In this document: in pieces, positions 1-33,664 of the stretch
How positions within the stretch are numbered: the stretch's first letter is position 1
Layout of the letters: every line of letters begins with the position of its first letter
Assembly: GCA_016840795.1 (NCBI GenBank)
Contig: JAEORS010000003.1
Coordinates: forward strand, 1 to 33,664
Reading direction: 5' to 3'
Length of the DNA stretch: 33,664 bases
Source of the DNA: Candidatus Thorarchaeota archaeon
GTDB taxonomy: Archaea > Asgardarchaeota > Thorarchaeia > Thorarchaeales > Thorarchaeaceae
Translations under genes and position numbers: made by a program
The notes under the pieces: model-generated
What the model was told of the DNA's origin: nothing
Database searches by the model: none
What the model saw: the letters and a program-made list of their open reading frames with translations, nothing else

Positions 1-411
1 TATCTGAACTGCCTCCTCAAGCCGCTCTAATCGTACTCTGGCAGTGGGAAAGTCATACCCATAAGCATCATATTCGAGTTCTTTCCAGCCTGCTCCTATT
101 CCGAATACTAATCTCCCATTGGTTATCACATCAGCTGTCGCTGCCATTTTAGCCATCAGCGATGGATGTCGAAATGAATTCGCAGACACTAGGGTGCCAA
201 GTCGAATCTTGGAGGTCTGAGATGCAAGTGCCCCAACTAACATCCAGGCCTCCATGCAATCTCTTTCTGCTGAGTTTTCATCAAGAAACAGATGGTCCCC
301 AATTGTCAGGAGATTGTAGCCTTTACGTTCAACATGAGCAACAATCTCTTGCACCTCTTCATAGCTGTATCCAAATTGTGGAGCAATATGAACTCCAAAA
401 CCAGGCTGCAT
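1..411 (-). CDS. LLM-class (luciferase-like) flavin-dependent oxidoreductase, probably F420-dependent; 3' end runs off the window
   Basis: Not in the ORF track. Manual translation from ATG 411: MQPGFGVHIAPQFG...TIGDHLF...MEAWMLVGALASQTSKIRLGTLVSANSFRHPSLMAKMAATADVITNGRLVFGIGAGWKELEYDAYGYDFP...RLERLEEAVQI, which carries the typical LLM motifs. Confidence 0.9.
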   Translation of the reverse strand, partial: MQPGFGVHIAPQFGYSYEEVQEIVAHVERKGYNLLTIGDHLFLDENSAERDCMEAWMLVGALASQTSKIRLGTLVSANSFRHPSLMAKMAATADVITNGRLVFGIGAGWKELEYDAYGYDFPTARVRLERLEEAVQI

Positions 412-520
412 AGCAGTTCAAAGAACCGTACACGAATGAGATTAAGAATAGTCTGCACAACGCAACGTTCCGGGATGTCCGTTTGCTATACAGACTGCCA
501 TCCAGGTGGATGCGTTCTCT

Positions 521-544
521 GTTCAAATCCCACTTGGCCCGCCA
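521..544 (+). mobile_element. tRNA 3'-end remnant (positions 53-76 including CCA), probable att site of an element integrated upstream
   Basis: GTTCAAATCCCACTTGGCCCGCCA parses as G53, T-loop TTCAAAT, 3' T-stem CCCAC, 3' acceptor strand TTGGCCC, discriminator G, CCA. No complementary 5' T-stem strand or 5' acceptor strand lies upstream. Confidence 0.7.
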
Positions 545-578
545 TTCAGTTCTGTTGAGCCTTCTGTGACAACTGTGA

Positions 579-596
579 TGCCGACAAATGTCGGTA
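579..596. promoter_or_regulatory. Palindromic operator TGCCGACAAATGTCGGTA, directly upstream of a BRE/TATA-like GAAAGGTTATG
   Basis: 16/18 identical to the perfect palindrome at 1701-1718; precedes the small ORF 640-855. Confidence 0.75.
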
Positions 597-639
597 GAAA
601 GGTTATGCCGTTTCCGGAGTCTTGATGATCGTGATAGAA

Positions 640-855
640 ATGGCATGCACTACAAAGCAACAAACAATACAGCCAATGGATGCACTTGAGCCCATCAGGT
701 GCGAGGAAACAAGCATCTCAGAGCGCACCAAAATCATAGACAATGAATCAAGAGCGCTTAGGAAGCATCTGGCACAGGAAGAGGCTCTCCGCCAATTCGA
801 GCATCGGAAATCGCTTGCGCTTGCAGAAGCTCATAGGATGTCGTTCAACCGGTAG
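640..855 (+). CDS. Small hypothetical protein (71 aa) with charged, helix-like C-terminal half
   Basis: ORF with operator, TATA-like box and GTGAT RBS-like element upstream of ATG 640. C-terminus RALRKHLAQEEALRQFEHRKSLALAEAHR looks like an amphipathic helix. Confidence 0.65.
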   Translation: MACTTKQQTIQPMDALEPIRCEETSISERTKIIDNESRALRKHLAQEEALRQFEHRKSLALAEAHRMSFNR

Positions 856-940
856 ACCATGACTTGGGACAAATCCTGGGAGTGGCGAACGGTTGAACCC
901 CATCCATACGCCAAGTCTTCGGGTGTCTGGAAAAGACGAA

Positions 941-1666
941 CTAGGCGGCCTCGCCTATAAGGCGCATCTCATCTTTCCTTTCTTGGGGAATCCGCCGGAA
1001 GAGCTGAATGTGTGGAATCAGTGCAGTAATAATCTTGTTCTCTGCCTTCTTCAAATGCTCCAAGAAGGTCGTTCTCGATACCTTCTCCTTAGATGCAATC
1101 GTCTGAAGATCAGACCCTCTCGGGAACCTGAAGTAGCCCTGTGCATAGGCAGTCAGGAGTGCATGCATTTGCTTCTCAGTCAGTCCTGAGAATAGTGCGT
1201 CTGTGGTGAGCGTCAGAGAACTTGCGATGTACCCATCAAATGGCTTCTTTCTAATTATCTCCACCTCGAAGCCATCCTTTCTCAGTTTCGTCAGAAGTTT
1301 CTTGACATTCTCATGTCTGAAGGAGATGAGTCTGAGGTGCTCCCAACCGTTTTCATATGCAATAGGCGGTATCAGCAGAAGACCAGGGTCGCCAAGATAG
1401 TTTTGCACGGTGCCTGGCCCTCCACACGAACACATCTGGGTGATGACATGGGTGTTAGCACCGTTGTGTATTTCGTCCACTATTTCAACTGCCTTTGACA
1501 TATCATTACGTATCTGGTCGTAGTCTTCTTGCTTCTGCATGATTAGCTCCATTATGTCGTGTTTGTCGTTGCACCATTGGTAGATCTTGACTGAAGGATT
1601 ATCTTTCGTGATTTCGCTGAGGGGATTATCATATCTTGCTCTAAAGACGACTTCGAAGAGTGGCAT
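941..1666 (-). CDS. HTH_10 (bacterio-opsin activator C-terminal-like) transcriptional regulator
   Basis: C-terminal LTEKQMHALLTAYAQGYFRFPRGSDLQTIASKEKVSRTTFLEHLKKAENKII is the classic HTH_10 signature. Start moved to ATG 1666 (MPLFEVVFR) because a TATA-like CATATATG overlaps the track's ATG at 1690. Confidence 0.9.
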   Translation of the reverse strand: MPLFEVVFRARYDNPLSEITKDNPSVKIYQWCNDKHDIMELIMQKQEDYDQIRNDMSKAVEIVDEIHNGANTHVITQMCSCGGPGTVQNYLGDPGLLLIPPIAYENGWEHLRLISFRHENVKKLLTKLRKDGFEVEIIRKKPFDGYIASSLTLTTDALFSGLTEKQMHALLTAYAQGYFRFPRGSDLQTIASKEKVSRTTFLEHLKKAENKIITALIPHIQLFRRIPQERKDEMRLIGEAA

Positions 1667-1700
1667 ACTCAGTTCAAGTGTGCTGGGCATATATGAACTC

Positions 1701-1718
1701 TACCGACATATGTCGGTA
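1701..1718. promoter_or_regulatory. Perfect 18-bp palindromic operator TACCGACATATGTCGGTA upstream of the HTH_10 gene
   Basis: Perfect inverted repeat; near-identical copy at 579-596. Confidence 0.8.
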
Positions 1719-1846
1719 CTACTCTCTCACTGCTTCCAATGCCATCTCTATCAGACTGCCCAGACCTCCTCTCGCTCACCAATCTCTGTCAATCTTCGAT
1801 TCCCTAGTCACTTCTGCGCTTGAAATCCTAGCTGACAGTGCAAGTA

Positions 1847-2818
1847 TCACTTGCCTTGATAACACCCTAGCGGAGCCAAGAATTCAGGATAGAAGGGCTG
1901 CAGGAATCTTCGCATCTCATAGCACACATGGCACTCATTCAGGTACTTCTCAATCTGAGCCAAGCCATGGTGTCTTGCTAGCTCAATCAGAGACGCTGGC
2001 CCACTCTCCTCTATGCGTGATATGATTGGGTGATTACGATAGTCGTATTCGGTGACAATGTCTGTCAATTTGGCCTCAGTGGCATTACCAATGCACAGAC
2101 CTGGGCATAGTGTGACATTGCCTTCAGAATCAATCTCTATCGTAGCTGGACTCTGCAACCCGCCCGGAATCCAGAAAGGCGGAACGCATCTACCTGATGG
2201 CAGTACCTCCTTCAGTTCCACCTGTTCTGTCAGAAAATCGACTGCTCGTCCCTCAAGATCCACGACATATGGTGAGAACTCCACATCATCTATATCTCCC
2301 AAGTAATCGATGGCCTCTCGGGTAGCATTGTTATGCGGATTCTCAGTTTCTATCCCACCTATGAAGTAGCTGTCCACCCATACGTTGTCGAACCCCATGG
2401 AACTTGCAGAGATTACTCCGTTGCGTACCTTCTCCAAAGAGATGAACTCCTGATGAAATGCATCAAGACTGAATGTAATCTGAGTGAGCCCCTCTTTCTT
2501 GAGTAAGCCGAGTTTCTTGTCTGCTTCATCAGTGTCCTTTGCCCAGAACCCGTTAGTGATGACTCCGATTTGAGCTAACTCCAGGATGCGTGCGTATGCG
2601 ACCACCTCTCTAAGGAGTCGGAAGTTGATGAACGGTTCGCCTCCATGAACGGTGAGCGTTTCCAGATAACCTAGGTCTGCAAGTTCTTGCAGCCATTGCT
2701 TGGCTCGCTCAGAATCCATCATCTCTGTACGTGTCGGTCCGCCACGATAGGCACAGTGTCTGCATTCTGAGGTACACTTGAAAGTCAGCAACAGATCGAC
2801 ATTTCTAATCCTCGTCAA
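1847..2818 (-). CDS. Radical SAM protein with C-terminal Cys-rich (SPASM/twitch-like) extension
   Basis: CTSECRHC (CxxxCxxC), GGEPF, ITNGFW, FSLDAFH; further Cys in LCPGLC and ECHVC; TTG start. Confidence 0.9.
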   Translation of the reverse strand: MTRIRNVDLLLTFKCTSECRHCAYRGGPTRTEMMDSERAKQWLQELADLGYLETLTVHGGEPFINFRLLREVVAYARILELAQIGVITNGFWAKDTDEADKKLGLLKKEGLTQITFSLDAFHQEFISLEKVRNGVISASSMGFDNVWVDSYFIGGIETENPHNNATREAIDYLGDIDDVEFSPYVVDLEGRAVDFLTEQVELKEVLPSGRCVPPFWIPGGLQSPATIEIDSEGNVTLCPGLCIGNATEAKLTDIVTEYDYRNHPIISRIEESGPASLIELARHHGLAQIEKYLNECHVCYEMRRFLQPFYPEFLAPLGCYQGK

Positions 2819-3047
2819 CTCAACAGTCCCATGACGTTGTACATCCGTGACGATTTATCCTTTCAGTTCCAGTTCAAACACTGTCCAGTCACCGACCCTT
2901 CTGTTTTGAATGCGTCCTGACTGATCTAATACCAACCAATGTCGTTGATGTGGCCCTGTCTTTTTTCTCCCTTGCACTACAAGCCCTGAATTGCTGACTG
3001 GATTACCAGAACATCTGCAGTCTTGTCAATAGAGCCATTTGAGTCAA

Positions 3048-3794
3048 CTATGATTTTCTGAATACATAGATGGCCCAGTTCAACGTGTCCCGGCCCCAAC
3101 GCAAGTAGATTTCCCTCGTCTTCATAGATCTCTCAAGAAGCTCTTGGTTATCTGGGTCATCAGGGTGAGATTGAATGTAATCATTGACTGCCCACCACTG
3201 AAGAGTTTCATAATGATCCCAATCATCTTGGCTCGAAACAATCGTATAGAGGCTGGTCAGACCCTCTTCCTCTCCCAACAGTACGTTCTCTTCATGCGAC
3301 CTATAATCATCCTCAGTCATTTGAGTGGCCTCAAGGTACTCATTATCCGGCTCCTTTAACCAAAACGGCTCACCTACAACAACGAAGCCACCGGGCTTGG
3401 TCATTCCTTTGAGAGCTTTGAGCGTACCACGATGGTCTTTGAAGACCCAGCTAGCTCCCAAGCACATCGACAAGTCAAATGCCTCTGGAACATCTGGTTC
3501 GTACTTCGCACCATCCATTTCTAAGAATACTAAATCCGCCTCAGGCACTCTCTCACGGTGTTTCTCCTTACAGTCAATGATGCAAAAGGGCGAGATGTCA
3601 ACACCGACTCCAGATGCGGAGTAGATCTCGGCTAGTCTCACTAGGTATTCACCTTTCCCACACGCAATGTCAAGTACACGAGCACCTTGTGGGAGCCTGA
3701 GAAGGCTACAGAAACGCTCCAACTTCTCTTGGCTCATTGGGTTACATAACAGATGTCGCTTGTGTGTAATGTCGAAGTACTTCCACCTGTCCAT
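3048..3794 (-). CDS. Class I SAM-dependent methyltransferase (YjhP-like)
   Basis: VLDIACGKGE motif I, GVGVDIS, CLGASW, KPGGFVVVGEPFW. Confidence 0.9.
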   Translation of the reverse strand: MDRWKYFDITHKRHLLCNPMSQEKLERFCSLLRLPQGARVLDIACGKGEYLVRLAEIYSASGVGVDISPFCIIDCKEKHRERVPEADLVFLEMDGAKYEPDVPEAFDLSMCLGASWVFKDHRGTLKALKGMTKPGGFVVVGEPFWLKEPDNEYLEATQMTEDDYRSHEENVLLGEEEGLTSLYTIVSSQDDWDHYETLQWWAVNDYIQSHPDDPDNQELLERSMKTREIYLRWGRDTLNWAIYVFRKS

Positions 3795-3823
3795 TTACAG
3801 TCACTAAACTAATGGTGTTTCCA

Positions 3824-4267
3824 TCAGTCAGATAAGTCCTGTTTCTGAGCCAAACGACACTTGGAACAAAGTCCGTAGACCTCTAGACTCTGTCCCGTCA
3901 CTTGAAACTCAGTACTGTCCTCGATGGCAGTCGCGAGTGTGACCAGCCCCTCGAAGTGGAAGTCCTCAACATTACCACAATTGTTACAGACCAAGTTGAC
4001 GTGACTGTCAACTACAGGATCGTAGCGGGTGGAACCATCTCTGAATGCCATCTCCCTAGTGAGTCCCAAATCAGTGAACAGTCTGAGCGCCTTGTAGACA
4101 GTTGCTAGGCTTATAGTGGGGTCTCTGTCCGTTGCGGACTTGTGAATCTCGGCGACTGTCGGATGGTTGCCCGCGCTCCACACAGCATCGTATATTGCAA
4201 GTCTTTGCGGTGTCGCCCTATAGCCTCTTTTTCTGAGAACCTCAACTATTTCGGCCATCGAGTTCAT
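3824..4267 (-). CDS. Fur-family regulator, PerR-like
   Basis: GYRATPQRLAI, HPTVAEIH, ISLATVYKAL, RYD...SHVNLVCNNCGNVEDF, YGLCSKC. The track's N-terminal extension runs through the AT-rich promoter, so the start is set at ATG 4267 (or 4258). Confidence 0.92.
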   Translation of the reverse strand: MNSMAEIVEVLRKRGYRATPQRLAIYDAVWSAGNHPTVAEIHKSATDRDPTISLATVYKALRLFTDLGLTREMAFRDGSTRYDPVVDSHVNLVCNNCGNVEDFHFEGLVTLATAIEDSTEFQVTGQSLEVYGLCSKCRLAQKQDLSD

Positions 4268-4295
4268 CTCTTGGTGCCTAACAGGTTTCAGATTG

Positions 4296-4361
4296 TAATA
4301 AACGTTATCATTTACATTTTTATACTTATAGAACACAAAACTTAAGTAATAATCATTATCC
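4296..4361. promoter_or_regulatory. Two Fur/Per-box-like 7-1-7 inverted repeats in the divergent promoter (4296-4310 and 4347-4361)
   Basis: TAATAAA-C-GTTATCA (11/14) and TAATAAT-C-ATTATCC (12/14) versus TGATAAT-N-ATTATCA; the second overlaps a TATA-like AAAACTTAAGTA. Confidence 0.7.
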
Positions 4362-4393
4362 ACTAGACCATTCATTCCGAGGAGTCTAACCAA

Positions 4394-5041
4394 ATGGAAG
4401 TAAAAGAAGAGAGAAGAATGCTCCTGATCGGAGAGGAAGCACCAGACTTTGAGGCTGTGACAACAGACGGCGCAATCAAATTCAGCGAATGGGCTAAGGA
4501 CAGCTGGGTCATTCTATTCAGCCATCCCGCCGACTTCACGCCGGTCTGCACCACTGAGTTTATCGGTTTCACAGAGATATACCCGGAACTAGAGAAGCGC
4601 GGCGTAAAGCTGATGGGCCTTAGCATTGACAGCATCTATTCCCACATCTCTTGGATAAGCACGATAAAAGAGAAGTTCGGAGTGGAGATCCCCTTCCCCA
4701 TAATCGAGGACTTGAGCATGAGCGTTGCTGAGAAGTACGGCATGATTCACCCCGCTCAGAGCGGCACTGCCGCAGTAAGAGCCGTATTCTTCATCGATCC
4801 AGAGTTCAAGCTTAGAGCACTAATCTACTATCCCCTGAGCAATGGACGCAATATGGCCGAGATTCTACGTGTCATTGATGCGTTTCAGACCTCTGACAAG
4901 CACAAGGTCGCCACTCCAGCCAACTGGAATCCTGGTGACAAAGTGATAGTCCCACCTCCAAAGACCAAGGCAGACGCAGAGAAGCGCCTCAAGGAAGGCT
5001 ATGACTGCACTGATTGGTGGTTCTGTAAGAAGGAACTATAG
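4394..5041 (+). CDS. Peroxiredoxin (Prx6/archaeal type)
   Basis: FSHPADFTPVCTTE peroxidatic motif, GRNMAEILR, TPANW, C-terminal CTDWWFC; GAGGAG RBS. Confidence 0.96.
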   Translation: MEVKEERRMLLIGEEAPDFEAVTTDGAIKFSEWAKDSWVILFSHPADFTPVCTTEFIGFTEIYPELEKRGVKLMGLSIDSIYSHISWISTIKEKFGVEIPFPIIEDLSMSVAEKYGMIHPAQSGTAAVRAVFFIDPEFKLRALIYYPLSNGRNMAEILRVIDAFQTSDKHKVATPANWNPGDKVIVPPPKTKADAEKRLKEGYDCTDWWFCKKEL

Positions 5042-5050
5042 ATTACCTTT

Positions 5051-5070
5051 GCGGGGTTTCGATGCCCCGC
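5051..5070. terminator. GC-rich hairpin between convergent peroxiredoxin and nfi genes
   Basis: GCGGGG-tttcgatg-CCCCGC followed by pyrimidine-rich gttccctttctt. Confidence 0.5.
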
Positions 5071-5082
5071 GTTCCCTTTCTT

Positions 5083-5742
5083 CTACGACAGATTCTGTGT
5101 CGTTTCCTTTGAAATGCTATGGGCCCTTCGAAGAGGCTCCGGATATCCGTCAATCGATGCCTGCTCCACGACCGTCACTGCAGTATCTAGGCCGATTCTG
5201 TGTCCTATGGAAACATAGACCGGTTTCTTTCTCTTACTCAACCATAGAGCCATTCCGATACAATTGTGATCATCAAGAATCCTAGCCGCATTTCCCTGTC
5301 GCGGCTGCATCTCACCTAGGAGCAGTTTCTTCGCTACACCTATCGTCTGCAGGTCCAGATGGACACCTAGTTGTGACGCCAAACCGAGGCGTCTGGGATG
5401 CAGAATACCATTGCCATCGACAAGTACTGGTCCTGTTTCATCCAAGTCCCTGAGGAGCTCGACCAGTACAGGACCCTCACGGAGAAAGAAGTAGCCTGGA
5501 ATATACGGAGTGGTACACTCAACCGTTCTCTGTTCAGTCTGGATAGTTTCTCTGCTCTCCAGATCCATTACGACTGCACAACCTACTGCAACATTTCCTG
5601 TATAGGACACGTCGACCCCGGTCACAATAGAGCTGCTAAACGGTGGGATGTCTTCCGTGATCACTCGTTCTGCGAGTCGCATCTGTTCGACTCTCAACTG
5701 AGCTACCAGCTCATTCACTGTAGTCATCCCAGGATGCTCCAC
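5083..5742 (-). CDS. nfi: Endonuclease V (deoxyinosine 3'-endonuclease)
   Basis: GVDVSY, PYIPG wedge, FLREG, LVDGNGILHPRRLGLAS, TIGVAK, PVYVSIGH, PEPLRRAH. Confidence 0.95.
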   Translation of the reverse strand: MEHPGMTTVNELVAQLRVEQMRLAERVITEDIPPFSSSIVTGVDVSYTGNVAVGCAVVMDLESRETIQTEQRTVECTTPYIPGYFFLREGPVLVELLRDLDETGPVLVDGNGILHPRRLGLASQLGVHLDLQTIGVAKKLLLGEMQPRQGNAARILDDHNCIGMALWLSKRKKPVYVSIGHRIGLDTAVTVVEQASIDGYPEPLRRAHSISKETTQNLS

Positions 5743-5825
5743 TTCTCATCAGACTGTTTCTCGACACACTTTTAGGTATGCCAGTTGAGCTTCCATGACA
5801 CTGTTCATCTGGGAGGAAATGAATT

Positions 5826-6632
5826 ATGGTATTCAATCCTTTACCTGGTTTAGAGTGGGCTTGGGATATTGTCGCATTCATTATCTCGTTCATCTTGATT
5901 CTAATGCTAGTCCAGATTAATGCTGCAATCGAGAAGAGTGGCAAGCTATCGACGGTAGTGACAAGGAAGGTTATCCACACCTTCGCAGCCCCTGTATGGG
6001 CGGTGTCATGGTTGCTCTTCTCAGGAGGAGTGTTCAGTCGTTGGCTAGCGATGGTTGTTCCTCTTCTCTTCGTAATCCAGTTTATCGCAATCGGAACTGG
6101 GAAGATGCAGAATGAGAACTTCGTGCGATCCATGTCTAGAAGTGGGGATCCTAGAGAGCTTCTTGGAGGTACATTATACTATGCCTTCATGATGGTTGTT
6201 ATCGGGATTCTCTGGTTCTATGTCCCACCTGACGGCAACTTGGCTAACGCCACTCCGCTAGCAATGGTTGTCTTTGGATGTCTAGCTGGTGGTGACGGGT
6301 TCGCTGATGTCATAGGACGCAAGTATGGTGGTGACAGGAAGTTCGGGATTGGCGGCGCTGAGAAGACACTTGCAGGCGTTGTTGGAATGTTCATCGGATC
6401 ATTCCTGTTCAGCTTTGTCCTAGTGTTCCTATTCTCCATTGAGGTGGCAGCCTTTAGTGTAGTAGACCTGATTCTACCAATCGTAGTTGTGAGTCTTGTT
6501 GCCACGATTGTGGAGGCAATAACACCAAAGGGCCTTGATAATCTGACCATCTCCATTGCAGCGATTGTGATGGTGCTACTGCTACCTTATCTCGGACTCT
6601 TCTGGCCGTTTCCGATGTTCAGCCTGTTCTAG
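5826..6632 (+). CDS. CTP-dependent polyprenol kinase, farnesol/phytol kinase (FOLK/VTE5)-like membrane protein
   Basis: Multiple hydrophobic helices; RKVIH, VRSMSRSGDPRELLGGTLYY, GDGFADVIGRKYG, KTLAG, DNLTI motifs of the dolichol/phytol kinase family. Confidence 0.88.
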   Translation: MVFNPLPGLEWAWDIVAFIISFILILMLVQINAAIEKSGKLSTVVTRKVIHTFAAPVWAVSWLLFSGGVFSRWLAMVVPLLFVIQFIAIGTGKMQNENFVRSMSRSGDPRELLGGTLYYAFMMVVIGILWFYVPPDGNLANATPLAMVVFGCLAGGDGFADVIGRKYGGDRKFGIGGAEKTLAGVVGMFIGSFLFSFVLVFLFSIEVAAFSVVDLILPIVVVSLVATIVEAITPKGLDNLTISIAAIVMVLLLPYLGLFWPFPMFSLF

Positions 6633-6649
6633 ATGTCGTGGTGTGCTGA

Positions 6650-7468
6650 ATGGCCCAAGACCTGACAGTCATCAAGCTTGGCGGTTCACTACTGACTGAC
6701 AAGACTAGACCTTACACCTACAGGAAAGGCGTTCTGAAGTCGGTTGCCCGAGAGATTGGAGAGTGCCTTGATGAGGGTCTAATCCAGTCCTTGGTCTTGA
6801 TGCATGGTGTTGGTTCTTTTGGCCATCCACCAGTCCTTGAGCACAATCTACACAAGGGCTTCTTGGGACCTGAACAGCTCCTGCCTCTGTCAAGAACGCA
6901 GGAGAGTGTAGCTGAGCTCCGTCACATCATTGTGAAAGAACTCCAGAACGCTGGAATCCCTGTGTGCCTGATGTATCCATCGTCAATGGTGACCTCTGAG
7001 AAGATGAGGATGACCAACTACTTCCTAGAGCCATTGAAGGGCTTCACTTCAGTCGGGATGGTCCCTCTATTGGGGGGCGATATCCTAATTGACTCGGTTA
7101 TGGGCTGGAGTGTTGGCAGTGGAGATCAGTTGGCCGTCATCATCTGCAAAGAGCTGGATGCCAAGCGTCTGATTCTCGCGTCCGATGTCTCTGGAATCTA
7201 TGAGGACGACCCAAAGCTGAAGCCGGATGCTGCACCAATTGACGTCGTGAATCTGAGCAATCTCGAAGCGACTCTAGAGCGAATGGGCAAGTCGGGAATG
7301 GAGGACGCAAGTGGGGCAATGAAGGGCAAACTCCAGTCATTGATTCCTGCTAAGCCTCTGATTGAGAAGGGGCTGGAAGTCGGGCTTCTCTCAATGATGG
7401 AATATGGCAACCTAAAGTCGTTCCTAAGGGAGGAGCCGGTCCAAGCCACACGTGTTGTTGTGAAATAG
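6650..7468 (+). CDS. ipk: Isopentenyl phosphate kinase-like (amino-acid kinase family)
   Basis: IKLGGSLLTDK, HGVGSFGH (IPK signature His), SGDQL, ASDVSGIY, DASGAMKGK. Confidence 0.85.
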   Translation: MAQDLTVIKLGGSLLTDKTRPYTYRKGVLKSVAREIGECLDEGLIQSLVLMHGVGSFGHPPVLEHNLHKGFLGPEQLLPLSRTQESVAELRHIIVKELQNAGIPVCLMYPSSMVTSEKMRMTNYFLEPLKGFTSVGMVPLLGGDILIDSVMGWSVGSGDQLAVIICKELDAKRLILASDVSGIYEDDPKLKPDAAPIDVVNLSNLEATLERMGKSGMEDASGAMKGKLQSLIPAKPLIEKGLEVGLLSMMEYGNLKSFLREEPVQATRVVVK

Positions 7469-7484
7469 AGGAACTTCTGGGACT

Positions 7485-8714
7485 CTAAGTCCCAGAACCT
7501 CTCTTTTTCTCAATCTGACTTCGATATATGTCGAGTAGCTTCTTGGTGTGCTCTTTCAAGTCATAGTGCTTCTCCACGGTCTTCCTAGCATTGTTCCCAA
7601 GTTCCGATTGTAATTCCTCGTCTGACAGAAGGTTCCTAACGGCTTCAACTAGCGGGCTAACTTCACCCGGAGGGATAGCCAGGCCATCGTGACCGTGAGT
7701 GACAATCTCTCCTGGACCGTACACATTCGTGGTCACAACTGGGACCCCACATGCCATGGCCTCTATGATTGAAAGGCCAAAGGGCTCTCTCCTTGAAGGG
7801 TAGAGGAAGACTCTGCTCCTATTGATCAGGTCTGGTACTTTCTCGGTTTCCACCACTCCAAGATAGTCGACCATCTCCAACACACCCTTCTCTTCAAGAT
7901 CCTGGAGCAGCCTGTCCTTGTAGGATCCATCTCCCGTCATCAGCATCCTGAGGCCTGGAAGATGCTGCTTGAGTTGAAGAAGCATCTCGGGAAACAGGTC
8001 GACTGCTTTCATGGTTTCAAGTCTGCCAAGGAATGCAACATCCCACTGCTTGTGGATACCAGATTTGGGACTGAATACTGAGAGATTCACTGCATTCTGA
8101 AGCGTAGTCACCCTGTCCGTTAGATTCTCGGGAGACAAATGCTCTCGAAGGGCCTCTGCGACATTCTCGCTAACTGCAAGAACCAAGTCAAATGGCATAT
8201 GCGAAGCAAATTGTGCATAGTCAGTTGTCTTGGTCCCATTTGGTAGTATTAGTGGCTTGGGTAGGCCATGAATGGACACCACCATTGGTATGTCTGTCGT
8301 TTCCCCAGCCTGTTGTAGAGTTTCCAAAACGCGGTTGAACACCACGTAGCTGCTGTGCGCGTGTATCACTTCCGGCTTGACATCAAGAAGCAGTCTGGCA
8401 AGTTGCTCTACCAGCAACGATACATTCTGCTCCAAGTCATCTGGTGTGAACAGTTGCTCCGCAGCTACAGACCTTTCATCCTCAGACAGTGCGTAGAACT
8501 CCCACTTGCGTGCCTCCAACAGATTTCCGGGGAGATGAAAAAGTGTGTAGTGAGAACGAACAATCCTGTCTGAGAAATCACGTGCCGGTGCCTGAGTCAC
8601 TACGTACGGCTCATGACCTTCTGAAACGAGTTCCGCGGATAGGTAATGCAGTATCGCTTCGTACCCACCTAGACCGGCAGGGTTAAGGCTATCACAAAGG
8701 TGGAGAATCCTCAT
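7485..8714 (-). CDS. Glycosyltransferase family 4 (GT-B)
   Basis: MRILHL...GGYE, PEVIHAHS, FLGRLETMKA, YPSRREPFGLSIIEAMACGVPVV. Start set at ATG 8714. Confidence 0.93.
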   Translation of the reverse strand: MRILHLCDSLNPAGLGGYEAILHYLSAELVSEGHEPYVVTQAPARDFSDRIVRSHYTLFHLPGNLLEARKWEFYALSEDERSVAAEQLFTPDDLEQNVSLLVEQLARLLLDVKPEVIHAHSSYVVFNRVLETLQQAGETTDIPMVVSIHGLPKPLILPNGTKTTDYAQFASHMPFDLVLAVSENVAEALREHLSPENLTDRVTTLQNAVNLSVFSPKSGIHKQWDVAFLGRLETMKAVDLFPEMLLQLKQHLPGLRMLMTGDGSYKDRLLQDLEEKGVLEMVDYLGVVETEKVPDLINRSRVFLYPSRREPFGLSIIEAMACGVPVVTTNVYGPGEIVTHGHDGLAIPPGEVSPLVEAVRNLLSDEELQSELGNNARKTVEKHYDLKEHTKKLLDIYRSQIEKKRGSGT

Positions 8715-8773
8715 ACTCAGTCCTAGCCAGACTAGATCAAGGATGTCTAATCTATCTATCGAGGAACACGCCA

Positions 8774-9862
8774 GTGAATCGACGAGATGTGAAACAACCT
8801 GCACTGATTAGTCTCCCAGACCGCGTCCGCGACCGTGACGTGTTTCACGACAAGGATGGAAGAGTCTATGTCACCCTCGGATACATCCAACCGGCGAGTC
8901 GAATTCTCTCTTTCTTCAAGTATGCACCTCATCCTGATGGTAAGTGGGTCTCAGGAGAACGGCGGTACGAACGTATCTTCTGGGGCGGAGGGGCCTCAGC
9001 ATCTGAAGGCATGACAAAGGCTCCTGACGACTACCTAGTATTCGATGATCATTTCGGTGTTGAGCTTCTTGAAGTGCCCAGAGATGATGTTGACAAATAC
9101 TTCAGTCCTGAAATCAGACTAAGGGAGATTCTTGAAGAGGGGGCCAAAGACCCATTGGAGAATAGCGTGGGTGAGATGGCTGAGACTCTACACGACACAC
9201 TGGGAATCCCACTTGAACGACTGGGTGTCACAGGCAGTATCGTTTGGAAGGCACACGACCCATCTTTCTCTGACATCAATATGAACATCTATGGCTTTGA
9301 AGACGCGTGGCACCTCCAGAATAGCTACGATGAGGTTGCAGAACAGAACTCACACATGCGCCTAAGGGAACTCCACGAATGGGAACGCACTATGTCCAGA
9401 GTCGTTGCCCGTATTCCTGTTCTTCCTGTTGAGGACATGAAGACGCTGTTCACAAGAAGGAAAGGACTCCTCTGTCGCGAACGGAGTATCGGTGTCATGC
9501 CTATTCTCCTCCCCGACGAGGCTCCAATCATGCACGGAAGTGAGTCATACACAACATTGACGCCCTCTCCTGTGCGTGTCAAAATGGAGGTCACCAGCGA
9601 GAAATACGGTCTGTTTCTCCCCGCAATCTATGAAGGCAGTTCCCGCCCGCTCGACATCTTAGGGGGGGACCAGGTTTCAAGGATATTGCTGTATGAGGGG
9701 TCATTCCGAGGACTCATACGAGAAGGAGACAAAGTAGAGGTGTCGGGTATCATTCAGAGAGTCACACCGACACGAAACATGGAAGAAATCTTCTACCAGC
9801 TGATGGTCGGCTCGAAGGTGGGGGCGGGCAAGGAGTTCATTCGCCTTGTCAGTAATACCTAG
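8774..9862 (+). CDS. Predicted Pol-beta-superfamily nucleotidyltransferase (archaeal COG1665-like), degenerate DxN motif
   Basis: RDRDVF...YVTLGYIQP N-terminus; LGVTGS...SDINMNIYG; C-terminal OB-like YEGSFRGLIREGDKVEVSGIIQRV; visibly paralogous to 9859-10938. Confidence 0.75.
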   Translation: MNRRDVKQPALISLPDRVRDRDVFHDKDGRVYVTLGYIQPASRILSFFKYAPHPDGKWVSGERRYERIFWGGGASASEGMTKAPDDYLVFDDHFGVELLEVPRDDVDKYFSPEIRLREILEEGAKDPLENSVGEMAETLHDTLGIPLERLGVTGSIVWKAHDPSFSDINMNIYGFEDAWHLQNSYDEVAEQNSHMRLRELHEWERTMSRVVARIPVLPVEDMKTLFTRRKGLLCRERSIGVMPILLPDEAPIMHGSESYTTLTPSPVRVKMEVTSEKYGLFLPAIYEGSSRPLDILGGDQVSRILLYEGSFRGLIREGDKVEVSGIIQRVTPTRNMEEIFYQLMVGSKVGAGKEFIRLVSNT

Positions 9863-10938
9863 TACTCGACGGCACCTATGGTCTTGAGAACATTGGCTTC
9901 CCAACCTGATACATAGCTTATCGCTATCTGCTCATATTCTGTGCTCTTTCGCTCTACTTTCTCAAGAACGCCAGAAACCAAGACCTCCTCATCTCTGAAG
10001 GCCATCATTCGAAATTGCTCTATGTAGTTGAGAACTCTGGTGGGTGATGCGCTTGGGTCGCCATCCAGCACTTCAAGCGTTTCGATTCCATACTCGCTTG
10101 GCATGTAGTAGCCGTCATCATGCTCAGTGATGCGGGCCCTGACAGTAATCCGGTCCCCCGGAGTCATTGTTGCATCCTCAGCCAGGTTGTCAATCTCGTC
10201 AAATCTACGAATAGGCTCGAACTCCACCTTGAGGAAGGGTTCTCGTACTCCTGGCAGGATACCGTAGATTCCCTTTCGACGATGGTGCGCAATTATCTCT
10301 TCACGAGTTATCGCCTTAAAGGGAGAAGGCTTCTCCAAGAACTGCTCCACTTCCACCACAAACTCGTTGGCCAGATACCCATCCGGTTCAGAATACCATT
10401 CAAGCAGAAGCGGCCGAAGCTCTTCGAACGTCTTTTTTCCGTAGACAGTGATATCCAGATCCGAGTATTGTGGATGGTAGATTCCTGCTAGCAGGCTACC
10501 GAATATACCCAGATCCGACCGCCTTAACGATGTGTTCTGTACGAGATAGTCAATCAGTTCAACCAAGAGTTCTGCAAGGAGGTCATCAGGCGGGGAAGCA
10601 AGCATCTCTTTCAGGCCCATGTCTGTCCTGAGCACCTCACTAATGTCAGGATGCCTTACTCCAACAAGAATAGTGTCAAGAGGAGGATACTGAACTGTGA
10701 ACTTTGGATACTTCTCATTCACGAACTCCACACCTTCGGGCCCATAGAACTTGCAGTAGCCCTTCTTACGTATTCGTCTATCCAGCAGAGTGTCAGACTT
10801 GAATATGGACATAGGCACGTATTCAGGGTCACACACGTATCCCTCTGGGGGATGCCAGTATCCGTAGACGCGGAAGAAGATTCCTGGTTCTGTCAGAATC
10901 AGATCACGGTCTCTGAGAGTAATAGCTTGTTCAGGCAT
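9859..10938 (-). CDS. Predicted Pol-beta-superfamily nucleotidyltransferase (archaeal COG1665-like), intact GS...DxD
   Basis: LRDRDLI...FRVYGYWHP; LGIFGSLL...SDLDITVYG; C-terminal YIEQFRMMAFRDEEVLVSGVLEKV. Start set at ATG 10938 (MPEQAITLRDRD). Confidence 0.8.
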   Translation of the reverse strand: MPEQAITLRDRDLILTEPGIFFRVYGYWHPPEGYVCDPEYVPMSIFKSDTLLDRRIRKKGYCKFYGPEGVEFVNEKYPKFTVQYPPLDTILVGVRHPDISEVLRTDMGLKEMLASPPDDLLAELLVELIDYLVQNTSLRRSDLGIFGSLLAGIYHPQYSDLDITVYGKKTFEELRPLLLEWYSEPDGYLANEFVVEVEQFLEKPSPFKAITREEIIAHHRRKGIYGILPGVREPFLKVEFEPIRRFDEIDNLAEDATMTPGDRITVRARITEHDDGYYMPSEYGIETLEVLDGDPSASPTRVLNYIEQFRMMAFRDEEVLVSGVLEKVERKSTEYEQIAISYVSGWEANVLKTIGAVEY

Positions 10939-10967
10939 TGTCACATCCTGTCCCTTAAGATACGCGA

Positions 10968-12098
10968 ATGACGCCGAGTGATAATCTTTCCTTTCGACAA
11001 CCAGACTCATTAGGAGAAGCCGCCCTAAGGGTACCTGTGTCGTCCGGAAGGTCATATGTCAAGACAAAGGCCGGCGATGGCGAAACGGCCAGAAAGGCCC
11101 TCTTGGAGGCCAAACTCCTAGACACAGAATACAAGATAGTAGACGAATACCAAGACCTGTACTTCCCATTATCAGGCAAGGTTTCCAAGGCCGAATTGAA
11201 GAAGATTCTGGCTGGCATAGACTTCGAAACCGGCAAGAGAGAGTTTGTAACGGCACATATCGGACCGAAGACGTTGTCTGATGCTCTTGAGGGCATACTA
11301 CCCCCAGAACTGTTCGAACACCTACCACGTGCCTATGACCTCATTGGAGATATCGCTGTTCTTGAACTACCTGATGAGTTAGCTGACTTTGGTAGGGAGA
11401 TAGGTTCAGCTTTTCAATCCATGCACAAGAACTTCTCAACGGTTCTTGGCAAGCGAGGTGCCATAACCGGAACAACAAGAGTCCGTCGGTATGACCTACT
11501 TGCTGGTCAGAGAAAGACAAGAACCATTCACACAGAATATGGCTGCAAGATTGCAGTAGATGTTGCAAAGGCCTACTTCAGTCCAAGGCTGCTTGAGGAG
11601 CATAACAGGGTTGCAAATCTGGTTGTGGATGGCGAAACCGTGGTAGACATGTTCACTGGAGTCGGCCCCTTCGCGCTACACATTGCCAGAAGACATAGTG
11701 CTAGGGTCTATGCTATCGACATCAACGCTGATGCAATTGATCTACTTAGAGAGAGCATCGAGCTCAATCGACTGATAGGTGAGGTCATACCTATACTGGG
11801 AGATGCACATGATTACGTTCAGAGCAGTTTTGATGCAGATGTTGATCGGGTGATAATGAACCATCCAACTGGTGCCTTCGAGTTTGTAAGGGATGCATGC
11901 AAAGCTCTGAGGGAAGACGGATTCATGCATTACTACGATTTTGCAGGTGGAAAAGATCCTGAAAGTAGCGTTCAGGAGAAGATAGAGGGCCTTGTGAGAG
12001 AGTCGGGCAGAGAAGTACAGAGTGTTGATGTGATACGAAGAGTCCGGGATAGTGCCCCCTACGAGTACCAAATGGTTGTCGATTTGGTCATTCGCTGA
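10968..12098 (+). CDS. trm5: tRNA (guanine37-N1)-methyltransferase, Trm5/Met10 family
   Basis: AYDLIGDIAV, HTEYGC, AYFSPRL, VVDMFTGVGPFAL, DRVIMNHP. True start probably later (GTG 11037). Confidence 0.88.
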   Translation: MTPSDNLSFRQPDSLGEAALRVPVSSGRSYVKTKAGDGETARKALLEAKLLDTEYKIVDEYQDLYFPLSGKVSKAELKKILAGIDFETGKREFVTAHIGPKTLSDALEGILPPELFEHLPRAYDLIGDIAVLELPDELADFGREIGSAFQSMHKNFSTVLGKRGAITGTTRVRRYDLLAGQRKTRTIHTEYGCKIAVDVAKAYFSPRLLEEHNRVANLVVDGETVVDMFTGVGPFALHIARRHSARVYAIDINADAIDLLRESIELNRLIGEVIPILGDAHDYVQSSFDADVDRVIMNHPTGAFEFVRDACKALREDGFMHYYDFAGGKDPESSVQEKIEGLVRESGREVQSVDVIRRVRDSAPYEYQMVVDLVIR

Positions 12099-12513
12099 TA
12101 AAGAGAAGCTCACAATCAATGGCTGTTTCAGGCTGTTTTAACCTCTCTATGAGAGAACGATTAAGGTCTGAGGCCGCCTTGTCAGCTTGAATCATCAGAG
12201 TTCGCCCGCACACAAATGAGCTCTTTCGAGCCACCATGCTAGTCGAATCGGAATACGTCAGCCCGGGGTCCCCTCTTCCCTCAATCTCCTCAATCAAATT
12301 CTCCACATTGAGTCTCAGGACAATGCGCGTGTTGGGGGATCTGGCTAGTTCTTTGATCTCCGAATCGAATCTTTGGAGCGTCTTATTCGCCCGAATGCCG
12401 ACAATACACGTACCTGATGGTGTCAGAGTTGGCTCTGATGTAATCTCAACCGTGGTTCTATGATCCCCAGTGACATTTGCGTGTCCATAGGCTCGGAATC
12501 GCACTCTGCGCAT
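12088..12513 (-). CDS. DUF371 family protein
   Basis: GHANVTGDHRTTVEITSE, LTPSGTCIVGI, SMVARKSSFVCGRTLMIQADKAASDLNR. Start ATG 12513. Confidence 0.9.
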   Translation of the reverse strand: MRRVRFRAYGHANVTGDHRTTVEITSEPTLTPSGTCIVGIRANKTLQRFDSEIKELARSPNTRIVLRLNVENLIEEIEGRGDPGLTYSDSTSMVARKSSFVCGRTLMIQADKAASDLNRSLIERLKQPETAIDCELLFISE

Positions 12514-12572
12514 GCTTCCATGATTGCGCTCAACGCTTTTATCAATGCATGCCACATTGTGCAGTGATTGTG

Positions 12573-13250
12573 ATGCGCGACAGCTCCTTCGAGAAACAAG
12601 CCGAGAATCTCGCTCAGAGTCTTCGACGCCGAGGATATCTAAGGAGCGAGAGCGTTGAACGGGCATTCAGGACCGTTCCTCGAGAGGAGTTCGTACTCCC
12701 AGATTCTCGTAGAAACTCATACCGCGATTCACCTCTATCAATTGGATTGGGTCAGACTATCTCTGCTCCTCACATGTGTGTAATAATGTGCGAAGGTCTG
12801 GACCTCAGAGAGGGGCACAATGTCTTAGAGGTGGGAGCCGGATCAGGGTATCATGCTGCTCTATGTGCAGAGATAGTTGCACCAACGGGGTCCCCCAACC
12901 CGGGCCATGTATACACAATAGAGATAGTCAAAGGCCTAATCGATTTTGCCAAAGCGAATCTCGAGCGGTCCGGGTATGCCGATAGAGTGTCTGTGATTCA
13001 TGGAGATGGTGGAAGGGGGCTACCAGAGAAGGCTCCCTTTGACCGAATGCTTGTGGCAGCGGCAGCACCCGACATTCCTCCGCCTCTGATTGAACAGCTG
13101 GCACCAGGTGGCATTCTGCTAATCCCTGTGGGGTCTCGTGGGTTCTATCAGGAGCTCATGGTGGTTGAGAAAGGCTTGGAATCGAAAGTCACCAAGAAAC
13201 GGTGGGGTGGGGTTGCCTTTGTACCACTGACTGGCGAGTATGGTCACTGA
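12573..13250 (+). CDS. pcm: Protein-L-isoaspartate O-methyltransferase
   Basis: VPREEFV, GQTISAPHM, VLEVGAGSGYHAA, APFDRM, EQLAPGG, VAFVPL. Start ATG 12573. Confidence 0.95.
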   Translation: MRDSSFEKQAENLAQSLRRRGYLRSESVERAFRTVPREEFVLPDSRRNSYRDSPLSIGLGQTISAPHMCVIMCEGLDLREGHNVLEVGAGSGYHAALCAEIVAPTGSPNPGHVYTIEIVKGLIDFAKANLERSGYADRVSVIHGDGGRGLPEKAPFDRMLVAAAAPDIPPPLIEQLAPGGILLIPVGSRGFYQELMVVEKGLESKVTKKRWGGVAFVPLTGEYGH

Positions 13251-13957
13251 GGCTCTCTCACCCTATGAAGAGGTACCACTGAAAGCGTCACATAGTCATC
13301 ATCCTTCAGCTTAAGCCTCTCTCTGAGATCGAAGGGCGAGATCACCTCCAGAATGTCCTGTCCGTGATGTGTTCGCTGAGCAATGACTACGACACCATCA
13401 ACTTTCTGATTCACCATAACTCGATAACAGACGACATCTCCAAAAGTCCGCCCCTCGAGAGTGAAACCTGACACAATCAGGGGTGGTGACTGTTTCATTC
13501 TACTGACGGCGTTGCGAGAGTTCTCATCAATGACCTTCACATTAAGGGTGCCAGAAAAAGGCTTGAAACCAAGGGCCTTCTCGAATCTTGAGGAGTACAT
13601 TTCCACGTAGTATGCGCCTTCACCAAGGCCATGCACCACCCGACCATCTATCACTATCTCCTCCTCACGTGGCGCAAGAGCAAGCTCCAAGTTAGTCATT
13701 ATCTGGCTTAGCTCTTTGATGCCTTTACTTGTCAATTGTAGCACCATTCCACTTGCCGTGTGAGCCCGAGTCACATAGCCCTCTTCGACGCAAAAGGAAA
13801 TCCTTCGTGATGCGGTCTGTTGACTTACGTCAAGCATCTCTCCAAGTCTTCGGGTTGTTAGAATAGTCCTTCCATGAGATGCCCCTTCTCTCGCCAGAAC
13901 ATAGAGTGTGAACCAAGTGTCAGGTGCAATCATGTCAGTCTGCTCTCCGCTCTCCAT
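13244..13957 (-). CDS. ribK: CTP-dependent riboflavin kinase with N-terminal winged HTH (RbkR-type)
   Basis: N-terminal LDVSQQTASRR HTH; kinase motifs GLGEGAYY, GFKPFSGTLN, RTFG, RTHH, LEVISP. Confidence 0.93.
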   Translation of the reverse strand: MESGEQTDMIAPDTWFTLYVLAREGASHGRTILTTRRLGEMLDVSQQTASRRISFCVEEGYVTRAHTASGMVLQLTSKGIKELSQIMTNLELALAPREEEIVIDGRVVHGLGEGAYYVEMYSSRFEKALGFKPFSGTLNVKVIDENSRNAVSRMKQSPPLIVSGFTLEGRTFGDVVCYRVMVNQKVDGVVVIAQRTHHGQDILEVISPFDLRERLKLKDDDYVTLSVVPLHRVREPQ

Positions 13958-13961
13958 CCTA

Positions 13962-14597
13962 TTATTGGTTATCTCTCATGCGGTCTTCGAAGGCCTTCAG
14001 TTCTCTTACCAACTTCTCCTGCTGAATGGCTGAAGTTATGCTTCCACGTGTGCGCTCAATTATCGACCTAGCAACGTCGCTTTTCCTTCTGAGGTCGGGG
14101 ACCAAGGCATTCGGAAAGTCAAAGGTCTGGATTTCATCGAAGATCTCTTCCATGAACCCCAACAGACTCGTTGCTCTCTCGACGTCCTCTTGTCGAATGC
14201 TATCAAGCACAGCTCTCCTGAGTTCTCCTACTGTGTCTGCAAGACCAGTCAGATACGCTCTCGCAGGAATCCCGTACTGCTGAGGGGCTGTAAATCGACC
14301 ATCTTTCAGTAGTGAGAGGAGGTTTGCAGCCTCTGCCATCTCCTGATGGGCTACATCTAGATTCCTCGAACGAGCCATGAAATTGCTCTCCGTCACCTCC
14401 CTCAGGGCTCTCTCCACAATCGCATGAGCCTCTGATAGCAGTTCAGCAGCAGCAGCGAAGTCTCCTCTGTGACTCTCCTTTATTGACTCGCTACACTTTC
14501 TAACGGCTGACCTTGATAGTGGAAGTATTCTCTCGCGGACTCCATCATCTCCCTCAATCTCGGTTCTCAGAGGCTCTAGAATCTTGGATAGCTTCAT
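13962..14597 (-). CDS. Translin/Trax family protein (archaeal C3PO-like RNase)
   Basis: RERILPLSR, QEMAEA, YLTGLADTVGELRR, LRRKSDVARSIIERT. Confidence 0.9.
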   Translation of the reverse strand: MKLSKILEPLRTEIEGDDGVRERILPLSRSAVRKCSESIKESHRGDFAAAAELLSEAHAIVERALREVTESNFMARSRNLDVAHQEMAEAANLLSLLKDGRFTAPQQYGIPARAYLTGLADTVGELRRAVLDSIRQEDVERATSLLGFMEEIFDEIQTFDFPNALVPDLRRKSDVARSIIERTRGSITSAIQQEKLVRELKAFEDRMRDNQ

Positions 14598-14616
14598 TTC
14601 TGTCCCCGACCCCCGT

Positions 14617-15582
14617 CTATTGTATCTTCTTTATTTGTTTGCTCCTTGACAGAAGCACCACCCTGCTCTCAACCTGCTCGTCTTGTAGATAGTACCCCGT
14701 AAGAGCGGACAGTTTCCTAGAGAAAGAACGAATCTCCCGGTGCGACGGTGCATTGACGCTACTCATTCTATCCCTAGATGAGCCAAGAAACATGTACCCC
14801 TTGACTTCAACAAAGTCTGGCTCACCTGAGAGAATCAGCTTGGCAAACGAGCGCGGTTCATACATATTGTGACCAGCTACCATTGTGAGTCGATTCACAG
14901 TACGACATGAGAGTGAATGAAGCACCTCTTGTGATTCATTCAGTAGTTTCCAGCCATCGCGTATAATTGGTTTGCACAGGGCACGATATGTCTGTTCGTC
15001 TGGCGCGGCCAATGTTATGTAGAGCTGCGTGGGGAGAGTCATATTGGATAAAACATCCGGTCGTGTTCCATTGGTCACTAGGAATGTTGACATTCCTCGA
15101 TTGCCCCCCTCCTCAATCAGTTCACTCAGGAACGGATACAGCGTTGGCTCGCCCGCCAATGAGATTGCTAGATGTCTAGGTTCTCTAGCCTCACGATATC
15201 TATTCTCTGGCACATTAGCTCCGATTTCGGGATTGAATCCTCCTAGAGACCTTAGGTTAGCCATCAGCACTTCATCGAGCAGGTCAGATGGTGCCAGAAC
15301 TTCATTCTTTGTAACGCTAGTCTGATTCCATCCCGTTCCAAGGTCTGATGGAGTCACCCGCCAACAGAAGTCACAGTTCTGAGTACACTTGTCCACTACT
15401 GGAGTCATCTGCAAACATCTGTGACTCTCAATGCCATAGAATCGCTGCTTGTAGCAGACATCTCCATATAGTAGACTCTTCTTTTGCCATTGGCATGCCT
15501 TGAATGCTCCTCGCTGTCCAAGGAGGTGATACCCTTGCCGCTTGAGCTTCTCTCTCAATTCTGTAGGCATTTCCGGACTCAA
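14617..15582 (-). CDS. taw1: tRNA 4-demethylwyosine synthase (radical SAM, TYW1/Taw1)
   Basis: KACQW, CYKQRFYGIESHRCLQMTP, CTQNCDFCWR, AISLAGEPTLYP, FVEVKGYMFLGSSR. Confidence 0.95.
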   Translation of the reverse strand: MSPEMPTELREKLKRQGYHLLGQRGAFKACQWQKKSLLYGDVCYKQRFYGIESHRCLQMTPVVDKCTQNCDFCWRVTPSDLGTGWNQTSVTKNEVLAPSDLLDEVLMANLRSLGGFNPEIGANVPENRYREAREPRHLAISLAGEPTLYPFLSELIEEGGNRGMSTFLVTNGTRPDVLSNMTLPTQLYITLAAPDEQTYRALCKPIIRDGWKLLNESQEVLHSLSCRTVNRLTMVAGHNMYEPRSFAKLILSGEPDFVEVKGYMFLGSSRDRMSSVNAPSHREIRSFSRKLSALTGYYLQDEQVESRVVLLSRSKQIKKIQ

Positions 15583-15612
15583 TGGTGTCGTCGGCCAAGA
15601 CTGCGTCGTGTC

Positions 15613-16881
15613 TTATGAGCATTTGGCATTGTACTCTCCGTTGGAGGCCAGTTCCGCAGCCATGGTCTCTTGCACACTCCAAGAACCAGTAAGCACTCCC
15701 CTTCTGGAGAGCTCTCCTAATGCACTACGACTCTCTGGGTCTAGAATTCCTGGCGGCATGTTCTCGAAGGCACTTCCAGGAAGAGGCATGAATACATGTC
15801 CGTGCACCATCGCTCCCATCTTTGCTAGCTCTTCACACATCTCGATGCTGGCTCTCAGTTCCTTCTCTGTTTCTCCAGGTAGTCCAAACATCATGTCAAC
15901 GTGTGGTGTGAAACCACAATCGAAAGACAATCGAATCGCATCCAGTCCGTCTTCTACGGTGTGACAACGATTTGCAATATCTAGGACTCTGTCACTCGCT
16001 GATTGGAGTCCAATCTGGAGCGTTCTATTGGCCACATAGTCACGCAGCAAATCAAGTGCTTCCTTGCTGACAAACTCGGGTCGAACTTCAGACGGAAACG
16101 CTCCAAAGAAGACCTCTTCAAGGCCCTCAACTGAGGTGGACTCCCTGAGTAAGTATCCCAGTTTGTCCAGATTCATCTCGCGTCCCTTTCCTCCATAAGA
16201 GAGAGCATTCGGCGACATGAACCAGGTACGTCGAAATCCCCTTTGTTGAACCGCACGATTCAGCCATCCGACGACTGAATCTACGGATCTATGTCTTACT
16301 CCTTTGCTGGTCAAGAAAGGCGTGCAGCAGAACTTGCAGGCAAACGGACAACCACGTGTCACCTCGACTGGACCTAATACGTTCATATCAAGTGCAAAGG
16401 GGGGATATTCATCCAGTTCGACCTTGGGGAGGTCTCTCGGCTTTGGATAGAACTCACTCTTCTCAGAGACAACACCTTCAATCTCTCGAGGGTTTCTATC
16501 ATTCATCAGATACCAGAGCAGGTCTGTAAAGAGCTTCTCTCCCTCGCCTACTACGACATAGTCGAACCCAGCGTCCAAGAGGTCTGCAGGACGAGCGCTA
16601 GCGTGAGGTCCGCCTCCGATTTGCGTAACCGTGTCACCAAACCGTGCCTTGATTCTCTTACTCTCACGAAACACTCTCTCAGTCTGTGTACTCATCACGG
16701 ATTGAGCAAGCAGTACTGGTCCCTTATCGACTGTCCTTCGAATGGTGCTATCAGACAGCTGAAATGGTGCACTCACCTGCAACTCAGCCAGTCGACTATC
16801 CATCTCTACAGCACCGAGAAGTGCTGCTACGCTATATCTCGAAGAAGAATGAGTACGGAAAATGAGATGATGAGGCCCCAC
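15613..16881 (-). CDS. B12-binding-domain radical SAM protein (TIGR04013-like)
   Basis: GGGPHAS, GEGE, EVTRGCPFACKFC, GAFPSEVRPEFV, FGLPGET, HVFMPLPGS. Confidence 0.88.
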   Translation of the reverse strand: MGPHHLIFRTHSSSRYSVAALLGAVEMDSRLAELQVSAPFQLSDSTIRRTVDKGPVLLAQSVMSTQTERVFRESKRIKARFGDTVTQIGGGPHASARPADLLDAGFDYVVVGEGEKLFTDLLWYLMNDRNPREIEGVVSEKSEFYPKPRDLPKVELDEYPPFALDMNVLGPVEVTRGCPFACKFCCTPFLTSKGVRHRSVDSVVGWLNRAVQQRGFRRTWFMSPNALSYGGKGREMNLDKLGYLLRESTSVEGLEEVFFGAFPSEVRPEFVSKEALDLLRDYVANRTLQIGLQSASDRVLDIANRCHTVEDGLDAIRLSFDCGFTPHVDMMFGLPGETEKELRASIEMCEELAKMGAMVHGHVFMPLPGSAFENMPPGILDPESRSALGELSRRGVLTGSWSVQETMAAELASNGEYNAKCS

Positions 16882-16895
16882 TCAAGACACACGCG

Positions 16896-17489
16896 CTAGT
16901 TCTCTACGACTCGCTCAGCGACACCGTCTTTGGTGACGCTCATAATGCGGATTTCGCCACCAGACTGGGCATCCCTGGATATTCCAGCCTTTACTGCTGC
17001 AACTGCTATCTTCTCCGCTTCCTTGACCGTCAGACCCTCTTTGTAGTCCTTCTCAAGAACACCAAAGGCTGTCTGTGTTCCACTTCCGGCAGCTGTAAAC
17101 TCTTCAGGTATCAATGACCCGCCCATGTCTAGTGTATAGAGTGCCGGGCCGTCGGTGTCAAACCCAACTATGACAGTCTGTACGTAGAGAGGTGCCATCT
17201 TCTGCTGATACAGAGTGTTGGCCACCATCTTGGACAGCGCCTTCACGCTGATGGCTCTCTTCTGATTCAGCTCATAGAGTTTGATACTTGCTTGAAGCCG
17301 ACTGACAAGCATCTGATAGTCCGATGTGAGCCCTGCAGAGGCCAAGACTATGGTGTCAGACAGTTTGAATGCCTTGACACCCTTATCCGTGAGAATGAAC
17401 GTTCCCCAGCTGATCAATGAGTCGGTAGCTACAATAGCTCCATCGCTGCACTTTATACCAACAACGGTCGCACCAGTAGGAAGTGACAT
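16896..17489 (-). CDS. psmB: 20S proteasome beta subunit, probably non-catalytic (Thr1 to Ala)
   Basis: TGATVVGIKCSDG, SAGLTSDYQ, LYTLDMGGSL, AAGSG, RDAQSGG. Confidence 0.93.
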   Translation of the reverse strand: MSLPTGATVVGIKCSDGAIVATDSLISWGTFILTDKGVKAFKLSDTIVLASAGLTSDYQMLVSRLQASIKLYELNQKRAISVKALSKMVANTLYQQKMAPLYVQTVIVGFDTDGPALYTLDMGGSLIPEEFTAAGSGTQTAFGVLEKDYKEGLTVKEAEKIAVAAVKAGISRDAQSGGEIRIMSVTKDGVAERVVEN

Positions 17490-17608
17490 TACAAGAGGAC
17501 CTCCGTAGGGCGCTCTGGCCCGAATTACGGTCAGGTAGGTTCTTTTTAAAACGTTTTGAACTGTTCCTTTTGTGCAGACAAAGACCGAAAAGGAATTGAC
17601 TGAGAGAT

Positions 17609-18685
17609 ATGCAGTGGTTGAATCCCTTCACAAAGATCCCCACCATAATGACTGCAGAGGAGATTATCGACTTTGCACAGAAGAAGTCGACCCGTATGAG
17701 CATGAAGAGCTCTCTTAGACTGAAGAGAGTGGAGCGAACCCGGATTCGAGAGATAACACGACTTCAGGAGTTCACCAAGCATATCAAGGGCAAACTGAAG
17801 GAGGCTGTGGAGGGTTTTCCTTCTCTGGACCATCTACATCCATTCTATCACGAGCTCACCGAGATTCTTGTTGGGATTGATAAGCTGAAACAGGCACTTG
17901 GAGCTGTCTACAACTGTACGCCTCCAATCGACGAAATAACCAACAACCATCTCGAAGCATTGAAGCTCGCAGAGGACTTCCGTCAGATGAAGAAGACACG
18001 TAGGGCTGCCAAGGGTAGAATCTCGTCAATTGTGCGCGCGACAGCTTCAAACTTGGATTTCATCATTGAGGCCAAAAAGACCATGTCGCGACTTCCCGGT
18101 GTAACTCCCAACTCTCCCACCATAGTATGTGCAGGCTTCCCCAATGTCGGCAAATCAACTCTTGTGAAGGCTGTTTCAACGGCCGAGCCAGAGATTGCAC
18201 ACTATCCCTTCACTACCAAGAAAGTAATAATCGGCCATCTCACCATTGGAGATCAGAGCGTCCAGATTATTGACACGCCTGGAATACTGGATAGGCCAAT
18301 GTCAGAACGGAATGAGATTGAGAGACAGGCGATTGCCGCACTGAAGTACCTCGCTCATGTCATCATCTTCATGCTGGACCCCTCCGAGGCCTGTGGCTGG
18401 GGTCTCAACGACCAGCTCAGTCTATACAGGGAGGTTCAAAGGACGTTTCCCTTGAATCCTCTTCTCGTTGTTTTGAACAAGATCGACATCACTCCGCCCG
18501 AGCAGCTTGAGCTGGCGAGGAAGAAGGTGCCAGGAGCTCATGAGATGATTGCTATCGAAGGCAAAGGGGTTCAAGAGCTGATGAACGACGCTCTTGAAGA
18601 GGTGGACTTGGTCTCTCTCCAAGATTCGGTGGATGAGTTTGTAGCCCAAGTTTCACAGAGAGAATCCGACCCCTCTGACAGTTAG
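17609..18685 (+). CDS. NOG1-family GTP-binding protein
   Basis: LHPFYHEL helical N-domain; GFPNVGKS, YPFTTK, DTPGILDRP, NKID. Confidence 0.93.
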   Translation: MQWLNPFTKIPTIMTAEEIIDFAQKKSTRMSMKSSLRLKRVERTRIREITRLQEFTKHIKGKLKEAVEGFPSLDHLHPFYHELTEILVGIDKLKQALGAVYNCTPPIDEITNNHLEALKLAEDFRQMKKTRRAAKGRISSIVRATASNLDFIIEAKKTMSRLPGVTPNSPTIVCAGFPNVGKSTLVKAVSTAEPEIAHYPFTTKKVIIGHLTIGDQSVQIIDTPGILDRPMSERNEIERQAIAALKYLAHVIIFMLDPSEACGWGLNDQLSLYREVQRTFPLNPLLVVLNKIDITPPEQLELARKKVPGAHEMIAIEGKGVQELMNDALEEVDLVSLQDSVDEFVAQVSQRESDPSDS

Positions 18686-19717
18686 CTTCCCAGGCCCCCC
18701 AGTTTTTCCCTTGAGAGAAACATCCGCATCCAGCAACTTCTGAGCTACCCACAGGTTGGTTTCCAGGTGCTGTGTGATCTTGGTCACGCCTATCTCGCTC
18801 GTGCCCTTAGCTAACAACATGTAGGGGACCAGCATATCACATAGGTGAGAATCGACGGCCAACCCTGTGGAGAGTTCATCAATCAGCCGATGGGCGCATT
18901 CTGAACCCACATCCTCGGCAGGCTTTCCTCTCTCCCCGAGCCTGTCAGCTCCAATTCTTGCACCCTTTTCTGACTCTGCCCAAATGACAATGCCACTTCC
19001 TGGTCCTAGGTGTCTGTCCTCGTTCTTTTGATAGGACTCCACGTCAATCATAATCTGTTCTATCCCGCTCTCGCGTAACACCGAATGTGCTGAATCAGCC
19101 TGTCGTCTAGCAACATGTGGCGGCAGTCTTACACAATGCGAGATGCCACTGACTCCTATGATGTCACCAAAGTCCACAAGATCAAGCGCAGTGAGTTCTT
19201 CTACGGGTGTAATCGTACACAACACGCTTCCTCCCCCTCTTGGAAAGTGGCCTCTCTTTCTTACAGATATCTCAACATGCAGACCCATTCTCCGAAGCGA
19301 ATGCGCGAAGACTGCCCGCATGTAGTCTATAGGGGGGCTCCACGAAACATCAGTCCCTCCTGTGAGGTTCAACCTGATAGGTTCAGGGGCAAGAGCCGCA
19401 GTTGGTAGAGCCGCCTGAAGTATTAGCGAGATTGATCCAGCCGTTCCAACATCATAGATGTAGTCCCCCCCTCTCCTCGTTCGAGGTGAGAATTCTACGA
19501 TTGTGTTTCCGACCTCCAGCCCGCTCACCTTTGCATCCACCAATTGAGCGATGATGTCGATACCCGCCATGTGTTGTCTTTTGAGGCCTGGTTTTGGACG
19601 ACCTGCACGTATTTTGCTGACTCTTACTGGACGCATCGTGAGTGCTGACAACGCAATTGATGTGCGCAGTATCTGTCCTCCTCCCTCACCATAGGAGCCA
19701 TCAATCTCTATCATCAT
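18653..19717 (-). CDS. rtcA: RNA 3'-terminal phosphate cyclase
   Basis: DGSYGEGGGQILRTS, RPKPGLKRQH, GGTDVSWSP, RGHFPRGGG, catalytic His in TQHLETN. Confidence 0.95.
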   Translation of the reverse strand: MMIEIDGSYGEGGGQILRTSIALSALTMRPVRVSKIRAGRPKPGLKRQHMAGIDIIAQLVDAKVSGLEVGNTIVEFSPRTRRGGDYIYDVGTAGSISLILQAALPTAALAPEPIRLNLTGGTDVSWSPPIDYMRAVFAHSLRRMGLHVEISVRKRGHFPRGGGSVLCTITPVEELTALDLVDFGDIIGVSGISHCVRLPPHVARRQADSAHSVLRESGIEQIMIDVESYQKNEDRHLGPGSGIVIWAESEKGARIGADRLGERGKPAEDVGSECAHRLIDELSTGLAVDSHLCDMLVPYMLLAKGTSEIGVTKITQHLETNLWVAQKLLDADVSLKGKTGGPGKLTVRGVGFSL

Positions 19718-19822
19718 GGTGACCCTACGCCCTTGATGGGGCTCAGACAGTTAAGGACTTCCGTTCGTCGTACCGCTGCCGAAGCCTTATTACGTCACAC
19801 CACCCGTTCGGTTGCGGTAAAG

Positions 19823-20347
19823 ATGAGGTCTGCATTCATCGGGCGCTTCCAACCAGTCCACAAAGGACACATCTATTCAGTCAGTCAGATTCTGGAGAAG
19901 AAAGAGGATCTGATCATTGTCATAGGTAGCGCTCAATATTCACATACACCGAATAACCCCTTCACAGGCGGGGAGAGGGTCATGTTCATGAAGGGAGCGC
20001 TCATCGAGGAGGGGCTTCCCCTTGCCCGCATTGATATCATTCCCCTCGCAGACATCAACATCCATCCACTGTGGGTCTCCCACTTGAGAAGTTTTGTACC
20101 ATACTTCAAGAAGGCCTATACCCATAATCCGCTTGTTCAAAGTCTGTTGAAGGCAGCTGGAGTCGAGGTGGATGAAACAGACCTTCTTGAGAGAAACACC
20201 TACAGTGCCAAAAACATTAGAAACCTCATTGGCTGGGACAATCCCGAATGGGAAACTCTGGTACCTGATTCGGTTGCGAAGATAATCAAAGAACACAAGC
20301 TGGACGATAGGATACGAGAAGTCGGCGAGGTCACCACCAAGCGGTGA
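19823..20347 (+). CDS. nadM: Nicotinamide-nucleotide adenylyltransferase
   Basis: GRFQPVHKGH, IGSAQYSH, NPFTGGER, WETLVP. Start ATG 19823. Confidence 0.93.
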   Translation: MRSAFIGRFQPVHKGHIYSVSQILEKKEDLIIVIGSAQYSHTPNNPFTGGERVMFMKGALIEEGLPLARIDIIPLADINIHPLWVSHLRSFVPYFKKAYTHNPLVQSLLKAAGVEVDETDLLERNTYSAKNIRNLIGWDNPEWETLVPDSVAKIIKEHKLDDRIREVGEVTTKR

Positions 20348-20496
20348 CAGTACACAGCAGACTTTAAATACGGACACAGAACGACTGTCTGTTGGTGAAC
20401 GTAAATGCTAGGTGAACACGTTCCGATGGAATGAAATGCTATTTCTCTGTCCTAGCCAGTGCTCTATGTCGCAATCAAATCACAGGAGTAGATACC

Positions 20497-21978
20497 ATGA
20501 GCAGCAGTGACCAGAAAGAAGATGCACAAGTCATCTTCAATATAAGCAAAGAGAAGAATTTCCCTGATTGGTATGGCGAGATCTGCAGAGTCGCAGAACT
20601 TGCAGACATCCGATATGGTGTCAAGGGATTCACTCCGTTTCCACCATGGAGCTACATGACTATGGACATCATGTTCGACATACTGGAAACGGTCCTGAAA
20701 CGAAAGGGTCACCTGCCCATGCTATTTCCTACCGTGATTCCTGAGAGCAATCTTATGAAAGAGGCTCAACACGTCGAGGGCTTTTCACCTCAGGTGTTTT
20801 GGATAAAGGAGATTGGCGACGGTGAGAAACTGGAGGAACCACTGGCGCTAAGGCCTACGAGCGAGACAGCAATCTATCCCATGTACTCGCTCTGGGTTAG
20901 AAGTTGGCGTGACATGCCCCTAAAGAGGTATCAACGTTGTTCCATCTTCAGGTCCGAGGTCAAGAGCACTCGCCCGTTCTTGAGGGGACGTGAATTTCTG
21001 TGGATTGAAAGCCACAATGTGTTTGCGACTCATGAGGAAGTCTTAGCGCAGGTTATGGAAGACATTGAGACCACGATGGAAGTTGTGGCCGGCGACTATG
21101 GAGTCCCCGTCTTCGTCTTCAAGAGGACTCAGTGGGACAAATTCCCAGGTGGGCTAAACACCTATGCGGCTGACACTATGATGCCTGATGGAAAGGTGAT
21201 TCAACTACCTTCGACCCATGACTTGGGTGACAACTTTGCTAGAGCCTTCGATATCGCATTTCTCAATGAGAAGAACGAAACTGTCTATGCATGGCAGACC
21301 TGCTACGGTCCAGCAGTTTCAAGAATCTTTGGAGCAATGATATCGATTCACGGTGACGACAAGGGTCTTCGCTTTCCCTTCAAGTTGTCCCCCTATCAAG
21401 TCGTCATCGTGCCCATATTCACAGACAGGAGCGCAGATGAGGTCTTGAAGTACTGCAGGAAGATTGAGCGCACACTGAGCAAGGCAGGTTTCCGTGTCAA
21501 CCTTGATGACTCTGATGCCACTCCCGGCTGGAAGTATAACTACTGGGAGATGAAGGGTGTCCCCATCCGGATTGAAGCCGGTCCCAGGGACATGAAGCAG
21601 AACAAGGTCGTGGTCTTTCGCAGAGACACTATGAAACGAGAGAGCGTAGGCTTGAAGGAGCTCAAGAAGAGGGTCTCACGCCTCGGAGCGGAGATAGACC
21701 AGACCCTGAGATCCCAAGCAGAGGCAAGGTTCACTGATCTAGTGGTGGACGCAGAAAGTGAAGGAGAGATTGCTGATGCGCTCGAAAACGGCAAGATTGC
21801 TAGAACTCCTTTCTGCAGTACAGAGATGGAAGGACTAGCCTGTGCTGAGGAGCTTAAGGACAGAGTCGGCGGCGAGATACGCGGGACTAGAATGGACTTA
21901 GAGGAGACTCCTGAGGGTATATGCCCATTCTGTGGTGCGGTCGCCAAGGAGATTGTCTACATAGCGCGATCGTACTAG
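20497..21978 (+). CDS. proS: Prolyl-tRNA synthetase (archaeal/eukaryotic type)
   Basis: HVEGFSPQ, LRPTSET, FLRGREFLWIESH, THDLGDNFA, WQTCYG, C-terminal IARSY. Start ATG 20497 with AGGAG RBS. Confidence 0.97.
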   Translation: MSSSDQKEDAQVIFNISKEKNFPDWYGEICRVAELADIRYGVKGFTPFPPWSYMTMDIMFDILETVLKRKGHLPMLFPTVIPESNLMKEAQHVEGFSPQVFWIKEIGDGEKLEEPLALRPTSETAIYPMYSLWVRSWRDMPLKRYQRCSIFRSEVKSTRPFLRGREFLWIESHNVFATHEEVLAQVMEDIETTMEVVAGDYGVPVFVFKRTQWDKFPGGLNTYAADTMMPDGKVIQLPSTHDLGDNFARAFDIAFLNEKNETVYAWQTCYGPAVSRIFGAMISIHGDDKGLRFPFKLSPYQVVIVPIFTDRSADEVLKYCRKIERTLSKAGFRVNLDDSDATPGWKYNYWEMKGVPIRIEAGPRDMKQNKVVVFRRDTMKRESVGLKELKKRVSRLGAEIDQTLRSQAEARFTDLVVDAESEGEIADALENGKIARTPFCSTEMEGLACAEELKDRVGGEIRGTRMDLEETPEGICPFCGAVAKEIVYIARSY

Positions 21979-21989
21979 CCAAGTGTTCT

Positions 21990-22007
21990 GGTCCCGTTTC
22001 AGGGACC
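21990..22007 (+). terminator. Hairpin downstream of proS
   Basis: GGTCCC-gtttca-GGGACC followed by a pyrimidine-rich tract. Confidence 0.45.
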
Positions 22008-22210
22008 CGACTTCCGCTCTCTCTCGAATCTTGCGCGCACAAGCTCGTATGAGCCCGTATTTCCCAAGGCCGTCTACAGCAACTGGGCCACTGAGCGCGC
22101 CAAACTAATGGTTTTGAAGGAGCTTTTCAATGAAATCGTGTAGACAATAGGGGGAGAATCTTCGTCTTCAGAGATTAACAGGTCTTAACTCAGCGAGGAG
22201 GCGACTCGAG

Positions 22211-24472
22211 TTGACTGAGAGTCAGGTCTTTAAGGAGTACATTGCAGCAGACAACAGCCACGACTCAGGGGATACAAGATTGAGTCTAGAGAGTCTCTCG
22301 GACATTCCAGGTGTAGGTGAGAAGATAAAAAAGGCGCTTGTTGACCACTTCGGCAATGAGGCAGTCGCTCTCAAGGTCATCACGGACTCGCGTCTGGACC
22401 TCGTGTCGGCCGTGCCAGGAATTGGGGACAAACAAGCAATCAACATCGTCAAAGCTGCGTTTGAGGTACAATTTGGTGCTAGCGCCAACACGATCTTGAG
22501 AAGTGTTGATGCGAGAAAGATATTCGACTCTGTCCTAGGCATCATCCGTGGCTATACCAACACTAGCTATGCTAGGGATAAGCTGATTCTATACTTCCCC
22601 CTGCCCCCAGACAAACTTGACATCATTCATGAGCGACAGAAGTACTTCTCAGACGCTTCCGAAATGGCTCATGAACTCACAGAAGAACAGGAAGAAATCC
22701 TGCGTGCGAACTTGAGTCAAACCCGGGGTCTCTACAGAAGAATCAAGCCCCGCAGACTTGAGGGAAGGGTCATCATCACAAATGATGAGAAGGTGTTTGA
22801 CAAGCTCGTGAGTGAGGGCGTGGACCGTTGGTGTCCAGTGTACGTCATATCCGAGGGTGAGAACGCCATAGACTATGCAAAGGGGTATGACCTAGTCATC
22901 TACATGTCACCACTTGGAGTCTATGACGATTCTGTTGACATGTTGGACAATGTGGAGATTCTGGGGAAAGACTGGACCATTGACGATGTCTTACCCGAGA
23001 GGACGATAGGGTTCTACTCCAGAAACTACCGAGTCATCGATGCGGCTTCCAAGCTCGCGAATGTCTTCGGGAATCTTCCGATGAACGACTCTGTACGGAG
23101 CTTCATTGAGAGTATCGAAATTCACAGCCTCAAAGAGGTCGGACAGCTTCTGAAGAACCTCAACGAAGAGGGCGATCTAGCTGAAGATGTTGATGCCGAG
23201 CTTGATCGATACAGAAGGGCCGTGAAGGCATTTCCGACTGCAATTGCTGAAACCGAGGCGTGGCTCAATGAAGAGATAAAGAATAGAATCTCCAAGAGCG
23301 AAGTGACTTTGGGGGGCCAGCAGATAATCTCTATTCTGCAGTCCGCCGAATTAGAGGGAGCAGAGGGAAGCGCACTGAGGAACATGCTTCCTGCTGAGAT
23401 TGTAGAAACTTTCACTTCTACCATACAAGAAGCTGAGGACAAGCTGGTGGAGATGCTTGGTCTAACCATGAAAGAAGCAGACTGGGCTTCTGGTATAATC
23501 AGTGAAGAGATTGCTCTACCTGTGAAGATGGTCTCAAGCCAGATTAATGACCTTGAGGACAGACTCAGGAGGCTCTTTGCAGACAGGCAGTTCAGACTCA
23601 TCAAGAAGTTGTCAAGCCAACTTGAGAAGCTGACCCCGGCTGTGACAGAGGCAGTACGCACCCTTTTGGACTTCGATCTGTTCCTTGCCGTTGGATTGTT
23701 CAGTAGAGAGTATGACCTACGAACACCTACCATTTCAACCGAATACTCTGGAGTTGGCGTTCAAGGAGCCAGAAATCTGGCTCTTACAGAGAGTATGTTG
23801 AGAGGAAAGCATGGCGAGGTTCAGCCCATAGACTATGCCATCGGCAAGACCCCCTTCCAGCCAGCAGGTACGAATGGGGAGAATTGTACGCTTCTCTCAG
23901 GTGCAAACAGCGGTGGCAAGACGACAACCATCCAGACACTTGCTCAGATTGCCACGATGGCACAGGCTGGTCTACCAGTGCCTGCAAACAAGGCGTACAT
24001 GCCTCCATTTGAGGAGATCTACTTCTTCTACAAGAGCAGAGGCATGGTGAGTGCGGGTGCATTCGAAACTACATTGAAGCAGTTTGCTGACATAGTCACG
24101 TCGGAGAAGCCCAAACTGGCCCTGTTTGACGAGGTTGAGGCAATCACTGAGCCCGGTAGCGCAGCCAACGTGATAGCAGGACTCATTGAGATTCTGCAGC
24201 GCGATACCAGAAGCTGCACCGTGATCTGCAGTCACATGGCACGAGAAATCAAGGAAGTCACGGACACCCCTGTTCGAATCGACGGAATCGAGGCACAAGG
24301 GCTAGATGATAATCTCGAGCTTGTTGTGGACAGGACTCCACGCTTCGGCTATCTTGCAAGGAGCACCCCCGAGCTCATCGTTGAGCGACTGACAAAGCTG
24401 TCTAAGGGCAAGAAGCGGGAAGTATATGAGAGAATTCTAGGGAATCTCACCGGGACTCGACATAACATCTGA
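22211..24472 (+). CDS. MutS-family ATPase with N-terminal helix-hairpin-helix motifs (archaeal MutS5/MutS2-like)
   Basis: HhH IPGVGEK and VPGIGDK; Walker A SGANSGGKTT; AGAFE; Walker B LFDEVEAITEP; no mismatch-binding or Smr domain evident; GAGGAGG RBS before TTG. Confidence 0.9.
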   Translation: MTESQVFKEYIAADNSHDSGDTRLSLESLSDIPGVGEKIKKALVDHFGNEAVALKVITDSRLDLVSAVPGIGDKQAINIVKAAFEVQFGASANTILRSVDARKIFDSVLGIIRGYTNTSYARDKLILYFPLPPDKLDIIHERQKYFSDASEMAHELTEEQEEILRANLSQTRGLYRRIKPRRLEGRVIITNDEKVFDKLVSEGVDRWCPVYVISEGENAIDYAKGYDLVIYMSPLGVYDDSVDMLDNVEILGKDWTIDDVLPERTIGFYSRNYRVIDAASKLANVFGNLPMNDSVRSFIESIEIHSLKEVGQLLKNLNEEGDLAEDVDAELDRYRRAVKAFPTAIAETEAWLNEEIKNRISKSEVTLGGQQIISILQSAELEGAEGSALRNMLPAEIVETFTSTIQEAEDKLVEMLGLTMKEADWASGIISEEIALPVKMVSSQINDLEDRLRRLFADRQFRLIKKLSSQLEKLTPAVTEAVRTLLDFDLFLAVGLFSREYDLRTPTISTEYSGVGVQGARNLALTESMLRGKHGEVQPIDYAIGKTPFQPAGTNGENCTLLSGANSGGKTTTIQTLAQIATMAQAGLPVPANKAYMPPFEEIYFFYKSRGMVSAGAFETTLKQFADIVTSEKPKLALFDEVEAITEPGSAANVIAGLIEILQRDTRSCTVICSHMAREIKEVTDTPVRIDGIEAQGLDDNLELVVDRTPRFGYLARSTPELIVERLTKLSKGKKREVYERILGNLTGTRHNI

Positions 24473-24517
24473 GGGTCTGCCTACAGCGCAATGGCTCGAG
24501 GTCCAGGAGGTCGAGCG

Positions 24518-25090
24518 TTGAACCGAGTACTCGTGTTTGGAGATGCCCATATCCCATCACGCCGCGACTCGATTCCATCTCAATTCTATGCTCACATTCA
24601 GAACTCTCACTACGATCTTGCCCTTGTGACCGGCGACCTTGTCCGAGAGGCCGAGATGAGGGCCGCCATGCCTGAACTGCCTGAATGCTACATAGTTCAA
24701 GGCAACATGGACTATGGCCGAGCATTCAATATCCATGAACGGGTTGAGATTGAGAAGCTGACTTTCCTTCTGCTACATGGCACACAGTTCAGACCGCGGG
24801 GCAACATCAAGCAGTTTTGGGCCATCATGATGAACGTGGGTGCAGACGTTGGAGTCCATGGTCACACACACAAGCCTGCTATTGAACTACATGAAGGTAA
24901 GCTCTTCCTGAATCCGGGAACGATTTCTGGAGCCACCGGTGGCTGGGCAGGGGTTCAAGATGCAAGCTTCATCGAGCTTGAGGTGAACCAGTCTGAGATT
25001 ATCGTCAATCTTCATCATACCGATTGGCATGTTGTGAAACGGTCAGAAGCACAGTTTCGCAAGGTTGAGGGCCAGATGGTGCGTTCCTGA
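24518..25090 (+). CDS. Metallophosphoesterase, YfcE/MJ0936/Vps29 family
   Basis: GDAHIPSR, TGDL, GNMD, LHG, GHTHK, NPG; GGAGG RBS 7 nt before TTG 24518. Confidence 0.9.
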   Translation: MNRVLVFGDAHIPSRRDSIPSQFYAHIQNSHYDLALVTGDLVREAEMRAAMPELPECYIVQGNMDYGRAFNIHERVEIEKLTFLLLHGTQFRPRGNIKQFWAIMMNVGADVGVHGHTHKPAIELHEGKLFLNPGTISGATGGWAGVQDASFIELEVNQSEIIVNLHHTDWHVVKRSEAQFRKVEGQMVRS

Positions 25091-25117
25091 TGCCCTCACT
25101 GACATGAAATCGCCTCA

Positions 25118-25702
25118 CTACTCATCTCCCCAAGGATCGGGGCTGAGCAACCTGACATAAAGCCTTTTGACCACATTCGCACTCTCTTCCAGAGACCTCT
25201 TGGTTATACTTCTCCTCAGCTCCATGAGATCCACTTGGGGATTGGTTTCTTGCTGTGAGATTAGGGATGCAGGGTCGGGCATCGATGTGCGTATTTCCTC
25301 TGCGGGGTCGATGTCGCGGGTGAACTTGACTCGGGCAAAGAATAGCGCCAGAGTCTTCTTGATTGCCTTCTTCTCTGAGGACTCTGTCGGCATCATTGAC
25401 ACAATCTGTACTGCACCTGTCCTTAGCTTCTCAGAAACAATCTTCTGGACGGCCTCGGCGAGTTCTCGATTCTGCCCTACAGCGATGCCCATGTTTATCA
25501 TCAACATACGAATTCGGTCCAACAACACTCCAACTGTAGTTCCGACTAATGGCTTAGGTCTCATTGCAGCACACCAGTCATAATATGCATCAGTGATCTT
25601 CCTCAGCCCCTTTTCCTGTCTAGAGAACTCTCTCATGTTCTCAACTGGGATAATGGGGCACCATACATTCATCGGCGTTGAGTCGGAACCCTTACTACTC
25701 AT
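25118..25702 (-). CDS. Hypothetical protein (194 aa, predominantly helical)
   Basis: Long ORF filling the gap, protein-like composition; no motif recognised. Confidence 0.75.
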   Translation of the reverse strand: MSSKGSDSTPMNVWCPIIPVENMREFSRQEKGLRKITDAYYDWCAAMRPKPLVGTTVGVLLDRIRMLMINMGIAVGQNRELAEAVQKIVSEKLRTGAVQIVSMMPTESSEKKAIKKTLALFFARVKFTRDIDPAEEIRTSMPDPASLISQQETNPQVDLMELRRSITKRSLEESANVVKRLYVRLLSPDPWGDE

Positions 25703-25859
25703 TCTTCGTCGTCACGCCTAGTCTGAAGTCAATTATCAGTCTATTCGTAACATATCCATGAAATGGCTGCAGCATACAATCCTTCAACCTGCTTTGGTGA
25801 TTGTCTTTATTACATGGGTTCAATCTACCCAAGCTAGCATGTAGCAACGGGTGATTAGG

Positions 25860-26138
25860 ATGCCTACCTACAAGGTGACAATCGAAGTAGAAGATATTTC
25901 TGGGAACGGAAAGTGCTCCATAGGACAGAAGGTCGGAGATAAGTATCGATATCCTGAGGAATTCGGGAAGATGTGCCCTTGGTCGCTCTACGTCCTGTAC
26001 CCGATGATTCTTGTCATGTTGTCTGGCGGATCCTTCGACGGGTTTGATGACGACGGCAGCAGTACAACTGTAGGCTGCACTGATTACAGACATCAAGTAG
26101 TGTACAGAATCAGGCGCGAAACAGTTGAGGACGAATAG
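25860..26138 (+). CDS. Small Cys-containing protein, TIGR04076-like
   Basis: GKCSIGQKVGD, MCPWS, LSGGSF, GCTD...VVYRIRR pattern; GGTGA RBS before ATG 25860. Confidence 0.75.
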   Translation: MPTYKVTIEVEDISGNGKCSIGQKVGDKYRYPEEFGKMCPWSLYVLYPMILVMLSGGSFDGFDDDGSSTTVGCTDYRHQVVYRIRRETVEDE

Positions 26139-26240
26139 ACCCTCGATTTCACGCACATTCGCGGCGAAGGCTTAAGTCGTGAAATGAGAATTCATGACTG
26201 AGAATACCCTTTCGGATCAGAATCTAGGAGGAAATGTGGT

Positions 26241-26492
26241 ATGTGGTGGATAATCGTACCACTTGTCATAGGCGCCCTAATCATAGCTGAAATCATAGAT
26301 CGAAGACAACAGTACTCCCCCGACAAGAACGTCATTCCAGCTCCGCGAGTAATCCATGGTGCTTGGGGTAACAACCTTCTTCCTCATGGCTACGAGTTCA
26401 TGTTTGATGATGAGCCATCTGATAGTGGAGCGAGGTTTGAAGCACTGGTAGATGAGATGACAGAGAGGGACTCTCATAGTGCCGATGCTTAG
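26241..26492 (+). CDS. Small hypothetical protein with N-terminal membrane anchor
   Basis: MWWIIVPLVIGALIIAEII hydrophobic segment; AGGAGG RBS; acidic C-terminus. Confidence 0.7.
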   Translation: MWWIIVPLVIGALIIAEIIDRRQQYSPDKNVIPAPRVIHGAWGNNLLPHGYEFMFDDEPSDSGARFEALVDEMTERDSHSADA

Positions 26493-26558
26493 ACTCCGCG
26501 GAACCTGAAGATAGAAGCCATTTCAGAAATCCTATAAGACACAGTTCTATTAACTATA

Positions 26559-27116
26559 GTGAATATGGGAGTCGATGCATTGCAACGTTCAACAGCTATG
26601 GCTGCCGTCGTTCTCGCCATTGTGGCCTTTGGTCTGGGCTTTATGATATCAGGCCTCAGTCCCTATGGTGACATGGCTCCGGATAGAAACCTTCTGGAGC
26701 TTGAGATTGAGGCGCCCAATTGGAGCATGATATTGGCGAACGAATCTAGTCTGACACTCCACCAACTAATGGGGCGAGTTGTACTCATTGACCTCATGGA
26801 CACATCGTGTTCTACATGCATAACTCAAGAATCGCATTTGCTCAACATATACGAGATATTTCAGGATGATCTCTGGATTGTATCTCTTACTGTGGATTTA
26901 CTGGACACTCCACAAGCGATAGCCAATCACATGACTAGTAGAGGCCTGCCTTGGCTGCATGGTGTAGACTCTGGCGGTGAAATGGCACAGTATTTCAATC
27001 TTCGCTACCTTCCAACGTTGATAATAATTGATGCAGAGGGCTACGTCAGATGGATTCACATCGGTCTGTGGAGCACTGATGACTTGTCTTCCACACTCAT
27101 GACGATTATTGGTTGA
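26559..27116 (+). CDS. Membrane-anchored TlpA/ResA-like thiol-disulfide oxidoreductase
   Basis: N-terminal TM helix; GRVVLIDLMDTSCSTC (CxxC); LPTLIIIDAEG cis-Pro loop. Confidence 0.85.
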   Translation: MNMGVDALQRSTAMAAVVLAIVAFGLGFMISGLSPYGDMAPDRNLLELEIEAPNWSMILANESSLTLHQLMGRVVLIDLMDTSCSTCITQESHLLNIYEIFQDDLWIVSLTVDLLDTPQAIANHMTSRGLPWLHGVDSGGEMAQYFNLRYLPTLIIIDAEGYVRWIHIGLWSTDDLSSTLMTIIG

Positions 27117-27204
27117 ATCTAAGCGGAATCGGGCCGTGTGTTTGACATCAATTCGGCCAAAACCGACATAAAGAGCATGTGAGCTTACTTCCAAGCGTGA
27201 CATA

Positions 27205-28212
27205 ATGAGTGACTTCAGAGTACTCTTGGCGAGCGGTGCCGAACATCTTAGACAGCGGTTCGAAGAGCTTGGCTATCAGGTCTATTCCTCGGACACCAAC
27301 TTCGATGGAACGCACTTCTTTCCCAACTCCGACCTCTACGTGAGGATTGCACAGGTCAGAGAACTTGAGAATCAGAGAGTCGCGGTCATTCAGAGCTGTA
27401 CGGGCTCATCCCCTGCGGCGAAGGAGTTCTACTCAACGTCCGACCGCGTACAAGAGCTCATGCTATTGCTGGATATACTGAAACACCCAGTGGAAGTCAA
27501 GAAGCTCGGACACAAGGAGTACGAAACCAAGCCATTGAGTCCACCCAGTAGCATAGACGTCGTACTCACTCACCAGCCATTTTCACTTCAGGACAAGGCC
27601 TTCCGTACCGGAGAGGCAGTATCCAGCCGGTCGGTCATGAGAAGCATAGCAAGGTTATGTGACAGACTCTGGTTTGTGGAACCGCTGGCTGATGTAGATG
27701 TACCTTGGGTTGAAGAATTGGCTGATAAGGGAAAATACGAAGTCATCAGGATCACACAGGAGCTAATCGGGCATGCCGCAGCCATCTTCGGGTTTGATGA
27801 CTATGTACTCACTGCACCTGATGAGGGGGCTCAAAGAAGATTCAATGTCCCAGGGTTCAGTAAGCGAAGATCAGACTCCTTCACAATTGACATGCATGGG
27901 GAGCTCGATGTGGCTGGGAAGAACGTCATTGTTCTGGATGACCTGACAAAGACTGGCACCACTCTCATCAGGGCTGCCAATATGCTCAGAAAGCAGGGTG
28001 CCATTGACGTGGGTCTTGTGGTTCTGCACGTCACACCAATCCGCGACCAAGGGGAGAGGCTACTTGATGATCTAATATCCAGGAGTGGGGGCAAAATCGT
28101 CACTTCAAACACAGTCTATAGTGTTGCCTTCTGTGAGAAGCACCCTCGTCTATCGTATGACATAGTAGACAAGCTTGTGGAGCACCTTCAGCAGTTCGGA
28201 ACGGCAGAGTAG
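27205..28212 (+). CDS. Ribose-phosphate pyrophosphokinase-like protein with degenerate N-terminal catalytic motifs
   Basis: FPNSDLYVRI, QELMLLLD, APDEGA, KRR, VIVLDDLTKTGTTL (PRT loop), VTSNTV. Confidence 0.8.
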   Translation: MSDFRVLLASGAEHLRQRFEELGYQVYSSDTNFDGTHFFPNSDLYVRIAQVRELENQRVAVIQSCTGSSPAAKEFYSTSDRVQELMLLLDILKHPVEVKKLGHKEYETKPLSPPSSIDVVLTHQPFSLQDKAFRTGEAVSSRSVMRSIARLCDRLWFVEPLADVDVPWVEELADKGKYEVIRITQELIGHAAAIFGFDDYVLTAPDEGAQRRFNVPGFSKRRSDSFTIDMHGELDVAGKNVIVLDDLTKTGTTLIRAANMLRKQGAIDVGLVVLHVTPIRDQGERLLDDLISRSGGKIVTSNTVYSVAFCEKHPRLSYDIVDKLVEHLQQFGTAE

Positions 28213-28278
28213 GAGTGGTCCCACATTCCAAAAAGCCTATAAGAAACTCGGACAGTAGTTAACAATAGTGAATATACG

Positions 28279-28953
28279 ATGGAGGTCTCAGAACCATTCT
28301 GCTGCAAGATGCTGAGGAACAAAGACGTTATGGACTCCACTTCTAAGAAGATCGGACGCATTGGTGACTTCACATTTCTGTTTGATGGAGAGCTGACGTT
28401 CTCACATTTCATGATGACGGGATCCAGATGGGAAGAGCTCCTTGAGGCCCTCAAGCTCAGGCCTGACCATGATGCTGTGTTCAGCTCCACCATAATCAAG
28501 AAGGTAGATACTCATATTCATCTAAACACAACAGCAAACTCACTCATGACTGCTGAAGAGAGGGCCCAGGTTTCAGAGGATGAGATAAGATTCTCCGAAC
28601 TGGAAGCCCTTGATATCATTGACAAGGACAATGCCAAAGTTGGCCGAGCAATTGACGTGGATTTCGATGTTGACGGGCGGGTGTCAATCATAGTAGGAGG
28701 CGGCTTCATAGAAGAGAAGCTTGAAGCCATTGGTGTGAAGGAAGACGTCGACATAATTGTGCCAAGTGATGTGATAGCTTCCATAGAAGATACAATACGG
28801 CTATCTGTGTCAAAAGATGAGCTTGACACTACCCTTGATGGGGTACTGAGAGAACGGGCCATGGAAATCCGAAATGCAAGAGAGGCAGCTACAACCCATA
28901 ACAAACCCACACGGGAGCGCGTGTACGCCTTCTGGCCATATAGCTCGAAATGA
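28279..28953 (+). CDS. Tandem PRC-barrel domain protein
   Basis: Two internal repeats: LRNKDVMDSTSKKIGRIGDF... and LEALDIIDKDNAKVGRAIDVDFD..., ending IKKVDTHIHL and IASIEDTIRL. Confidence 0.8.
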   Translation: MEVSEPFCCKMLRNKDVMDSTSKKIGRIGDFTFLFDGELTFSHFMMTGSRWEELLEALKLRPDHDAVFSSTIIKKVDTHIHLNTTANSLMTAEERAQVSEDEIRFSELEALDIIDKDNAKVGRAIDVDFDVDGRVSIIVGGGFIEEKLEAIGVKEDVDIIVPSDVIASIEDTIRLSVSKDELDTTLDGVLRERAMEIRNAREAATTHNKPTRERVYAFWPYSSK

Positions 28954-29072
28954 TTGCAGGACTGCGAGAAGTTCCACATCTCCTTCCTTCAAGCTTTATC
29001 TGCGTTCTTCTCCTACAATGGTAGCTAATCGACCAAGTCCCGGCCTTGTCACAATTCCGGGAGAGGGAACCC

Positions 29073-29444
29073 ATGGACTTCGAATCAGAGTATAACATTG
29101 ATGGAACAATACAGTTCAACCCACAGGAGATTATCGACTTTCCTGAATTGATAGAAGGATGTACGAAGGAGTGGCAGAATCTGGCTCTCTGTCAAGTCAA
29201 CGACAGTGTGATTAGACTGGGTGTAATCAAAGGGGAGTTCCACTGGCACAAGCATGGTCGAGAGGACGAGTTCTTCTATGTGATTGACGGAAGACTCCTT
29301 ATCGACCTAGAGGGTCGGACAGTTCAGCTCGGGCCACGTCAGGGCTTTGTCGTGCCCAAGGGAGTGACACATCGGACAAGGGCACCAGAGAGAACGGTAA
29401 TCATGATGGTTGAAGGTAGTACCGTAACACCAACAGGTGACTAG
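29073..29444 (+). CDS. Cupin domain protein
   Basis: GEFHWHKHGREDEFFYVIDG and FVVPKGVTHRTRA cupin motifs. Start ATG 29073. Confidence 0.92.
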   Translation: MDFESEYNIDGTIQFNPQEIIDFPELIEGCTKEWQNLALCQVNDSVIRLGVIKGEFHWHKHGREDEFFYVIDGRLLIDLEGRTVQLGPRQGFVVPKGVTHRTRAPERTVIMMVEGSTVTPTGD

Positions 29445-29465
29445 GCTAACAGACGGCACCTTGAG

Positions 29466-30773
29466 CTAATAATCGAAGTATTCACTCAGGTCGATTTCTG
29501 GGAATTCAACACGCTCAAAGTTCTTGCCCTTGGCTACCGTTGGCTTTGTCGCATCAAAGCCAATCTTTGTAGTCAGCTTTGTGCCCGGCTCTGCGCTTGG
29601 ATCGAGAGAGCTCCCTGGCTCCCTATCCTTCACTAGCATCCCCAAGTGTCCCTGGAATCTGGTAGCCATTGCCCATTCGCGGCTCTGTTCGTCGTACAAG
29701 TCAATATCCTCATCATAGATCCATACATGCTTTGCACTTCGATGCCCCTCAAAAGCACCTTCGATTGCTCTCATTCCATCATCGTCACTCTTCTTCCTAA
29801 TCTTCACTACGACGTGCAACCAGCTTGTGCCCCCTGGAGTAATGTGTACATCGAGCACCTCTACCCCTCTTTCTGCAATCTTCCTGAACACGGTAGGTTC
29901 TCGTGGCATTCCCATCAGAATCTTGTGTTCCAACCTGCCTGGAAGAAGCGCCTGCCAGATGGCGTTCTTCCTGTGTGTGATCTTCCTGACCTCGAAGACA
30001 GGCTCCTGTCTTACTATGTCTGCGGTCTCGGTTGTGTCTACAAACGGGCCCTCATCGACCCTCTCCTCCCAGAATACTCTCCCCTCCAACACGAATTCGC
30101 AGTCCGCTGGTATCATCAGATCGACCGTCTTGGCCCTTGCTACGTTGATTGGCCCCAAGGCATTGGCAATCTCAAGTTCATCTACTCCAATCTCGACAGA
30201 AGTAGCAGCAGCAATCAGAACCTCCGGCGTGTTTCCAATACAGTAGGCGACATCTACCTCACCGTTTCGCTCCAGGAACTTATGGAAATGACGACCGCGT
30301 ACAACTCTGGTGACCATCCGGTCTTTGTCAATCTGCATTGCTCGATGAAAGTCGAGATTCTGTCCAAACTCCGGATCTGATGAAACAACCACACTTGAGG
30401 AGATATACGGCCCTCGTTCAATCCTGTTGTGAACCAGGATTGGCAGCTTATCCAGGTCCACTTTCTTTTCCACTATTTCTTGACAGGAAGCCCTCTTCGT
30501 TTTCTCTGGTGAGCTCCGATTCTCTATTGCATTTGCCAAGGTTGGAATGATGTCCTTGACCCCTATTCCGAAATACTCTGCAATCTGCTCTTTAGTGCAG
30601 AATAGGTTCCCCACGACCTTAGTATCACACTCCTTCACGTCTGTGAAGAACACTGGCTTCGGTTCCATGGCCTTCAATACACCAGCTATCTCAAGGTTCT
30701 TCGAGACGGCTTTTCGAATCGTTGTGAGCTTACCCTGTTCGTCTAATTTCCTCACGTAATCGTCAAGTATCAT
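29466..30773 (-). CDS. UbiD-family prFMN decarboxylase, probably anhydromevalonate phosphate decarboxylase
   Basis: VDLDKLP, GPYISS, NLDFHR, EFVLEG, EGPFVD, EHKILMGMPREP, GGTSWLH, WAMATRFQ, GSSLDPS, KIGFDATKP. Confidence 0.9.
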   Translation of the reverse strand: MILDDYVRKLDEQGKLTTIRKAVSKNLEIAGVLKAMEPKPVFFTDVKECDTKVVGNLFCTKEQIAEYFGIGVKDIIPTLANAIENRSSPEKTKRASCQEIVEKKVDLDKLPILVHNRIERGPYISSSVVVSSDPEFGQNLDFHRAMQIDKDRMVTRVVRGRHFHKFLERNGEVDVAYCIGNTPEVLIAAATSVEIGVDELEIANALGPINVARAKTVDLMIPADCEFVLEGRVFWEERVDEGPFVDTTETADIVRQEPVFEVRKITHRKNAIWQALLPGRLEHKILMGMPREPTVFRKIAERGVEVLDVHITPGGTSWLHVVVKIRKKSDDDGMRAIEGAFEGHRSAKHVWIYDEDIDLYDEQSREWAMATRFQGHLGMLVKDREPGSSLDPSAEPGTKLTTKIGFDATKPTVAKGKNFERVEFPEIDLSEYFDY

Positions 30774-30928
30774 AGAAAGCCTCTCCTAGAAACTGAACCC
30801 GCGCGCAAAGAGGGCGGGCCCTTGGTTAACTCTTCCGCCTGAATCGGGGAGCGTATCCAACAGCAGTGTTTCTCAACAGCGACTAGTTCAAATGAGAAGC
30901 AATCACCATAAGCCAAGATGTTTTCAAG

Positions 30929-31813
30929 ATGCAAGAAATCAGACCTCTCAGAGAATCAGATAGGGATGACATCCTAGAGATAGCTAAGCGCACTTGGGAA
31001 GGGCACGACTATCTTCCGTATTCCTTTGAAGCCTGGATAGAGGACAAGAACTCGCACACTGCGGCCATCGAACAGGATGGTCATGTAGTAGCGCTGGCAA
31101 ACCTCAGGGTCATTGAGAACGGCAAGACTGGATGGATGGAAGGTCTCAGAGTTCACCCAGACTATCGAGGAAAGGGCTTCGCAAAGAAACTCACAAATCA
31201 CGTTGTCCAGGCTGCGATTGACCTGCAGCTGAAGCGCATCCGATACACCACCGCCACCTTGAATATCGAATCACTCCATCTCGGAGAGAAAGTTGGGATG
31301 GAACGGAAGTTTGACCTTGCAGTGTCTTGGCACGCAGGTCCGGGGGAGATATCCTGGCGTTCATCGACAGAACCCATCAAGGAGGTAACTCCAGCTCAGC
31401 TTCACCCCAATCTGGTAGACTCTGGACTGTTACCTCACAACGTCATAGTATACGATTGGAAGGCTCTTGATGCTACACCTGAGGCTCTAGACAAGATTGG
31501 GCAGAATGCTCGTTTCTGGGTCCAAGTGCAGGGGGATGCCATCAAGTCCTTCTCTCTTGGCCTAGCACGGAATGCCTCTGAAGGGCCTCAGTGGGCCTTC
31601 ACGATATATGCAAGTAGTGAGTCCGGGTTCCTTGACCACGTTTCACATCACATAGCAATGGCATCGGATAACAAGTGCAAAAGCATGTTTGGAGCCTTTC
31701 AGAAGGAGTTCTCGGACATCTTCTATGGCCTCGATTGGGCAAAGCATGAGGAAGACGAAGGCGACGAAGAGGCCGAAGAATTCGCACTGACATTGCTCGA
31801 GCGAGTTCTCTAG
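30929..31813 (+). CDS. GNAT-family N-acetyltransferase
   Basis: WEGHDYLP, GWMEGLRVHPDYRGKGFAKKL acetyl-CoA motif A; second degenerate domain. Confidence 0.9.
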   Translation: MQEIRPLRESDRDDILEIAKRTWEGHDYLPYSFEAWIEDKNSHTAAIEQDGHVVALANLRVIENGKTGWMEGLRVHPDYRGKGFAKKLTNHVVQAAIDLQLKRIRYTTATLNIESLHLGEKVGMERKFDLAVSWHAGPGEISWRSSTEPIKEVTPAQLHPNLVDSGLLPHNVIVYDWKALDATPEALDKIGQNARFWVQVQGDAIKSFSLGLARNASEGPQWAFTIYASSESGFLDHVSHHIAMASDNKCKSMFGAFQKEFSDIFYGLDWAKHEEDEGDEEAEEFALTLLERVL

Positions 31814-31908
31814 TCACTCAGAGGCCCAAGTGATACAGGTAATGCCTCCGACTTACACAGCGCTGACTGTGGCAATGGTCGGACAGTGAGAGTCTGAAAT
31901 CCCGGCTC

Positions 31909-32421
31909 TTAGACGGCCCCGGTGACCGGTGCGGTTTCACTCCGAATTCTTGTTTCAGTTCTTGTAATGCGTTCTATTATTCTCTTGAGAGTCTTCAACA
32001 CCCCTTCAAGATTGCTATCGATCTCGCTGTGTGAAAGGATTCTCTCAACAGCCAATAGGGCCTCCTCTGCCTCATGAATCAGATCATACGCTGTAGGAGG
32101 ATACTCAACCTCGCGTTTCTCTCTCAACACGTATCGTATCAAATCAAGCAACTCTTCGGTCCCGTACACTCTCATGTCAATTGCCTTCTTGGGGCAGGCC
32201 GCGACACAGACTCCACAGCCTCTGCACCTCTCCTGACGTACATGTAGTACTCTGTCAATTATGATGGGTGCGTCCCAGGGACAGAGATCGGTACACAGTC
32301 CGCACAGAATGCAGCCATCGGCGCCTTCATTTCTGACTTCTATTATTGACAATAGAGCTACTTCGGTAGGGTCCAGCTCCTCATCCGTTTGGAGCTCACT
32401 ATCTTTCTTGTCTGCAATCAA
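31909..32421 (-). CDS. 2x[4Fe-4S] ferredoxin-domain protein with helical C-terminal tail
   Basis: CILCGLCTDLCP and CRGCGVCVAACP; strong GGAGG RBS before TTG 32421. Confidence 0.88.
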   Translation of the reverse strand: MIADKKDSELQTDEELDPTEVALLSIIEVRNEGADGCILCGLCTDLCPWDAPIIIDRVLHVRQERCRGCGVCVAACPKKAIDMRVYGTEELLDLIRYVLREKREVEYPPTAYDLIHEAEEALLAVERILSHSEIDSNLEGVLKTLKRIIERITRTETRIRSETAPVTGAV

Positions 32422-32432
32422 GTAAATCCCTC

Positions 32433-32633
32433 CTACCTCCTTCCTAACAACATCGGGCTGCATCCACGTCTCTTCAGCTCCCTCTCAATCCTCCGTATGT
32501 GCACAGAAGTCGCGACTTGTGTGTTCTTCAAGGAAACTAGCATCAACTTCAGGTCGCTTTCAGAGTGCTCTGAGATTCTTCTAGGAAGGACTACTTTGAA
32601 TGCGTGACTCCGCAACGTTGACACTTCGCTCAT
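32433..32633 (-). CDS. Small hypothetical protein (66 aa), apparently co-transcribed with the ferredoxin
   Basis: Stop codon embedded in the ferredoxin RBS (GGAGG-TAG-GAGG); basic helical HIRRIERELKRRGC. Confidence 0.55.
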   Translation of the reverse strand: MSEVSTLRSHAFKVVLPRRISEHSESDLKLMLVSLKNTQVATSVHIRRIERELKRRGCSPMLLGRR

Positions 32634-32850
32634 TCTACCATCTCATTGATCTGTGTTCATGTAGGCTTCACGAACGACCAAGTTGTTTGGCGAATCGCTG
32701 CTTCGCACCACAACAGACATTCGTGTCACAATTACTATTTGACGGGCACTCTATTATAATTTTGTGTCATCAAAATAACTTCCCAGTGTCAGAAGATTAC
32801 ATAATCAGTGGACCAAAATGTAAGCAAATCGTACAAGATATGCGCTTCTT

Positions 32851-32870
32851 ATGTGACTTGTATGTCACAT
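32851..32870. promoter_or_regulatory. 7-6-7 palindrome ATGTGAC-ttgtat-GTCACAT in divergent intergenic region
   Basis: Perfect 7-bp arms; related GTGAC/TGTCA half-sites recur between about 32720 and 32900. Confidence 0.5.
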
Positions 32871-32939
32871 GGGTAGGTTCGGTTGAGCTAAGAGTGACAC
32901 TTATGTACATCATGAAGCCACATCGAGGTAATAGAGTGA

Positions 32940-33664
32940 TTGTCTTTGGTTCATATACTAGATGATTCGCTTAACGTTGAGCTACTTCGACTCATATGCT
33001 CCGGCACAGGAGTTGAGATCAACATCAGCGAGCTCTCCGAGCGGCTACAGAAACACCGAAACACAACTGCATCAAGATTGGAGAAGCTGTTCTCCAAGAG
33101 GATTATTGATCGACCGTTTCACCCGCTTACCTTGTTGTTTGCAGAATATCCTCTTCTTGTTATTGAGAAGGCAAACCTTCCCCGCAACCGAAAGACGAAC
33201 TCATGGATTGAGAAGGACCCACACATCTGGGCGGCCTTCTTCGTCAAGGATGAAGAGTACAATACTCTGTTGATTGAACTGCATGAAAGCCTTCATGCCT
33301 ACCAGTTGTGGAGAGAGCATAATATCGACGGACAGTCGGTCGCACTGCCTCCGGGTCAGGAATATGTTTCCTCTGAGGCCGTCTATCTGAGCACCAAGGC
33401 AATCATCAAGAATGACTCCGCCGCTCCGATTGAAACAATGAGGGCAGACTTCGTGAACTTCCCGCAAATGAAGATCAATGGACTCGCAATGGATCAGACG
33501 TATCTCGACATCATGGAGGCTCTTCTATCAGGCGAGGGGGTCTGGACAAATCCGAACTCTCTGGCTCGGACGCTTGGTATCCACCGTATGACTGTTCAGA
33601 GAAGACTGGATCTTTTGATTCAGGAGAATATCATCTCAAAACCAGTGTCTCGTTTTCCACGGAT
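32940..33664 (+). CDS. Transcriptional regulator with internally duplicated winged-HTH (Lrp/AsnC-like) modules; runs off the window
   Basis: Not in the ORF track. Open frame from TTG 32940: ...VELLRLICSGTGVEINISELSERLQKHRNTTASRLEKLFSKRIIDRP... and ...LDIMEALLSGEGVWTNPNSLARTLGIHRMTVQRRLDLLIQENIISKP... Confidence 0.8.
   Translation, partial: MSLVHILDDSLNVELLRLICSGTGVEINISELSERLQKHRNTTASRLEKLFSKRIIDRPFHPLTLLFAEYPLLVIEKANLPRNRKTNSWIEKDPHIWAAFFVKDEEYNTLLIELHESLHAYQLWREHNIDGQSVALPPGQEYVSSEAVYLSTKAIIKNDSAAPIETMRADFVNFPQMKINGLAMDQTYLDIMEALLSGEGVWTNPNSLARTLGIHRMTVQRRLDLLIQENIISKPVSRFPR

What the first reader, a model, noticed from the sequence alone, without database searches (positions are those of the whole stretch)
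5826..7468. Candidate two-step prenol salvage operon: farnesol/phytol-kinase-like gene coupled to a divergent isopentenyl-phosphate kinase
Seen: two co-oriented genes 17 bp apart, isolated from other mevalonate genes. The first has VRSMSRSGDPRELLGGTLYY and GDGFADVIGRKYG, closely resembling (from memory) plant FOLK/VTE5 rather than generic dolichol kinase. The second has the IPK HGxGSFGH motif but DASGAM instead of the usual DVTGGM. Established: FOLK/VTE5 make prenyl monophosphates using CTP, IPK converts IP/DMAP to diphosphates, and plants use the unrelated VTE6 for phytyl phosphate. Inference: a natural alcohol to monophosphate to diphosphate module that recycles or scavenges farnesol, geranylgeraniol or phytol for ether-lipid synthesis. 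The IPK paralogue may act as a long-chain prenyl-phosphate kinase, an activity with few identified genes.
Basis: partly seen in the sequence, partly recalled or inferred. Interest (0 to 1): 0.72.

Follow-up and report, generated by a model that had tools for sequence, protein, structure and literature searches.

The report
Prenol kinase paired with dedicated IPK
An Asgard archaeon carries a plant-type membrane kinase gene directly followed by an extra, distinct copy of isopentenyl phosphate kinase; the two genes stay together across several archaeal and bacterial groups and likely turn free isoprenoid alcohols back into activated lipid building blocks in two steps, with the chain length they handle still untested.

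Summary
Observation confirmed. Two intact genes lie 17 bp apart. The first is a membrane kinase 35% identical to a plant protein annotated phytol kinase 2. The second is an isopentenyl phosphate kinase (IPK) with intact catalytic residues. The genome also has a canonical IPK elsewhere. In the window's order (Thorarchaeia-type), 61 of 65 close kinase matches have this IPK directly downstream. The genes are present or absent together (both in 62, neither in 22, one alone in 3, of 87 genomes). Kinase-linked IPKs form their own clade (IPK-B, 100/97) across Asgard, one Bathyarchaeota, Thermoplasmatota and Chloroflexota genomes, and stay adjacent through changes of gene order. Two-step prenol re-activation is likely (about 0.75). 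The long-chain claim is open. The four known chain-length residues (L/T/I/V) are as bulky as in characterised C5 IPKs, a VTE6-like gene exists elsewhere, and DASGAM is not clade-wide. I put short-to-medium chains (C5-C10) at 0.45 and C15-C20 at 0.3. Nine literature searches found no description of the pair. This scan found it before in other genomes. No activity has been shown.

The parts
5826..6632 (+). Membrane prenol-kinase-like gene (FOLK/VTE5/PolK type, CTP-transferase superfamily), 268 aa, about 7 hydrophobic segments
   Evidence: model pLDDT 85.9; weak top fold hit CdsA, E 0.028
5964..5978 (+). RKVIH; R47, K48 and H51 are invariant and match the Arg-Lys-x-x-His phosphate clamp modelled for Plasmodium PolK
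   Evidence: 22 of 22 rows; PMC10849223 passage
6123..6182 (+). VRSMSRSGDPRELLGGTLYY loop, shared in similar form with plant, algal-like, cyanobacterial and Anaerolineae homologues; not matched in the C17 paralogue
6291..6329 (+). GDGFADVIGRKYG, start of the conserved C-terminal motif (nucleotide-binding role inferred from the family, recalled)
   Evidence: GDGxA pattern in 131 of 150 representatives
6633..6649 (+). 17-bp spacer containing GGTGTG, a possible ribosome-binding site (inferred)
6650..7468 (+). IPK-B: isopentenyl-phosphate-kinase paralogue, 272 aa, amino-acid-kinase fold
   Evidence: NF040647 157 bits, cut-off 120; TM 0.86 to 7lnt
6803..6826 (+). HGVGSFGH with the IPK signature His59 (35 of 35 IPK-B rows)
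7304..7321 (+). DASGAM in place of DVTGGM; low model confidence at residues 215-222
7475..7507 (+). Inverted repeat followed by a pyrimidine/T run just after the IPK stop; terminator-like, overlaps the end of the convergent glycosyltransferase gene; two such sites in the region equal the shuffle mean of 1.8

Best explanation
The two genes form a conserved, co-inherited accessory unit that likely re-activates free allylic isoprenoid alcohols in two steps, most likely short-to-medium chains (C5 to about C10). The membrane kinase would phosphorylate the alcohol (CTP as donor, inferred from the family). IPK-B would add the second phosphate from ATP. The resulting prenyl diphosphate would re-enter chain elongation towards GGPP and ether lipids, while the canonical IPK serves de novo synthesis. 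Shown: gene structure, family placement, conserved catalytic residues, a separate IPK clade, linkage and joint presence or absence. Inferred: every enzymatic step, both phosphate donors, the substrate range and the physiological use.
For: Linkage: 61 of 65 in the order. Among GTDB loci, 27 of the 30 closest have an IPK within the locus, against 0 of 50 more distant kinases. Outside the order, 25 of 30 strong IPK-B matches have a kinase within 1 kb. In Thermoplasmatota it is 3 of 3. Adjacency survives reversed order (L179, L192, L193, L195, L196, L217) and divergent orientation (L205, L248). Joint presence: both 62, neither 22, kinase only 2, IPK-B only 1, of 87. Thirteen of the 22 are at least 90% complete, so the unit is accessory. 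54 of 61 genomes with a pair also hold an unlinked IPK. IPK-B is one clade of 35 rows at 100/97. Patristic distances of the two genes correlate across 29 pairs (Spearman 0.75; 0 of 2000 permutations reach it; kin are not independent). Chemical precedent: Arabidopsis farnesol kinase plus AtIPK converts prenol, isoprenol and C6-C7 analogues in yeast (PMC11873216 passages). For short-to-medium chains: R1-R4 = L80/T83/I145/V155 sums to about 590 cubic angstroms, against 586 for M. thermautotrophicus and 589 for T. paralvinellae IPK (mapping via and PMC8500459). Natural IPKs take chains of 10 or more atoms poorly or not at all (PMC8500459 section 7). IPK-B is the only IPK detected in AcnX-positive G337 and G338. 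The clade mean is slightly smaller than in other IPKs (575 vs 608; V at R4 in 32 of 35 vs I in 24 of 25; A at R2 in 9 of 35), which fits modest widening.
Against: No activity or expression data. If the product were only IP or DMAP, the canonical IPK should be able to finish the job, so keeping IPK-B beside it in 54 genomes argues for a substrate the canonical enzyme handles poorly. Characterised relatives of the first enzyme act on C15-C20 alcohols (PMC13022625, PMC10849223). Side-chain volume sums are a crude proxy, because no coordinates were available for pocket measurement. The sole-IPK cases are weak: completeness of G337 and G338 is not given. In family f22 a divergent IPK fused to a metallo-beta-lactamase-fold domain may be the housekeeping copy, and single-contig G276 has only that fusion. 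Linkage is not absolute: 20 of 40 non-Thorarchaeales kinase loci had no IPK in the stretch fetched. In G340, G341 and G446 IPK-B has no kinase beside it.
Confidence: 0.45

Rival explanations
1. The same two-step salvage, but for long chains. The kinase phosphorylates farnesol, geranylgeraniol or phytol, and IPK-B is a soluble ATP-dependent long-chain prenyl-phosphate kinase that supplies FPP, GGPP or phytyl-PP for ether lipids.
For: Non-redundancy with the canonical IPK. Clade-fixed changes at or near the pocket: V62 in 35 of 35 vs A/G in 25 of 25; V87 34 of 35; R91 33 of 35; V155 32 of 35. G156 in 41 of 45 rows that are nearly all Thorarchaeales IPK-B, vs L in 31 of 31 canonical rows. Engineered IPKs accept GP and FP (PMC8500459 passage). 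Archaea have GGK and GGPK activities and incorporate geranylgeraniol, and GGGPS accepts phytyl-PP (PMC9385802 passages).
Against: R1-R4 is not enlarged as in the Ala mutants. G156 is not clade-wide (C 13, G 8, L 5, Y 4 of 35). A DUF92/VTE6-like candidate exists in 77 of 87 genomes, including this one. S. acidocaldarius, where GGPK activity was reported, lacks IPK (PMC3857490 passage; below cut-off).
Confidence: 0.3
2. A shared isoprenoid-recycling operon without direct hand-off. The kinase makes long-chain prenyl monophosphates that the unlinked DUF92 protein finishes (or that are used as monophosphates), and IPK-B separately recovers IP and DMAP.
For: DUF92 is present in 77 of 87 genomes. The C5-like pocket. 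The family's natural C15-C20 substrates.
Against: DUF92 occurs regardless of whether the pair is present and is not linked to it. The tight linkage and co-transfer of exactly these two genes is more simply explained by consecutive steps.
Confidence: 0.12
3. The membrane enzyme is a lipid kinase for dolichol, archaeol or a diacylglycerol-type alcohol, and the IPK link reflects co-regulation only.
For: Automatic source names are split between dolichol kinase, phytol kinase, diacylglycerol/polyprenol kinase and phosphatidate cytidylyltransferase.
Against: P0001 groups with plant, algal-like and cyanobacterial phytol-kinase-like proteins, apart from the genome's C17 paralogue (100/100). That paralogue, a candidate housekeeping dolichol kinase (inferred), has weaker matches in most genomes of the order. 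The pair is dispensable. These products need no second phosphate (established knowledge). No characterised dolichol kinase was in hand for direct comparison.
Confidence: 0.08
4. The pair balances the DMAP pool for prenylated-FMN synthesis (the cofactor of UbiD-type decarboxylases such as AMPD) rather than feeding lipid synthesis.
For: The genome has AcnX and a UbiD-family decarboxylase. Use of DMAP by archaeal UbiX is recalled and comes from no call.
Against: No ubiX-like or ubiD-like cluster was recognised among recurring neighbours of 80 kinase loci (clusters read by eye, only some scanned). Family f24 carries the pair, but AcnX was not found in its 6 genomes.
Confidence: 0.05

Closest known systems
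Plant and cyanobacterial prenol salvage: VTE5 (phytol kinase) or FOLK (farnesol kinase) followed by VTE6 (phytyl-phosphate kinase, DUF92)
   Same: The first enzyme is of the same family (35% identity to a plant protein annotated phytol kinase 2; same branch in the tree; RKxxH and GDGxAD motifs). Same inferred logic: alcohol to monophosphate to diphosphate.
   Different: The second gene is a soluble amino-acid-kinase-fold IPK, not the membrane DUF92 protein. The two genes form an operon-like pair. Hosts are Asgard and other sediment-type archaea and a few Chloroflexota. The substrate is untested.
Engineered isopentenol utilisation pathway AtFKI + AtIPK in yeast (PMC11873216, passages read)
   Same: The same two enzyme families in the same order; that system converts prenol, isoprenol and C6-C7 analogues to diphosphates.
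   Different: That system was assembled in the laboratory from unlinked plant genes. Here the pair is natural, adjacent and co-inherited, and has its own IPK clade.
Archaeal isopentenyl phosphate kinase of the modified mevalonate pathway (NF040647; PDB 3ll9, 7lnt, 8u0k, 3k4o, 3lkk)
   Same: Passes the family cut-off; same fold (TM 0.78-0.86); K9, H59, D144, D159, D219 and K227 invariant.
   Different: Separate clade; 29% identical to the genome's canonical IPK; accessory; fixed V54/V62/V87/R91/V155; DVTGG mostly replaced; tied to a prenol kinase instead of mevalonate genes.
[quoted passage not shown]
   Same: A two-step prenol phosphorylation reported in an archaeon.
   Different: S. acidocaldarius lacks IPK (PMC3857490), so its second enzyme cannot be IPK-B. 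The passages I read name no genes for these activities.
Plasmodium PolK (PMC10849223, passages read)
   Same: Same kinase family and Arg-Lys-x-x-His clamp; makes only monophosphates, so it needs a second kinase.
   Different: Its second kinase is unidentified. Here a candidate second kinase is encoded next door.

Membership tests
Isopentenyl phosphate kinase (IPPK_Arch, NF040647) | Score above the curated family cut-off | tested here: met
   157 bits vs cut-off 120; the canonical paralogue scores 197
Isopentenyl phosphate kinase (IPPK_Arch, NF040647) | Signature catalytic histidine after GxGS(F/Y)G, and conserved Lys/Asp residues | tested here: met
   H59, K9, D144, D159, D219 and K227 in 35 of 35 IPK-B rows; His signature per PMC3857490
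Isopentenyl phosphate kinase (IPPK_Arch, NF040647) | IPK-type amino-acid-kinase fold | tested here: met
   Model pLDDT 90.9; all listed hits down to rank 29 are IPKs, best TMq 0.86, E 1.5e-26; FomA follows at rank 34
Isopentenyl phosphate kinase (IPPK_Arch, NF040647) | DVTGG(M) loop as in canonical members | tested here: not met
   DASGAM in P0002; A220 in 24 of 35 and S221 in 28 of 35 IPK-B rows, vs V in 24 of 25 and T in 25 of 25 others
Isopentenyl phosphate kinase (IPPK_Arch, NF040647) | C5-sized alkyl pocket (R1-R4) | tested here: inconclusive
   L/T/I/V, about 590 cubic angstroms, equal to MTH and TCP; neighbouring positions differ clade-wide; sequence proxy only
Isopentenyl phosphate kinase (IPPK_Arch, NF040647) | ATP-dependent IP to IPP activity | not testable with these tools
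   needs an assay
VTE5/FOLK/PolK prenol kinases | Sequence and tree placement with plant and cyanobacterial phytol/farnesol kinases | tested here: met
   35% identity, E 2e-37, to XP_002971473.2; same 100/100 branch apart from the C17 paralogue. The references are annotated proteins, not characterised enzymes.
VTE5/FOLK/PolK prenol kinases | Polytopic membrane protein with RKxxH clamp and GDGxADxxG motif | tested here: met
   7 hydrophobic segments; helical model; motifs invariant in 22 rows
VTE5/FOLK/PolK prenol kinases | CTP-dependent phosphorylation of an acyclic prenol | not testable with these tools
   needs an assay; the fold search gives only a weak CdsA hit
Dolichol kinase (SEC59/DOLK) | Closer to dolichol kinases than to VTE5/FOLK | tested here: inconclusive
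   No characterised dolichol kinase in hand; no Pfam or NCBIfam hit; source names mixed; groups with plant-type proteins
VTE5 + VTE6 salvage system | Second step by a DUF92 (PF01940) membrane kinase | tested here: not met
   The partner gene is an IPK; the DUF92 gene is unlinked, at C176:4794-5573

The most novel reading that the evidence does not exclude
IPK-B is a natural, soluble, ATP-dependent long-chain prenyl-phosphate kinase (farnesyl, geranylgeranyl or phytyl phosphate to the diphosphate), unrelated to VTE6. With its FOLK-type partner it forms a mobile two-gene cassette that lets Asgard archaea and sediment bacteria build membrane lipids directly from scavenged phytol or geranylgeraniol.
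Probability: 0.3. Interest if true: 0.8.

Novelty: new variant of a known kind. Interest (0 to 1): 0.58.

Why it matters
Prenol salvage has been known biochemically for decades in archaea, animals and parasites. By the 2024 and 2026 papers read here, only VTE5, FOLK, VTE6 and PfPolK have identified genes, and VTE6 is the only second-step kinase named. This pair supplies a concrete, soluble, easily expressed candidate for the second step and a candidate archaeal gene for the first. A short panel of assays settles it. If it is short-chain, it is a natural version of the engineered isopentenol utilisation pathway and a ready enzyme pair for terpenoid engineering. If it is long-chain, it is a new solution to the prenyl-phosphate kinase step. 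It would also mean Asgard lipids can incorporate environmental isoprenoids, which bears on reading lipid biomarkers.

Tried and rejected
Complex prediction of kinase plus IPK-B: no verdict. RNA runs: no RNA holder listed. PDB sequence search for the kinase gave only chance antibody hits. Foldseek gave no hit at E 0.001. The VIA wide search could not be run. Pfam and NCBIfam give no meaningful family for the kinase. Idea that DUF92 and IPK-B replace each other: rejected, since DUF92 is in 77 of 87 genomes regardless of the pair, and no recurring neighbour cluster of the unlinked Anaerolineae kinases was recognised as DUF92 (read by eye). Idea that bacterial carriers use the MEP route, making IPK-B purely salvage: rejected, since Dxr was found in 0 of 5 and AcnX in 5 of 5. 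Idea that DASGAM or T83 marks long-chain specificity: rejected, since DASGAM is not clade-wide and T also occurs at R2 in MTH, TCP and 14 of 25 other IPKs. Idea that f22 genomes prove IPK-B is a housekeeping C5 enzyme: weakened by the IPK-MBL fusion present there. Four-gene pathway with a LinD-like gene: it lies within 5 kb upstream in 19 of 36 genomes that have both, but co-occurrence is not enriched (36/28/10/13, Fisher p 0.34) and it was not found in this genome with that query. The first IPK tree was a quick tree without other archaeal canonical IPKs and was superseded. Sixteen rows (one long branch, the rest near-duplicates or tandem paralogues) were dropped from the second kinase tree. 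The two original IPK-engineering papers (Dellas and Noel 2010; Mabanglo 2012) are not held and were not read. The alignment figure in the PMC8500459 supplement was not read and may bear on the R1-R4 mapping.
Full report
Observation. The window holds two intact co-oriented ORFs, 5826-6632 (P0001, 268 aa) and 6650-7468 (P0002, 272 aa), 17 bp apart. They are flanked by a divergent endonuclease V gene and a convergent glycosyltransferase gene, so they form a self-contained two-gene unit. A hairpin and T-rich run follow the second stop codon, though such sites are no more frequent than in shuffles. The closest relative (97% identical kinase) comes from a record titled Candidatus Thorarchaeota. The genome is 84.6% complete.

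The second gene. P0002 passes the curated archaeal IPK model (157 bits, cut-off 120). Its model (pLDDT 90.9) matches solved IPKs best (TM 0.86 to 7lnt). The genome has a better-scoring IPK at C55:13185-13988 with DVTGGM, 29% identical to P0002. That copy sits by a glmS-like gene, not by mvk (C252:11488), AcnX (C252:13740) or idi (a fragment on C125). No DMD/PMD was found, so de novo synthesis probably runs by the archaeal anhydromevalonate route, which needs an IPK (inference).

The first gene. P0001 has no Pfam or NCBIfam family. It has about seven hydrophobic segments and an all-helical model whose best, weak fold match is CdsA (E 0.028). A profile search of 1.84 billion representatives returned many longer proteins with N-terminal extensions. 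Of ten looked up, two were named plant phytol kinases, one was a streptophyte algal protein, two carried metagenome labels and five had no name. P0001 is 35% identical to Selaginella 'probable phytol kinase 2' (E 2e-37); the genome's other superfamily member at C17 reaches E 6e-6. In a tree of 73 rows P0001 shares a 100/100 branch with plant, algal-like, cyanobacterial and Anaerolineae proteins, apart from the C17 paralogue. Within that branch its subclade is distinct from the plant-cyanobacterial one (16 rows of the earlier tree were left out). R47/K48/H51 match the clamp modelled for Plasmodium PolK (PMC10849223 passages). The recalled plant resemblance is therefore confirmed, against annotated rather than characterised references.

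Conservation. In all 87 genomes of the order, 65 close kinase matches (E below 1e-40; two half-matches of G024 merged) were compared with 142 IPK matches. Sixty-one have an IPK directly downstream. The exceptions are two contig-end fragments, one 3.3 kb insertion (G079) and one IPK cut to its first 44 residues (G058). Of 76 more distant kinase matches, one has an IPK within 10 kb, and it is a fragment on a contig that also holds a true pair. By genome: both genes in 62, neither in 22, kinase only in 2, IPK-B only in 1 (the partial IPK of G017 was not classified and was counted as not B). Thirteen of the 22 are at least 90% complete, so the unit is lost jointly. 54 of 61 genomes with a pair also have an unlinked IPK. 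Among 80 GTDB loci, 27 of the 30 closest kinases have an IPK in the locus, and 0 of the 50 more distant ones do. The positives include records titled Promethearchaeota, Hermodarchaeota, Bathyarchaeota, Thermoplasmata and three Chloroflexota. Outside the order, 25 of 30 strong IPK-B matches have a kinase within 1 kb (29 kinase rows were supplied to that count). Order is reversed in six loci and divergent in two. Linkage is not universal: 20 of 40 loci fetched around non-Thorarchaeales kinase matches had no IPK in the stretch. Outside Asgard the unit is rare: IPK-B in 2 of 201 genomes of the class of G337, 1 of 301 in the phylum of G542 and 3 of 301 in that of G543, each count including the seed genome.

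Phylogeny. In a careful tree of 62 IPKs, every kinase-adjacent IPK falls in one clade of 35 rows (100/97). Canonical IPKs of Thorarchaeales, other Asgard families, Bathyarchaeota, Thermoplasmata and Anaerolineae lie outside it (no characterised enzyme could be included). Distances in the two gene trees correlate over 29 pairs (Spearman 0.75, 0 of 2000 permutations), although shared ancestry inflates this. The non-Asgard pairs sit among Asgard sequences in both trees, which suggests joint transfer. Direction was not tested.

Substrate pocket. PMC8500459 (passages and section 7) names four chain-length residues, Y70/V73/V130/I140 in T. acidophilum, and reports that natural IPKs take chains of 10 or more atoms poorly or not at all. 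I mapped these through the PDB alignments, using the I74A and I146A mutant entries as anchors; R1 and R3 were placed by spacing and by agreement with the paper's text. P0002 has L80, T83, I145 and V155, summing to about 590 cubic angstroms, against 586 (M. thermautotrophicus), 589 (T. paralvinellae), 562 (M. alvus) and 640 (T. acidophilum). The IPK-B mean is 575 and that of other IPKs 608. The clade has fixed differences (V54 33/35, V62 35/35, V87 34/35, R91 33/35, V155 32/35), and G156 is typical of Thorarchaeales only. This indicates a reshaped but not clearly enlarged pocket. DASGAM is not clade-wide.

Mechanism. Shown: two linked, co-inherited kinase-family genes with intact catalytic motifs. 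Inferred: the membrane enzyme phosphorylates a free prenol with CTP, IPK-B converts the monophosphate to the diphosphate with ATP, and the product feeds prenyltransferases. The same two families do this for C5-C7 alcohols when Arabidopsis FKI and IPK are combined in yeast (PMC11873216 passages). I put two-step salvage of any chain length at about 0.75. Short-to-medium chains get 0.45, from the C5-like pocket, an unlinked VTE6-like DUF92 gene in 77 of 87 genomes, and IPK-B being the only IPK detected in AcnX-positive G337 and G338. Long chains get 0.3, because a C5-only IPK-B would duplicate the canonical enzyme, because characterised relatives of the first enzyme prefer C15-C20, and because archaea are reported to phosphorylate and incorporate geranylgeraniol (PMC9385802 passages). 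Against my own sole-IPK argument: family f22 has a divergent IPK fused to a metallo-beta-lactamase-fold domain, and single-contig G276 has only that fusion.

Comparison and novelty. It works like VTE5/FOLK plus VTE6 salvage but fails that system's membership test, because the second enzyme is an IPK rather than DUF92. P0002 is an IPK by cut-off, fold and signature histidine, but belongs to a distinct subfamily. PMC13022625 (passages and section 8) and PMC10849223 list only VTE5, FOLK, VTE6 and PfPolK as identified genes. S. acidocaldarius, with reported GGK and GGPK activities (title seen in reference lists only), lacks IPK (PMC3857490 passages). Nine full-text searches returned no paper describing this pair or IPK subfamily. 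The library lacks most subscription journals, and PMC11052028 and PMC9782597 were seen as passages only. Earlier notes of this scan report the same pair in other genomes; they are not independent evidence. Verdict: a real, well-conserved new variant of prenol salvage, directly testable, with substrate chain length unresolved. Interest 0.58.

Noticed in passing
window 29466-30773 (-): UbiD-family decarboxylase (TIGR00148, 329 bits, above cut-off), probably anhydromevalonate phosphate decarboxylase, lying apart from mvk and AcnX on C252.
   Followed up: partly
G000 C17:111-920 (L007): Second, divergent kinase of the same superfamily; weaker matches of this kind occur in most genomes of the order and are not linked to an IPK; candidate housekeeping dolichol-type kinase.
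   Followed up: partly
G000 C176:4794-5573: DUF92/VTE6-like gene, present in 77 of 87 genomes of the order and unlinked to the pair.
   Followed up: partly
L249:1903-3597, L250:2017-3738 (family f22): Divergent IPK-like domain fused to a metallo-beta-lactamase-fold domain (563-602 aa open frames in 11 of 13 f22 genomes); the only IPK-like gene found in single-contig G276.
   Followed up: partly
L251:1358-3271; L252:1370-2728: Canonical IPK fused to an FMN-dependent (IDI2-like) domain in some f9 genomes; canonical IPK with an unassigned N-terminal extension of about 175 aa in f12.
   Followed up: partly
L088:1012-2628 and L087:2603-3223: LinD-like gene (PF18566) plus ECF S-component lie within 5 kb upstream of the pair in 19 of 36 genomes having both, but co-occurrence is not enriched and it was not found in this genome.
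   Followed up: yes
L186, L187, L188 (family f12): Tandem duplicates of the prenol-kinase gene.
   Followed up: no
L083:5464-5595 (G058); L082 (G079): IPK-B cut to its first 44 residues in G058; a 3.3 kb insertion with several ORFs separates the pair in G079.
   Followed up: partly
control genomes: Sulfolobus acidocaldarius, where geranylgeranyl-phosphate kinase activity was reported, showed neither an IPK above cut-off nor DUF92 at E 1e-10, so its enzyme may be a third type.
   Followed up: no
window 8774-9862 (+) and 9859-11055 (-): Two convergent ORFs of similar character, one with a weak nucleotidyltransferase hit; a similar-looking ORF lies near the canonical IPK (L006:4244-5440); homology judged by eye only.
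   Followed up: no
window 3824-5742: Fur-family regulator, 1-Cys peroxiredoxin and endonuclease V genes upstream; these recur beside the pair in some relatives.
   Followed up: no
tree: The 20 plant and eukaryote-like kinases group with cyanobacterial and Anaerolineae homologues, not with the Asgard IPK-linked subclades.
   Followed up: partly
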